The notes below the pieces were generated by a model, which was given only the letters and a program-made list of their open reading frames with translations, ran no database searches and was not told the origin of the DNA. Source: Pseudomonadota bacterium (lineage in GTDB: Bacteria; Pseudomonadota; Gammaproteobacteria; Burkholderiales; Ferrovaceae). From it: 64,000 nt of DNA. Positions within the stretch are counted from its first letter, which is position 1. Each line of letters begins with the position of its first letter. Below, in pieces: positions 1 to 64,000 of the stretch. Where the stretch lies: the NCBI GenBank assembly GCA_021798835.1, contig JAJZBQ010000011.1:7005-71004 (forward strand), written 5' to 3'. A program made the position numbers and the translations under genes.

Positions 1-1
1 T

Positions 2-313
2 GCGGCCGCTGATGTCAGTTTTGCCATCGCAACAGGTTCTGATATCGCCATGAAAACCGCCGATGTAACATTGATGAACAGCGATCTGTTAACCGTCCTG
101 GACGCGATCGAATTATCAAAAGCCACTCTCACCAAGATCAAGCAAAACCTGTTCTTTGCATTCATCTACAATATCTTGGGAATTCCCCTGGCCGCACTAG
201 GGATGCTTAACCCCGTTGTTGCCGGTGCCACCATGGCCATGAGTTCGGTGTCTGTCGTCAGCAACTCATTGCTGCTTCGACGATGGAAAGCAGTAGTGAA
301 ATCCCCTCACTGA
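2..313 (+). CDS. copA: Cu(I)-translocating P1B-type ATPase, C-terminal part (runs in from the window edge)
   Basis: Frame open from position 2; TM7 YNILGIPLA and TM8 MAMSSVSV match the YN / MxxS Cu(I) motifs; followed by copZ and csoR. Confidence 0.9.
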   Translation, partial: AAADVSFAIATGSDIAMKTADVTLMNSDLLTVLDAIELSKATLTKIKQNLFFAFIYNILGIPLAALGMLNPVVAGATMAMSSVSVVSNSLLLRRWKAVVKSPH

Positions 314-327
314 TAAGGAGCACGAAA

Positions 328-537
328 GTGACGATAACCACACTAAACATCCAAGGAATGACCTGCACTGGCTGTGTAAACAGCGTCAAGCGGGCTGTGG
401 GCAGTCTGCCAGGCATCCTGCAGACGCAAGTTTCCCTAGAAAGAAGTCAGGTCACCATTGAGTACAATCCAGCCCAGGTTTCACCAGAAAAATTGAAGAT
501 CGCCATCATGGATGCAGGTTATGATGTCAAAGACTGA
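328..537 (+). CDS. copZ: Copper chaperone (HMA domain)
   Basis: GMTCTGC (MxCxxC) motif; GTG start at 328 chosen after AAGGAG RBS. Confidence 0.9.
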   Translation: MTITTLNIQGMTCTGCVNSVKRAVGSLPGILQTQVSLERSQVTIEYNPAQVSPEKLKIAIMDAGYDVKD

Positions 538-838
538 GTCCCCTACACCGTGCCATGACGGAGAAAAAACTGTTACACAACCCCACAAGAAAGCACTGCT
601 CAACCGTTTGAACCGCATTGCTGGCCAAGTCAAGGGAATCAGCAACATGATCGAAAGTGACCGTTACTGCATCGACATACTGACACAAATAAGCGCCATC
701 CAGTCGGCTCTCAATGCCGTGGTCATGCAACTTATCGAAGACCATACCAAAGGTTGTGTGCGAAAAGCCATATGGGAAGGAGATGGCGATGTAGCCATCT
801 CGGAATTGATGGGAGTTCTCAAAAAAATTAACCGGTAA
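521..838 (+). CDS. csoR: CsoR/RcnR-family metal-sensing repressor
   Basis: RLNRIAGQVKGI..YCIDILTQ..EDHTKGCV (C-H-C ligand pattern); start could be 512, 521 or 524. Confidence 0.85.
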   Translation: MMSKTESPTPCHDGEKTVTQPHKKALLNRLNRIAGQVKGISNMIESDRYCIDILTQISAIQSALNAVVMQLIEDHTKGCVRKAIWEGDGDVAISELMGVLKKINR

Positions 839-979
839 TCCTGTGTGCACCAACTATGTAACTCATCAAGCAAGCGCTATTCTTGAAAAAGCGAGACTTG
901 GTAAATTATAGGATTTTCCAACCATGACGAGATTGATACTCTTTGATCAGTTGTATTCAGAAGCCGTAACTCTCGACCC

Positions 980-1900
980 TCAGCACTGGACAGACGAGGA
1001 CGACCAAACTGGATCAGTTCCCCTTCCCTCAAGCCGCAATTTCCCCCAAAACGTCTGAAACGCCCCAAAGCCGAAGGCAGTACACCCACCCAGTTGAAGA
1101 TTTTCTCCCAACTTGAACAGACTATAAAAAGCCCCCACGGGCCCAGCATAATCCAATACCCCTTCCCATCCGCTGAATGCCATAGGCTGCTCTGTACGCT
1201 TTGATTGTCTTGAAAATGACATTTTTTTAACTTTCTGGTTGACCAAAACAACACTTGCCGACTGCCGTTCCCAATCGCGCTGTTGCCCATCATCATAAGG
1301 AAGCGCCGCGCCAGTAGCGTGGGCTACCTGGCTTATTCGCCCGAGGAGACGGCGCACGAGCCCAGAAAAACTGGGAGGTCCGGCCATCACCCCATTGTCT
1401 TCTTTAAGAATCAATGGAGTGATGGTCGAAAACCGCAGGTTATTACGTTGCCCCATGTCGTAATTGAAAAACTCCCTGGTAATGCGATGCGCTTCGGGAG
1501 CTCCGATCATTTCATCTACCTGCCCATAGTAGTAAGGCATCGGGTCACTGGAGCCATACTGCGCCCAATCAATAGTAAAGCGGTGACGATCCTGCCCCCG
1601 CAGCCCCTGCCTTCCCATGGCCTTGATGATTTCCGTGATATCTAACCCGGCATGGCAGGCATCACCCAGCAAGGTCACGCGCAACCGTGGGTAGTTAGGC
1701 AAAGGGGGAACGAGGGAATAGAGTCTAGTTGAATTTTCCCCCTCACCATAGAGCAACGTAAACAGGGATGGAGCAACATGACTCAAGGTATTTCCCAGCG
1801 CCCCATGCCAGACAGTGTGCCACTCATTATGAGGTAAATCCCCATGCAAAAAGAAGTCAAGCACCAGACAACACAGCGGGGGTTTGATCGGCTCTATCAT
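980..1900 (-). CDS. cas6: Cas6-family RAMP endoribonuclease (type III-associated/DUF2276-like), solitary
   Basis: N-terminal HGALG; central TPLILK..PSFSGLVRRLLGRI; RQSKR..MAFSGWEG; C-terminal G-rich loop LGGCTAFGFG. Confidence 0.85.
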   Translation of the reverse strand: MIEPIKPPLCCLVLDFFLHGDLPHNEWHTVWHGALGNTLSHVAPSLFTLLYGEGENSTRLYSLVPPLPNYPRLRVTLLGDACHAGLDITEIIKAMGRQGLRGQDRHRFTIDWAQYGSSDPMPYYYGQVDEMIGAPEAHRITREFFNYDMGQRNNLRFSTITPLILKEDNGVMAGPPSFSGLVRRLLGRISQVAHATGAALPYDDGQQRDWERQSASVVLVNQKVKKMSFSRQSKRTEQPMAFSGWEGVLDYAGPVGAFYSLFKLGENLQLGGCTAFGFGAFQTFWGKLRLEGRGTDPVWSSSSVQC

Positions 1901-2172
1901 CTCTGGACTCTGGGATACTCATGTTCCACATCGTTCTCCATTACCTAGGAATGGTTGAAAAAATTCAGCATGACTCTTGACTCAGAGACAACTCCTCAAG
2001 ACTAAATGGTAAACCATTACATTAAATATAGGCAATCCCTGTTTAATCGCTATCCATCCCACTGTTCTTCCGTGTCTGCTGCGCATGAAACATTCACTGC
2101 ACCAAAATTTTTTATGGATTTGTCACTTGAAGACGATCAGTGCCGACAATCATGTCAGTTCCAGGTTACAAA

Positions 2173-5100
2173 TTATCCGGCCATTAGCAAACTTTCAAAC
2201 ATCGATGCTGGGATAGGCTTGGAATAAAGGTATCCCTGAAGATAGTCACAGCAGAAAGCCTGGAGCATCTCACGCTGCTCGTTCGTCTCCACTCCCTCGG
2301 CGATCGTCTTGATACCCAATTTATGCGCCATGATGATAATAGCTTCACTCAATGCCCTGCTTGATGAATCTGTCACCATTTTCTGGACAAACGACTTGTC
2401 GATCTTGAGATAGTCCACGTCAAACTGGTTCAGGTATGAAAGCGCCGAAAACCCGGTTCCGAAGTCATCGATAGACAATTCGATGCCATGTTCCTTGAAA
2501 AATTTGAATTTATTTCGAACCCTTTCAGAATCTGACAGCAACAGACTTTCTGTGATTTCAACGGTAATGGTATTCTCAGGTAACCCGGACTTGAGATAAC
2601 TTTCATGCCAGCGATGTACTTCTCCATGCATGAATTGTACTGAGGACTTATTCACACTGACCTGAATCAACTGTCCGGTGTTATCTCGCCATTTGGAAAT
2701 ATTCCTCAGAGATTCTTCAAAAACCCATTCACCAATACTCAAAATCAAACCTGATTCTTCTGCCAGTGGAATAAAATCGCCAGGATTTATCATGCCGAGA
2801 ACAGGGTGATGCCAGCGTAGCAATGCTTCTGCCTTGACGATACGACCACTTCGCGCATCTACAATCGGCTGAAAATATACTTCCAGTTGCTTCAGTTCAA
2901 TGGCTTTACGCAAATCATTGGTCATGTCAATGTTATGACGAGCCTTGTCCTGCATACTCTGCGTGAAATAATTGAACCGCGCCGTCTTTGAATACTTTGC
3001 CGCGTACATGGCTTGATCAGAGTGTTTCAATAGATCATCAATATTGCCAGCATCCTGGGGGTAAAGCGCAACACCGATACTTCCAGAAAGATGGGCAACA
3101 GTACCGCCACCCAAGTCGAAAGACATTTCCAGAGACTTCAGAACACTCTGAATCACACGATCGATGTTTTCCTTCTCTTCATATTCGGGGAGAATGATGG
3201 CAAATTCATCCCCTCCCAGTCTGGCCAGTGTGTCCGTATCCCTTATATGCTTCCGGATACGCTTGGCTGTTTCAATCAGCAGAATATCTCCCTTGTCATG
3301 CCCCAACGTATCATTGACTTCTTTAAACTTGTCAAGATCAAGAAACAATAATGCCAAGGAAGTCCGGTTTCGTATGATCCTTTTAATTTCTTGCTCAAGT
3401 CGGTCACGAAACAATCTCCTGTTGGGAAGCGCCGTTAGATAGTCGTAATAAGCCAGTTGCTGAATCCTTTCTTCCGCCAACTTTCGATCAGTAATTTCAC
3501 GCGATAACATGATGAAGTGCTGATGCTGAATCTGTTTTGTGGACATTTTGGCGGTGGATAGTTCAAACCAGCACTGACCATGGGGCAAATCAAGACAGAT
3601 GACCTGTCCCTTTGACTTTCCGTGGACCCATGCCTCTTTTAAGGCAATCATGACCGTTTCTGCCGCTTCGGCAGGTAAAACATCACTGACTGATTTACCT
3701 AATAGAGCCTCCTTCTGTTTTGCCAGCAAGGCGGGATCATGTGCCCAGAGATTTATGTATTGTCCATTCAAGTCAAGTTCAAACATCAGATCGGGGATGG
3801 CATTCATCACGCCTTCCGTAAAATCAATATGCTGCAGTAATGCGTACTCAGACAGTTTTCTCTGGGTAATATCCACTGAGTAAATAATACGTTTATCCGG
3901 CATTCCGCGGCGATCATAAATCGTCGTAATATCCACCTGAACCGGAAAACAATGACCATCTCTAGCTTTATGTTCACACTCGGCCACAAAATGAGATTTT
4001 TTTTGAAGTTCCGCAAGAATACCTTCTAAAGCCTCAAAGTTCGGATAGACCGTTACAATATCCCGCCCTTCCAGTTCAGTACGGTCATAACCATGCTCTC
4101 TGGCATAGGCCGGGTTGACGGAGATAAAGCGATTCGTTGTCGCATCTGAAATAGCCAGACCAAAATCCGCCTTCTCGAACAATTCAGCCCATAACTTCAA
4201 CTGCTGCTGCGTTGCATAGATGTCAGTCATATTCACCGCATAAGCAATACGATTCAAAGGCGTGCCATCCTCAGAGAGAATTGTCGTGATGTCTAGTAAA
4301 ACGGGAAACCGATGACCATCCTTGGTAATATGCTCGCCTTCATACATCAGGTGTGTCTGAATATCCAGCAGTACCATCTTGCTGTTAAACTCTTCAACCC
4401 TATCCTGGGGAAATACTGACAAAACAGACTTGCCTATCAGTTCTTGTTGCGTATAGCCGCGCTCCTCTGCAAAAACCGGATTAACCAAGATAAACTGGTT
4501 GGTCAACGCATCGGTCACGGCAAGCGCAAGATGAGATTTCTCAAAGGATTCCGCCCATAACTTGAGTTTAACCAAAGCCTCTCTCTGCTCGGTAACATCG
4601 CGAAAAGTCACGGCACACTGGTTCGGTGCTGCTTGGTAGGCTGACACGGAGTAGTAAATTCCCAGCAGATCTGAACGTTGCTCAAACACGCTCGGTTCAC
4701 CGCTTAGTGCCACTTTCCCATAGGTTCCGATCCAGTCCGCCGAATCTCTTTCAATACCCGGCAGTACCTCAGTCAGACGTTTACCGATGACGTTAGCCCG
4801 GTGCAACCCAGTCGTGACTTCAAAATTCCTATTGGCCGCCAATATAATCAGGTCAATTGGGGTTCCCTGACTGTCCAGCAATACCTCAAACAACACGAAA
4901 CCCGCATTCATGTTTTCAAAGAGCAATCGAAACCTGGCCTCCGATGGGACAAGTGCATTGTCGGCCATTTTGTTTTCGGTAACATCTTCCATGGAAATGA
5001 CAATCCCACCTACTGCTTTCGTCTCTGTGTACCAGGGACGGATTTCCCAGTTCAACCACTGAACCGTGCCATTTTTTCGCTCAAAGCGATCTATTTTTGC

Positions 5101-5361
5101 CGTAACAACTTCACCCTGAAGTCCCTGAAGGCAGGCTTTCTTCCAATATTCCGTAATCTCTGGAAAGACTTCATAGTGGGACTTTCCAATAATATCTTGC
5201 TGCTCAAGATGATAATCATCCATCCAGCGCTTGCTGGCTGCCATATAACGCATGGAACAGTCAAACATCGCCACTGCCGCCAGCGCATGCTCAATGAAAA
5301 GACACAAAGAATCGTGACGTTGGGGCACCTCCTCTCCGCGTGGAATGCCGACCACTGTCAC
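2173..5361 (-). CDS. Multi-PAS diguanylate cyclase/phosphodiesterase (PAS x~5, GGDEF, EAL)
   Basis: RDTD-x5-GGDEF (I-site intact), EALLRW, IDDFGTGFS; repeated PAS/PAC segments; exact start uncertain. Confidence 0.92.
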   Translation of the reverse strand: MTVVGIPRGEEVPQRHDSLCLFIEHALAAVAMFDCSMRYMAASKRWMDDYHLEQQDIIGKSHYEVFPEITEYWKKACLQGLQGEVVTAKIDRFERKNGTVQWLNWEIRPWYTETKAVGGIVISMEDVTENKMADNALVPSEARFRLLFENMNAGFVLFEVLLDSQGTPIDLIILAANRNFEVTTGLHRANVIGKRLTEVLPGIERDSADWIGTYGKVALSGEPSVFEQRSDLLGIYYSVSAYQAAPNQCAVTFRDVTEQREALVKLKLWAESFEKSHLALAVTDALTNQFILVNPVFAEERGYTQQELIGKSVLSVFPQDRVEEFNSKMVLLDIQTHLMYEGEHITKDGHRFPVLLDITTILSEDGTPLNRIAYAVNMTDIYATQQQLKLWAELFEKADFGLAISDATTNRFISVNPAYAREHGYDRTELEGRDIVTVYPNFEALEGILAELQKKSHFVAECEHKARDGHCFPVQVDITTIYDRRGMPDKRIIYSVDITQRKLSEYALLQHIDFTEGVMNAIPDLMFELDLNGQYINLWAHDPALLAKQKEALLGKSVSDVLPAEAAETVMIALKEAWVHGKSKGQVICLDLPHGQCWFELSTAKMSTKQIQHQHFIMLSREITDRKLAEERIQQLAYYDYLTALPNRRLFRDRLEQEIKRIIRNRTSLALLFLDLDKFKEVNDTLGHDKGDILLIETAKRIRKHIRDTDTLARLGGDEFAIILPEYEEKENIDRVIQSVLKSLEMSFDLGGGTVAHLSGSIGVALYPQDAGNIDDLLKHSDQAMYAAKYSKTARFNYFTQSMQDKARHNIDMTNDLRKAIELKQLEVYFQPIVDARSGRIVKAEALLRWHHPVLGMINPGDFIPLAEESGLILSIGEWVFEESLRNISKWRDNTGQLIQVSVNKSSVQFMHGEVHRWHESYLKSGLPENTITVEITESLLLSDSERVRNKFKFFKEHGIELSIDDFGTGFSALSYLNQFDVDYLKIDKSFVQKMVTDSSSRALSEAIIIMAHKLGIKTIAEGVETNEQREMLQAFCCDYLQGYLYSKPIPASMFESLLMAG

Positions 5362-5548
5362 TCACCTATCAACAAAAAAACAGGCACTATGCGAGAAATG
5401 TCAGCAAATTGCATCTGAGATGGGGTCACAGTCTTACTCATCACTCAAGATTCCCTTTTTGGTATCTCTTGACATCCGCAGCAAATCGAACAGTTCTGAT
5501 CGGTTACCCGTTTGTGCAACGCCCGTGTACTACAACAAACATCAAAAA

Positions 5549-6862
<1,314 letters not shown>

Positions 6863-7840
6863 TCAGAATTGTGTGATAACCGGCAATAGCGCCTTCAGAT
6901 CAAAACTAAATCCCACTGCTGGTCGAGACTGACCAAAAATCATGCCGATCTCATCGTACCGCCCACCCCGCGCTACCGCATCAGGGAATTGAGGGTGATA
7001 TAACGCAAATACCAAGCCACTATGATAGTGGTAACCGCGCAATTCAGCCAAATCAAACGAGAGAGGAACCGCAATCGTGGACAGACATTCAGCAACCGCG
7101 CGCAAGGGGGCCAACACAATGTCCCGATCGTCCCAATCCGCCAGCAAAACATCCGCACGTTCCAATACCTCTGCAGCCGAACCAGACAAGCGAATCAACC
7201 CACTCAATCGGGTTCTCCAGGGATCTTCAAGTCGTGATGTCCAGGCCAGCCATCCTGGAATGTCACGACGTTGTAGACAGGCCAGACAGAACTTTTCATC
7301 TTCCGGGGATATCCCTGCCTGACCTATCAAACGACGAAATAATTCGACCTGTCCGATATCCAAATGCATCCCGGTAATTCCGAGAGTTTTCAGGGTATCC
7401 AGCAAGACGCTCAAAATTTCGAGATCTCCCTCAATGCCGGCGATGCCATATAGTTCGGCACCAACCTGATAAGGTTCGCGGGTATGAGAACCAGATTCTG
7501 GATGGGCATGCAACACCGGTCCAGCGTAACACAGACGATTAATCCCCTGATGATCCATGCCATGGGCATCAATACGTGCAGCCTGGAGTGTCATGTCCGG
7601 TCGAATACCCATTTGCCGTCCTGACAGAGGATCGGGAAAACGGAAGGTCATGGCATCGCGTGCATCGTGAGCACCATCCAGATCCAGGGAATCCGTGAAT
7701 TCCATTAGGGGTGGCATGACCAGATGATAGCCTACCGTTCGCAGAGCATCCAAAAAGCTTCGACGTGCCCCCTCAAGCCGCCAGGCAGCATCAGGTAACA
7801 AGTCTTCGATATGTTCGGGCAATAACCAGCGATAAGTCAT
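6863..7840 (-). CDS. hisZ: ATP phosphoribosyltransferase regulatory subunit
   Basis: WLLPEHIEDLLP, RPDMT..ARIDAH, RLCYAG, GGRYD; sits directly upstream of purA; start placed at MTYRW. Confidence 0.92.
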   Translation of the reverse strand: MTYRWLLPEHIEDLLPDAAWRLEGARRSFLDALRTVGYHLVMPPLMEFTDSLDLDGAHDARDAMTFRFPDPLSGRQMGIRPDMTLQAARIDAHGMDHQGINRLCYAGPVLHAHPESGSHTREPYQVGAELYGIAGIEGDLEILSVLLDTLKTLGITGMHLDIGQVELFRRLIGQAGISPEDEKFCLACLQRRDIPGWLAWTSRLEDPWRTRLSGLIRLSGSAAEVLERADVLLADWDDRDIVLAPLRAVAECLSTIAVPLSFDLAELRGYHYHSGLVFALYHPQFPDAVARGGRYDEIGMIFGQSRPAVGFSFDLKALLPVITQF

Positions 7841-7856
7841 GGATTTCTCTTTAATA

Positions 7857-8051
7857 TCAATGTACACGGGATAGCCAGGCAACCATTTGAAATAACAAGG
7901 TTCCCGCAACAATGGCAGTCACCCCTATGAAACGCACCTGCTGATCGTTCAGTTTGGACAGGCGAGCCAGAGTTTGCCGCCATCCATTAGGAGCGAGAAA
8001 GGGCAATATCCCCTCTAGCACCAACAATAAACCCAACGTGCGCAACAACAT
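7857..8051 (-). CDS. DUF2065 (YjeT-like) small membrane protein
   Basis: LGLLLVLEGILPFLAP..WR motif; usual position between hflC and hisZ/purA. Confidence 0.85.
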   Translation of the reverse strand: MLLRTLGLLLVLEGILPFLAPNGWRQTLARLSKLNDQQVRFIGVTAIVAGTLLFQMVAWLSRVH

Positions 8052-8061
8052 TTCCACGATC

Positions 8062-8955
8062 TTAGGGATGCCTCGAAGGGGTAGATTGAGTACCAGGGGA
8101 ATTAAAGTATCGAAAAAAAGGAGTAGATGGGTCAAGTATCAATACATCAGATCTCCCTTTAAACCCTTGACGATAATTTTCCAGACTACGATAAAACGCA
8201 TAGAATTCAGGATTCTTGCCATAAGCAGCGCTGTAGATCGCCGCGGCTTTGGCATCCCCTTCTCCTTTGATCTGCTGAGCATCGCGAAACGCTTCAGCCA
8301 GTATCACTTCACGTTGCCGGTCAGCATTGGCGCGAATTTTCTCAGCATCCCCATAACCGGTTGAACGCAACTCGTTGGCCACACGCTGTCTTTCTGCCTC
8401 CATGCGACGATAAACTGACTCGGTAACTTCCTGAGGCAATTCAACACGTCGAATACGTACGTCCAAGACCTGTACGCCAATTTCTTTGGCATCCTGGGCA
8501 GCACGCTCGCGCATGGCTGTCATAATGGCCTCACGATCACCGGATACAGCCTCATGAACCGTACGCTTGGCAAATGCTGCACGCAATTCGTCATTCACGG
8601 TTTGAGTCAGACGAATCTGTGCACGCCTCTCATCTCCCCCCACACTCACGTAGTACTGCTTGGGATCGCTAACTTGCCATTTGACAAAATAGTCGACCAG
8701 CAAGGGCTTTTTTTCAGAAGTAATAAAACGCTCAGGATCATTGTTATCAATGGTACGAATACGCCGATCAAACAAGCGAATATTCTGGAAAAGAGGAAAC
8801 TTTACATATAACCCTGGATCCTGTCGCACAGCAACCACCTGCCCCAACTGGAACACCACACCATACTGCGTCTGATCGACCGTATAAAAAGTACCCATGC
8901 CTACCAGAATCAGCACGACCATACCCGCTAACAGGGTTCCCCAGTATTTGGTCAT
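8062..8955 (-). CDS. hflC: FtsH modulator HflC
   Basis: SPFH domain; RMEAER, IRANADR, FYAFYRSL. Confidence 0.95.
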   Translation of the reverse strand: MTKYWGTLLAGMVVLILVGMGTFYTVDQTQYGVVFQLGQVVAVRQDPGLYVKFPLFQNIRLFDRRIRTIDNNDPERFITSEKKPLLVDYFVKWQVSDPKQYYVSVGGDERRAQIRLTQTVNDELRAAFAKRTVHEAVSGDREAIMTAMRERAAQDAKEIGVQVLDVRIRRVELPQEVTESVYRRMEAERQRVANELRSTGYGDAEKIRANADRQREVILAEAFRDAQQIKGEGDAKAAAIYSAAYGKNPEFYAFYRSLENYRQGFKGRSDVLILDPSTPFFRYFNSPGTQSTPSRHP

Positions 8956-10172
8956 GGACGGGCCTCCCGATCACGGCTTTTCATGGCATCCCGATTACGC
9001 AAATCAAGATCCACAGTTGCCGCTGGAGATTCTGAAGGAATCGGGGCCACCACGGGAGCAGAAGAGGGGGTACCCTTGTCTCCTGCCAGGTCTGCCAAAC
9101 TACTGGCCTGGATGAGTTTATCAAGCGGAAGATAAAGAAGCCCCGAACCCGATTTTTGATCAGCCAGAACTTTGGTGCTGTTGCTCAGTACCTGCTGCAT
9201 CATATCCTGGTATAGACGCTGACGCGTAACTTCCGGTGCCTTTACATATTGTGCCAATACCTGATCGAAACGACTGGCATCTCCATCTGCACGCACCTGT
9301 ACCCGCTGTGCATAGGCTTTGGCCTCTTCGATCAACCGCGAAGCAGCCCCACGCGCCTTGGGAATGACATCATTCGCATAGGCCTGCCCCTCGTTATTTT
9401 GGCGATCACGATCTTGTCCAGCCTTTACTGCATCATCAAAAGCCGCCTGAACTGCCTCGGGGGGTTGAGCATTCTGCATATTGACCTTGCTGATAAAAAT
9501 CCCTGTCTGATAGCGATCAAGCAGTTGTTGCATCAGTCGAGTGGCTTCCGCAGAGATCTGGGTACGCCCTTCATACAAAACAAAATCCATCTTGCTACGT
9601 CCAACGACTTCACGAATGGCCGTCTCCGCTGCCTGAACCACTGCACCATCAGGATTGCGGTTATTGAACAGGTAGGCTTTGGGATCCTTGATGGTGTACT
9701 GGATAGCATACTGATTATCGATGATATTCTCATCATCCGTAAGCATCAGAGATTCATGTAGAACTTTGGATTTCAATGAATTTCTATAGCCCAACTCCAC
9801 GGTTCTGACCTGTGCCACATTGAGGGGGCTTCCTGCCGCCTGTGATTCAATGGGAGATGGCCAGTGCCAATGAGGTCCAGATTCGGTCAATTCCTCAAAC
9901 TTGCCAAAACGCAGGATCACCCCAACATGCCCGGCATCGACAATGTAAAATCCTGAGAGAAGCCAGATAACCACTATCAGGGTAACACCAATCCCCAACA
10001 TACGTTCCGGGGTAGGAATGGGTAATGGTTGGCCCGGTGGTGGAGAGGAATCTGGACGTATCCCCAAGGAAGGCGTCTTCTTCCAGCGACGCAAGAAACG
10101 ACGCCAAATTTCATCCAGATCCGGTGGGGTCTGATTCAATAGCCAACCGAACATACCTTTATTACGTGCCAT
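8952..10172 (-). CDS. hflK: FtsH modulator HflK
   Basis: PPDLDE N-terminus, MLTDDENI, AFDDAVKA; start placed at MARNK, overlapping the hflX stop. Confidence 0.93.
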   Translation of the reverse strand: MARNKGMFGWLLNQTPPDLDEIWRRFLRRWKKTPSLGIRPDSSPPPGQPLPIPTPERMLGIGVTLIVVIWLLSGFYIVDAGHVGVILRFGKFEELTESGPHWHWPSPIESQAAGSPLNVAQVRTVELGYRNSLKSKVLHESLMLTDDENIIDNQYAIQYTIKDPKAYLFNNRNPDGAVVQAAETAIREVVGRSKMDFVLYEGRTQISAEATRLMQQLLDRYQTGIFISKVNMQNAQPPEAVQAAFDDAVKAGQDRDRQNNEGQAYANDVIPKARGAASRLIEEAKAYAQRVQVRADGDASRFDQVLAQYVKAPEVTRQRLYQDMMQQVLSNSTKVLADQKSGSGLLYLPLDKLIQASSLADLAGDKGTPSSAPVVAPIPSESPAATVDLDLRNRDAMKSRDREARP

Positions 10173-11385
10173 GAGCCTCTTCACCTTCCAAAGGGAGTAT
10201 TCTTGCATTGTCCCGACTTTGGCACCGTTCCAAAAACGCCAGTCTGATTTCTTCACAACCTGCACCCGTGAGTGCGCTGGCCCAAACCGTTGAAATTGTA
10301 CCATAGGCATCACGCTGTAACAGACCGCCAGTGTGACCCCGCAGGTCAGTCTTGTTATACACCCTCAGTTGTGGAACTCGGTCGGCTCCCACCTCTGCCA
10401 GTACGGTTTGAACCGCTTCTATCTGGGCTTCCCGTTCTTCATCAGCATGGTCGACCACCACCACCAGCAAATCCGCTGAGCGGGTTTCCTCCAGGGTGGC
10501 TCGGAATGCATCCACCAACGTATGTGGTAGCCGTCGCACAAAACCAACCGTGTCAGACAACGTTGCTTCTACCCCCGGACCCAGATAAATACGTCGCGTC
10601 AAAGTGTCCAGTGTGGCAAACAATTGGTCTGCCACGAAAGTTTGACTGTGAGTCAAGCGGTTGAACAAAGTGGATTTCCCAGCATTGGTATAACCCACCA
10701 GTGACACATTCAGGAGACCAGCGCGCTGACGGGCGCGACGTTGCAGTTGTACGGTCCGTCGCACTTCACGTAGACGCTCCTGTAAAGTTTTGACACGCAC
10801 TGCCAACAGACGTCGATCCGTCTCCAGTTGGGTTTCACCAGGACCGCGCAAGCCTATTCCGCCCTTTTGTCGTTCCAAATGTGTCCAGCCACGCACGAGG
10901 CGCGTGGAGAGCCGCTTGAGTTGAGCCAGTTCCACTTGCAATTGACCCACGTGACTGCGCGCCCGCTGCGCAAAGATATCCAGAATGAGACTGGTACGGT
11001 CGATGACCCGACAACCCCAGCGTTCCTCAAGATTACGTTCCTGAACAGGGGTCAACTCGTCATCAACAATTACCAGTCCCACGTCATTGGAACGGATGAG
11101 ATAGCCGATCTCCTCGACTTTCCCAGCCCCCAGAAAAGTCGCCGGATCTGGTCGTTCCCGTCGGGCCTCTACCCGATCAACCACCTCCAACCCGGCACTT
11201 TGGGCCAGCAAGGCCAACTCAGCCAATGAATCATCGTGGCTGGGGCGGCCTACCTGGAGTCTGACCAGCAGACAGCGATGGCGGCGTTGCTGGTCAGTAG
11301 GTTCGGCTGACTGTTCGAGACGACCACTGCGAGTTGCCGGGGTACTATCGCGTCGACGACCCAGCAATGGCCCAATATCGGCCAT
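10162..11385 (-). CDS. hflX: Ribosome-splitting GTPase HflX
   Basis: GYTNAGKS, LFATLD, DTVGF, NKTD. Confidence 0.96.
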   Translation of the reverse strand: MADIGPLLGRRRDSTPATRSGRLEQSAEPTDQQRRHRCLLVRLQVGRPSHDDSLAELALLAQSAGLEVVDRVEARRERPDPATFLGAGKVEEIGYLIRSNDVGLVIVDDELTPVQERNLEERWGCRVIDRTSLILDIFAQRARSHVGQLQVELAQLKRLSTRLVRGWTHLERQKGGIGLRGPGETQLETDRRLLAVRVKTLQERLREVRRTVQLQRRARQRAGLLNVSLVGYTNAGKSTLFNRLTHSQTFVADQLFATLDTLTRRIYLGPGVEATLSDTVGFVRRLPHTLVDAFRATLEETRSADLLVVVVDHADEEREAQIEAVQTVLAEVGADRVPQLRVYNKTDLRGHTGGLLQRDAYGTISTVWASALTGAGCEEIRLAFLERCQSRDNARILPLEGEEAHGT

Positions 11386-11388
11386 AAA

Positions 11389-11634
11389 TCAGTCTTCAGT
11401 ACCAGACTCAAGGGGACTGAGCGTAATACTGCGTGCCGGAACTACAGTAGAAATGGCGTGTTTGTAAACCATCTGCGTGGTGGTGTTTTTGAGCAGCACC
11501 ACATATTGGTCAAATGACTCCACCTGCCCCTGGAGTTTGATGCCATTAACCAGATAGATGGAAACGGGAACATGTTCCTTGCGCAATGCATTCAGAAACG
11601 GGTCTTGTAGTAGTTGCCCTTTGGCGCTCATCAT
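11389..11634 (-). CDS. hfq: RNA chaperone Hfq
   Basis: [30 protein letters not shown]. Confidence 0.98.
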
Positions 11635-11778
11635 GATTCCTTATTTTGGCGTTATCGATACCCCCCTCATCAGCGACAGGAGGACTGTTTATTCTAGCCG
11701 ATTGGAGCCGTTCAGGGGAAAAGAGTTCCTGTACCGGAAACAAACAGGTAATTGTTCCCGCACATCGTCTGGCACTAC

Positions 11779-11807
11779 TGGACGCTTGGATCCGGATGCG
11801 TTAGAAT
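11779..11807 (+). promoter_or_regulatory. Sigma70-type promoter for tRNA-Val
   Basis: TGGACG-17 bp-TAGAAT followed by a GC-rich discriminator, 22 nt before the tRNA. Confidence 0.55.
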
Positions 11808-11829
11808 GCCGACCTTGAACACGATCTGT

Positions 11830-11906
11830 AGGCGCGTAGCTCAGTTGGTTAGAGCACCACCTTGACATGGTGGGGGTCGTTGGTTCGAGTCCAATCGCGC
11901 CTACCA
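11830..11906 (+). tRNA. tRNA-Val (GAC)
   Basis: 77 nt; acceptor AGGCGCG/CGCGCCT, anticodon arm CCACC-TTGACAT-GGTGG, TTCGA T-loop, encoded CCA. Confidence 0.97.
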
Positions 11907-11908
11907 TT

Positions 11909-12748
11909 CTATTTTTTTACAGGGGTGTACACTGTTTTTCCACGCAACTTGAAAAGGTGTGCTGCGTGATAAAAACTCTCCGAATGTCCAGCATAAAGCA
12001 GACCTTCTGGGCGCAGCAGTGGCGAAAACTTCTCCAGAATGGCCAGTTGTGTTTCTTTATCGAAATAAATCATTACGTTACGACAAAAAATGGCATCCAT
12101 ACCACCGTGGATTGGCCAGGTCGTATCCAAGAGGTTGATCTGACGAAACGTAATCATTTGAGCCAGTTCTGGGTGCACGCGTACTTTTCCATCTGGAAAC
12201 CCATTTCCCTTGAGAAAATATTTGCGTAACTGCGCATCGGGAATTTTATTGACCTGAGACACCTCGTAAATTCCAGCCTGGGCTTTTCTTATCACGGCGG
12301 TATCCACATCAGAAGCCAGAATGGACACAGGAGGTGTCAGAGAACCGAAAAGTTCTGCCATGACAATGGCCATGGAGTAAGCTTCTTCCCCAGTCGAGCA
12401 TGCGGCGCACCATAACGTTACCGGATGCTCCCCAATGGATGCCACTTGCTCGGCAAGCAACGAAAAATGATGGGGTTCGCGAAAAAAAGAAGTGAGATTG
12501 GTGGTCAGGGCATTGATGAATTCCTGCCACTCGGGAGAATCAGGTTCCTGCAGTTCTTCCAGGTAGTCCGAAAAATTACTTTTTTTCAGCACTCGTACAC
12601 GACGCACAAGACGACTATAAACCAGTTCACGTTTAACGGAACTCAGGAATATACCCACACGACCATGCAACAGACGACATACTGTATTGAAGTCCGCATC
12701 CGTAAACCGGAACTCTCGCACCGTTTCCCATGACGCACCGGTTTGCAT
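11909..12748 (-). CDS. cheR: Chemotaxis protein-glutamate methyltransferase
   Basis: TTNLTSFFRE, WCAACSTGEEAYS, IFCRNVMIYFD; start placed at MQTGA. Confidence 0.95.
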   Translation of the reverse strand: MQTGASWETVREFRFTDADFNTVCRLLHGRVGIFLSSVKRELVYSRLVRRVRVLKKSNFSDYLEELQEPDSPEWQEFINALTTNLTSFFREPHHFSLLAEQVASIGEHPVTLWCAACSTGEEAYSMAIVMAELFGSLTPPVSILASDVDTAVIRKAQAGIYEVSQVNKIPDAQLRKYFLKGNGFPDGKVRVHPELAQMITFRQINLLDTTWPIHGGMDAIFCRNVMIYFDKETQLAILEKFSPLLRPEGLLYAGHSESFYHAAHLFKLRGKTVYTPVKK

Positions 12749-12893
12749 AAAAAATTTCCAATCTATTACGTTAGGCGTTCGTGGTTCACCTTCTGCTCTC
12801 TTCAGGAGAATCAATGGGCTGCACAAAAAGTGATCAAATACACTGTGTCAGAATTATAGGCGCATCGCCGCATTTACGGTTATAGTTGGGCGG

Positions 12894-14246
12894 ATGAACT
12901 CCGACTTGCCTCCCACCTCATCCACTCTGCCACGCACCATCTGGCGTGGCTTGATACGCGCCAGACAACGGAGTTCCCGAGCACACGTACGTCGTTTGTT
13001 CTTGCAGTATGGGTTGCCGTGGGGCATGGCACTGGGTGTCGGATGGGTGGCAGTTCTCTATGCCCAACTCAGCACCTGGGCGTATGAACAGTTTGTCCAT
13101 GAGATCGCGGGCCGCCCATGGCTGGCATTCGTGATCTCCCCATTGATGACCATGTTCGCATTGTGGCTGACACGACACTGGTTCCGCGGCTCGGAAGGCA
13201 GTGGCATTCCCCAGGTCATTGCAGCCTTGCATGCCCCCCACGATCCCAACATTCTCGGACGACTATTTGGCGTACGAATCATTCTGGGCAAAATCCTGAT
13301 ATCGTTGATCGGCTTGTTAGGAGGACTGACCATTGGTCGAGAGGGACCAACTGTCCATATCGGTGCTGCCATGATGGCAGAAACTCGGCACTTTTACCAA
13401 CGGAGTTCCCTGCGACTCGAACGACAACTACTGCTTGCCGGAGCTGCAGCGGGCTTGTCAGGGGCATTCAATACACCACTCGCCGGCATCATCTTTGCCA
13501 TCGAAGAGATCGCTCGGGATTTTCAGCACAAGACCACCGCCACCATGATAACTGCGGTAGTTTTTTCCGGATTGACTTCCTTGGCTCTGGCGGGTAATTA
13601 CGTTTACTTTGGTCAAATCCGCGTTCCTGACACATTCCACTTGAATTTCATATTTCCCGTACTGCTGGCTTCGCTGATCTGCGGGCTGCTGGGGGCACTC
13701 TTCAACTGGGTAGTCCTGCATTGGGAACACTGGATGCCCTCATTCCTGAGAGTCTGGCGCGCTCAGCGGCCCTTGTACTATGCACTGGTCATCGGGCTCA
13801 TCGTTGCCTTTCTGGGCGTGTTGACCGGTGGCGAAACCTGGGGAAGTGGATATGAGCAATCCCGACACCTGCTCGAAGGAACGGCTCCATTATCCGAAGC
13901 TTTTGCCCTGACCAAATGGGCAAGTTTGGTAGTCAGTTACATGGCGGGTATTCCCGGTGGGCTGTTTTCCCCGTCTCTTTCCGTTGGCGCGGGTCTGGCT
14001 CAGTGGGTACATGCTGGATTTGCCTGGGCCCCGCTGCCAGCCTTGATCGCCCTGTGCATGACAGGTTATCTGGCTGCCGTTACCCAATCTCCCATTACAT
14101 CCTTCGTCATCGTCATGGAAATGACCAATGGGTCAGGACTGGTCATTCCCATGATGGCCGCTGCCTTGTTATCAGCACGCCTGTCTTCCTGGTTTACCCC
14201 ACCCTTGTACGAAGCTCTGGCCCGAAAAAATTATTATCATCCCTGA
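12894..14246 (+). CDS. ClC-family chloride channel / H+:Cl- exchanger
   Basis: GSGIP, GREGP (gating Glu retained), GGLFSPS, FVIVMEMT. Confidence 0.93.
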   Translation: MNSDLPPTSSTLPRTIWRGLIRARQRSSRAHVRRLFLQYGLPWGMALGVGWVAVLYAQLSTWAYEQFVHEIAGRPWLAFVISPLMTMFALWLTRHWFRGSEGSGIPQVIAALHAPHDPNILGRLFGVRIILGKILISLIGLLGGLTIGREGPTVHIGAAMMAETRHFYQRSSLRLERQLLLAGAAAGLSGAFNTPLAGIIFAIEEIARDFQHKTTATMITAVVFSGLTSLALAGNYVYFGQIRVPDTFHLNFIFPVLLASLICGLLGALFNWVVLHWEHWMPSFLRVWRAQRPLYYALVIGLIVAFLGVLTGGETWGSGYEQSRHLLEGTAPLSEAFALTKWASLVVSYMAGIPGGLFSPSLSVGAGLAQWVHAGFAWAPLPALIALCMTGYLAAVTQSPITSFVIVMEMTNGSGLVIPMMAAALLSARLSSWFTPPLYEALARKNYYHP

Positions 14247-17200
14247 TGAACCCGTCTTTCCCCCCTGGTTTCATGGTAATTCACAGCAACCGTACAGAGT
14301 TGCTGGTACAGTTGCTCGGCCAATGGTTTCAGCAATATCCTCTACCCCCACTGGACAAGGAAGTCATCCTGATCCAAAGCAACGGGATGGCCCAATGGCT
14401 CAAAATGCATCTCGCCACCATGGATGGCATCGCAGCCGGCTTGGACATGTTATTACCCTCACGTTTCGTTTGGGAAGCCTACCGTCAACTGTTGGGTCCT
14501 GTTGCCGTCCCTGAGATCTCCCCATTTGAACGTCAGGGATTGCTCTGGAGACTGATGCGTCTGCTTCCCATACTGTGCCAGCAGCCTGGCCATGAACCAT
14601 TAAAACAATTCATTCAAAACGATCACCAAGGAAGCAAACTCTATCAATTATCAGAAAAAATCGCTGATCTATTTGACCAGTATCTGGTCTATCGTGCAGA
14701 CTGGCTCAGCGACTGGGCCGAGCATCGTGATCAACTGGCCGAGGCCCAGCGCCCTCCCGTTGAACTGGAAGCGAACCAGCGTTGGCAGGCCCATTTATGG
14801 CGTGCCCTGATCGCGGATATCGGCCCGGAACACCCCAGTCGCGCGCTGATTCACCAAAATTTTCTGGAACGTACGGCAACCCTGATAGAAGCCCCCCCAG
14901 GATTACCACGCCGAATTTCAGTATTTGGTCTATCGTCTCTCACCGCCCAGACTCTGGACGTACTGCGTGCCCTTTCCCGTTTCACCCAAGTGCTGCTGTT
15001 CGTGCATAACCCCTGCCAGCATTACTGGGGAGATATCGTATCTTCCCAGGATCTGTTACGGCGCCAATTACGTCGTCAAATACGCAAACCCGGTACTCCT
15101 CAATCGTTGACCATAGAAAATCTCCACCAGCATACGCATCCGTTGCTGGCAGCCTGGGGACAGCAAGGACGTGATTATCTGGAACTGCTCGAAGAACTGG
15201 ATGACCCAGAACGCTACCGTCAGTATTTCAGTGCCATGGGCACGCGTATTGACCTATTCGATAGTCCTGGTTGTGACACGCTATTGCGCCAGTTACAAGA
15301 TGATCTGTTGAATCTGGAACCCCTCCCTCCAGCACCAATGCGAAGCCTGTCGGAGAATGATATCTCCTTCCGCTTTCACCGCACCCATAGTCGCCAGCGC
15401 GAGATTGAAGTACTCCACGACCAGTTACTGGCACTGTTCAACGGGGAAGGTAACTGGCATACACGGGATATTCTTGTCATGGTTCCCGACATTTCCCTCT
15501 ATGCCCCCCATATCGCCGCCGTTTTTGGGCGTTTTGAACCACAAGATCCACGATATATTCCCTACTCACTGGCTGACCATACAGAAAATCGCCACGTTTC
15601 CCTGCGCCTCGCTCTGGACTGGTTGTTGAACCTGCCCGATCACCGTCTCTCGGTCAGCGACTTGATGACCTTGCTGCAAGTAGATGCGGTGCGTCAGCGT
15701 TTTGCGATATCTACAGATGACCTCCCGCTGCTGCAGCGTTGGATCCGGCATACCCAAATCCGCTGGGGACTGGATGAGGCTCACCGTCATCGATTCATCG
15801 CTCAACCCAATGCCCACAATACCTGGATGCAGGGTATGCGCCAGATGCTGCTGGGCTACGCCATGGGACAAGACCCAACGGGACGCGAGCCCAACCACTG
15901 GCATGATATCGAACCCTACGGAGACATAGCCGGTCTGGATGCCACACTGGCAGGATCATTGGCACGATTACTCGAAAAATTGCAACAGCAACTGATCATT
16001 CTGAGTGAAACGACCACTCCGGCATACTGGTACGACCGAATGGAAACCATGCTGCTGGATTTCTTTGACTGTGAAGATGCAGAGGATACCGCCTTGCTGG
16101 AATCATGGCTGTCGATCCTGCTGCAATGGCGCAACACCTGCGAACAAGTTGGCATGCAAACCCCGTTGTCATTGCCGGTGGTACGCGAACATTGGCTGGC
16201 CCAACTCGATACCACTGCGCCAACCCAACGCTTCTTGGCGGGCCGCCTGACTTTTGCCACGTTACTGCCAATGCGTGCCATCCCATTTCGCATGATCTGT
16301 CTGCTGGGCCTCAACGATGGAGACTTTCCACGCCATCGCCCCCCCGTAGACTTTGACTTGATGGCGCGCCAAATGCGCCCAGGGGATCGTTCACGGCGAG
16401 AAGATGACCGTTATCTGTTCCTTGAAGCATTGCTATCCGCACGAGAACGCTACTATCTCAGCTGGGTCGGTCGCAGTCCTCAGGACAACACAGAATGCCC
16501 ACCCTCAGTACTGGTCAGTCAGTTGCGTGATTATATCGACGCATGCTGGCATGAGAGCCATGGAGAAAAACCGAGCACGATACTAACCACCGACCATTAT
16601 CTCCAGCCTTTCCATCCGGCTTACTTTTCTTCTGACTCAACCCACTCCCCTTGGTTTACCTATGCCCACGAGTGGTGCCAGAGTTCACCACACCATTCTT
16701 CTCCGCCATCTGTCCTGCCCCAACAAATTCCCGATATGCCGATTTCCCTGACCTCCCTGATCAGTTTTCTCAAAAATCCGGCGCGCACCTTCCACCGCCA
16801 GAGGCTCAAACTTTATCTGGAACGAGAAGAACTCTACCATCAAGATCAAGATCAAGAGCCTTTTGCGCTAGACCGATTAGAGCAATGGTCACTACAGCAA
16901 TCTCTTATCGAGGACGGGAAGGATGCCTGTCAACTCACCGCCAACCCGACGATGGAATCGGTCATCTCCTCTGCCCTATCACGCATCGAGCAACAATTGG
17001 CACGCCGCATACGGCGTGGCGAACTACCGGCCGGAGCCTGGGGGACACGGTTGATAGATGGCTATCGTACTCCTCTGGAGCCATTGTTGACGCACTATGC
17101 ACAATGCTGTCAGGGACTCGTCCGATCTCCCGACCTGATTCTTGATTACCAGCCTCCAGAAATTCCAGTACCCGTGGAAGGGCTCATTGATAATCTCTGG

Positions 17201-17770
17201 GAGTCTCCCACCACCCCCACTGAGTATTACCGCATCGAATTCTCAGCCAGCCCATTGTTCCACGAAAAAACCCCGCGCCACGATAAACTGCTTGCCGCCT
17301 GGGTGCATCATCTGGCTGGCCAGTTGGCCCTTTGCAACACCCGACACCAAAATGCAACCCTCACCACGTGGGTAATCGGCCTCGATAACCAGCGCATCAC
17401 TTTCCCCCCTTTGAAGAAATCGTACGTCATCATTTATTTGGACGCATTGGCGCATGCCCATATCCAGAATTTGTCCAGGGTTTTACCGCTTGCCGCCAAA
17501 ACGGGATTCGCCTGGCTCAAATACGGCGGACTTGCTCTTTCCGAATGCAAAAGCGCCAGTGAACGTGATGCATGGCCCCCACTCCAAGCTCTGAACAAAG
17601 CACGCAGCACCTATGAAGGGGGAGGACAATACCCAGGTGAATCCGGTCAATCGCCAGACCTGGCTCGCGCCTTCCCCAGTTTTGATCATCTGTGGGCAGA
17701 GGGTGCCATGGCCGATGCCTGCCAGCAACTCTATGCCCCACTCCGCCACATATTGGAACCTAATTCCTAA
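14246..17770 (+). CDS. recC: Exodeoxyribonuclease V gamma subunit
   Basis: HSNRTE..LVQSNGMAQWL, REIEVLHDQL, MRAIPF, FDLMA; ATG overlaps the ClC stop (TGATG). Confidence 0.95.
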   Translation: MNPSFPPGFMVIHSNRTELLVQLLGQWFQQYPLPPLDKEVILIQSNGMAQWLKMHLATMDGIAAGLDMLLPSRFVWEAYRQLLGPVAVPEISPFERQGLLWRLMRLLPILCQQPGHEPLKQFIQNDHQGSKLYQLSEKIADLFDQYLVYRADWLSDWAEHRDQLAEAQRPPVELEANQRWQAHLWRALIADIGPEHPSRALIHQNFLERTATLIEAPPGLPRRISVFGLSSLTAQTLDVLRALSRFTQVLLFVHNPCQHYWGDIVSSQDLLRRQLRRQIRKPGTPQSLTIENLHQHTHPLLAAWGQQGRDYLELLEELDDPERYRQYFSAMGTRIDLFDSPGCDTLLRQLQDDLLNLEPLPPAPMRSLSENDISFRFHRTHSRQREIEVLHDQLLALFNGEGNWHTRDILVMVPDISLYAPHIAAVFGRFEPQDPRYIPYSLADHTENRHVSLRLALDWLLNLPDHRLSVSDLMTLLQVDAVRQRFAISTDDLPLLQRWIRHTQIRWGLDEAHRHRFIAQPNAHNTWMQGMRQMLLGYAMGQDPTGREPNHWHDIEPYGDIAGLDATLAGSLARLLEKLQQQLIILSETTTPAYWYDRMETMLLDFFDCEDAEDTALLESWLSILLQWRNTCEQVGMQTPLSLPVVREHWLAQLDTTAPTQRFLAGRLTFATLLPMRAIPFRMICLLGLNDGDFPRHRPPVDFDLMARQMRPGDRSRREDDRYLFLEALLSARERYYLSWVGRSPQDNTECPPSVLVSQLRDYIDACWHESHGEKPSTILTTDHYLQPFHPAYFSSDSTHSPWFTYAHEWCQSSPHHSSPPSVLPQQIPDMPISLTSLISFLKNPARTFHRQRLKLYLEREELYHQDQDQEPFALDRLEQWSLQQSLIEDGKDACQLTANPTMESVISSALSRIEQQLARRIRRGELPAGAWGTRLIDGYRTPLEPLLTHYAQCCQGLVRSPDLILDYQPPEIPVPVEGLIDNLWESPTTPTEYYRIEFSASPLFHEKTPRHDKLLAAWVHHLAGQLALCNTRHQNATLTTWVIGLDNQRITFPPLKKSYVIIYLDALAHAHIQNLSRVLPLAAKTGFAWLKYGGLALSECKSASERDAWPPLQALNKARSTYEGGGQYPGESGQSPDLARAFPSFDHLWAEGAMADACQQLYAPLRHILEPNS

Positions 17771-17785
17771 GGAGTCGGACAACAG

Positions 17786-20700
17786 ATGATGCCCCTGAAT
17801 CCCCTCACTTTTCCGCTTTCAGGTAGCCATCTCATCGAGGCCAGCGCAGGTACCGGGAAAACCTACACCATCGCCTTTCTCTATCTGAGATTAATACTGG
17901 GACACGGTACGCTGAATGGCGGAAGACCCCTGACCCCACCCGAAATTTTGGTGATGACTTTTACAGAGGCTGCCACCCATGAATTACGTTCCAGAATCCG
18001 TCAACGTCTGAGTGAGGCCGCACACGCATTCAGGACTGATATGGAATCGTCGGATGACCTGCTCAACCAGTTGCGTGCCCACTACCCGAATCATCAATGG
18101 TCAACCTGTGCCCAGCGACTGGAGAATGCCATCGCATGGATGGATGAATCGGCCATTTCCACCATCCACAGTTGGTGCCAGCGCATGCTGCATGAACATG
18201 CCTTTGCCAGCCAAAGCCTGTTTACCCTTCAGTTGGAGAGCAAACCCGACGAATTACTGAATGAAGTCATCCGTGACTATTGGCGTAATTTTTACCACCC
18301 CCTAAGCCCTGCAGAAGTGGCAATCTGTGCGAAATTTTGGACTACCCCAGATGAATTGGCGGCACATATCCGCCCTTTGTTGGCCCATATCGATCTGGTT
18401 CCGGAATCAGATGCACCGCAACACCTCATACCCCGTCTTACCCAGGAAAAGCAGTTGGCCCTGGAACGACTCAAGTCTCCCTGGCGCCTCTGGGCCAGAG
18501 AACTGTGTTCTCTTTTGGAAGAGGCCAGGGAATCGGGGTTTCTGGATGGCAGAAAACTCAAGGCAGATCACTACCAGGCTTGGTTTTCCACCTTGTATCA
18601 GTGGGCTGATGGCGATGACAGCGACGTAGACATCGAAGCAGTATGGACCCGCTTTTCGTCGCCTGCCATTGATAACATATGGAAATCCAAGGCCGCCGGA
18701 CATCCCCTTTGCGAAACCTTTGCCAGGCACCCAGGGATCGCTGGTTTGTCAATCCTCAAGAAGGAACTGGATCGGTTACCTGATCCACGAGTGTCCTTGT
18801 TATGTCATGCAAGCCGCTGGGTATGGCATACCTTCTCTGCTCTGCGTCAACAACATGCCCTGATCACCTTCGATGACCTGCTGAGTCAACTTGAACTTGC
18901 GCTGCACGGCCCCCATGGCAAACAGTTGGCATCCCAGATCCGCCAGCAGTTTCCGGTGGCATTAATCGATGAGTTCCAGGACACCGATCCCGTTCAATAT
19001 CGACTGTTTGAAAAAATCTATGATCCGGTAAGCAACCCGCAGGATTGCACCCTGATTCTCATTGGAGACCCTAAGCAGGCCATCTATGCTTTCCGTGGAG
19101 CGGATATCCACACCTATCTGCAAGCCAGTCGTGCCATAGCGGGACGATGTCATACCCTGAACACCAATTACCGTTCTACTCTTTCACAGGTCGCAGTGGT
19201 CAATCATCTCTTCAACCACGCGGAACAACGTCCCCATGGCCACGGGGCTTTTCTGTTCCGAGAACAGGATAATCCTTTGCCATTTCTACCCGTACAGGCG
19301 CGCGGGCACTCACAATTTTTTATGGTTCGGGGCCAACCCCAGACAGCCCTGACTCTGGTACTGTGCCAATCTGAAAATGGCAAACCATTATCCAACACCA
19401 GTTATATCAAGCAAATGGCAGAATCCTGTGCCAATCAAATCATGGTTTGGCTCGACGAATCAGCTCACTTTGCCGGTGATTCAGAGCCACGTCCTGTCAG
19501 GCCAAGGGATATGGCGGTTTTGGTAAACGATCGTTTTCAGGCAAAGACCATCCGTCAGACGTTAGCAAGCCACGGGATACGTTCGGTATTTCTGTCTGAA
19601 CAAGGCAGTGTCTATGAAACTCCTCAGGCCGAGGAGATATTTCGTTGGCTCAGTGCCATCGCTATGCCCGATGATCCACGGCGACTGCGTGCTGCCCTGG
19701 CCACGCCTTCCCTGCACCTTACGCTGGCAGAACTGGATCAGTTGAATCATGATGAATATGCCTGGGAACAGCGGTGGCTACAATTCAGAGCCTATCGCAA
19801 TATTTGGCAGGAGCAGGGAGTACTACCCGTTTTGCAACGCCTGATGACAGATTTTCAGGTACATGACTTTCTGTTGTCACTGGATTATGATGCCTTCGAG
19901 CAAAGCGGAGAAAGAATTCTTACCGATCTGCTACATCTGGCTGAGTTACTGCAACAGACCAGCACCACCTTGGAAGGTGACCATGCTCTGCTGCGCGCAC
20001 TCGAACTGGCCATCCACGATTCGTCTTCTGTCAAGTCTGGAGAAGCACAGCGTCTGCGCCTGGAGAGTGACCAGGAACGCGTGCAAATTGTCACCATCCA
20101 CAAATCCAAGGGGCTCGAATACCCTCTGGTATTGATACCGTTCATCAGCACCTGTCGCCCGATCACCCTCAAGGATCTGCCACGTTGCTGGCATGGACAA
20201 TCCGGTCAGCGACAATTGTTCTTCCATGCCACGGACGAAGAACTGCTAACGGCTGATCGGGAACGCCTGGCTGAAGATATGCGCAAGTTATACGTCGCCA
20301 TGACACGTGCCCGCCATGCTACCTGGATGGGAATCACGATGCAGGAAGGAAAAGCCGCCATTGATCATCTGTTGGGTACCACGACGATCCACGAAATGGC
20401 GCACCATGCCACCATCATCCAGCAACTGGTTCAACAATCTCCTGATATGGTTCTGCTTTCTCCAGATAGTTTGGCTGCACAACATATCTCACCCCGTCTT
20501 GATACTCCACCCTTGCGTATCACCTGCCACAGCCAGCGTACCGTCATGGATGACTGGTGGATTGCCAGTTTCAGCACTTTGATAGATCACAATAGAATTG
20601 GATATCGTGGCGACAACGTTTTTTTTGAGAAATTTTCAGAAGAACGCCAGACACACCAGTCTGAAAACCGATGCGCTTCCCCTCTTGCGGCTCCCTGGCA

Positions 20701-21421
20701 TCATTTCCCGCGCGGGGCGTTGGCTGGAACCTTGCTTCATGATCTGCTCGAATGGGCGGCCAAACAAGGGTTTAGCAGCCTGCTCGACAAACCTCTGGAA
20801 TGGCGCGAAGCCATCGCGCGACGTTGCCATGTGCGTCATTGGCAAACCTGGATAGACCCCTTGCTGACATGGCTACAACATCTGCTGAGTAAATCTATTA
20901 CGCTGCCGACCGGCTCCGTTCTCTGCCTGGGAAAACTCGATACTTGCCTTGCCGAAATGGAGTTTTGGCTGACGGTCCCGCGCGTGGCACTGGTGCACCT
21001 GGATGCTTGCTTGTCCCGCCATACCCTTGCCTCACACCCACGCCCTCCATTGCACCACAATATGCTCAACGGGATGCTCAAAGGTTTCATTGATCTCGTT
21101 TTTGAACATGATGGACGCTATTACGTGATGGATTACAAGTCCAATTGGTTGGCTCCCGACGACAGCGGGTATGACCTGCCCACTCTGCGCCAAGCCATGG
21201 CCGAACAGCGCTATGACCTGCAGTTTGCCTTGTATCTTCTGGCACTGCATCGTCTATTGCGGGTTCGTCTGAAAAATTACGACTATGATCAGCATATGGG
21301 AGGAATCTGTTACTGGTTTCTACGCGGAGTAGACAGCCCCAGTGCCGGAATTTACCATGAACGCCCCGCGAAAACATTCATAGAGACTTTGGATAACCTG
21401 CTATCGGAGCAAACCATATGA
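17786..21421 (+). CDS. recB: Exodeoxyribonuclease V beta subunit
   Basis: EASAGTGKT, DEFQDTD, TIHKSKGLE, nuclease GFIDLVF..DYKS. Confidence 0.97.
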   Translation: MMPLNPLTFPLSGSHLIEASAGTGKTYTIAFLYLRLILGHGTLNGGRPLTPPEILVMTFTEAATHELRSRIRQRLSEAAHAFRTDMESSDDLLNQLRAHYPNHQWSTCAQRLENAIAWMDESAISTIHSWCQRMLHEHAFASQSLFTLQLESKPDELLNEVIRDYWRNFYHPLSPAEVAICAKFWTTPDELAAHIRPLLAHIDLVPESDAPQHLIPRLTQEKQLALERLKSPWRLWARELCSLLEEARESGFLDGRKLKADHYQAWFSTLYQWADGDDSDVDIEAVWTRFSSPAIDNIWKSKAAGHPLCETFARHPGIAGLSILKKELDRLPDPRVSLLCHASRWVWHTFSALRQQHALITFDDLLSQLELALHGPHGKQLASQIRQQFPVALIDEFQDTDPVQYRLFEKIYDPVSNPQDCTLILIGDPKQAIYAFRGADIHTYLQASRAIAGRCHTLNTNYRSTLSQVAVVNHLFNHAEQRPHGHGAFLFREQDNPLPFLPVQARGHSQFFMVRGQPQTALTLVLCQSENGKPLSNTSYIKQMAESCANQIMVWLDESAHFAGDSEPRPVRPRDMAVLVNDRFQAKTIRQTLASHGIRSVFLSEQGSVYETPQAEEIFRWLSAIAMPDDPRRLRAALATPSLHLTLAELDQLNHDEYAWEQRWLQFRAYRNIWQEQGVLPVLQRLMTDFQVHDFLLSLDYDAFEQSGERILTDLLHLAELLQQTSTTLEGDHALLRALELAIHDSSSVKSGEAQRLRLESDQERVQIVTIHKSKGLEYPLVLIPFISTCRPITLKDLPRCWHGQSGQRQLFFHATDEELLTADRERLAEDMRKLYVAMTRARHATWMGITMQEGKAAIDHLLGTTTIHEMAHHATIIQQLVQQSPDMVLLSPDSLAAQHISPRLDTPPLRITCHSQRTVMDDWWIASFSTLIDHNRIGYRGDNVFFEKFSEERQTHQSENRCASPLAAPWHHFPRGALAGTLLHDLLEWAAKQGFSSLLDKPLEWREAIARRCHVRHWQTWIDPLLTWLQHLLSKSITLPTGSVLCLGKLDTCLAEMEFWLTVPRVALVHLDACLSRHTLASHPRPPLHHNMLNGMLKGFIDLVFEHDGRYYVMDYKSNWLAPDDSGYDLPTLRQAMAEQRYDLQFALYLLALHRLLRVRLKNYDYDQHMGGICYWFLRGVDSPSAGIYHERPAKTFIETLDNLLSEQTI

Positions 21422-23469
21422 GTGGATGGAACTCTCGTTCCAGCATGCTTGCCCAACTCACCCGTTGGGTTGAGTACGGGTGGTTACGGTCACTCGACTT
21501 GGCCTTGGCTCGTTTTCTTGCAGAAGAATTACCCAACATGAGCGCTCCTGATCTCTTGTTGGTGGCCTTGGTCAGCCATCAGTTGGGACGAGGTCATGTC
21601 TCTCTGAATCTGGAAATGGCCCTCGATAATCCTCAACGCACCCTGTCTATTCCTCCAGAAGAAGAGATCGGTACCATCGTCCACGACAATACCCCTGCCC
21701 ATATCCTGCATCAATGGACGGCATCAGAATGGCAAAACCATCTGGATAGTTGTGGTGAATGGCTGGGAAACGCTGCGCTCAATTCACCTCTCAATACCCC
21801 GCTGATGCGTACGGGTATGCATCTGTATCTCACCCGTTACTGGCGCTATGAACAACAAATTACATTAGCCATCCAGCAACGCTTACAATCACCCGGTCAT
21901 ATATACGCATCAAGGGAGCACGTTCGCACCCTACTCAACACCCTTTTTCCAACTTCCGAAACAGGTACCGACTGGCAAAAAGTTTCCTGTGCTCTGGCAT
22001 TGCGTTGTCCCTTTACAATCATCACTGGTGGTCCGGGTACTGGAAAAACCACCACCGTCGTACGCTTGTTAGCGTTACTCCAATCTCTGGCGCTGAGTGA
22101 AACTCAGTACCGCCCGTTGCGAATTCGTCTGGCCACCCCAACGGGCAAGGCAGCAGCTCGTTTAAAAGAATCAATATTAATACAAATCAATTTGTTGCCT
22201 AATATTATCATCAACAATTGTGATGTCCGTGAATACATTCCCAACCAGGTCGTTACCCTGCACCGCCTGCTCGGAGCACAGTCGGATTCACGTGCCTTCC
22301 GCTATAACGCCAGATGTCCATTACCTCTGGATGTGCTGGTAGTGGATGAAGCCTCTATGGTAGATCTGGAAATGATGGCTTCCCTGATGCAGGCTTTGCC
22401 AGACTCAGCAGTACTGATCCTGATCGGCGACAAAGACCAGTTGGCATCCGTGGAAGCCGGATCGATATTGGGCGATCTTTGCCAACGCGCAGAAACAGGT
22501 CACTATACCGCCGATACGATACGATGGATAGAATCCATGAGCGGAGAATCCATTGCCCCTGATTTTCAGGATAACCAAGGATACCTCCTCGACCAGGCCA
22601 TCGTCATGCTGAAGGTCAGTTATCGTTTCACCGCCACCAGTGGGATCGGTCAACTTGCTCAAACCGTCAATCAGGGTGCCGCGCAGGCTTTGACTTCACT
22701 CTGGAAACAGGGCTATTCCGACCTGACACACTACTCTATCCAGAGTCTGGATGACCCCCAGCTAATGACACTGCTACTGGGTCCTGCAAACGCCACCTCA
22801 CCACAAGGTTTGTCTGGCTATCTGCGGCTCCTGGAGATTCCTGCAAATAATACACCCGCCACACTCGATGAGTGGGCCCTCCACATCCTGAAAGTTCATG
22901 GCCAGTTTCAATTGCTTTGCGTACTGCGTCAAGGCCCCTTTGGAGTGGAGGGACTCAATGTCTTGATCGAAAAGATATTGACTGAGCGAGGATGGATCCA
23001 GACAAACGGCCCCTGGTATGTTGGTCGCCCAGTTCTTGTCACGCGCAACGATCCTGGGCTGGGATTGATGAACGGCGATATCGGTATCACCTTGCCTTAC
23101 CCCAATCCCGGAAACTCTACCCTAACCTTGCGCGTAGCATTCCGCGCTAATGATGGCGAGACGATTCGCTGGATCCTGCCTGCACGGTTACCCCACGTAG
23201 AGACAGTCTTTGCTTTGACCGTACATAAATCGCAGGGTTCTGAATTCAATCATGTGGCACTGTTGCTCCCACCCACCCCAACGACGGTGCTCGACCGGGC
23301 TCTCTTATATACCGGAATAACCAGAGCAAAATCACACTTCTCTTTGATTACAATAACAAATAAATCAATCATCGAATCCGCATGTCAACAGATTCAAATG
23401 CGCTCTGGCGGATTATCGAGGATAGGAAAACTCACGACTCCGGCGTGGCCAGCGGAGCCCGATACCTAA
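21418..23469 (+). CDS. recD: Exodeoxyribonuclease V alpha subunit
   Basis: GGPGTGKTT, DEASM, GDKDQLASVEAG, TVHKSQGSE. Confidence 0.96.
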   Translation: MSGWNSRSSMLAQLTRWVEYGWLRSLDLALARFLAEELPNMSAPDLLLVALVSHQLGRGHVSLNLEMALDNPQRTLSIPPEEEIGTIVHDNTPAHILHQWTASEWQNHLDSCGEWLGNAALNSPLNTPLMRTGMHLYLTRYWRYEQQITLAIQQRLQSPGHIYASREHVRTLLNTLFPTSETGTDWQKVSCALALRCPFTIITGGPGTGKTTTVVRLLALLQSLALSETQYRPLRIRLATPTGKAAARLKESILIQINLLPNIIINNCDVREYIPNQVVTLHRLLGAQSDSRAFRYNARCPLPLDVLVVDEASMVDLEMMASLMQALPDSAVLILIGDKDQLASVEAGSILGDLCQRAETGHYTADTIRWIESMSGESIAPDFQDNQGYLLDQAIVMLKVSYRFTATSGIGQLAQTVNQGAAQALTSLWKQGYSDLTHYSIQSLDDPQLMTLLLGPANATSPQGLSGYLRLLEIPANNTPATLDEWALHILKVHGQFQLLCVLRQGPFGVEGLNVLIEKILTERGWIQTNGPWYVGRPVLVTRNDPGLGLMNGDIGITLPYPNPGNSTLTLRVAFRANDGETIRWILPARLPHVETVFALTVHKSQGSEFNHVALLLPPTPTTVLDRALLYTGITRAKSHFSLITITNKSIIESACQQIQMRSGGLSRIGKLTTPAWPAEPDT

Positions 23470-24733
23470 AAATCAATCCCTGCATACCCGTGACATTCTC
23501 CAGAAAAACTTCACCTCCCAGACGACACGCGACATCCCGAGCAATGGACAACCCCAGTCCGCTACCAGAGACCCCGCTACCCAAACGTCGATAAAACGGA
23601 TTGAAAACCCTTTCAAGTTCTTCCTCGGGAATACCAGGACCTTCATCGGTTATCGACCAAATGATCTGTGCTTCCTCACGAACCACACGCAATGTCACAC
23701 CCGTGCCGGGTGGGGAGTAGCGCAAGGCATTATCCAGTCCGTTGCGCAGAATCAGACGCAACCATCGAGGATCGCTGGTCATGATGAGCGCCTCATCTGG
23801 ACAATCCAGCCCCAGATCCATTTGTCGAAGTTCGGCCAACGGCAATACGTCGACAATAACCTCACGGGCCAGGGCAAAGCAGGAAAAGGAACACCGGTCC
23901 ATCTGAGCGGCGGGAATACTCGCATGACTCAGCAACTGCTCGCCCAGCAGGCAGGTCCGATTGATCCCTTCACTGAGAGCTCGCACACGCTCTTCCATCA
24001 CTTTGGGGGTATGCAACTCAAGGTTTTGTACCTGAAGACGTAGAGCGGTCAGCGGGCTACGCAATTCATGGGCGGCTTCAGCGATGAAGCGACGTTGCTG
24101 TTCCAGCAATGTCGCAACACGGCTCAATAACTGATTGATGGAACGAGCAAAAGGAAGAATTTCTGTTGGAATTCCATTTTCAGGGAGTTCAGTCAACTGT
24201 TCCGGCGTGCGACGGTCAACCTCGTTGGCCAGGCGCGTCAACCCCTCCAGTTCGCGCTGCACCCGTCTACCACCCAACCATACCATCAACATCATCAAGG
24301 CCAGCAATGGAGTCAGAGTCAATAAAGCGCTATGAGTGGCAAGATCATTGCGAGCATCGGTCACCTGAGCCACTGCGATCTTGCCATTGGCTACCAAACG
24401 CACAAAAACACGCCAGTCACCATCCGGACCATGAACCGTCTGAAAACCGGGACTCAAACTGACTGAAAGCCAGGGCAAACTGGGTTCTGGCAATTCCGCC
24501 ACCAGAATTCGTGTCTCCAAATCGATTTGGGGATCAATCGGGAATCCTGGGGTTCGTGCCCGATGGAGAAATGCTGTATTGACCAACGCACCAATCTGAC
24601 GCAGCGTATCGTCCTGATAATCTTCTGCTTCCGCGTAAGCGATCCAAAATGCCAACCCACTGGCGAATATCCCAGTCACCAGCCAAGTAATGACCAGTGA
24701 ACGCAACAACTGACCACGCAGAGATCGCGTCAC
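23432..24733 (-). CDS. Sensor histidine kinase (QseC/PmrB-like)
   Basis: AAHELRSPL H-box, NALRYS, DEGPGI, GSGLGL; GTG start overlapping the regulator stop preferred (alternative 24751). Confidence 0.9.
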   Translation of the reverse strand: MTRSLRGQLLRSLVITWLVTGIFASGLAFWIAYAEAEDYQDDTLRQIGALVNTAFLHRARTPGFPIDPQIDLETRILVAELPEPSLPWLSVSLSPGFQTVHGPDGDWRVFVRLVANGKIAVAQVTDARNDLATHSALLTLTPLLALMMLMVWLGGRRVQRELEGLTRLANEVDRRTPEQLTELPENGIPTEILPFARSINQLLSRVATLLEQQRRFIAEAAHELRSPLTALRLQVQNLELHTPKVMEERVRALSEGINRTCLLGEQLLSHASIPAAQMDRCSFSCFALAREVIVDVLPLAELRQMDLGLDCPDEALIMTSDPRWLRLILRNGLDNALRYSPPGTGVTLRVVREEAQIIWSITDEGPGIPEEELERVFNPFYRRLGSGVSGSGLGLSIARDVACRLGGEVFLENVTGMQGLIFRYRAPLATPES

Positions 24734-25389
24734 GGTTTCTCGACGCACCACCCGACTCCACGCACATTGCGAATGATATCCGCCCCCAGTTTGCGACGGA
24801 CTCCATGAATCAGAAAATCCACCACATTGCTTTCCACTTCCTCATTCCAGCCGTATAGTTGATCTTCCAATTCATGCCGGGTGAGAATTTTTCCGGGTTT
24901 TAGCAACAATGCCTGCAATAGCCCAAATTCGCGCGCGCTGAGCGTCACCTCCAGATCACCACGTCGTGCCACCCGGCTTGCGGGATCAAGGCTGACTATA
25001 CCATTCTCCAGTAATCCTGAAGATTGACCGCCCAGGCGACGCGCGACTGCTCGCAAGCGTGCCAATAACTCATCCAGATAAAAGGGTTTGATAAGATAGT
25101 CATCGGCACCATGGTCAAATCCGGCCAGACGTTGCTCCAACGTGTCGCGTGCAGTAAGGATGATCACCGGAATATTTTCTCCTCCCTGGCGCAAGCGCTT
25201 CAAAACCTCCAGTCCGTCCATTCCTGGCAAACCCAGATCCAGCAGGAGAACCTGATAATCGCTGCTGCGTAGTGTGTTGATCACGTTCTGACCAGTGGCC
25301 AGGCGGTCCACGGCATAGGCATGATCGCGTAATGCCAGCATCACCGCCTGCGCGATCATCTCGTCATCCTCTACCAGGAGAATTCGCAT
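24730..25389 (-). CDS. OmpR-family response regulator (QseB/PmrA-like)
   Basis: LLVEDD, LLDLGLP, GADDYLIKPF, winged-helix C-terminus RNVRGVGW. Confidence 0.93.
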   Translation of the reverse strand: MRILLVEDDEMIAQAVMLALRDHAYAVDRLATGQNVINTLRSSDYQVLLLDLGLPGMDGLEVLKRLRQGGENIPVIILTARDTLEQRLAGFDHGADDYLIKPFYLDELLARLRAVARRLGGQSSGLLENGIVSLDPASRVARRGDLEVTLSAREFGLLQALLLKPGKILTRHELEDQLYGWNEEVESNVVDFLIHGVRRKLGADIIRNVRGVGWCVEKP

Positions 25390-25392
25390 CCC

Positions 25393-28300
25393 TCAAACTC
25401 GCGTTTGCCCGGCACGCCGCGCCAGCAGATGAAACAACAGAGGCATCACCACCAGAACCAGAGGCAGTTGCACCACCAGCCCGGCGATGATGGCTACAGC
25501 CAAAGGTTGCTGCATCTGTGCGCCTTCTCCCCAAGCCAGTGCAAGTGGCAACAGAATCAATATGGCTGCCAATGTGGTCATCGTAATGGGGCGCAGACGG
25601 TTGCGCCCCGCTTCGATCAGTGCGGCTTCCCACGGCATGCTCGATGGCAGACGTGTCCACTCGGTAAAGTAAAAGATCGCGACTTCCGTCACTATCCCCA
25701 CGATCATGGTCATGCCCATCATGGCAGAAATATTGATTTCGATCCCACTCAACCACAATCCCATCATGATAGACGCTAAAGCCAGTATCGGCATCACCAT
25801 AACCACCAGTGCAATGCGAAATTGCTCATAAAGACCCAGCAGTAACAGAAATACCAACGCAATGGCCGCCATGAATACCTGTACCAGACCCCGGAATGCT
25901 TCCTGCTGCTGTTGGTACAGACCTCCCAACGCATAGTATCCCCCCGGTGGGGGAACCACCTTGGACAAGGTACGCTGCACATCGCGCACGGTCGATCCCA
26001 TATCGCGACCACTGATGCGTGCCGTCACAGCAATCATGCGCTTCAGGTTGTCTCGGTTGATCTCAGGTTGTCCAATTACCGGCCTCAGGGTGGCAATACG
26101 TGCCATGGGAAACAGATGACCATCCGGGGCACGCAACAAGAGTCGCCGCAATTGATAATCGTTGCGTCGCGCAGATTCGGGAATCCACACACGTACATCA
26201 ATCATCTTGTAACTGGTCTGAATCTGCGTTGCCACTATCCCCGATAATTGAGCAGACAATAATGCCGTGATTTGCGTGGGGTCTACCCCTTCCAGGGCAG
26301 CACGATCACGATCCACCCGTACTTCAAGGGCATCCCCGGCAGGATTAATCCCATTCTTGATGTCCACTACACCCGGAATCTTGGCAATCGCCGCCGCCGT
26401 CGCCAAGGCGGTCTGCTGCAGCGCCTCAGGATCATCGCCATACCATTTGATTTCAATGGGTTCAGGAACTGAAGTCAGATCACCGATCATGTCTTCCATC
26501 AGCTGAGCCAGTTCGATATCCAGGCCAGGCACCTGATGCTCAATCTGCGTCCGAATATTTTCCATAACCGTTTCTATGGGTTGCCGGGGAAACCCTTTCA
26601 GGCGAATAAAAAAATCTCCTTCATTGGCTTCCGTCACTCCACCGCTCAGTTGAGTTCCGGTGCGTCGCGAATAGGTAGCCACATTGGGGTTGGCACGCAG
26701 GATATGTTCCACCTGACGCAACAGGCGATCGGTTTCGGTCAGTGAGGTACCGGGCTGGGAACGATAATCCAGGACAAACCCTCCTTCATCCATGGCCGGC
26801 ATAAAACCGGAACCCACATGACTCCAGGCCAGATAACCTCCTGCCAGCAATGGCACCAAAAACCACAACAATTGCCAGGGACGACGCAGCAACGTTTGCA
26901 TCAGGCGCTCATAAAGCGCATGGATTCGGTGCGTCAGTACCCCCTCATCCTCACGCCCCACTTCATGCATTCCCAAAAATCGGTCAGCCAGCAATGGCAC
27001 CGCTATCCAAGTGACCAGAAAGGATACCACCAGACTGATGGCCATGGTCAGTGATAACGCTTTGAAAAAGGCACCCGTCACCCCATCCAGAAAAGCCAAC
27101 GGGATAAAGATGACCAGCGTTGCCGCTGATGAACCTGCCAATGGTGTCGTAAATTCCAGTGCAGCGCTCATGACTCGGGTGTGACTCACCCAATGGTTAG
27201 AGCGCAAACGGCGGACGATGTGTTCCAGCATGACGATGGCATCATCGATGATCAATCCCACTGCAGCAGCCATACCGCCCAACGTCATGATATTCAGACC
27301 CATATTGAGCATATTAAGAAAAATCATCGCCGTGGCAAGCACAGCCGGAACCACAAAAATCGCAATCAGCGTCACTTTCAGCGTACGCAGAAACAAAAAC
27401 AGCACCAGTGCAGCGAGCACAACACCGATGATAATCGCATCACGCACACTGTTCTCTGCCTGAATGACCAGTTGACTTTGATCATACCAACGCGCCAGAT
27501 GGACCCCAGGGGGCAGCGAGTAGGAGTGCAGGCGACGCTCGATATCCTGGGAGATCTGAACGCTGTTGCCGGCCGGTTGCTGGTAGACATTGAGCAACAC
27601 CGCATCATGACCATCAGCATTGACCCGTATCCATTGAGGAGTAGTGGCACGAGTAACCTCAGCAACATCGCGCACCCGGATAACCCCGGTGGGGGAACTA
27701 CGCAATACCAGCGCACGGATTTCTTCAAGATGCTGCAATCGATTATCGGAAATCCCCAGATAAAGTTTGTAATGATCTTCCAGCCGACCAACAGCAGAAA
27801 CCACGTTGGATGCCGTCAGAACACGAGAAATGTCATCCAGCGTCATGCCGTAGGCCAGTAACCGATCAGGATTCACCGTCAAACGCACTTCTTCCTGAGC
27901 CCCACCTACGGTCTGAATACGCGCCACCCCAGGGACACTGGATAGCAGAGGACGCAACTGATACTGTGCCAGGTCATATAAACGGGTCAGTGGCACCTGA
28001 TCCGAGATCAGGCTATAGGCCATAAATGGAAATACCGTCGGATCCATGTGACGGGTCAACATCGTCGTGCCAGGTGGCAGGGTAGGCAAAATCTGTGCAA
28101 TAGCGGCATTGATCTGCAACGTTGCCAGAGTCATGTCCTGTCCCCAGGGAAAGGTCACTGAAACCTCAGCCGTACCACGACTGGTGGTGGAGCGTACGCC
28201 CTCCACACCTGGCACACGACGCGCGGCTTCTTCCACAGGAATCGTCACCTGCATAGCCATCTGTTCGGCCGGGCGATCACCAGCATCTAGCGTCACCTCA

Positions 28301-28434
28301 ACACGCGGGAAATCTACCTGAGGCAACAGAGTAACAGGCAGATGAAAGGCACTGAACACCCCGGCCACCACCAAGGAAACCAGAAAGAATAACAGCGACC
28401 GACGGTGAAGCAGAATCCACTGTGCCCACTTCAT
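25393..28434 (-). CDS. RND efflux permease subunit
   Basis: 1013 aa; TM4 GLIIDDAIVMLE, RLRPITMTT; substrate not assignable. Confidence 0.93.
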   Translation of the reverse strand: MKWAQWILLHRRSLLFFLVSLVVAGVFSAFHLPVTLLPQVDFPRVEVTLDAGDRPAEQMAMQVTIPVEEAARRVPGVEGVRSTTSRGTAEVSVTFPWGQDMTLATLQINAAIAQILPTLPPGTTMLTRHMDPTVFPFMAYSLISDQVPLTRLYDLAQYQLRPLLSSVPGVARIQTVGGAQEEVRLTVNPDRLLAYGMTLDDISRVLTASNVVSAVGRLEDHYKLYLGISDNRLQHLEEIRALVLRSSPTGVIRVRDVAEVTRATTPQWIRVNADGHDAVLLNVYQQPAGNSVQISQDIERRLHSYSLPPGVHLARWYDQSQLVIQAENSVRDAIIIGVVLAALVLFLFLRTLKVTLIAIFVVPAVLATAMIFLNMLNMGLNIMTLGGMAAAVGLIIDDAIVMLEHIVRRLRSNHWVSHTRVMSAALEFTTPLAGSSAATLVIFIPLAFLDGVTGAFFKALSLTMAISLVVSFLVTWIAVPLLADRFLGMHEVGREDEGVLTHRIHALYERLMQTLLRRPWQLLWFLVPLLAGGYLAWSHVGSGFMPAMDEGGFVLDYRSQPGTSLTETDRLLRQVEHILRANPNVATYSRRTGTQLSGGVTEANEGDFFIRLKGFPRQPIETVMENIRTQIEHQVPGLDIELAQLMEDMIGDLTSVPEPIEIKWYGDDPEALQQTALATAAAIAKIPGVVDIKNGINPAGDALEVRVDRDRAALEGVDPTQITALLSAQLSGIVATQIQTSYKMIDVRVWIPESARRNDYQLRRLLLRAPDGHLFPMARIATLRPVIGQPEINRDNLKRMIAVTARISGRDMGSTVRDVQRTLSKVVPPPGGYYALGGLYQQQQEAFRGLVQVFMAAIALVFLLLLGLYEQFRIALVVMVMPILALASIMMGLWLSGIEINISAMMGMTMIVGIVTEVAIFYFTEWTRLPSSMPWEAALIEAGRNRLRPITMTTLAAILILLPLALAWGEGAQMQQPLAVAIIAGLVVQLPLVLVVMPLLFHLLARRAGQTRV

Positions 28435-29453
28435 CGGTGTTTTTCCTGGACCGCCATGCCATCCTCCAGTTCGTAGTTCCCTTCCACCACCACCGGTAAT
28501 GCAGGATTCAATGGCCCATCGATGCCCGTTACCAGGTCATTTTCAAAAGCGCTAACATCGATACGATGTGCTTTCCGACCCTGAATCTGGAAAACATAGT
28601 GACCCTTCTCATCCTCCAGAACTGCAGCACGCGGAACCGACCACAGCGAGCGGACTTGAGCAGTCAATGTCGCCCGTACTCTGGATCCAAGAATTTGTCC
28701 CGGAGCCGGGGCCAACGCCAGCCAAACCGTCTGCGCTTGTGTCTGAGCATCCATCTGTCCAGACACACTGTCCACTACCGCAGACCAATCATGCCCTGAA
28801 CCAAGCAGGGGACTCACACTCACCGCCATCCCCACGGTCCAGGCGGAAGCTTCTTCTGGAGGCAGACTCAATTGCACCCGAAATGCAGAACCTGATGCCA
28901 GTTGCATTACTGTCACACCAGTTGCCAACCGATCTCCCTGTGCCGCATTCTGGCTCCAAACCACCCCATCATAGGGGGCCCGCACGGTGCTAACAAGCGT
29001 CCCGCTACCCAACTGTTGCTGTGCATTCCAGGCGCTTTCCGCATCTTGTCGTGATTTACGAGCCGCATCACGCTGACTGGCGGTCACCAGGTGTTGGTCG
29101 AATTGTCGTTGCAACCGTGCTTCTTCGCTTTGTGCCAATACCACAGCATTGCGCGCTTGTTCATAGCCTGTGGTCGTCAAAGGATCCGTCACGAAATCGA
29201 ATAACGGATCACCGCGCCGTACCCATTGCCCAACCTGCACACGCCAGTGCTGAACCTGTCCAGCACGCGGCAGGCTGAGACTGTTCAATGCCTTGGCCCC
29301 AGGAACCAAAATGCCATAACCGGTAACAGAAAAGTGCATCGCCACACGCTGTGGAATCTCTGCACGCACCTGTACCGTCCCCTCCTCATCCGCCCGAACT
29401 CCTCCCACCACCCCTACGGCCAGTAGAGTCAAACCCATCACTGCATACTTCAT
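28431..29453 (-). CDS. RND periplasmic adaptor (membrane fusion protein)
   Basis: Signal/anchor, barrel-sandwich VRAPYDG, coiled hairpin; lies between OMF and RND genes. Confidence 0.9.
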   Translation of the reverse strand: MKYAVMGLTLLAVGVVGGVRADEEGTVQVRAEIPQRVAMHFSVTGYGILVPGAKALNSLSLPRAGQVQHWRVQVGQWVRRGDPLFDFVTDPLTTTGYEQARNAVVLAQSEEARLQRQFDQHLVTASQRDAARKSRQDAESAWNAQQQLGSGTLVSTVRAPYDGVVWSQNAAQGDRLATGVTVMQLASGSAFRVQLSLPPEEASAWTVGMAVSVSPLLGSGHDWSAVVDSVSGQMDAQTQAQTVWLALAPAPGQILGSRVRATLTAQVRSLWSVPRAAVLEDEKGHYVFQIQGRKAHRIDVSAFENDLVTGIDGPLNPALPVVVEGNYELEDGMAVQEKHR

Positions 29454-30805
29454 GGTCGTTTCCCTGTATCAAATTCGCTGCCGGACAATGTCAACAAGGC
29501 GACCCGCTCTTCCTGAAGAGCCCCTTCCAATGCCGTTTCCTGTAGGGCACGAGTCAGTCGTGCCTGTTGCAACGAAATCCACGTAGGCAAATCCATATTA
29601 CCTGCTTGAAATGCCAAACCTGCCTGACCCAACAACCGGTCCTGTCCGACAAGGTTATCGCGGACTTGTTGTAAGGTATTATTCTGGATATCCAGATCAG
29701 TCAGTATCTGGCTGATTTCCTGCCATGCCGTCTGGAGGCGCTGCTGATATTCTTCATGCATGCGCTGGCGGGTCGCCGTCTCAATGGCAATGGCCCCGCG
29801 GTTTCGGTTGAATATCGGCAAATTGAGACTCACCGCATAGCCGTGATAATTGGTACCGTTGTTATCACGCGCTTTCAGCAATCCCGCATTGATGGCCGGA
29901 AATTGACCAAGAATCGCTTGCCAAAGACGCTGATCCTCAGCATCATAACCCGCCTGCATGGCAAGCAGATCAGGGCGACGTTGGGCCAGCGTTGGTAGTT
30001 CAGCATTCACTTGTGCCGCTTCGGGAACCACCAGATGATCGTCCCCAACCAAAACCAATCGCGTCATGGGGGGCAGCCCCAGCAAGCGGTTCAAGGCTGC
30101 AGTGTTCTGCGACAGCAATAACTGATTATCACCCAGTTGATGCTGGATATCTGCCAGGTTTCCCTCGTCCAGCGCAAGATTCACGGTGGTCGAATTACCT
30201 TGCTCCAGCGCCCGTCGATCTGCCTCGCAGAGGCGCTGAGCCAACTGCTGTTGCTGTTCCAGTTCATCCTGCATCAAATGTTCGGCACGCAACCTCACGA
30301 ATAGCAGGCGCGCTTCACCGACCACTTGCCATTCCTGCCACAACAGCGCCAAATCGGCTTTACGCACTTCAGCATTTGCCGCAGCCTGACGCGAGTGATG
30401 CAACATCAGAGCACTCAGGTCGTAATTGAGCCCAACGTCGAATGCGATGACATTTTCCCCGGGAGTACCAGTTTCGGGGATTTGTGGCGAGTAACTGAAC
30501 TGTGGATCCGGCAACAGCCCCGCGTCAAAGGCTTGGGCCTGCGCCAACCCCAAATCGGCACGCGCCAGACTCAAATCGGGATTGTTAACCACAGCCAGCA
30601 TGGCCACTTCGGTCATATCCAACCCGTCGCGCGGATCAAAGACATGCGAGGCCAATTCCGGGAAAGGCAACGAATGCGCATCTACCGTAAGGCGCGATAT
30701 ATCCTTGGGCCATGTCGGCCCCGTGTCCAATGGTGCAGCGTGATAAAGGGTGCAGCCCGCCAGTGTCAGTACTACCCCAGCCGCCAGCCATCCTGATATG
30801 TTCAC
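29450..30805 (-). CDS. TolC-family outer membrane efflux lipoprotein
   Basis: LAGC lipobox; RRPDL, LPIFNRNRG repeats. Confidence 0.9.
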   Translation of the reverse strand: MNISGWLAAGVVLTLAGCTLYHAAPLDTGPTWPKDISRLTVDAHSLPFPELASHVFDPRDGLDMTEVAMLAVVNNPDLSLARADLGLAQAQAFDAGLLPDPQFSYSPQIPETGTPGENVIAFDVGLNYDLSALMLHHSRQAAANAEVRKADLALLWQEWQVVGEARLLFVRLRAEHLMQDELEQQQQLAQRLCEADRRALEQGNSTTVNLALDEGNLADIQHQLGDNQLLLSQNTAALNRLLGLPPMTRLVLVGDDHLVVPEAAQVNAELPTLAQRRPDLLAMQAGYDAEDQRLWQAILGQFPAINAGLLKARDNNGTNYHGYAVSLNLPIFNRNRGAIAIETATRQRMHEEYQQRLQTAWQEISQILTDLDIQNNTLQQVRDNLVGQDRLLGQAGLAFQAGNMDLPTWISLQQARLTRALQETALEGALQEERVALLTLSGSEFDTGKRP

Positions 30806-30848
30806 AGGGGTTCTCCAGTAATATGGCTGGCAGTCTATCCCAATAAAA

Positions 30849-32084
30849 TTAGGGGGGAGTTAGCAATCCTCTGGCCATATCACACTGAAGATCGGTAAGC
30901 GCTTCAAGACCTACCGAGAGACGCAACATCCCAGGCGTAATACCCGCTGCCTGACGTGCTTCATCGGTCAATCGCCCATGGGTAGTTGTGGCCGGATGGG
31001 TCAATGTAGATTTGGTATCCCCAAGATTCCCGGTTACCGAAATCATGTGTAATCCATCAATAACACGCCATGCCGCCGCCTGCCCTCCAGCCACCTCAAA
31101 AGTGACCACAGCCCCCCCACTCCCGCCCTGCTGAGCCATGGCCAGTGCATGTTGGGGATGCGAAGGCAACCCGGGGTAGAGAACCCGCACAACACTTGAT
31201 TGTCGCTCCAGCCATTCTGCCATTTCCAGCGCACGCGCGCACTGGGCCTCCATGCGAATAGCCAGGGTTTCCATTCCCTTGAGACAGACCCAGGCATTGA
31301 ACGGGCTCATGGTAGGTCCTGCAGTACGCAAAAACTGGTAAATCGGACTGTCCATGACCAAGGTTCGAGAACCAACGATGGCTCCACCGAGGACGCGCCC
31401 CTGTCCATCAAGATACTTGGTCGCCGAATGCACCACCAGGTCAGCACCCCATTCCAAGGGACGTTGCAGAATGGGGGTACAAAAGCAATTATCCACCACC
31501 AGCAACAGCCCATGCGCATGGGCTATCTCGGACAGGCACGTCAAGTCCGCCAACTCCATGGTGGGATTGGCAGGAGTCTCCACGAAAAACAAACGGGTCT
31601 CCGGACGGATCGCCTGTTGCCAGGCCGAGCCATCGCTCAATGAAACAAAAGTGGTGGTAACACCGAAACGCGCCAAAACCCCCGTCAATAACTGGATCGA
31701 CGAACCAAACAAACTCTGCGACGCGACGACATGATCTCCTGCCTTGAGCAAACCCATCAGGGTGGTCAAGATAGCCGACATACCGCTGGCCGTTGCCAGG
31801 CACACTTCTCCACCCTCCAGTGCCGCCAGACGATCCTGAAAGGCCGTTACCGTGGGATTGGTAAAACGCGAATAGATCATTCCCGGCTCACGGTTGGTAA
31901 ACCGGTCTGCTGCTTGTTGAGCATCCTCGAATACATAACTCGATGTCAAATACAACGCCTCAGAATGCTCGTTAAAAGCGCTGCGTTGAATCCCACAACG
32001 AACCGCCCGTGTTTCCAGCGCCCATTCTCGCTCTTCATCAAAGGATTCCGTTGTGGAACTCAAGGGGCTTCGGTCCATGGTCAT
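30849..32084 (-). CDS. metZ: O-succinylhomoserine sulfhydrylase
   Basis: YSRFTNPT, ASGMSAI, HSATKY (PLP Lys); follows purF as in Pseudomonas. Confidence 0.92.
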   Translation of the reverse strand: MTMDRSPLSSTTESFDEEREWALETRAVRCGIQRSAFNEHSEALYLTSSYVFEDAQQAADRFTNREPGMIYSRFTNPTVTAFQDRLAALEGGEVCLATASGMSAILTTLMGLLKAGDHVVASQSLFGSSIQLLTGVLARFGVTTTFVSLSDGSAWQQAIRPETRLFFVETPANPTMELADLTCLSEIAHAHGLLLVVDNCFCTPILQRPLEWGADLVVHSATKYLDGQGRVLGGAIVGSRTLVMDSPIYQFLRTAGPTMSPFNAWVCLKGMETLAIRMEAQCARALEMAEWLERQSSVVRVLYPGLPSHPQHALAMAQQGGSGGAVVTFEVAGGQAAAWRVIDGLHMISVTGNLGDTKSTLTHPATTTHGRLTDEARQAAGITPGMLRLSVGLEALTDLQCDMARGLLTPP

Positions 32085-32086
32085 CG

Positions 32087-33598
32087 TCAGGCCGCTGATG
32101 TAACGCGCAGATTGAAGTCGAGATCCAACTGATGGGGATGCTCCTCACCGCATGGTTGCTCCAGCGACAGCAAGTAGGACTCATCGACATCTCCCGTGAT
32201 ATAACGCCCACTGAAGCAAGAAGTATCGAACTCCAGCACGCCATAACGTGCCCCATCCATGGCCAGCTCAAGATCTCCCAAATCTTGATAAAACACACGA
32301 TCAGCCCCAATTTCTCGGGCAATAGCCACATCATCCCGTCCCGTCGCCAACAATTCCTGACGGGTCGGCATATCGATACCGTAAACATTGGGAAAACGCA
32401 CAGGAGGGGCCGCGGAGGCAAAATACACGCGACGAGCCCCGCAATCTCGAGCCATCTGCACGATTTCCCGGCTGGTGGTCCCACGCACAATAGAATCATC
32501 GACCAGCAGAACCGACTTGTCGCGAAACTCTTGAGCAACGGCATTGAGTTTCTGCCGCACCGAACGTTTGCGTTCAGCTTGCCCAGGCATGATAAAAGTG
32601 CGACCAATATAGCGATTCTTGATAAACCCTTCGCGGTAGGGAACCCCCAGCGTAGTAGCCAGTTGCAATGCACTGGGACGGCTGGTATCGGGAATTGGAA
32701 TCACCACATCCACGCCCAACTCAGGTGCTAACTGGCGGATACGCTGTCCCAGACGCTCTCCCATGCGCAAGCGAGTTTCATAGACCGAAATTCCATCTAT
32801 CACCGAATCGGGACGTGCCAAGTAAACAAACTCAAAGATACAAGGCACCTTGCGAGCCAGTGGAGCACAAGAACGGGCTTCAAATCCTCCATCAAATCCC
32901 ATGAACAGGGCTTCTCCCGGCTCCACATCGCGTAGCAAGGTAAATCCCAAGGCATCCAGCGCCACGCTTTCCGAGGCAACCATGTATTCCGTACCCTGCG
33001 CTGTCTGGTGTTTCCCCACCACCAGCGGACGAATTCCATAGGGGTCACGAAAAGCCAATAACCCCCGACCCGCAATCAGGGCCACCACTGCATAGGCACC
33101 ACGACAACGCTGATGTACCCGAGACACCGCCTCAAAAATCTCATCCGTTGTAAGATGCTTCCCCTGAGCCACCGCATCCAGTTCGTGGGCCAGTACATTG
33201 AGCAGCACTTCCGAATCGGAACGAGTGTTGACGTGACGACGATCCTGCTGAAAAAGCTCCTCACGCAACACCGCAGTATTCGTCAAGTTCCCGTTATGCC
33301 CCAGCACAAGACCAAATGGAGAGTTGACATAAAACGGCTGCGCCTCAGCCGGAGATACGGCCGAACCCGCAGTAGGATAGCGGCAATGGGCAATTCCCGC
33401 ATGGCCAAGCAGAGAACGCATGTCACGGGTACGAAAGACATCACGTACCAGCCCCAGTCCTTTGTGCATATGAAAGGTACTGTCCTGAGCAGTGGCAATC
33501 CCTGCCGCATCCTGCCCACGATGCTGCAGCAACTGCAACGCATCGTAGAGCAACTGATTGACAGGAGATTTTGCCACTACGCCCACAATGCCACACAT
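32087..33598 (-). CDS. purF: Amidophosphoribosyltransferase
   Basis: MCGIVG, QHRGQDAAG, DDSIVRGTT. Confidence 0.98.
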   Translation of the reverse strand: MCGIVGVVAKSPVNQLLYDALQLLQHRGQDAAGIATAQDSTFHMHKGLGLVRDVFRTRDMRSLLGHAGIAHCRYPTAGSAVSPAEAQPFYVNSPFGLVLGHNGNLTNTAVLREELFQQDRRHVNTRSDSEVLLNVLAHELDAVAQGKHLTTDEIFEAVSRVHQRCRGAYAVVALIAGRGLLAFRDPYGIRPLVVGKHQTAQGTEYMVASESVALDALGFTLLRDVEPGEALFMGFDGGFEARSCAPLARKVPCIFEFVYLARPDSVIDGISVYETRLRMGERLGQRIRQLAPELGVDVVIPIPDTSRPSALQLATTLGVPYREGFIKNRYIGRTFIMPGQAERKRSVRQKLNAVAQEFRDKSVLLVDDSIVRGTTSREIVQMARDCGARRVYFASAAPPVRFPNVYGIDMPTRQELLATGRDDVAIAREIGADRVFYQDLGDLELAMDGARYGVLEFDTSCFSGRYITGDVDESYLLSLEQPCGEEHPHQLDLDFNLRVTSAA

Positions 33599-33669
33599 TT
33601 ACCCCGCCCTCTTGCCATGTCTGGGTGCCATTCTACCGCAAAAGTCCTGTGTCCTGCTGTCCTTCACAC

Positions 33670-33698
33670 TTGATGTAGCCCACATGTTGCCGTACCAT
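33670..33698 (+). promoter_or_regulatory. Candidate sigma70 promoter for cvpA (near-leaderless transcript)
   Basis: TTGATG-17 bp-TACCAT ending 10 nt before the ATG; no SD sequence seen. Confidence 0.35.
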
Positions 33699-33708
33699 AC
33701 AGAGCACC

Positions 33709-34239
33709 ATGCACGATTATGCCCCTACTTTTCTGGCCGACTACCTGAATACCCTGACCTGGGTAGATTTGATCCTTGTCGGGATACTGTTGGTATCCAC
33801 CTTATGGGGCTGGGTACGTGGCATGATCGGGGAATTGTTGGGTCTATTGGGCTGGATTCTGGGTTTCTGGGGTGCCCGTCTGGGAACCCCCCTGCTGGCC
33901 CCCTACCTGACCCCCATCACCCAACAGACATTGCGCTGGGCGGTTGCTTTCATCATCATTCTGGTGATCATACTGATCACCGTAAAAATTCTGTCTTCCT
34001 TACTGCAAAAGGGTGCCGCACACTTGGGACTCAAGGGTCTGGACGGTTTACTGGGGGCCACATTTGGCTTTTTGCGCGGGGCCGTACTGGATTTGATCCT
34101 GCTGTTGCTGGCCGGGACTACCCCGCTTCCCCATGAATCAGCATGGACCAATGCCCGCTTCATCCCGCTGGCCATGAAGGGGGTCACCCCGGTTCTGCAT
34201 TGGTTACCTAGCCAAGTGGCTCAATATTTTCACTACTAG
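33709..34239 (+). CDS. cvpA: CvpA (colicin V production) family membrane protein
   Basis: DLILVGILL..GWVRG..ELLGL, LDGLLGATFGFLRG. Confidence 0.92.
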   Translation: MHDYAPTFLADYLNTLTWVDLILVGILLVSTLWGWVRGMIGELLGLLGWILGFWGARLGTPLLAPYLTPITQQTLRWAVAFIIILVIILITVKILSSLLQKGAAHLGLKGLDGLLGATFGFLRGAVLDLILLLLAGTTPLPHESAWTNARFIPLAMKGVTPVLHWLPSQVAQYFHY

Positions 34240-34275
34240 GCAGTGGCAATAAAGCATAACTCTACAACGCTTGGA

Positions 34276-34821
34276 TCATGGTTGGGAGACACGCATCGCT
34301 TTGATTCCCAACGTAGTCAGTCGTTTCAGTGCATGATCACCTTCACCAGCCGTAGCAAACGGTCCCACACGAACCCGCCAGCGCGCGCCCCCCGCCACAG
34401 TTAACGGCTCAATCTGGGGAATGAACCCCATTTTATGCAACTTTTTATCCAACACAAGCACACCATCATGGTGTGCAAATACCCCAACCTGTACCCATAT
34501 CCGCTCAGTCTCTGGAGCAGGAAGCGATGACTTGGGCAACGGCTTCTGTACCACCGGCTTGATCGCCGGTTCCGGGGGAAGTTCTACGGCTTCGAGTTTG
34601 GTCGTCATTGTTGGCACCGAAGTCTGCGAAGGGACAGATACAGGAACCGGCAACTCCGACCGGGTGACTGGCGTGATGGCAGACACCTGCTGCTTGGGTT
34701 GACGAGACTGTCCCATCAACCATGGAATAGCAATAATAGCGACTCCCGCAATCATAATGACTCCGATGAGGCGACGCCGATGACGTGTACGCAAACTCTC
34801 CGGGTCTACTTCGGTAACCAT
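34276..34821 (-). CDS. dedD: SPOR-domain cell division protein (DedD-like)
   Basis: RRRLIG + TM, Pro-rich linker, WVQVGVF..RVRVGPF SPOR domain; start placed at MVTEV. Confidence 0.85.
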   Translation of the reverse strand: MVTEVDPESLRTRHRRRLIGVIMIAGVAIIAIPWLMGQSRQPKQQVSAITPVTRSELPVPVSVPSQTSVPTMTTKLEAVELPPEPAIKPVVQKPLPKSSLPAPETERIWVQVGVFAHHDGVLVLDKKLHKMGFIPQIEPLTVAGGARWRVRVGPFATAGEGDHALKRLTTLGIKAMRVSQP

Positions 34822-34825
34822 TACC

Positions 34826-35698
34826 CTAACGCACTCCTTCCTCAGGGTCCAGAGCCAGCATTCCCAACAAGTTGGCAATACGCGCCCTTTGCTGGCGTCG
34901 ATCCATGATCATGTCAATGGCCCCTTTATTCAACAAAAACTCTGAGCGTTGAAATCCGTCCGGCAAAACTTCACGAACCGTCTGCTCGATGACACGAGGT
35001 CCAGCAAAACCGATCAGAGCGTTGGGTTCAGCAATCACCACATCGCCAATCATGGCAAAACTGGCGGAGACCCCACCCATAGTAGGATCCGTCAGCACTG
35101 AAACAAAAGGCAACCGAGCCTCTGCCAAACGTGTCAATGCCGCACAAGTCTTAGCCATTTGCATCAGGGATAATAGTCCCTCCTGCATGCGTGCCCCACC
35201 ACTGGCCAGAAAACAGATATAAGGGCATTGACTATCCAACGCTGCTCGCACGCCTCGAACAAAACGCTCCCCAACCACGGAGCCCATGGACCCACCCATA
35301 AATTCGAACTCAAAAGCAGCCGCCACGATGGCCTGCCCTTCCAGGGTACCCTGCATCACCACCAAGGCATCTTTTTCCGAGGTATTGGCCTGGGCATCGG
35401 TAAGCCGTTCACTATAGCGACGACTATCCTTGAACTTGAGCGGATCCAGAGGAACGATTTCACCGGCCAACTCTACCCGCCCATCAGGATCGAGAAATGC
35501 ATCCAAACGGCGACGAGCAGAAATACGCAAATGATGGTTGCATTTGGGACAAACCTGTAGATTGGCTGCCAGATCATCGCGGTACAAAACCGCTTCGCAT
35601 GACGGACATTTGACCCACAGTCCTTCAGGAACTGACCCTTTGGAAATATTTTTGTCACGCTTGATGCGCGGCGGCAGTAATTTTTTGAACCAACTCAT
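34826..35698 (-). CDS. accD: Acetyl-CoA carboxylase carboxyltransferase beta
   Basis: [13 protein letters not shown] zinc finger, [19 protein letters not shown]. Confidence 0.98.
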
Positions 35699-36498
35699 GA
35701 AGCATTGTCCAGTGCGTGACGAAATTCACGCATCAATCCCTCAACGTTGCCCAGCAATTCTCCTTTGGAACTGGACTCGATGGTTTCCACCAATCGAGAT
35801 CCAACCACAATGGCATCGGCAACTTCCCCCAGGCAACGCGCTGTCTCACCATCGCGAATACCAAAACCAACCCCAACAGGAACCGTTGCCTGACGGCGAA
35901 TGCGTGCCACTTGGGCAGCTACTGCCTCGACATCAATGGTGGCCGCTCCCGTCACACCACGCAATGAAACATAGTACAGGTAACCAGTGGCCAGTTGTGC
36001 GATTTCTTGAATACGCGTTTCTGTCGTTGTTGGGGCCAGCAAGAAAATCGTATCGATGTCCACCTGCGATAAAGTTTCCTTGAAGCGACGCGCCTCCACC
36101 GGTGGATAGTCCACCACCAGTACTCCATCCACTCCCGCCGCTTGCGCATGTCGAGCGAATGTAGCAAAACCCAGGCGCTCGATGGGATTGGCATAACCCA
36201 TCAGTACGACTGGCGTAAGCGTGTCGGTCTGACGGAACTCCGCCACCACCGCCAGCACATCCGTCAGGGTTACCCCGTTGCTGAGTGCGCGTTCACTGGA
36301 GCGTTGGATCGTCGGACCGTCAGCCATCGGATCGGAAAAAGGAACTCCCAGTTCCAGAATATCAGCCCCACCAGCCACCAGGGCCTGCATAATAGGGACA
36401 GCCATTTCCAGTTGTGGATCGCCCACCGTAAAAAAAGGAATCAGCGCCTTGCGTGCCGTTCCGGCAAGGCGTGCAAAGGTGGTGGCAATTCTTGACAC
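35695..36498 (-). CDS. trpA: Tryptophan synthase alpha
   Basis: [27 protein letters not shown]. Confidence 0.97.
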
Positions 36499-36507
36499 AA
36501 TATTCTC

Positions 36508-37725
36508 CTAAAGTAACAATCCGCTGCGTTCCGCCACGGTTGCCATGTCCTTGTCCCCACGACCCGACAGATTCACCAACAACACCTGCTCAGGACTCAT
36601 GGTGGGAGCCATCTTCATCGCCTGAGCCACCGCATGACTGGACTCGAGAGCAGGGATAATACCTTCCAGACGACAGAGCGAATGAAATGCGTGAAGCGCT
36701 TCCTCGTCAGTAATCGCCTCATAAGAAGCCCGCCCACAATCCTTGAGCCATGAATGTTCCGGCCCAACTCCTGGGTAGTCTAATCCTGCCGAAATGGAAT
36801 GCGTCTCGATAATCTGTCCATGAGCATCCTGTAACAGATAGGTGCGGTTCCCATGCAACACCCCCGGAATTCCTGCTGACAAGGAGGCAGCATGCCGCCC
36901 GCTACTCAATCCATCTCCCGCCGCTTCCACACCGATGAGACGCACCGATTCATGGGGAATATATGGATAAAAGATACCCATGGCATTAGACCCTCCACCG
37001 ACACAGGCCAGTACCACATCGGGTTGCTTTCCAATCAAGTCAGGCATCTGTGTCAGGCATTCACGACCCACCACGGCATTAAAATCGCGCACCAGAGTTG
37101 GATAAGGGTGAGGCCCTGCCACGGTCCCAATGATATAGAACGTTTCATCAACATGGGTCACCCAATCACGCATGGCCTCATTCATGGCATCCTTGAGAGT
37201 CTTTGAGCCGCTCTCCACCGGGACTACCTCTGCACCCAGCAACTTCATGCGATAGACATTCTGAGCTTGACGATGAACATCCTCAGACCCCATGTAAACC
37301 ACGCATTGCATACCATATCGAGCAGCCACGGTAGCCGTGGCTACACCATGCTGACCCGCACCGGTCTCAGCGATGACACGCCGCTTTCCCATGCGACGTG
37401 CCAACATGGCTTGCCCAATGGTATTGTTGATCTTGTGCGCGCCGGTATGATTGAGATCTTCACGCTTGAGATAAATCTGTGCCCCGCCCAATTGAGCAGT
37501 CAGCCGCTTGGCATGGTAAATGGGGCTGGGACGCCCGACATAATGTTTCAGTTCATACGTCAGTTCGGCCAAAAACTCCGGATCCTGGCGATAACGCTCG
37601 TACTGGTGCTTTAGCTCATCAATAGCCGCCACCAAGGTTTCAGACATGAAGGCCCCTCCATAAGGGCCAAAATATCCCTGAGAATCAGGCATGTCATATT
37701 CAAACACTTTCTCTATCGCATTCAT
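36508..37725 (-). CDS. trpB: Tryptophan synthase beta
   Basis: [27 protein letters not shown]. Confidence 0.98.
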
Positions 37726-38363
37726 CCATTTTCTCCATCACGACGCTGAGCTTCAGCCACCGCCGCCAAAAATCGCCGCACACGCATGCGGTCTTTGCGT
37801 CCCGGTTCTCGTTCCACACCACTACTCACATCCACTGCCCACGGATGCACTTGACATATGGCTTCTCCTACATTGTGCGCCGTCAAGCCTCCCGAAACCA
37901 CAACAGGATACGGAGAATGTGTCGGCAAATACCCCCAATCAAAGGTCTGCCCCGTACCGCCGGGCACCCCAGGAACATAAGCATCTACCAGAATTCCCTG
38001 TGCCTTTTCATACTTCAGCGCAAATTGTACCAAATCGAAGCCTTCCTGAACGCGTGCCGCCTTGATAAAGGGCAAGCCATAGCGATCGCAATCAGCAGGC
38101 GACTCGTCGCCATGAAACTGAAGACAGTCGAGCGCTACCCCTTGGCAAATGCGTTCAACCTCCTCAGGCTCATGATTCACAAACAAGCCGACCAACGTCA
38201 CAAAAGGCGGAACAACGGCACGGATAGCCTGAGCTACTGGCAGCGTGACGGCCCGTGGACTGGCTGCATAAAACACCAGACCCAGAGCATCGACCCCTGC
38301 CTGCGCCACCTCTCTGGCATCCTCTACCGTGGTCAGGCCACAAACCTTTACCCGTGTCCTCAT
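37722..38363 (-). CDS. trpF: Phosphoribosylanthranilate isomerase
   Basis: [29 protein letters not shown]; ATG overlaps the asd stop (ATGA). Confidence 0.96.
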
Positions 38364-39499
38364 GATCCATGAGCCAACAACAGGCGCAGCATACGCCGTA
38401 ACGGTTCTGCAGCCCCCCACAGCAACTGATCTCCCACAGTAAAGGCCCCCAAATATTCTGGACCCATGGCCAGGGTATGCAAGCGTCCCACTGGAACTTG
38501 CAGTGTTCCACTCACGGCAGCGGGAGTCAGACTACGCTCGCTGGCCTCACGTTCATTGGGAATGACACGTACCCAGTCATTGGCTGCCGCAATCAGTGCT
38601 TCAACCTCAGACAGCGGAACTGCGCGACGCAGTTTCACCGTCAAACCCTGGGAATGACAACGCATGGCACCGACACGCACGCATAACCCATCGACGGGGA
38701 TGCTACCCGGTGCACGAAAAGGCGGCAATCCGAGAATCTTGTTGCATTCAGCCCCCCCTTTCCACTCCTCCTTGCTCTGCCCATGATCCACCGGAATATC
38801 GATCCAGGGAATCAAACTACCCGCCAGCGGAACACCGCGAAAATTCTCTACCGGCAACATATTTCCGCGCAACATCTCACTGATCTTGCGATCAATATCC
38901 AAAATGGCGGAAGCCGTATCATTCAGAGAATCTGCTACCGCACCATGCAAAGATCCCATTTGCTGAATCAACTCGCGCATATTCTGCGCCCCAGCGCCGG
39001 AAGCCGCCTGGTAGGTCATCGCCGACACCCACTCGACGAGTCCTGCCTGAAATAATCCACCCAACGCCATCAACATCAGGCTGACCGTACAGTTACCCCC
39101 AATGTAATCACGCACACCATCATCCAAACCACGTTCTATTACCGTCCGATTGACCGGATCAAGCACAATCAACGCATTCGGCTGCATACGTAGCGTAGAG
39201 GCGGCATCAATCCAGAAACCTGTCCATCCGCGGGCACGCAATGCACCATGAACACGCTGGGTATAGTCACCTCCCTGACAAGTCAGGATCACATCCAACG
39301 CAGACAGTGCCTCCAGATCGTAGGCATCGGCCAATATCCCCGTGCGACCTGCCACCACGGGAGCTGCCTCCCCAGCCTGCGACGTACTGAAAAACACCGG
39401 TTGGCAATGATCAAAATCCCGTTCTGCTTCCATGCGTTGCATCAACACAGATCCCACCATGCCGCGCCAACCCACCAATCCCACGGTTTTCATGATCAT
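38360..39499 (-). CDS. asd: Aspartate-semialdehyde dehydrogenase
   Basis: [27 protein letters not shown]. Confidence 0.97.
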
Positions 39500-40569
39500 C
39501 CTCGCTGCAAAACGGCGACCACAGCATCTCCCATGACGGAAGTTGACACCACCGCCTCACCAGCCTGGGCAATATCTGCCGTACGTAATCCCTGCGCCAA
39601 AACCTGGCGCACTGCGGCCTCAATACGATCTGCGAGATCCGGTCTTTCGAGGGAATAGCGGAACATCATGGCCACAGAAAGAATCTGCGCCAATGGGTTA
39701 GCCTTTCCCTGGCCGGCAATATCCGGCGCACTACCGTGAATCGGTTCATACAATCCCTGGCCACGCGCATTGAGCGACGCGGAAGGCAACATGCCAATGG
39801 ACCCCGTCAGCATGGAAGCTTCATCGGAAAGAATGTCCCCAAAAATATTACCCGTCACGATGACATCGAACTGACGGGGATTCCGTACCAACTGCATGGC
39901 AGCATTATCGACCAGCATGTGACTCAGCACCACATCGGGGTACTCGACTGCAACCTCGGTCACCACATCACGCCATAACTGGGTAGATTCCAGCACATTC
40001 ATCTTGTCCACCGAACAAAGTCGCTTCTGACGACGTTGTGCTGCCTGGAATCCCCAATGAGCAACACGGCGAATCTCCGACTCGGCGTAGACCATGGTAT
40101 TAAATCCTTCTCGCTCTCCGGCCGCATTGGTGCGTATCCCGCGCGGTTCACCAAAGTAAATATCGCCGGTGAGTTCGCGAATGATCAGGATATCCAGCCC
40201 CGATACCACCTCTGGACGCAAGGTAGAAGCTGCTGCCAACTCCGGAAACACTTGGGCAGGACGCAGATTGGCAAACAGGTCCAAGGCCTTGCGCAAACGT
40301 AAAAGACCACGCTCAGGACGCTGATGGCGCGGCAAAGTGTCATATTGTGGCCCCCCAATGGCACCAAACAACACAGCATCCGCCACTTCACACTGATGCA
40401 ATGTAGTCGCTGGCAAAGGATCACCCACAGCATCCACCGCCGCTCCACCCACCAAGGCGGATTCCAACTCCATATCCACCCCTTCACGCTGAAAAACCGA
40501 CAACACCTTCAGCGCTTCGGCTACGATCTCCGGCCCAATCCCATCTCCTGCCAACACGGCAATCTTCAT
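39496..40569 (-). CDS. leuB: 3-isopropylmalate dehydrogenase
   Basis: [30 protein letters not shown]; start placed at MKIAV. Confidence 0.97.
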
Positions 40570-40662
40570 ACGACGTACCCTCGCCCCCAAAAATACGCCT
40601 GATTATACCCCGAGATCTCCTATTCCTTCCGGCTCCGCGAGCAACAACCGACCAGTCCCCTT

Positions 40663-43374
40663 CTAAAGATCACTCCAACCATCTGGAATTTTGAATTCCC
40701 GATACCAAAGCGCCACCTGATCAGCACTCATGGGGCGGGCGATGACATAGCCTTGCCCCAACTGGCAACCCATTTCCAATAATTTTCTGCCATGGTGACA
40801 AGTCTCGACCCCCTCAGCGATCACCTCCTTCTGAAACGCGTTGGCCAAACTGATAACCCCCTGGGTAATGGATAGATCATCCGCATCCTCCAACATACCC
40901 TGCACAAAAGAAAGGTCGATCTTGATGGAGTCTACCGGAAGCCGCCTCAAGTAGGATAGAGAGGCATAGCCCGTGCCAAAATCATCAATGGAAAAGCGAA
41001 GCCCCATATCCAGACACTGATTCATCTTGTGAATGGCAGAATCCATGTCACCAATGGCAGCCGTTTCCAGTATTTCCAGTTTGATCGAACCTTTTTCGAG
41101 AAGAGGGTATCTGGAAACCATATCCGTAATAAAATCGACAAACCCATGAAATTGAAGGTGTCGGGCAATCAGATTGATACTGACGCTCAGGTTTATCCCC
41201 TGTTTTCTCCAGGCATCGGCCTGTGAAAAAGCCTGAGCAATCACCCATTCTGACAAGCGTATCTCAAATTCACTGTTCTCGATCAGTACCAGAAATTCAC
41301 CCGGTGCCAACAATCCTCGCTCGGGATGTTGCCAGCGCAACAAGGCTTCCATACTGACAATGGTCCAACTGCACATATTGACAATGGGCTGGTAGTACAA
41401 CGTCAATTCCCGATCTTCCAAGGCCTGCTCGATACGCAACAGTCCCTCTGAGCGAACCTGCGCCAGATGATCCGTTACCGCATCAAAAAAATGGATACGC
41501 TGCCGACCCTTTTGCTTGGCGATATACATGGCCTGATCTGCATGGCGAAGCAACGTAGATCCATCCGTCAGATGATCAGGATAGATGGCCACGCCAATGC
41601 TGGAAGTCAGGCGGGTTTCCAGTCCGGAAACTATGAGCGGAGCCTCTATAGACTGCATCACGCGTCCCAGCATCTCACGGCATTCCTGTTCTCCAGAGAC
41701 TCTGGGAAGAATCATGATAAATTCATCACCACCAAATCGGGCAACGGTATCTGTTAATCGAGAAGCCGATACGAGTCGCCGCGCAATTTCTATCAACACC
41801 TTGTCACCCAAGGCATGACCATAGGTATCGTTGATCCTCTTGAAACCATCCAGATCCAGAAAACAAACCGCAACATTACCCCCAGAACGATTGGCTTGAG
41901 CGACAGCCATATCCAACCGATCATTGAGTAACACCCGATTGGGAAGTCCCGTCAGAGGGTCATGATGAATCAAACGTTCCAGTTTTTGTTGCTGGTTCTT
42001 GAGTTCCGTGATGTCATTGACGATGACCACGAAATACTCCACAACACCCTGGTCACCACGAACAGCACGCACAGCAATCTGGGCATGGATCAGCGCACCA
42101 TCCTTCCTGATACAACGTTTGATCTGTTCAAACTCCTCCAAATCTCCCCGCATGACAAATTCCCTCATCCGCAAACTTTCGCTCACATCTTCCGGATGCG
42201 TGAATTCAATCCAACTCATGCCGATCAACTCTTTTTTCGAATATCCCAACAAGGTGCACAGGGCATCATTGACCTCACAAAAGCGATAATCTGGTGTCGC
42301 CGCCGCCATTCCCACCATCGCCCGTTCGAAGTACGCTCTGAAATGCCGCTCGCTCGCCACCAATTGGCCCTTGATTTGTACCCGTTCGCGCTCACGATCA
42401 AAGCTATCCAGTGCAAAGGATACGTCACGAGCCATTTCATCCAGTAAATCAATTGCCTGAGGATCAAAGGCTTTTTCATCCGTATGGTAAACACTCAGCA
42501 CTGCAAAAGGACGGTCCGCACGCCGTATCGGGAACGCGGCCACACTCCCCCATCCAAAGGAACGTGCCAATGCATGCCAGGGACGCGTCATTTCACTTTG
42601 TAAAAAGTGATCGACGACCACAACCCGATTTTCACGAAACGCCGTGCCAACTGGCCCCCGCCCTTCCGGAAAGGACTCACTGGTTGCAATACTGACTTGT
42701 GACAGATAGTCCTGCCCGCGACCATAACAAAAAACAGATTTGATGAGCCCACCTTCGGCACTCTCCTGACCCACGGAAGCCAGCACCATTCCACCATGAT
42801 CCACCGCCATGCGGCATACCAGAGGAAACAATAATTCTTCACTCTCCATGCGCACGATCGCTTGATTAACTTCACTCAGCGCACTATAGAGTCTGCTCAG
42901 ATACTCTACCCTGGCTTCTTTGATACGACGATCCGTTACATCCAGAACGATACCGCGGATCAAATTGCCTCTCCCCGAGGAATCTCGACGAATAACCTCC
43001 CCCTTAACCCATAACCAGTGAATCGAGTGATCTGGCCAGATCACTCGAAAATCAAAGGCGTACTGAAAAGGCCCTCCGGGTACCAAACAAGACTCGATTG
43101 CAGAAAAACAACGCTCCCGATCAGATTCATGGGTGGCATTGAGGAAAGTGGAGGAATGCCAGTGGTCCTGCCATTCCAACCCATAAAGAGCATCATGATT
43201 GGCCGAGCGTTCCATGGAATCGCGCACAAAATCGTACTCCCACACCGCGACATTGGCCATTTCCGTCGCCATGGTCATCAAACTCTCATCCGTCCGCAAC
43301 AAGCCTACGCGATCGGTCCGCTGTGGTAAATCATCATTCATGTCCGGTATCCTTTCACCAAGCCACGTCCCCAC
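40663..43374 (-). CDS. PAS-GAF-PAS-GGDEF-EAL c-di-GMP enzyme
   Basis: RLTD-x5-GGDEF, EALLRW, IDDFGTGYASL; start may be the downstream MNDD. Confidence 0.92.
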   Translation of the reverse strand: MGTWLGERIPDMNDDLPQRTDRVGLLRTDESLMTMATEMANVAVWEYDFVRDSMERSANHDALYGLEWQDHWHSSTFLNATHESDRERCFSAIESCLVPGGPFQYAFDFRVIWPDHSIHWLWVKGEVIRRDSSGRGNLIRGIVLDVTDRRIKEARVEYLSRLYSALSEVNQAIVRMESEELLFPLVCRMAVDHGGMVLASVGQESAEGGLIKSVFCYGRGQDYLSQVSIATSESFPEGRGPVGTAFRENRVVVVDHFLQSEMTRPWHALARSFGWGSVAAFPIRRADRPFAVLSVYHTDEKAFDPQAIDLLDEMARDVSFALDSFDRERERVQIKGQLVASERHFRAYFERAMVGMAAATPDYRFCEVNDALCTLLGYSKKELIGMSWIEFTHPEDVSESLRMREFVMRGDLEEFEQIKRCIRKDGALIHAQIAVRAVRGDQGVVEYFVVIVNDITELKNQQQKLERLIHHDPLTGLPNRVLLNDRLDMAVAQANRSGGNVAVCFLDLDGFKRINDTYGHALGDKVLIEIARRLVSASRLTDTVARFGGDEFIMILPRVSGEQECREMLGRVMQSIEAPLIVSGLETRLTSSIGVAIYPDHLTDGSTLLRHADQAMYIAKQKGRQRIHFFDAVTDHLAQVRSEGLLRIEQALEDRELTLYYQPIVNMCSWTIVSMEALLRWQHPERGLLAPGEFLVLIENSEFEIRLSEWVIAQAFSQADAWRKQGINLSVSINLIARHLQFHGFVDFITDMVSRYPLLEKGSIKLEILETAAIGDMDSAIHKMNQCLDMGLRFSIDDFGTGYASLSYLRRLPVDSIKIDLSFVQGMLEDADDLSITQGVISLANAFQKEVIAEGVETCHHGRKLLEMGCQLGQGYVIARPMSADQVALWYREFKIPDGWSDL

Positions 43375-43505
43375 TCAAGGGGTCTCGAAGAACCGTCTTG
43401 GAAAATTTTACGCTTTTCTAATTAGTAGTTTACGCCATGACAACATGAATGGGGAGGGGTTTTTATACAGAGTGACAGGAAAATTGTGGGTAAAGGCGAA
43501 AGGGA

Positions 43506-44270
43506 TCAGCATGGCAAATTCCAGCAGGGATCATACTCCACAGCAATCAGGCAAAGTCCACAGGGAGAAAAAGTAGGGGCCGCGCGAGTACGATCACGTT
43601 GAACCAGTAACTCGCTGATCCATTCGGCTCCCTCCTCTTGGCTCCCCACTCGAACCAGTGTCCCCACCAGATTACGTACCATGTGCTGCAAAAAAGCATC
43701 CGCCTGAAATACAAAATGAAACTCATTTCCCACCTGGGAAACTTCAGCGCGTTTCAAGGTTTTGACAGGTGATTTTGCCTGACATTCTGCAGCGCGGAAC
43801 GCACTAAAATCATGGGTCCCCAGTAAACAGGCGCAACCTTCTCGTAAAAAATCCAGATATAACGTGCGATGTGTCCAACCGACCAAACCCGTTTCCAGGG
43901 CAGGCCGCACCGGATCACTGACCAACCGATAGCGGTAGGTGCGCGATCGCGCTGAAAAACGTGCATGAAACGGCTCGGAAACCACCACGGCCCAGCGTAC
44001 GACAAGCCAATCCGGCAAAAGCGCATTGGTGCCACGTATCCAAGCCTGAGATGGGCGATGAGACGTGGTATCGAAATGCACCACCTGGCCTGTGGCGTGT
44101 ACGCCACGATCAGTGCGTCCTGCCGCGATCACGGAAATCACCTGCCCAGCCACCACTGCCAAAGCCCCCTCCAATACCCCCTGAACCGTCGGTACATGGG
44201 GCTGGCGTTGCCAGCCATGTACCGCTCCACCACGGTATTCCACGCCCAGAGCCCAGCGCTGAACCATCAT
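43506..44270 (-). CDS. truA: tRNA pseudouridine(38-40) synthase
   Basis: GWQRQ, AAGRTDRGVHA, FHARFSA, FLQHMVR. Confidence 0.96.
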   Translation of the reverse strand: MMVQRWALGVEYRGGAVHGWQRQPHVPTVQGVLEGALAVVAGQVISVIAAGRTDRGVHATGQVVHFDTTSHRPSQAWIRGTNALLPDWLVVRWAVVVSEPFHARFSARSRTYRYRLVSDPVRPALETGLVGWTHRTLYLDFLREGCACLLGTHDFSAFRAAECQAKSPVKTLKRAEVSQVGNEFHFVFQADAFLQHMVRNLVGTLVRVGSQEEGAEWISELLVQRDRTRAAPTFSPCGLCLIAVEYDPCWNLPC

Positions 44271-44292
44271 GACCTATCCCGATTGGTCCGAC

Positions 44293-45045
44293 TCAGGGAT
44301 AATCCTGACGGGTAGGGCGAATCAAAATGTCGCTGACGTGTACATGAGGCGGACGACTGAGAACGAAGTGTATCGCATCAGCCACATCTTCCCCGATCAG
44401 CAAGGGTCCAAACTTATCCTTGAAATGGTCAACCATGTCGTCAGAATAGCCCGCACCATCTTGAAAACCGCTCAAGACCAATCCAGGTTCCACCAGGGTA
44501 ACACGGATACCCATGGATCCGACTTCACGCCGCAGACCTTCCGTCAGTGCATGCACCGCATACTTGGTGGCTCCATAGGCGGCGCTGAAGGGTGAAATAT
44601 GACGTCCCACCACGGATCCGATCACCACGATGTCAGCAGAACGACGTGGAAAATCCACCATTGGCTGAAAATGACGGACAGACTTCTGCATCAGGGACAA
44701 CGCCGAAGCAACATTAAGTTTCAGAATGGCCTCGAAATGACCCGTATCAACCTGAGTGACAGCCCCTCCCAAGCCACGTCCTGCATTCACGACAACCCCG
44801 TTGGCGGGTTGTCCGAAGTGCTGCTCAGCCGCCACAAACAAGCGCTCTTGGAGGTTTTCCTCGGTAATATCTCCCGCAACCCCATGAAAGTGGGGACCCC
44901 AATACTGTTCCAACTCGATCAGTTTGGCATGATTGCGACCCGTACCAACCACTCCGTATCCCTGTGCTACCAGCGTGCGCGCCGTCGCTTCACCGATCCC
45001 CGAGGTTGCCCCCGTCACGATAATCACCCGTTTGATATCCTGCAT
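44293..45045 (-). CDS. Short-chain dehydrogenase/reductase
   Basis: TGATSGIG, NAG, YGATK; ATG at 45045 has a GGAG RBS. Confidence 0.9.
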   Translation of the reverse strand: MQDIKRVIIVTGATSGIGEATARTLVAQGYGVVGTGRNHAKLIELEQYWGPHFHGVAGDITEENLQERLFVAAEQHFGQPANGVVVNAGRGLGGAVTQVDTGHFEAILKLNVASALSLMQKSVRHFQPMVDFPRRSADIVVIGSVVGRHISPFSAAYGATKYAVHALTEGLRREVGSMGIRVTLVEPGLVLSGFQDGAGYSDDMVDHFKDKFGPLLIGEDVADAIHFVLSRPPHVHVSDILIRPTRQDYP

Positions 45046-45191
45046 TCGCCAACTCCACAATGTACAAACATCTGCCCATATTACCGCATCATGAAAAAAT
45101 ATCGGAAACGGAAATGCACTTTGTCACAGTTCGAAAATCCGACTCCTGTACACTAGGACGCTGTCCTCAACACTGTTCAGGAGTCTAGTCC

Positions 45192-46148
45192 ATGTCTGTG
45201 CCCCAGTCGCTGCTCGAACAACTGAAGCAAATGACCGTGATTGTTGCCGATACCGGTGATATCGAAGCCATACGTCATCATACCCCTGAAGATGCCACCA
45301 CCAACCCCTCTCTGCTACTCAAGGCAGTTGGCTTGCCTGAATATGCTCCCCTGATCCGTGAATCACTGAGTTGGGCGGCCTCGCGCAGCGAAAATCCCGA
45401 GCAAAGATTGTCCGATGCCTGTGATCGTCTTGCCGTAGACGTTGGACTGGAGATTCTAAAAATCGTCCCGGGTCGAGTATCCACCGAGGTGGATGCACGT
45501 CTGTCATTTAACACACAAGCCACTCTTACGCGCGCGCGCGGACTGATTTCCCTGTATCAAGCCGCTGGTATCGGACCGGAGCGGGTCCTCATCAAAATCG
45601 CTTCCACATGGGAAGGGATACGAGCCGCGGAAATTCTCGAACATGAAGGAATTCACTGCAACCTGACACTGATGTTCAGTTTCGCCCAAGCTCGTGCTGC
45701 TGCCGAGGCAGGAGCAACGCTGGTATCCCCCTTCGTGGGACGGATCATGGATTGGCACAAGGCACACGGAACCATGTTTACACCGGATAAAGACCCTGGA
45801 GTACTGTCCGTACAACAGATTTACCAGTATTACAAGGCACATGGCTACCCGACCATTGTCATGGGTGCTTCATTCCGCAATTGTGAAGAGATCCTCGAAC
45901 TGGCCGGTTGCGATCGACTCACCATCGGCCCCCAATTTCTCGAAACCTTGCAAAATACCGTGGCACCGCTGCCTCGTCGTTTGAGTTACGAAGGTCCTCT
46001 GCTGTCTCGTCCCCCTTCACTCACGGAAGCCGAGTTTCGCTGGGCCATGAACGATGATCCCATGGCCACTGAAAAACTCGCGGAGGGAATCAGACTGTTT
46101 GCCGTGGATCAGTGCAAACTGATCGAAACACTGCGCGCTCATTCCTGA
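45192..46148 (+). CDS. tal: Transaldolase
   Basis: [28 protein letters not shown]. Confidence 0.97.
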
Positions 46149-46177
46149 CTTTCCAGTTCATCGTCTCCCATCGACCT

Positions 46178-47068
46178 ATGGCGATGATCCAGCGTTTCAG
46201 GCTGCAAAGTCTGGCTGCTCTCCTGTGCATATTCTCCGAACCCCTGTGGGCATGCACAGGAAGTTGTGGTTCTCAATGGGCGGTATTGACTCCACAAGGC
46301 AGCATTGCCAGCCAGGAAAAAGACCTTATTCTGACAGCATTGGGACTAATGCTGCTGGTGGTGATTCCCACCATCACCATGACCCTGTACTTTGCGTGGA
46401 AATATCGAGCATCCAACGAAACGCCGGACTATGCCCCCAACTGGGACCATTCATCACGAATCGAAAAAGTTATCTGGGGAATCCCCACCCTTATCATCGC
46501 CATTCTGGGCACCTTGGTATGGATATCAACCCATCGTCTCAGCCCCTATCGCCCATTGTCATCCCCCTATCCTCCCCTGGAGGTACAGGTGGTCGCCATG
46601 GACTGGAAATGGCTGTTCATCTACCCGGATCTCAAAGTGGCGACCCTTAATCAGTTGGTCATTCCCGCCGGGGTGCCCGTGCATTTCGTGCTGACTTCGG
46701 ATGCGGTCATGAGTTCTTTTTTCATCCCTCAGTTGGGAGGACAGATCTATGCCATGGCAGGAATGACAACGCATCTGCATCTGATTGCCGATCAACCGGG
46801 AGTATTCGAGGGATACAACACCCAGTTCAGCGGGCCAGGTTTTGCTGGTATGCACTTTGAGACACGGGCGCTGCCATCCGAGAGTTTCCACCAATGGGTT
46901 CAAACGGCATCGCATGCCCCAGCCATACTGGATCACGTCAGGTTGACTCAACTCGAACAGCCCACAACCGATGTGCCGCCACAAATATACCGCGTAACCG
47001 CCCCCCGACTTTTCAACGAAATCGTGGAAAGTTACCAAGGCCCCCATGACCGCATGAAAGAGAACTAA
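46178..47068 (+). CDS. cyoA: Cytochrome bo3 ubiquinol oxidase subunit II
   Basis: WKWLFIYP, SFFIPQLGGQIYAMAGM, no CuA CxxxC; start estimated. Confidence 0.92.
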   Translation: MAMIQRFRLQSLAALLCIFSEPLWACTGSCGSQWAVLTPQGSIASQEKDLILTALGLMLLVVIPTITMTLYFAWKYRASNETPDYAPNWDHSSRIEKVIWGIPTLIIAILGTLVWISTHRLSPYRPLSSPYPPLEVQVVAMDWKWLFIYPDLKVATLNQLVIPAGVPVHFVLTSDAVMSSFFIPQLGGQIYAMAGMTTHLHLIADQPGVFEGYNTQFSGPGFAGMHFETRALPSESFHQWVQTASHAPAILDHVRLTQLEQPTTDVPPQIYRVTAPRLFNEIVESYQGPHDRMKEN

Positions 47069-47071
47069 GCC

Positions 47072-49078
47072 ATGGAAACGTTGATCTTCGGACGTCTAAA
47101 CTACCACGATATTCCCTATGACAACCCGATCATCATGGCCACGCTGGGAGGGGCCATCATGCTACTCTTGGTGGTCGCGTTTCTGGTCTGGTATCACGGC
47201 CAGTGGTCTTACCTCTGGCGCGAATGGTTTACGAGCCTCGATCATAAACGCATTGGAACAATGTATATCGTGCTCTCACTGATCATGCTGCTGCGTGGCT
47301 TTGCTGATGCCCTGCTGATGCGAACCCAGCAGGCACTGGCTGAAGGCGGAGTCGCCGGATATCTACCCCCGGAACATTACAACCAGATTTTCAGTGCGCA
47401 TGGCACCATCATGATCATTTTTGTGGCCATGCCTTTTTTTATCGGTCTCATGAATATCGTGGTGCCCCTGCAAATCGGTGCGCGCGATGTCGCCTACCCT
47501 TTCCTCAATTCCGTGAGTTTTTGGTTAACCGTCGCTGGGGCCATGCTGGTCATGCTCTCTCTCGGTTTGGGAAATTTTTCCCATGCTGGGTGGTCCGCCT
47601 ATCCTCCCCTTTCAGAAAAGCACTATAGTCCAGGCCCTGGGGTAGATTACTGGATATGGGGATTACAGATCGGCGGAGTGGGGACCCTGATGACAGGAAT
47701 CAATTTTTTTGTCACCATCTGGCGCCTGCGTGCACCGGGTATGACCTGGATGAAACTCCCCATTTTTTCCTGGACTATCTTGGTCACAACCCTCTTGATC
47801 ATGCTGGCCTTCCCGGTTCTCACCGTCCTGCTTGCCCTGCTCTCCCTGGACCGCACCCTGGGATTGCACTTCTTCACCAATCATCTGGGTGGAAACCTGA
47901 TGCTGTTCACCAACCTGTTCTGGATCTGGGGACACCCTGAAGTCTATATCGTCATACTGCCAGCTTTTGGGATTTATTCAGAAGTCACGGCTACTTTTTC
48001 GCGTAAGCCCTTGTTCGGCTATACTTCCATGGTCTATGCCTCCCTGGCCATCGCCACTCTGTCCTTTGTGGTTTGGCTACACCATTTCTTCACGATGGGA
48101 GCAGGTGCCAACGTCAACGCTTTTTTTGGCATTGCCACCATGGTCATCGCAGTCCCCACCGGAGTCAAGGTATTCAACTGGATTTTCACCATCTACCGCG
48201 GAAGACTGGAATTCACCACCCCTATTCTATGGACTCTGGGCTTTATCGTGACATTCTGTATCGGGGGCATGACCGGAGTACTATTGGCCGTCCCAGGTGC
48301 TGATTTCCAACTTCACAACTCGGAATTCCTGATTGCCCATTTTCACAATATGCTGATTCCCGGTGCACTGTTCGGTTATTTTGCAGGCTATGCCTACTGG
48401 TTTCCCAAGATATTCGGGTTTCGTCTAAATGAAACCTGGGGAAAACGCGCATTCTGGCTATGGCTGGTCGGTTTCTATCTGGCTTTCATGCCACTCTATG
48501 CGCTGGGTTTCATGGGCATGCCACGACGTCTGGTACATTACGATAACCCCCTGTGGCAACCCTATCTGGTCACTGCGCTAGTCGGAACCTTGCTGATTTT
48601 CGCCGGCATCCTATGTCAAATCCTGCAATTGACGCTCAGTATTCAACAGCGTCGGCTTCTGCAGGAAAATACGGGGGACCCCTGGAACGGTCGCACACTG
48701 GAATGGTCGATTCCATGCCCCGCCCCTGCCTGGAACTTTGCACACCTGCCTACCGTTCACGCCCGCGACGACTTCCATGTCACCAAGCAATCTGGACAAG
48801 CCCCCCCTTCTCTTCCCTACAGCGCCATTCTTTTGCCTGCCGCCTCGGGACTGGGGCCCATAATGGGAGCCTTGGCCTTCCTGTTGGGGTTTGGCCTCGT
48901 CTGGTACCTTTGGTGGATGGCCGCTGTTGCCCTCGCAGGACTGGTACTATGTTTACTGGTTCGCTCACTGGATGATGAAACCGAATTTCTCATCCCGGCA
49001 ACAACTGTGGAGGCAACGGAACGCGCCTTACGCAGGATAGCCAGTTCTCCATACAACGCCTCACAGGTGTCACAATGA
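47072..49078 (+). CDS. cyoB: Cytochrome bo3 ubiquinol oxidase subunit I
   Basis: Heme-Cu ligands HGT, WGHPEVY, WLHH, AHFH; quinol-site residues in RGFAD and HYNQ. Confidence 0.96.
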
Positions 49079-49692
49079 AGTCGCTGTCCCAGGACCTCGG
49101 CAAGAATGGTAATGATTATGCCACAGAGGATACCCACGAAGACCTTACCCTGCTGGGATTCTGGCTTTACCTGATGACTGACTGTCTGCTCTTTTGCGCA
49201 TTATTCGCCACTTGGGCCGTCTTGCATAACAACACTGCTGGGGGACCCAGCGCCCATGACATCATTGATCTTCCCTATGTACTGATTGAAACCCTGTGTC
49301 TATTATTTTCCAGTACTGCCAACGGGATAGCCATGATGGCATTGCAACGTCGCAATACACGTTCCCTGCTGGGCTGGCTTGGTCTGACGGGGATACTGGG
49401 GGTTTTCTTTGTTGCCATGGAACTGCATGAGTTTTTACATCTTATCGAAAGCGGCAATGGTCCACAACGCAGTGGTTTCCTGTCATCATTTTTCACCCTG
49501 GTAGGAACGCATGGACTACACGTCAGCATCGGATTGCTGTGGCTGTTGACCCTGTGGGTACAAATTTCCCGCAAAGGACTGACTGCGCCAATCCATTCTC
49601 GCTTACAACGCTTCAGTTTGTTCTGGCATTTTCTCGATCTGGTCTGGGTGGCCGTCTTCACTTTTGTTTACCTCATCGGCGGTGACTTATGA
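49075..49692 (+). CDS. cyoC: Cytochrome bo3 subunit III
   Basis: [26 protein letters not shown]. Confidence 0.95.
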
Positions 49693-50012
49693 AAATTCAC
49701 CATTCGTCTCTTTCTAAAACTTTCACTGGATTTGTACTATCCCTGATTCTGACACTGGGAGCTTTTTCTATCGCACGAGGATGGACAGATCTCGCCTCAA
49801 CGATGCGTCATGTATTACTGGTTTTACTGGCGCTGATCCAGATTTTGGTTCAACTGCGCTATTTTCTTCACCTGGATGGTAGTCCAGATCAGCGTTGGAA
49901 ACGCTGGACTTTATGGTATACGGTGCTGATCGCCCTGCTTCTTCTGGGAGGGACTCTATGGATCATGCACAACGCCCAGATGCATATGATGGCTGGCATG
50001 GAGTCCTCGTGA
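49689..50012 (+). CDS. cyoD: Cytochrome bo3 subunit IV
   Basis: GFVLSLILT, QLRYFLHL, GTLWIM. Confidence 0.92.
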   Translation: MKIHHSSLSKTFTGFVLSLILTLGAFSIARGWTDLASTMRHVLLVLLALIQILVQLRYFLHLDGSPDQRWKRWTLWYTVLIALLLLGGTLWIMHNAQMHMMAGMESS

Positions 50013-50896
50013 GCACGCTGGCCCTGCGCCGCCTTCCTGCATGGCGGGATCTGCTGACTCTCACCAAACCAGGGATCTTGCTGGGTAATCTGATTGCCGT
50101 TTTGGGCGGATATGGACTGGCCGCCATCCATCATCCTGACACAGAAGGACATCTGCTATCTCTGCTGGTGGGATCAGGAATGATCATTGCCGCTGCCGGT
50201 GTCTTTAATAATTTACTGGATCAGGACATGGATCGCCTGATGACACGGACACAAGATCGTTGTCAAGTATTAACACGTATCAGCGTTCTGCAAGGGTTTA
50301 TCTGGGGAATACTTTTATTAACTGTTGGCAGCATCTGTCTGATCAGTAAAGTTAATGTTCTGACTCTGTCACTAGCATGGGGGGGGTTGTTCGTCTATTT
50401 GGTTCCTTACACCCTGCATTTCAAACGACGATCCTGGACCGGGTTGTGGGTCGGCGCTCTGGCCGGTGCAACGCCCCCCCTGATGGGCTATTGTGCTCTG
50501 ATTCCACACTTGGATCATCAAGCCATTTGGCTTTTTGTCTGCGTCTGCCTGTGGCAGATTCCTCATGCCCATGCTATTGCCCTGCGCCATCTCGAAGATT
50601 ACCGGCGCGCCAACTTGGCTTTGTTACCGATTACCCACGGTACGACCCTTATACGACAACGCATGCCATGGTACATCGGGGCATTTACGCTGATCGCCTG
50701 CCTCCCGATTTTCTGGGACAATAACACTCAAAATGGAATCATCACAGGGGCATTGGGGATTTTCTGGGAATTGGCCGCTTGGCGATGGCGCACAATTTCC
50801 TCTACCCGGCAATGGGCTACCCGGCATTTCCAATGTTCTTTGGGAATTATTCTGCTGTTCAACCTCTCTCTCATCGCTCCCTTGATTCCGTGGTAA
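50009..50896 (+). CDS. cyoE: Protoheme IX farnesyltransferase (heme O synthase)
   Basis: LTKPGI, DQDMDRLMTRT, WQIPH, DY..A; GTG start overlapping the cyoD stop. Confidence 0.92.
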   Translation: MSTLALRRLPAWRDLLTLTKPGILLGNLIAVLGGYGLAAIHHPDTEGHLLSLLVGSGMIIAAAGVFNNLLDQDMDRLMTRTQDRCQVLTRISVLQGFIWGILLLTVGSICLISKVNVLTLSLAWGGLFVYLVPYTLHFKRRSWTGLWVGALAGATPPLMGYCALIPHLDHQAIWLFVCVCLWQIPHAHAIALRHLEDYRRANLALLPITHGTTLIRQRMPWYIGAFTLIACLPIFWDNNTQNGIITGALGIFWELAAWRWRTISSTRQWATRHFQCSLGIILLFNLSLIAPLIPW

Positions 50897-50989
50897 CACA
50901 AGAAATTGACTGTCACAGATTGACACACTTATGGACAACCCAAAAGACTACCATCTTTCCCATGTTCATCTGACCTAACGAGGTTTTTC

Positions 50990-53476
50990 ATGGCCAAACG
51001 CAGCGCAGCCCCTTCCTCCTCCCAGTCCTTGTTGCCTTCTTCCCATAGCCCTGACGACAAAGCGGCCCTGCGTGAGGCCGTACTCAGTCATCTTACCTTT
51101 ACAGTTGGCAAATCTGCCAGCATGGCTTCCCCCCACGACTGGTTCATGGCCGTGGCCCATGCCGTGCGCGACCGAATGATGGAAAACTGGCTGGAAACCC
51201 AACAACGTTTTTATCAGCATGAAAATGAAAAGAAGAGAGTCTATTACCTGTCTCTGGAATTCCTGCTTGGGCGCATGCTGACCAATAGTCTGTACAATCT
51301 TGGCATACTGGACACCTGCCGCGACACACTGCATGACCTCGGTGTGGATTTTGAGGCTATTCGCGCCATTGAAGAGGATGCGGGACTTGGAAATGGTGGG
51401 CTGGGACGCTTGGCTGCCTGTTTCATGGACTCTCTGGCCACCTTGGGCTATTCAGCCTGCGGCTATGGCATTCGTTACGAATACGGCATGTTCCACCAGA
51501 ATATTGAACAGGGCGAGCAGGTGGAATGCCCGGATAACTGGTTACGCTTTGGAAATCCCTGGGAATTTCCACGCACCGATATCAGTTATGAAATTCATTT
51601 CGGTGGAAAAGTCACTCACTACCGCGAAGAAGATGGAGTATCTCGTTATCACTGGGTAGAGACAGACACCGTACTGGCCATGGCGTTTGACACTCCAGTA
51701 CCAGGACATGGCACTCAAGCAACGAATAGTTTGCGCTTGTGGAGTGCGCGAGGAACGCATGAATTTGATCTGCGCTACTTCAACGAGGGAGATTATGCCG
51801 AGGCAGTGGCCAACAAAAATGCCTCTGAAAATCTCTCCATGGTACTTTACCCCGATGATTCTACGGCAGAAGGCCGGGAACTGCGCCTAAAACAACAGTA
51901 CTTCTTTGTTAGCGCATCCCTTCAGGACATCATTTTCCACCACCTGCAACACCATACTGACCTGACACAATTACCCGACAAAGTAGCCATTCAACTCAAC
52001 GACACCCATCCCAGCCTCAGCATTCCGGAAATGATGCGCCTGTTGCTCGATGTCTATCACTGGGATTGGGATAAAGCCTGGGATCTGACTACGCGCCTGT
52101 TTTCCTATACCAACCACACCATCATGCCTGAAGCACTGGAAACCTGGAGCGTTCCTCTGCTTGAACGGTGTCTGCCACGTCACTTGCAACTAATTTATGA
52201 AATCAATCACCGCCTGCTGGAACAGGTTCGCCACCTACATCCGGGCGATACCCTCCTGCTGAAACGCCTGTCACTGATTGATGAGAGCGGCGAACGCCAT
52301 GTGCGGATGGCCCATCTGAGTATTGTGGGCAGTCACCACGTCAACGGAGTGGCCAAGTTGCATACCCAGTTGCTGCAAAGCACCACATTTGCCGATTTTC
52401 ATTCGCTCTACCCTGGAAAAATTGTCAATATCACCAATGGCATCACGCCACGACGTTGGCTCAACGAATCCAATTTTCGACTGTCTGCCCTGCTCTCCGA
52501 AACACTGGGCGACAGTTGGAAAAACGATCTGACCCGTCTGACGGCACTGGTTCCTCTGGCGGATGATGTGGCCTTTCAAGCACGCTTCCGCGCCGTCAAA
52601 CTGGGCAACAAACAAGCGCTATCGGACTATTTACATCGCTATCACAAGATGGACATTAATCCCGATACCTTGTTTGATGTACAGGTGAAACGCATTCACG
52701 AATACAAACGCCAACTACTCAACGTGCTGGGCGTGATTACCCGATATAACCGCATACGATCCGGCCAGGGAGATTCCATGGTACCGCGCACGGTCATGTT
52801 TAGCGGCAAGGCTGCCCCTGGATACCTGACTGCCAAACGTATCATCGCCCTGATCCATGCTGTCGCTGAAGTGGTCAATAATGATCCCCTGGTTCAGAAT
52901 CGCCTCAAGGTAGCGTTCATACCCAATTACAATGTCACCATCGCCCTGCGCCTGATCCCCGCTGCTGAACTTTCCGAACAGATATCTACCGCTGGGACAG
53001 AAGCCTCGGGGACCGGTAACATGAAACTGGCACTCAATGGTGCGCTGACACTGGGTACACTGGACGGAGCCAATATCGAGATTGGTGATGCCGTTGGTTG
53101 GGATAACTTTTTTTGCTTCGGGGAAACCGCTGAGCAAATCGAGCAACTGAAGCAAGATGGTTATCATCCCCAGGAGTTCCTGAATACCCACTCTGAATTG
53201 CGACAAGCTCTGGACATGATTGCTCAGGGGTATTTCTCGCCTGATCGTCCTCAACGATTTACCTCTCTGGTGGACGAGTTGATTCAACATGACCGTTTTT
53301 TTCTGTTCGCAGATTATGAGGCCTATCTCGCAGCCCAGGATCGCGTCGATGACGTGTACCGCAACCCTGCAGAATGGACGCGACGCTCGATTTTGAATGT
53401 AGCCCACATGGGTCGTTTTTCCAGTGACCGTTGCATTCAGGAATATGCCAACCAGATTTGGCAACTACCCGGCTGA
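50990..53476 (+). CDS. glgP: Glycogen/alpha-glucan phosphorylase
   Basis: GLGNGGLGRLAACF, KRIHEYKRQ, EASGTGNMK (PLP Lys). Confidence 0.97.
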   Translation: MAKRSAAPSSSQSLLPSSHSPDDKAALREAVLSHLTFTVGKSASMASPHDWFMAVAHAVRDRMMENWLETQQRFYQHENEKKRVYYLSLEFLLGRMLTNSLYNLGILDTCRDTLHDLGVDFEAIRAIEEDAGLGNGGLGRLAACFMDSLATLGYSACGYGIRYEYGMFHQNIEQGEQVECPDNWLRFGNPWEFPRTDISYEIHFGGKVTHYREEDGVSRYHWVETDTVLAMAFDTPVPGHGTQATNSLRLWSARGTHEFDLRYFNEGDYAEAVANKNASENLSMVLYPDDSTAEGRELRLKQQYFFVSASLQDIIFHHLQHHTDLTQLPDKVAIQLNDTHPSLSIPEMMRLLLDVYHWDWDKAWDLTTRLFSYTNHTIMPEALETWSVPLLERCLPRHLQLIYEINHRLLEQVRHLHPGDTLLLKRLSLIDESGERHVRMAHLSIVGSHHVNGVAKLHTQLLQSTTFADFHSLYPGKIVNITNGITPRRWLNESNFRLSALLSETLGDSWKNDLTRLTALVPLADDVAFQARFRAVKLGNKQALSDYLHRYHKMDINPDTLFDVQVKRIHEYKRQLLNVLGVITRYNRIRSGQGDSMVPRTVMFSGKAAPGYLTAKRIIALIHAVAEVVNNDPLVQNRLKVAFIPNYNVTIALRLIPAAELSEQISTAGTEASGTGNMKLALNGALTLGTLDGANIEIGDAVGWDNFFCFGETAEQIEQLKQDGYHPQEFLNTHSELRQALDMIAQGYFSPDRPQRFTSLVDELIQHDRFFLFADYEAYLAAQDRVDDVYRNPAEWTRRSILNVAHMGRFSSDRCIQEYANQIWQLPG

Positions 53477-53521
53477 ATCACTACGATGAACTGATAAGTC
53501 AAACCATAGGAGAAATGCAAG

Positions 53522-54436
53522 ATGAAGATGGGGATGGTTGGATTGGGAAAAATGGGAGGCAACATGGCCTGCCGTTTGGTACGTGGCGGGGTGCAAGTGG
53601 TGGGGCTGGATCATTCTGCGGCCGTGGTGGATGAATGGGTTCACAGTGCCGGCATCACTGGAGCGCATAGTGTCGATGAGTTGCTGGCTCAATTGCCCAG
53701 TCCGCGTATCCTGTGGTTAATGCTACCCAGTGGAGCCATCACCGAACAACAAATTCTGATGTACGCGGAACGTCTTCAACCCGGTGATATCCTGATTGAC
53801 GGAGGAAATTCCAACTACCACGACAGCGAACGTCGAGGCGCTCTACTCGCAGCCAAGGGAATTGGTTTTATGGATGCCGGGACCTCCGGAGGCATTTGGG
53901 GCCTTGACAATGGCTACTGCATGATGGTGGGAGCTGCCCCGGATGTCGCTGAGCGTGTAACCCCTCTGCTTAAAATCCTGGCCCCCGCGGCTGATCGCGG
54001 CTGGGCGCATGTGGGACCGGTAGGATCTGGACACTTCGTGAAGATGATTCATAATGGCATCGAGTACGGCATGATGCAAGCATTGTCCGAGGGACTCACG
54101 CTATTAAAGGGTAAACAGGCCTATCAGTTGGATATCGCTCAAATTGCCACACTGTGGCGAGATGCTTCCGTGGTGCGCAGTTGGTTATTAGACCTGACTG
54201 CTGAAGCCTTGCAAAAGGGGGTGGACTGGTCATCTATCGATACCCGGGTGGCCGACTCAGGGGAAGGCCGCTGGACTGCCATTGAAGCCATCGAGCAGGG
54301 TGTCCCTACACCGGTCTTGAGCCTGGCTTTGCAGATGCGCTTTCAGAGTCAAAAGGACGATGATCCCTTGGGATACAAACTGTTGTCCGTGATGCGCCAT
54401 GCCTTTGGGGGACACCCCATTGCCGCACAATCTTGA
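53522..54436 (+). CDS. gnd: 6-phosphogluconate dehydrogenase, short (GntZ/YqeC-like) type
   Basis: GLGKMG, DGGNS, DAGTSGG, KMIHNGIEYG; 304 aa. Confidence 0.93.
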   Translation: MKMGMVGLGKMGGNMACRLVRGGVQVVGLDHSAAVVDEWVHSAGITGAHSVDELLAQLPSPRILWLMLPSGAITEQQILMYAERLQPGDILIDGGNSNYHDSERRGALLAAKGIGFMDAGTSGGIWGLDNGYCMMVGAAPDVAERVTPLLKILAPAADRGWAHVGPVGSGHFVKMIHNGIEYGMMQALSEGLTLLKGKQAYQLDIAQIATLWRDASVVRSWLLDLTAEALQKGVDWSSIDTRVADSGEGRWTAIEAIEQGVPTPVLSLALQMRFQSQKDDDPLGYKLLSVMRHAFGGHPIAAQS

Positions 54437-54445
54437 GGAAGTTCC

Positions 54446-55936
54446 ATGAAGAATATCGACCCCTGTGCGCTGGTGATTTTTGGAGCGGCGGGAAACCTGT
54501 CGCAACGCAAACTGATCCCAGCCCTGCTACAACTGGAAAAACTGGGACGTTTCCCTGATTCACTGACATTGCTCGGTCTGAGTCTCGAAGAACGCAGCCG
54601 AGAGGAATGGCATGCCTGGATAAGAAAAATCATCCCGGATCAGAACGGCCCGATCATGGATCGCTTCATGGCACGCTGGCACTATCAGCGTATCGATCCA
54701 ACAAATCCCGATTCCTATGCGCATTTGCGTGATAAATTGTCGGATAGTGCCATTTTTCCCTCGAATCAAATTTTCTACATGGCTGTCCGCCCCGCTGATT
54801 ATCCCGGTATCGTGGACCAGATGGGACAACAAGGACTGCTCAAGGAGAGCACCGGCTGGCGGCGGGTGGTCATCGAGAAACCTTTTGGCTACGATCTATC
54901 CAGTGCCGAGATTCTACAGGCCAGTTTATACCGCCATCTCCAGGAACATCAGATCTACCGTATTGATCATTACTTGGGCAAAGGGACTGTGCAGAATGTT
55001 CTGGTCTTTCGTTTTGCCAATGTATTGCTGGAACCTTTATGGAACCACAACTACATCGACTACGTACAGATCACCCAATCCGAGACGATGGGTATTGAAG
55101 GACGTGCCGATTACTACGAAGGAGCAGGAGCATTGCGGGATATGATCCAGAGTCACCTCTTGCAGGTGCTAACGCTGGTCGCCATGGAACCTCCCGTGTC
55201 CCTGGATGCTGAACACTTGCGCGACGAGAAGGTCAAGGTACTGCAATCTATCCGTCCGATTCCGCAAAATGCCGTCCACGCTCATGCTTTTCGTGGTCAG
55301 TACGCCTCGGGAACCATTGATGGGCATCCGGTGACGGGATACCGCGAAGAATCCGGAGTGGCCTCTGATAGCACCACTGAAACCTATGCGGCCTTGAAGT
55401 TGTTCATCGACAACTGGCGTTGGTCAGGTGTCCCTTTTTATCTGCGCACAGGTAAGCGTCTCGCAGAAAATAGTTCGGCGGTATATATTCGTTTTAAAAA
55501 TCCTCCGCAAGATCTGCTTCGTGGCGTACGTCAGGGACCCACGCAACCCAACTGGATCATGCTCGGTATTCAACCCGATGAATGCCTGCGAGTGGAGTTA
55601 CAGGTACGCATGCCAGGCTTGCAATTGCAAACCCGTACACTCAGCCTGGATGCCACCTACCGCCAGGGTAATGAATCTGATTTCAGCGCTTATGAAGAAC
55701 TGCTGCTGGATGCCATTGCCGGAGACCATTCACTATTCTTGAGAATCGATGAAGTGGAAGCTGCCTGGAGAGTAGTCGACCCCATCCTGAAAGTATGGGC
55801 CACCGAGCGTGACTTCATCCAGACCTATCCGGCAGGTACCTGGGGACCGCGCGGCACCTATCGGCTGTTCTCTCATGAAGATCAGTTCTGGCGCCATGGG
55901 CTGGATCCCTCCGGAGCACAACTGCAACCTTACTAG
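54446..55936 (+). CDS. zwf: Glucose-6-phosphate 1-dehydrogenase
   Basis: IFGAAGNL, RIDHYLGK, GVPFYLRTGK. Confidence 0.97.
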   Translation: MKNIDPCALVIFGAAGNLSQRKLIPALLQLEKLGRFPDSLTLLGLSLEERSREEWHAWIRKIIPDQNGPIMDRFMARWHYQRIDPTNPDSYAHLRDKLSDSAIFPSNQIFYMAVRPADYPGIVDQMGQQGLLKESTGWRRVVIEKPFGYDLSSAEILQASLYRHLQEHQIYRIDHYLGKGTVQNVLVFRFANVLLEPLWNHNYIDYVQITQSETMGIEGRADYYEGAGALRDMIQSHLLQVLTLVAMEPPVSLDAEHLRDEKVKVLQSIRPIPQNAVHAHAFRGQYASGTIDGHPVTGYREESGVASDSTTETYAALKLFIDNWRWSGVPFYLRTGKRLAENSSAVYIRFKNPPQDLLRGVRQGPTQPNWIMLGIQPDECLRVELQVRMPGLQLQTRTLSLDATYRQGNESDFSAYEELLLDAIAGDHSLFLRIDEVEAAWRVVDPILKVWATERDFIQTYPAGTWGPRGTYRLFSHEDQFWRHGLDPSGAQLQPY

Positions 55937-55947
55937 GGGGAAAAGCC

Positions 55948-56664
55948 ATGAGCCATCCTACGCGAGACTGGGGAATTCGTGGAACCCTGAGATTTTTTTC
56001 TGATGAAAAGGACATGGCCCGTCAGGCCAGCGCGTGGCTGGCACAACGAATCCGCACAGGGTTGCTTGAATATGGCACTTTTCACCTGGTACTTGCCGGA
56101 GGAAACACCCCGGCTCTGTGCTACGATGAACTGGCTCATGAGCCGCTGGACTGGAAACGGGTGACACTTTCCCTCGGCGATGAACGATGCCTGCCCATCG
56201 GTCATCCCGAGCGCAATGATACCCTGATTCAGCGCCACCTTCTTGTGGGAAAAGCCAGTAAAGCACGCTTTATAACGATGCATGGAGAACATGGCCCCGA
56301 TCAAGCTGCTCTGGACCACACCCAGCGTTGGCAAGAATGGGGCCCCATCGATCTAGCGCTGTTAGGGATGGGGGAAGATGGTCATACCGCCAGCCTCTTT
56401 CCCGATAATCCCGTCCTCGATATTCTGGATTGCCCCGTTGTAGCGGTTCGGGGGGCCCCCAAACCGCCATCCGAGCGCGTATCACTCAGCCTAAGCGCTT
56501 TACAGTCAGCACGGGAAAGAGTCTTTCTTGTCACCGGAAGTAAAAAGCGCGAAGCGCTAGAGAGACTGGATCAGGGAGAACCTCTTCCTTCACTTCTGGT
56601 GGGCCCATCGCAGTGGTTTATTGAATTAAGTGCTTGTCCAACCCACCTCATCCCCGCTACTTGA
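55948..56664 (+). CDS. pgl: 6-phosphogluconolactonase
   Basis: LAGGNTP, GDERC, LGMGEDGHTASLFP. Confidence 0.95.
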   Translation: MSHPTRDWGIRGTLRFFSDEKDMARQASAWLAQRIRTGLLEYGTFHLVLAGGNTPALCYDELAHEPLDWKRVTLSLGDERCLPIGHPERNDTLIQRHLLVGKASKARFITMHGEHGPDQAALDHTQRWQEWGPIDLALLGMGEDGHTASLFPDNPVLDILDCPVVAVRGAPKPPSERVSLSLSALQSARERVFLVTGSKKREALERLDQGEPLPSLLVGPSQWFIELSACPTHLIPAT

Positions 56665-56695
56665 TTAACCCTGTGATGGCAGAATGCTGAATCTT

Positions 56696-56714
56696 AGGTA
56701 GAATGATTCTACCT
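56696..56714. promoter_or_regulatory. Perfect 9-1-9 palindrome, candidate operator overlapping a TAGAAT -10 upstream of selO
   Basis: AGGTAGAAT-G-ATTCTACCT. Confidence 0.55.
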
Positions 56715-56740
56715 TAATAGTCAGTCTATATCATCAAACC

Positions 56741-58168
56741 ATGAATGTTGTCCCTACCCCATTGGCTACTCTCGGCCCCCCATTTGCCGAACAGGTTCCC
56801 ACCACCCCACTGCCTGCCCCCTACTGGGTGGCTTGGAATGGTGGATTGGCTCAAACTCTGGGCTTGTCGAGCATACCATCGTTGGAATACCTGGACATAT
56901 TGGCGGGTCAAACGACCAAACCTGCCTACTGCTCTGTGTATGCAGGTCATCAATTCGGTTACTGGGCGGGACAACTGGGCGATGGCCGCGCGCACTCCCT
57001 AGGACAGCTCAAGGGAACCTTGGACAGTTGGGAAATACAACTCAAAGGTGCTGGGCCAACCCCTTTTTCCCGACGCGGCGATGGCAGAGCTGTGCTGCGC
57101 TCTTCCATACGGGAATATCTGGCCAGTGAAGCGATGGCCGGTTTGGGAATTCCTACGACACGTGCTTTGGCTATCACTGGTTCCAACCTGACCATCTGGC
57201 GCGAACAACCGGAAACCGCAGCCATCGTTACTCGCCTCGCTCCTTCATTTATTCGCTTTGGTCATTTCGAGCATTTCGCTGCCCAAGGGGATGAAGCGGC
57301 TTTGCATCAATTGGTTCATGCCGTTACCGCCCATGATCCCCTGCTGTCTCACAATACAGCCCATGCAGCCTTGACTCTGCTAACTCAAGCCACACTGCGC
57401 ACGGCAGAACTCATTGCCTGCTGGCAGGCGGTAGGCTTCTGTCACGGCGTACTGAATACCGACAATATGTCCATACTCGGACTGACTCTGGATTATGGCC
57501 CATTTGGTTTCATGGATCGCTATATCGGGACCCATGTGTGCAACCATTCTGACACCCATGGCCGCTATGCCTACGATCAGCAACCTCACGTCGGACTCTG
57601 GAACTGCAGCATACTGGCTCAATCATTACAATCCTTGATACGCGACGATACCGCAATCGAAGGCATACTCAGTCAATATGGCCCTCATTACCGTAAAGCA
57701 TGGTTGCAACGCTTTTCAGCCAAATTGGGTTTGATGTCAGAAAATTCTGACAATGCTTCTCTGATCCTGAGTCTATTAACCCTGATGGAACGGGAAAAAG
57801 TAGATTTCACTCGATTCTTCAGAGCGCTCAGTAGCGATGACCCAAGATCGACCCCTCCCCTAGAAAAACTTTTTAAATCATCCGGGGATTTTGTTGCGTG
57901 GTGGGCAATCTACGAACAACGTCTGGAGCAGGACAATACTTCTGTTGATGAGTGCCGCCAACGGCTTCTCCAGGTCAACCCAAAATACGTATTGCGCAAT
58001 CATCTGGCGGAACTCACCATTCGCTCTGCCCGACAAGGAGATTTCACCATGATTGATACCCTCAAACAGGTACTGGACTCTCCCTACGAAGAACATCCTG
58101 ACCATGAGGAATGGGCAGCTGATCCCCCGCCATGGTCACAACAACTGTCGATCAGTTGTTCATCTTAA
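56741..58168 (+). CDS. selO: Protein adenylyltransferase SelO/YdiU
   Basis: QLGDGRA, QLKGAGPTPFSRRGDGRAVLRSSIRE, HGVLNTDN, C-terminal SCSS. Confidence 0.96.
   Translation: MNVVPTPLATLGPPFAEQVPTTPLPAPYWVAWNGGLAQTLGLSSIPSLEYLDILAGQTTKPAYCSVYAGHQFGYWAGQLGDGRAHSLGQLKGTLDSWEIQLKGAGPTPFSRRGDGRAVLRSSIREYLASEAMAGLGIPTTRALAITGSNLTIWREQPETAAIVTRLAPSFIRFGHFEHFAAQGDEAALHQLVHAVTAHDPLLSHNTAHAALTLLTQATLRTAELIACWQAVGFCHGVLNTDNMSILGLTLDYGPFGFMDRYIGTHVCNHSDTHGRYAYDQQPHVGLWNCSILAQSLQSLIRDDTAIEGILSQYGPHYRKAWLQRFSAKLGLMSENSDNASLILSLLTLMEREKVDFTRFFRALSSDDPRSTPPLEKLFKSSGDFVAWWAIYEQRLEQDNTSVDECRQRLLQVNPKYVLRNHLAELTIRSARQGDFTMIDTLKQVLDSPYEEHPDHEEWAADPPPWSQQLSISCSS
58106..58167 (+). repeat. 62-bp direct repeat, copy 1 (selO 3' end)
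   Basis: GAGGAATGGGCAGCTGATCCCCCGCCATGGTCACAACAACTGTCGATCAGTTGTTCATCTTA, identical to 58644-58705. Confidence 0.97.
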
Positions 58169-58301
58169 ACGGGTATCCAGATTTGTGTTTTAGGAGCCTG
58201 ATCCCGTGTCTGTCATCATGGTGTAAAACCGGATTTTATTGTTGCCTTGTGCGCGGCATTTGTTCTACCATGAAACCGGATTTTGTTATGGGAAAGAAGA
58301 C

Positions 58302-58592
58302 ATGAAGCCCTCTGAAGTTTTGGCCTCAAACCGCGCCGCCATTCGGCATGTGGTCGAGTCTCATCGCGCCCGCAACGCTCGGGTATTCGGCTCCGTGCTG
58401 CGCGGCCAGGACAGCGACGACAGCGATCTGGACATCCTCGTGGACCCGACACCGGAGACAACGCTGATGGACGTGGCTGCCATCCAAGTGGAACTGCAGC
58501 GCCTTCTTGGCGTGTCGGTGGATGTGCTGACGCCTAGGGCCCTGCCCGATGCTTTCCGCAGTCAGGTTCTCTCGGAGGCGGTGCCGATATAA
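58302..58592 (+). CDS. MNT (MntA-like) minimal nucleotidyltransferase antitoxin
   Basis: 96 aa; VFGSVLRG..DSDLDILVD..VDV; start placed at MKPSE. Confidence 0.9.
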   Translation: MKPSEVLASNRAAIRHVVESHRARNARVFGSVLRGQDSDDSDLDILVDPTPETTLMDVAAIQVELQRLLGVSVDVLTPRALPDAFRSQVLSEAVPI

Positions 58593-58660
58593 TGAAAGGG
58601 CTGCGCATCCCGGACTACCTTCGACATATTCTCAAGGCCATAGGAGGAATGGGCAGCTGA
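58592..58660 (+). pseudogene. Truncated HepT/DUF86 (HEPN) toxin N-terminus
   Basis: TAATG coupling to MNT; MKGLRIPDYLRHILKAI resembles the DUF86 start, then runs into the repeat and stops after 22 codons. Confidence 0.75.
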
Positions 58661-58705
58661 TCCCCCGCCATGGTCACAACAACTGTCGATCAGTTGTTCA
58701 TCTTA
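58644..58705 (+). repeat. 62-bp direct repeat, copy 2
   Basis: Identical to 58106-58167; next base gives TAG instead of TAA. Confidence 0.97.
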
Positions 58706-58740
58706 GGCGAACCTCCTCTACGCATGCTTGGATAACTCCT

Positions 58741-59754
58741 GTGAAAAACAATTTTGATCTGGTAAGAGTTGCCTTGGCACTGATTGTTGTATTGGTACAC
58801 CTTGCTACATTGACCAACCTGCCAGAATTCGGAATTTTCATGGACTATCTTTCTTCGGATTTTGCGGTCAAGGGATTTTTTGCAGTCAGCGGCTATCTGG
58901 TTATGCAAAGTTACGTAAACAGCAAAACCCTTTGCAATTTTGCTGAAAAACGCATCCGAAGAATTTATCCCGCCTACTTGGCAACGATATTTTTATGTCT
59001 TGGCATTGGTATCTATGCGACAAGACTGAGTACTGCATCTTTCCTAACCTCTCCAGAAACGTTAAAATACCTGTTACTCAATGTAGCATTTCTCAATTTT
59101 GCCTATCCAAACCTGCCTGGCGTCTTTGAAAATCACTATTTGTCAGCGATGGATGGAGCACTGTGGACAATCAAGATTGAGGTATGTTTATACTTTTGTA
59201 TCCCATTGATTTTTTACATGTTCAAAAAATTTGGCAATTACCGCGTAGCGGTATTAACCTCTTTTTTCAGTGTACTATGGATTTTGATATTCAAATATTT
59301 TCTTGGAGGGAGAGTTTTTGAAGAGGTTGCACGCCAGTTTCCCGGTCAGTTATCGTATTTCATACTTGGTTGCCTACTTTTCATTGAACGTCCAGAACCG
59401 AAGAACCTAGCACGTATTGTCATCTTATCATCTCTGCTATTTGTACTATTCAGGCATCAAATTCTACGCCTAGTTATTGAACCGGTATTTTACTCCTGCC
59501 TGGTTATATTTTTAGCCACACAAAGCAAGAAATCTATTAATTTCGGAAAATTTGGCGATCTTTCTTATGGAACGTATTTATTACATTTCCCCATAATACA
59601 GTTGTTTATACACCTTGGATTATACAAATCAAATGCTTGGTTTGGTTTAATAATCACTATCGCCACCATACTCATTTTTGCCATGATTTCATGGCGTTTT
59701 ATTGAGCGACCAACGCTCAAGCGTAGTTCTCATTATATTCAAGTAAATATATAA
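58741..59754 (+). CDS. Acyltransferase-3 (OafA-like) membrane O-acyltransferase
   Basis: NNFDLVR..LVH, GFFAVSGYL, RRIYP, LWTI..E, GDLSYGTYLLHFP; GTG start; AT-rich. Confidence 0.88.
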   Translation: MKNNFDLVRVALALIVVLVHLATLTNLPEFGIFMDYLSSDFAVKGFFAVSGYLVMQSYVNSKTLCNFAEKRIRRIYPAYLATIFLCLGIGIYATRLSTASFLTSPETLKYLLLNVAFLNFAYPNLPGVFENHYLSAMDGALWTIKIEVCLYFCIPLIFYMFKKFGNYRVAVLTSFFSVLWILIFKYFLGGRVFEEVARQFPGQLSYFILGCLLFIERPEPKNLARIVILSSLLFVLFRHQILRLVIEPVFYSCLVIFLATQSKKSINFGKFGDLSYGTYLLHFPIIQLFIHLGLYKSNAWFGLIITIATILIFAMISWRFIERPTLKRSSHYIQVNI

Positions 59755-59791
59755 ATATCCTATTCGAACCTTCTTATGTTCTAAATTTCTG

Positions 59792-59820
59792 GCAACGGCA
59801 TCCAAGACTGCCGTTGCTTC
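59792..59820 (+). terminator. 9-bp stem hairpin, possible terminator
   Basis: GCAACGGCA-TCCAAGAC-TGCCGTTGC then TTC; U-tract weak. Confidence 0.4.
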
Positions 59821-60045
59821 TCCCAACCGAGTACAATTCACGCGGCAACCCCATTCTGATCCCTGGGGGGGCGCAATAACGCCAAACGAGTTAGTATTCA
59901 TACGGGGAGAAAGTTAAAACGGGAGGCTTATCTTGATGTTACCGAGACAAATGGTCAAAAAATAGCCAGTTACGCCCGCCGTATGGTAAGAAAAACCACA
60001 CATTTTTGATAATTTAAGTATAAAAACTTTACTTAATTTTTTAAG

Positions 60046-60122
60046 TGGGGTGGCGAATGGGACTCGAACCCACGACAGCCGGAATCACAATCCGGGACTC
60101 TACCAACTGAGCTACCGCCACC
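60046..60122 (-). tRNA. tRNA-His (GTG)
   Basis: 77 nt including G-1; anticodon loop TTGTGAT; C73 discriminator and encoded CCA. Confidence 0.97.
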
Positions 60123-60145
60123 ACCGAAAGCAACAACAGATTCTC

Positions 60146-60154
60146 ATTATAGCA
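60146..60154 (-). promoter_or_regulatory. Extended -10 promoter for tRNA-His
   Basis: TGCTATAAT on the minus strand, 23 nt upstream of the tRNA. Confidence 0.6.
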
Positions 60155-60215
60155 TGCCTGTCACCCATCGGGTAGCCCCTGATTCAGGGCATTATTCCGC
60201 CAGCATCAGAGACAA

Positions 60216-60752
60216 TCAGGATTTCGGAGAAAAGAAGCGGTATGTCGCCGTATAAGGCACTCGACTCACTTTACCGACAATACAGGCCGTTCCTTCCGGA
60301 TTAAGCCCACCATGAGTACTGACTTGTTGAATCCATTGAACGTGAGCAAACTTCCCTGCCCCAGAAGCATCGTGAGCAGTCAATAGTTGCCACTGAAGAT
60401 CTCCCTGCTTGGGAGCGGGAGCACTGGCGCTGAGCGTCCCCTCGATTCGACTGCCATCAGCCATGATCCAACTCGGTCCCTTGGTTTGGTGAGCGACGAG
60501 ATTTCCTCCATCATCAAAAAGATCCGCTTCGGAACCTGCGGAAACCCATTGCGTTCCTCCCGATGTAGCAGGTTGACAGACGTAGTGCTGCGTTCCAGAA
60601 GCCAGTAATTCCGTGACCATAATCTGATTGGCAGGGGGAAGCAAGGCTTCAGGGGCCTTTACGGGTTGATTGGTCGCACATGAAGATACCCACATCGCAC
60701 TTCCCAGTAACATCAATACCCGGCACACTCCTATCGCACATCGACCTTTCAT
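60216..60752 (-). CDS. DUF3455-family putative lipoprotein
   Basis: Signal peptide with SSC; GTQHYVC, GPSW..DGS, QWIQQVSTHGG. Confidence 0.75.
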   Translation of the reverse strand: MKGRCAIGVCRVLMLLGSAMWVSSCATNQPVKAPEALLPPANQIMVTELLASGTQHYVCQPATSGGTQWVSAGSEADLFDDGGNLVAHQTKGPSWIMADGSRIEGTLSASAPAPKQGDLQWQLLTAHDASGAGKFAHVQWIQQVSTHGGLNPEGTACIVGKVSRVPYTATYRFFSPKS

Positions 60753-60861
60753 GGCTACCTCTGAACCGTATGGAATCCTGCCAGTATAGGCTCCGGTATG
60801 TCATTTGTGAAGTCATCCGTCTGCTAGAATAACGCATTGTCAACGAAACTCACCATCAATC

Positions 60862-61902
60862 ATGCGAATACTCGGCATTGAAACGTCTTGCGATGAAACA
60901 GGAGTCGCCCTGTACGACTCTCATCATGGGTTGATGGCTGATGTCCTGCATTCACAGGTAGCACTCCATGCCGCCTATGGTGGAGTAGTCCCAGAATTGG
61001 CATCACGAGACCATATCCGCCATCTGCTTCCATTGATCGAGCAAACTCTGGAACAGGGCCATACTACGCTGGATCAACTGGATGCCATTGCCTATACCGC
61101 CGGACCAGGATTGGCAGGTGCCCTGCTGGTCGGTGCTTCGGTAGCAACGGCTCTCGCACGCCCACGCCATCTTCCGGTACTCCCGATTCACCATCTGGAA
61201 GGACACCTGCTCTCAGCCCTCCTCGACCCCTCTGCACCCAAATTCCCATTCACGGCCTTACTGGTTTCTGGCGGTCATAGTCAATTTCTGTCCGTGGAAC
61301 GCCTAGGCGATTATCAATTATTGGGCGAATCCGTGGATGATGCCGCTGGTGAAGCTTTTGACAAGACGGCCCAGTTACTGGGGTTACCTTATCCGGGCGG
61401 CCCTGCTCTGGCCAAATTGGCCCGTCAGGGAAACCCTCAACGCTTCAAATTGCCACGCCCACTCTTGCACAGCGGAGATCTGCAAATGAGTTTCAGCGGT
61501 CTCAAAACCGCAGTATCTCAATGCGTAGCAACTCACACACCCGATGATTACGCCGACATCGCGGCATCCTTTGAGCGCGCCGTAGTCGACCTGCTGGTGA
61601 GTAAAGCCGAGCAGGCACTACGTCAAACAGGACACCAAACTTTGATCGTAGCCGGCGGAGTGGGGGCCAATCAAGAATTACGCCACTCTCTGAAGAATCA
61701 TCTCGGCACACAGGGGATCACGCTGGCTTTCCCTCCGGCGCGATTGTGTACCGACAACGGTGCCATGATTGCCTACGCAGGCTGGTGTCGTCTACAACAA
61801 GCCACCCAATGTGGCTCTCTACCCCTATCCTCGCCTTCCGGCTTTACCATTCACCCGCGTTGGAATCTACACGATTACTCCAGCACTTGGCAGCCTTCCT
61901 GA
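60862..61902 (+). CDS. tsaD: tRNA N6-adenosine threonylcarbamoyltransferase
   Basis: LGIETSCDET, HHLEGH, DDAAGEAFDK, TDNGAMIA. Confidence 0.97.
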   Translation: MRILGIETSCDETGVALYDSHHGLMADVLHSQVALHAAYGGVVPELASRDHIRHLLPLIEQTLEQGHTTLDQLDAIAYTAGPGLAGALLVGASVATALARPRHLPVLPIHHLEGHLLSALLDPSAPKFPFTALLVSGGHSQFLSVERLGDYQLLGESVDDAAGEAFDKTAQLLGLPYPGGPALAKLARQGNPQRFKLPRPLLHSGDLQMSFSGLKTAVSQCVATHTPDDYADIAASFERAVVDLLVSKAEQALRQTGHQTLIVAGGVGANQELRHSLKNHLGTQGITLAFPPARLCTDNGAMIAYAGWCRLQQATQCGSLPLSSPSGFTIHPRWNLHDYSSTWQPS

Positions 61903-62660
61903 TCCACAACACCGCACACAGAACAGCCAGGATCGCGATGCAAGACAAGTTCCCGGCACATGCTGGTCTCACCATCCAGGAGCCACAAACGCCCAACCAA
62001 TGATGTGCCAAATTCTCCCAGCAATTTGATGGCTTCACCGGCCTGCCAAGTACCGATCAATCCCGCCAAGGGAGAAAATACTCCCATCAGCGCACAGCGC
62101 TCTTCTTCTTCCTGCAGCACTTCCGGCGGAAAAAGACAAGCATAGCACGGGGATCCCGGGTGTCGAAAATCAAAAGTCGTCAGTTGTCCACGAAACCGGA
62201 TGACGGCCCCCGATACCAGAGGAATGCGCCGTCCATAGCAAAGAGTATTGAGCAAAAAGCGTGTGGCAAAATTGTCGCTACAGTCAAGCACCAAGTCTAT
62301 GCCATCCAGCAAAGTCGATGCATTGTCTTGCGTTAATGATTCAGGGCGCAGATGAAGTTGCAGCGTGGGATTGAGTTGGCTCAACCGCTGGGCAGTTGCC
62401 ACGACTTTGTACTGACCGATGTCGGCGTGGGACAGGGCAATCTGACGTTGCAGGTTGGTCAGTTCTACCTCATCAGGATCACAAAGCGTCAACTGCCCTA
62501 TACCGGCAGCGGCCAGATAAAGGGCAGCCGGAGAACCCAGGCCGCCCAACCCGACAATCAGAACATGAGAACCCAGCAGACGTTGCTGGGTATGCTCATC
62601 CCAACTCGGCAACAGGAGGTGTCGGCTATAGCGCAAACGCGCCGAATCCTCCACGAACAA
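61875..62660 (-). CDS. moeB: MoeB/ThiF-family adenylyltransferase
   Basis: RYSRH, GLGGLGS, SNL-like TNLQRQ, CYAC and CSVC; MoeB versus ThiF not resolved. Confidence 0.85.
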   Translation of the reverse strand: MFVEDSARLRYSRHLLLPSWDEHTQQRLLGSHVLIVGLGGLGSPAALYLAAAGIGQLTLCDPDEVELTNLQRQIALSHADIGQYKVVATAQRLSQLNPTLQLHLRPESLTQDNASTLLDGIDLVLDCSDNFATRFLLNTLCYGRRIPLVSGAVIRFRGQLTTFDFRHPGSPCYACLFPPEVLQEEEERCALMGVFSPLAGLIGTWQAGEAIKLLGEFGTSLVGRLWLLDGETSMCRELVLHRDPGCSVCGVVDQEGCQVLE

Positions 62661-62671
62661 CTCTCCTTTAC

Positions 62672-64000
62672 TCAGTGCGCCTTGCCAGCAGCAGCCTTTT
62701 TAAGATAAGCCAAGGCAGCATCCTGTTGAGGATCAGGAATGTTTTCTTCCTTTTCTCCAGGTTTATGCATTAATTTGGCTGGTTTGGTCGCATGCTGAGC
62801 CTCGGGAGTTGCAGGAGCGCTGGTTGACTCCGCCGCACCAGTCTTGGCGTTTGACGGCACCGCAGCGGATGACTTCCCGGCATTCTGGTCGGTCGGATTA
62901 CTCAAATGTCCAGATAAATCCGACTCATGGATACCCAACGTTGCCTCAACAACATCCGCATCATCCGCCACTACTTGATCGGGATCAATCCCCTTCGCTT
63001 GGATTGAGCGCCCGTTCGGCGTGAAGTAACGCGCGGTGGTCAATTTGAGAGCAGTATTGCCCGACAACGGCAGAATCGTCTGTACCGACCCTTTTCCGAA
63101 AGTCCTCACCCCGATAATGGTGGCTCGATGATGATCTTGTAAAGCACCCGCCACAATTTCCGAGGCCGAGGCAGACCCCCCGTTGACTAGAACAACCAGA
63201 GGCAGTTTGTCGATTCCTTTCGGAAGATCAGCCAAGTAATCTTTTTCATTGCCATCACGCAGGTAGTTCTCTGGAGTGACCGTCAAATGCATCTTGGCAT
63301 CGGCAATACGTCCCTCCGTATAAACCACCAAGGATTCCTGGGGAAGAAACACGCCGGCAACCCCAACGGCAGCATTCAGCAATCCACCTGGATTATTACG
63401 CAAATCGAGAATCAGCCCCTTGGGTTGATCTTTATTATCCTTATAGAACTGCTTGACAGCAGTAGCCAGATCTTCTCCGGTATGTTCCTGAAATTGACTG
63501 ATTCGAATCACCCCATAGCCAGGATCGATCTCCTTGAGTTTGACGCTTTTCATCTTGATGATGGCACGCTTCAGAGTGATGACCAGCGGTTTGGCCTCAT
63601 TCTTTCGCAGAATGGTCAACGTGATCGGGCTGTCCGGTTTTCCACGCATATGCTTCACGGCATCATTCAAGGTCATCCCTTTGACGGCAGCATCATCCAG
63701 TTTGATGATGTAATCGCCAGACTTGATGCCCGCCTTACTGGCAGGGGTATCATCGATAGGAGTCACCACCTTGACCAGACCATCTTCCATGGTGACCTCG
63801 ATACCCAATCCACCAAACTCTCCTTGGGTACCGTCCTGCAATTCCTTATATGCTTCCTGATCCAGATAGGCAGAATGAGGATCCAGGCCAGCCACCATAC
63901 CGGTAATGGCCTCCTTGATCAGCTTGTGATCATCCACAGGTTCCACATAATCGGTCTTGATACGCCCAAAAATTTCACTGAATGTGCGCAGATCTTCGAT
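62672..64000 (-). CDS. ctpA: S41 C-terminal processing protease (PDZ), 5' end outside the window
   Basis: Frame open to 64000; DLRNNPGG, ASASEIVAG (Ser), FGKGSVQ (Lys). Confidence 0.95.
   Translation of the reverse strand: MEDLRTFSEIFGRIKTDYVEPVDDHKLIKEAITGMVAGLDPHSAYLDQEAYKELQDGTQGEFGGLGIEVTMEDGLVKVVTPIDDTPASKAGIKSGDYIIKLDDAAVKGMTLNDAVKHMRGKPDSPITLTILRKNEAKPLVITLKRAIIKMKSVKLKEIDPGYGVIRISQFQEHTGEDLATAVKQFYKDNKDQPKGLILDLRNNPGGLLNAAVGVAGVFLPQESLVVYTEGRIADAKMHLTVTPENYLRDGNEKDYLADLPKGIDKLPLVVLVNGGSASASEIVAGALQDHHRATIIGVRTFGKGSVQTILPLSGNTALKLTTARYFTPNGRSIQAKGIDPDQVVADDADVVEATLGIHESDLSGHLSNPTDQNAGKSSAAVPSNAKTGAAESTSAPATPEAQHATKPAKLMHKPGEKEENIPDPQQDAALAYLKKAAAGKAH

Follow-up and report, generated by a model that had tools for sequence, protein, structure and literature searches.

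An orphan Cas6 paralogue outside the type III-B operon of a Ferrovaceae genome, most likely a spare crRNA-processing enzyme

Cas6 endoribonucleases consist of two tandem ferredoxin-like (RAMP) domains and carry a C-terminal glycine-rich loop of the GhGxxxxxGhG-like pattern with one or more basic residues. Their catalysis usually depends on a histidine on or near helix 1, and the cut, which is metal-independent, is made 8 nt upstream of the 3′-end of the repeat. The gene can be encoded apart from the type III effector genes, as in Thermus thermophilus (PMC5256923), and several Cas6 paralogues with cross-cleavage can be present in one genome (reviewed in PMC5965381; for Anabaena, bioRxiv 10.1101/2020.04.14.041012). 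Competition of one Cas6 with another has also been described, and in type III systems Cas6 is usually no part of the effector complex (PMC12102369).

Here, we describe an orphan cas6 gene in a window of 64 kb, by which we mean the whole stretch of DNA that was analysed (C13:7005-71004, from a 2.23-Mb assembly of 32 contigs that is 99.6% complete). The orphan resembles the known trans-acting paralogues (T. thermophilus Cas6A/B and Cas6-1/-2, the multiple Cas6 proteins of S. solfataricus, P. furiosus Cas6, and Anabaena Alr1482/Alr1566) in being a stand-alone RAMP endoribonuclease apart from type III effector genes, with an array of matching repeat type elsewhere in its genome. The documented trans-acting enzymes are of different Cas6 types and serve several arrays or systems. 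Here, in contrast, the two copies come from one narrow subfamily, with 62% identity, and share one array and one effector module. We regard the orphan as a Cas6 paralogue outside its operon, most probably an ordinary spare enzyme for crRNA processing and not a new host function. A lone Cas6 of this kind is expected biology, namely ordinary scattering and redundancy of cas genes, in a genome that also holds the cognate array and a full type III-B system.

The orphan belongs to the Cas6 endoribonuclease superfamily. It is an intact, uninterrupted ORF of 306 aa, exactly as an earlier sequence-only reading of the window had described it, and the assignment made there, a full-length Cas6-like RAMP, is borne out by profiles and fold alike. 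The Pfam model PF10040 (CRISPR_Cas6) gives 36 bits against a gathering threshold of 25 and also recovers the orphan above cut-off in a genome-wide scan, while the PADLOC Cas6 models PDLC01477 (residues 73-282) and PDLC01496 match with E-values of 4e-28 and 1.6e-19, respectively. The NCBIfam equivalog TIGR01877 (cas_cas6) was not reached (20.3 bits, cut-off 58.65). The Cas6 encoded within this genome's own type III-B operon is likewise only a weak match (22 bits) to PADLOC PDLC00956, which has the same name and length as the TIGR01877 model; since both proteins score weakly on models of this type, the orphan belongs to a different Cas6 subfamily and is not a non-Cas6. An AlphaFold2 model of moderate quality (pLDDT 62, pTM 0.54), built on a nine-sequence family alignment, displays the double βαββαβ pattern of two tandem ferredoxin-like domains. 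When this model was searched against the PDB by fold, the first 26 matches were all Cas6 or Cas6b (E down to 3e-8; probability 0.89-1.00, and 1.00 for the first 20), with low TM-scores of 0.3-0.4. The top matches were 4c9d, 4ill, 3i4h, and 7kft (probability 1.0, TM 0.3-0.4), and the 26 include T. thermophilus TTHB231, S. solfataricus and P. furiosus proteins, and the Cas6 domain of a Cas6-RT-Cas1 protein. No solved structure for the subfamily was detectable by sequence, as a PDB sequence-profile search of the orphan returned only spurious Pelle death-domain matches (E ~0.02) and nothing relevant.

Table 1. Coordinates of the orphan cas6 gene and its surroundings within the 64-kb window.
Feature	Position in window	Strand	Remarks
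Orphan cas6	980..1900	-	Intact 306-aa ORF; Cas6 profiles, fold
Region of homology with the cas6 gene found in the type III accessory module	1029..1903	-	64-70% DNA identity; blastn/tblastx
Private C-terminal tail (…LRLEGRGTDPVWSSSSVQC*), absent from relatives	980..1028	-	Taken as the 3′ boundary of the captured cassette
Codons W31-H32 of the family-invariant W-H-G, predicted helix 1	1805..1810	-	H32 a candidate catalytic His (inferred)
G-rich loop region (…EN267LQLGGC273TAFGFG279)	1064..1102	-	K267N and R/K273C, private losses
Gap upstream of cas6, 272 bp, to the PAS-GGDEF-EAL gene	1901..2172	-	No Cas_NE0113/CARF relic
Intergenic gap separating the stop codons of convergent csoR and cas6	839..979		No csx16 relic
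PAS-GGDEF-EAL gene, 1062 aa	2173..5361	-	Upstream of cas6, co-oriented
copA 3′-end, copZ, csoR	1..838	+	Convergent on cas6
purA	5549..6847	-	Congener synteny extends as far as this gene and is lost at its 3′-end

The surroundings of the gene (Table 1) agree with what had been read from the letters: the copA/copZ/csoR cluster is convergent, and the PAS-GGDEF-EAL gene is co-oriented across the gap of 272 bp. Neither a repeat-spacer array nor any other cas gene was found in the 64-kb window, again as described, and the 7-kb left flank (C13:1-7004), which lay outside that reading, is also free of cas genes and arrays. With the proteins of relatives' III-B and III-D modules as queries, no other type III module gene was found on contig C13. 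The orphan has a weak ribosome-binding site, and in the gap at 1901..2172 no consensus promoter or terminator was found, the scan having given no more than shuffled controls. Because there is no recognisable terminator between the GGDEF-EAL gene and cas6, read-through transcription of cas6 from that gene is possible. An Rfam search around cas6 returned no RNA, and no mobile-element signature or flanking repeats were present beyond chance-level short repeats, which give no hint of a capture route.

In synteny comparisons, purA served as the anchor, as the GGDEF-EAL gene belongs to a family with many paralogues and is unusable for this purpose. The gene order cop–cas6–GGDEF is not conserved in related genomes. 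The GGDEF-EAL gene has ~44% GC (genome ~53%), and congeners carry no ortholog of it 3′ of purA; the cop cluster of the window shares ~43% identity with the best CopA of congeners, which sits on other contigs. The genes that congeners carry 3′ of purA are at C28:38-48 kb in this genome, ~10 kb from a predicted defence island on that contig. As synteny ends at the purA 3′-end, the GGDEF-EAL gene is low in GC, and the cop cluster is non-orthologous, the data point to a rearranged, species-specific segment that was maybe horizontally acquired. The position of cas6 next to copper and c-di-GMP genes is no conserved partnership. Two strain-level indels, of 3 nt and 1 nt, were seen in the intergenic region between purA and the GGDEF-EAL gene (window 5380-5382 and 5465), just upstream of the GGDEF-EAL start, and the called GGDEF-EAL protein is 1060 aa in other strains rather than the 1062 aa found here.

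Scanning the complete assembly for arrays by k-mers revealed a CRISPR array at C28:74979-75974, comprising 15 copies of a 36-nt repeat (GTCTTAATCCCCTTCAGGAAGTCGGGGTAATGAAAT) with spacers of ~32-35 nt. In its flanks, PADLOC recognised a complete type III-B system. The adaptation genes encode RT-Cas1 (2.8e-110) and Cas2 (5e-20), and the effector complex comprises Cas10/Cmr2 (8.5e-70), Cmr1 (2.7e-24), Cmr3 (1.7e-62), Cmr4 (3.6e-66), Cmr5 (8.5e-26), and Cmr6 (5.4e-32). Signalling effectors are represented by a CARF-PD-DExK protein (Card1/Can-like), CARF-TM, a CARF5/Cas_NE0113 protein, and a CARF-HEPN Csx1, accompanied by Csx16. Between the CARF5 gene and csx16 lies a cas6 gene of its own (C28:68199-69059), encoding 307 aa (PDLC01477 1.1e-32), to which the orphan is 62% identical over 284 residues (E=3e-127). 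The sequence-only reading had allowed for an orphan that serves a distant array, and an array with a repeat of the cognate type does exist in this genome, which is not CRISPR-less. Since the distant III-B locus has its own Cas6, the orphan is a redundant paralogue and does not stand in, as the only enzyme acting in trans, for a Cas6 missing from that locus.

Profile and tblastn scans of the assembly found exactly two cas6 genes and one cas1 gene, the latter on C28. When all III-B and III-D module proteins of relatives were searched against the genome, each mapped once, to C28, with a second match (on C13) only for Cas6; it follows that cas6 alone has been duplicated. No III-D effector genes were found in the genome with these queries. 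One contig, C9 (4173 nt), is all N, so any cas genes or arrays on it are invisible to the genome scans. The III-B locus adjoins further defence genes (L001:32-4195, corresponding to C28:56031-60194), including an AbiTii-like gene (3e-39), an HNH/type II REase-like gene, and a DrmD-like fragment, and the region looks like a defence island. A mini-array of three type I-E-like repeats (GTTCCCCCGCGTATGCGGGGATG; 61-nt period) is located at C22:11886-12030 (L003). Its contig (14.7 kb) has no cas genes and the genome has no second Cas1, so the mini-array is apparently what is left of an I-E system that has been lost. We rejected this mini-array as a substrate of the orphan, as its repeat forms a strong hairpin of the Cas6e type, no I-E cas genes are nearby, and the sole Cas1 is on C28.

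The orphan's family is small, with seven clusters at E≤1e-10 among 5.8 billion proteins. All six of the other clusters are found inside type III operons, five of them with the gene order Band_7 – Card1 – CARF-TM – unknown ~400-aa protein – Cas_NE0113 – Cas6 – Csx16, and the distant P0007 locus has the accessory genes of this module in a different order. The accessory module is followed by Cmr genes (III-B) in some genomes and by III-D Cas10/Cas7/Cas5 genes in others (loci L001, L010, and L035-L039). The repeat GTCTTAATCCCCTTCAGGAAGTCGGGGTAATGAAAC is present in all five loci with a visible array, which represent four clusters and include both III-B and III-D systems, and it differs from the C28 repeat by one mismatch; the contigs of P0007 and G001 showed no array. 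The repeat is thus near-constant across the clade although the Cas6 proteins have diverged to 60-70% identity. The 36-nt repeat has only a weak stem of 4 bp (CCCC/GGGG), and we read its tail (…AUGAAAU/C) as similar to the 8-nt 5′ tags that Cas6 leaves on crRNAs.

Compared with the in-operon Cas6 proteins of this module (that of C28 and P0002-P0007), the orphan is of the same length, shares the invariant motifs WHG, TPLILKE, and QLGG.TAFGFGA, and over residues 1-288 is 60-69% identical to the five close clusters and 37% identical to P0007. It differs from them in the absence of flanking Cas_NE0113 and Csx16 genes, a new tail of 18 residues, and the substitutions R10C, R154N, K267N, and R/K273C. 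In DNA and six-frame comparisons, homology of the window to the modules begins at the ATG (~1903) and gives out at ~1029, some 17 codons short of the stop. Relatives have nothing that corresponds to the last 18 residues, which are private to the orphan, and no relics of the upstream Cas_NE0113/CARF gene or of csx16 were found beside the orphan.

The protein, differing from that of the window only at residue 2, was found on 22 contigs from independent metagenomes and MAGs of several samples; as these were retrieved by an exact-protein look-up, the count shows spread and not conservation. The core order on all 22 contigs is purA – GGDEF/EAL – cas6 – csoR – copZ – copA, while the DNA past copA varies between strains. 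The orphan is fixed at this site within the species, and its co-occurrence with the III-B locus is shown for the present genome. It is absent from 60 related genomes (seven congeners, the rest of the same family or order), only two of which carry any homologue, both inside type III loci, and no congener has a Cas6 beside cop or GGDEF genes.

Across the region, strains differ from the window by 0.3-0.7%. Between the window and the common allele, cas6 has five synonymous substitutions and one non-synonymous substitution (I2M, in the second codon), a comparison that is not biased by the exact-protein look-up. By our own binomial estimate, which takes ~1/3 of random transitions to be synonymous, this 5:1 ratio, on only six substitutions, corresponds to p≈0.02 and provides modest evidence of purifying selection on the orphan within the species. 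Pairwise dN/dS values between the orphan and its relatives are ~0.07-0.10, with dS saturated, and this long-term signal may mostly predate the capture. The family tree is star-like, with a branch of 0.58 for the orphan and 0.63 for the in-operon C28 copy. When duplicates are removed and each protein is compared with the other five close clusters, otherwise-invariant columns are broken at 10 of 140 positions in the orphan, 19 of 149 in the in-operon copy, and 15 of 145 in P0006. A relative-rate argument for relaxed selection was rejected, as the orphan's branch and its number of private substitutions are no larger than those of the in-operon copy.

Across the six other clusters, 80 columns are invariant, and the orphan retains 76 of them. 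These include the GFG and G-rich loop glycines and W31-H32-G33, the histidine of which (H32) is a candidate catalytic residue. The four otherwise conserved basic residues that it has lost (R10C, R154N, K267N, and R/K273C) each remove a positive charge. One of these changes lies inside the G-rich loop, where the family sequence QLGG(R/K)TAFGFG reads QLGGCTAFGFG in the orphan: all relatives carry R or K at position 273, which is C here, while the glycines are kept. Just ahead of it in the loop region, the otherwise invariant K267 has been replaced by N. Together, these losses could weaken or alter RNA binding.

In the reading that we prefer, and to which we give about even credence, the orphan is a captured, redundant Cas6 that binds and cleaves the C28 III-B pre-crRNA in trans, beside the in-operon Cas6. 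The gene would duplicate the module Cas6 in intact form, as a paralogue or xenologue, and would have been captured as a bare coding region in the species-specific segment beside purA. Its ancestors would all have served one 36-nt repeat, and 15 copies of this repeat are present in the genome's own III-B locus. Because the ancestral substrate is found in the same cell, trans cleavage of III-B pre-crRNA, 8 nt from the repeat 3′-end, appears most likely, the orphan being a processing enzyme that is either redundant with the in-operon one or auxiliary to it. Expression, RNA binding, and cleavage by the orphan are thus what we infer from the gene and its relatives. The proposal of a spare enzyme is weakened by the fact that the array already has a cognate Cas6, so that the need for a second one is not evident, and the lack of a recognisable promoter, the weak ribosome-binding site, and the four lost basic residues would also count against it. 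A rival reading is a functionless leftover, a piece of some second type III module that was horizontally transferred or lost; the gene would be intact only through recent capture and either not expressed or of no fitness effect. Such an origin is unlikely in our view. In its favour, the gene is an orphan in one species only among 61 related genomes, its segment is non-syntenic and compositionally mixed with neither partner genes nor a clear promoter, its C-terminal tail has been replaced along with the loss of basic charge, and strains that differ by just 0.3-0.7% make intactness by itself say little. However, a leftover would not be expected to show the 5:1 ratio of synonymous to non-synonymous changes, nor to break invariant positions no more often than genuine in-operon copies do. 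The coding sequence is also free of frameshifts and stops despite ~30% DNA divergence from every known relative, and, bar residue 2, the protein recurs on 22 contigs from several samples, which speaks, given the exact look-up, for spread only.

Other readings assign the orphan a changed role. It is distinctly improbable, we believe, that it is a selectively maintained, repurposed Cas6, the specificity or turnover of which would have been changed by the four substitutions (R10C, R154N, K267N, and R/K273C) and the new tail, so that it would either tune or slow the maturation of III-B crRNA or process or bind host transcripts unrelated to CRISPR; its gene might then share a transcript with the upstream c-di-GMP gene. 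We give even less credence to a regulatory competitor, which would still bind the III-B repeat and, through its altered G-loop and tail, mainly modulate crRNA maturation or the hand-off to the Cmr complex. Two diverged Cas6 proteins do face one array whose repeat is the single one of the clade, the private losses of basic residues lie near the RNA-binding loop while the WHG motif is retained, and there are precedents in T. thermophilus HB27 Cas6-2 (PMC12102369) and in the mutual interference of two Anabaena Cas6 proteins (bioRxiv 10.1101/2020.04.14.041012). Yet no sequence feature separates a competitor from plain redundancy, and since type III Cas6 is usually outside the effector complex (PMC12102369), the mechanism of competition for I-B Cascade assembly is not directly transferable. 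Least probable of those weighed here is a domesticated endoribonuclease or RNA-binder for host transcripts, which the sequence-only reading had proposed with the adjacent c-di-GMP or copper mRNAs as examples. A location outside any cas context, possible co-transcription with the GGDEF-EAL gene in the absence of a terminator, fixation in the species with a signal of purifying selection, and the altered set of basic residues would all suit such a role. Against it, a single species has this gene order, and in congeners cas6 is nowhere adjacent to cop or GGDEF genes; the genome contains no repeat-like sequence outside the array, near the gene or elsewhere, even when up to 9-10 mismatches are allowed; no Rfam RNA is nearby; the clade is tied to one repeat; and a cognate CRISPR substrate is in the same cell. 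The proposal found no support. The only partial match of 14 nt is an exact copy of the repeat 3′ half (CGGGGTAATGAAAT) at C31:31802-31815, for which ~0.02 occurrences are expected by chance. It lacks the rest of the repeat, the upstream 22 nt being unlike it, and is situated where two genes of an ABC-transporter-like operon meet; we consider it probably a coincidence.

The locus is a clear natural case in which one cas gene, from the ATG to near the stop, was excised from a conserved type III accessory module and became fixed in one species. Two Cas6 proteins that are 62% identical and face one array also constitute a tidy pair for the study of redundancy versus competition between paralogues. 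In the wider clade, one accessory block and one repeat are combined with either III-B or III-D effectors, a clean case in which effector modules are exchanged while the processing and signalling module stays constant. We also observed a conserved protein of ~390-410 aa encoded between the CARF-TM and Cas_NE0113 genes (L001:14241-15482 on the minus strand, with counterparts such as L035:3488-4654 and L037:3057-4259). It has no PADLOC or Pfam match and represents an uncharacterised type III accessory gene with consistent linkage.
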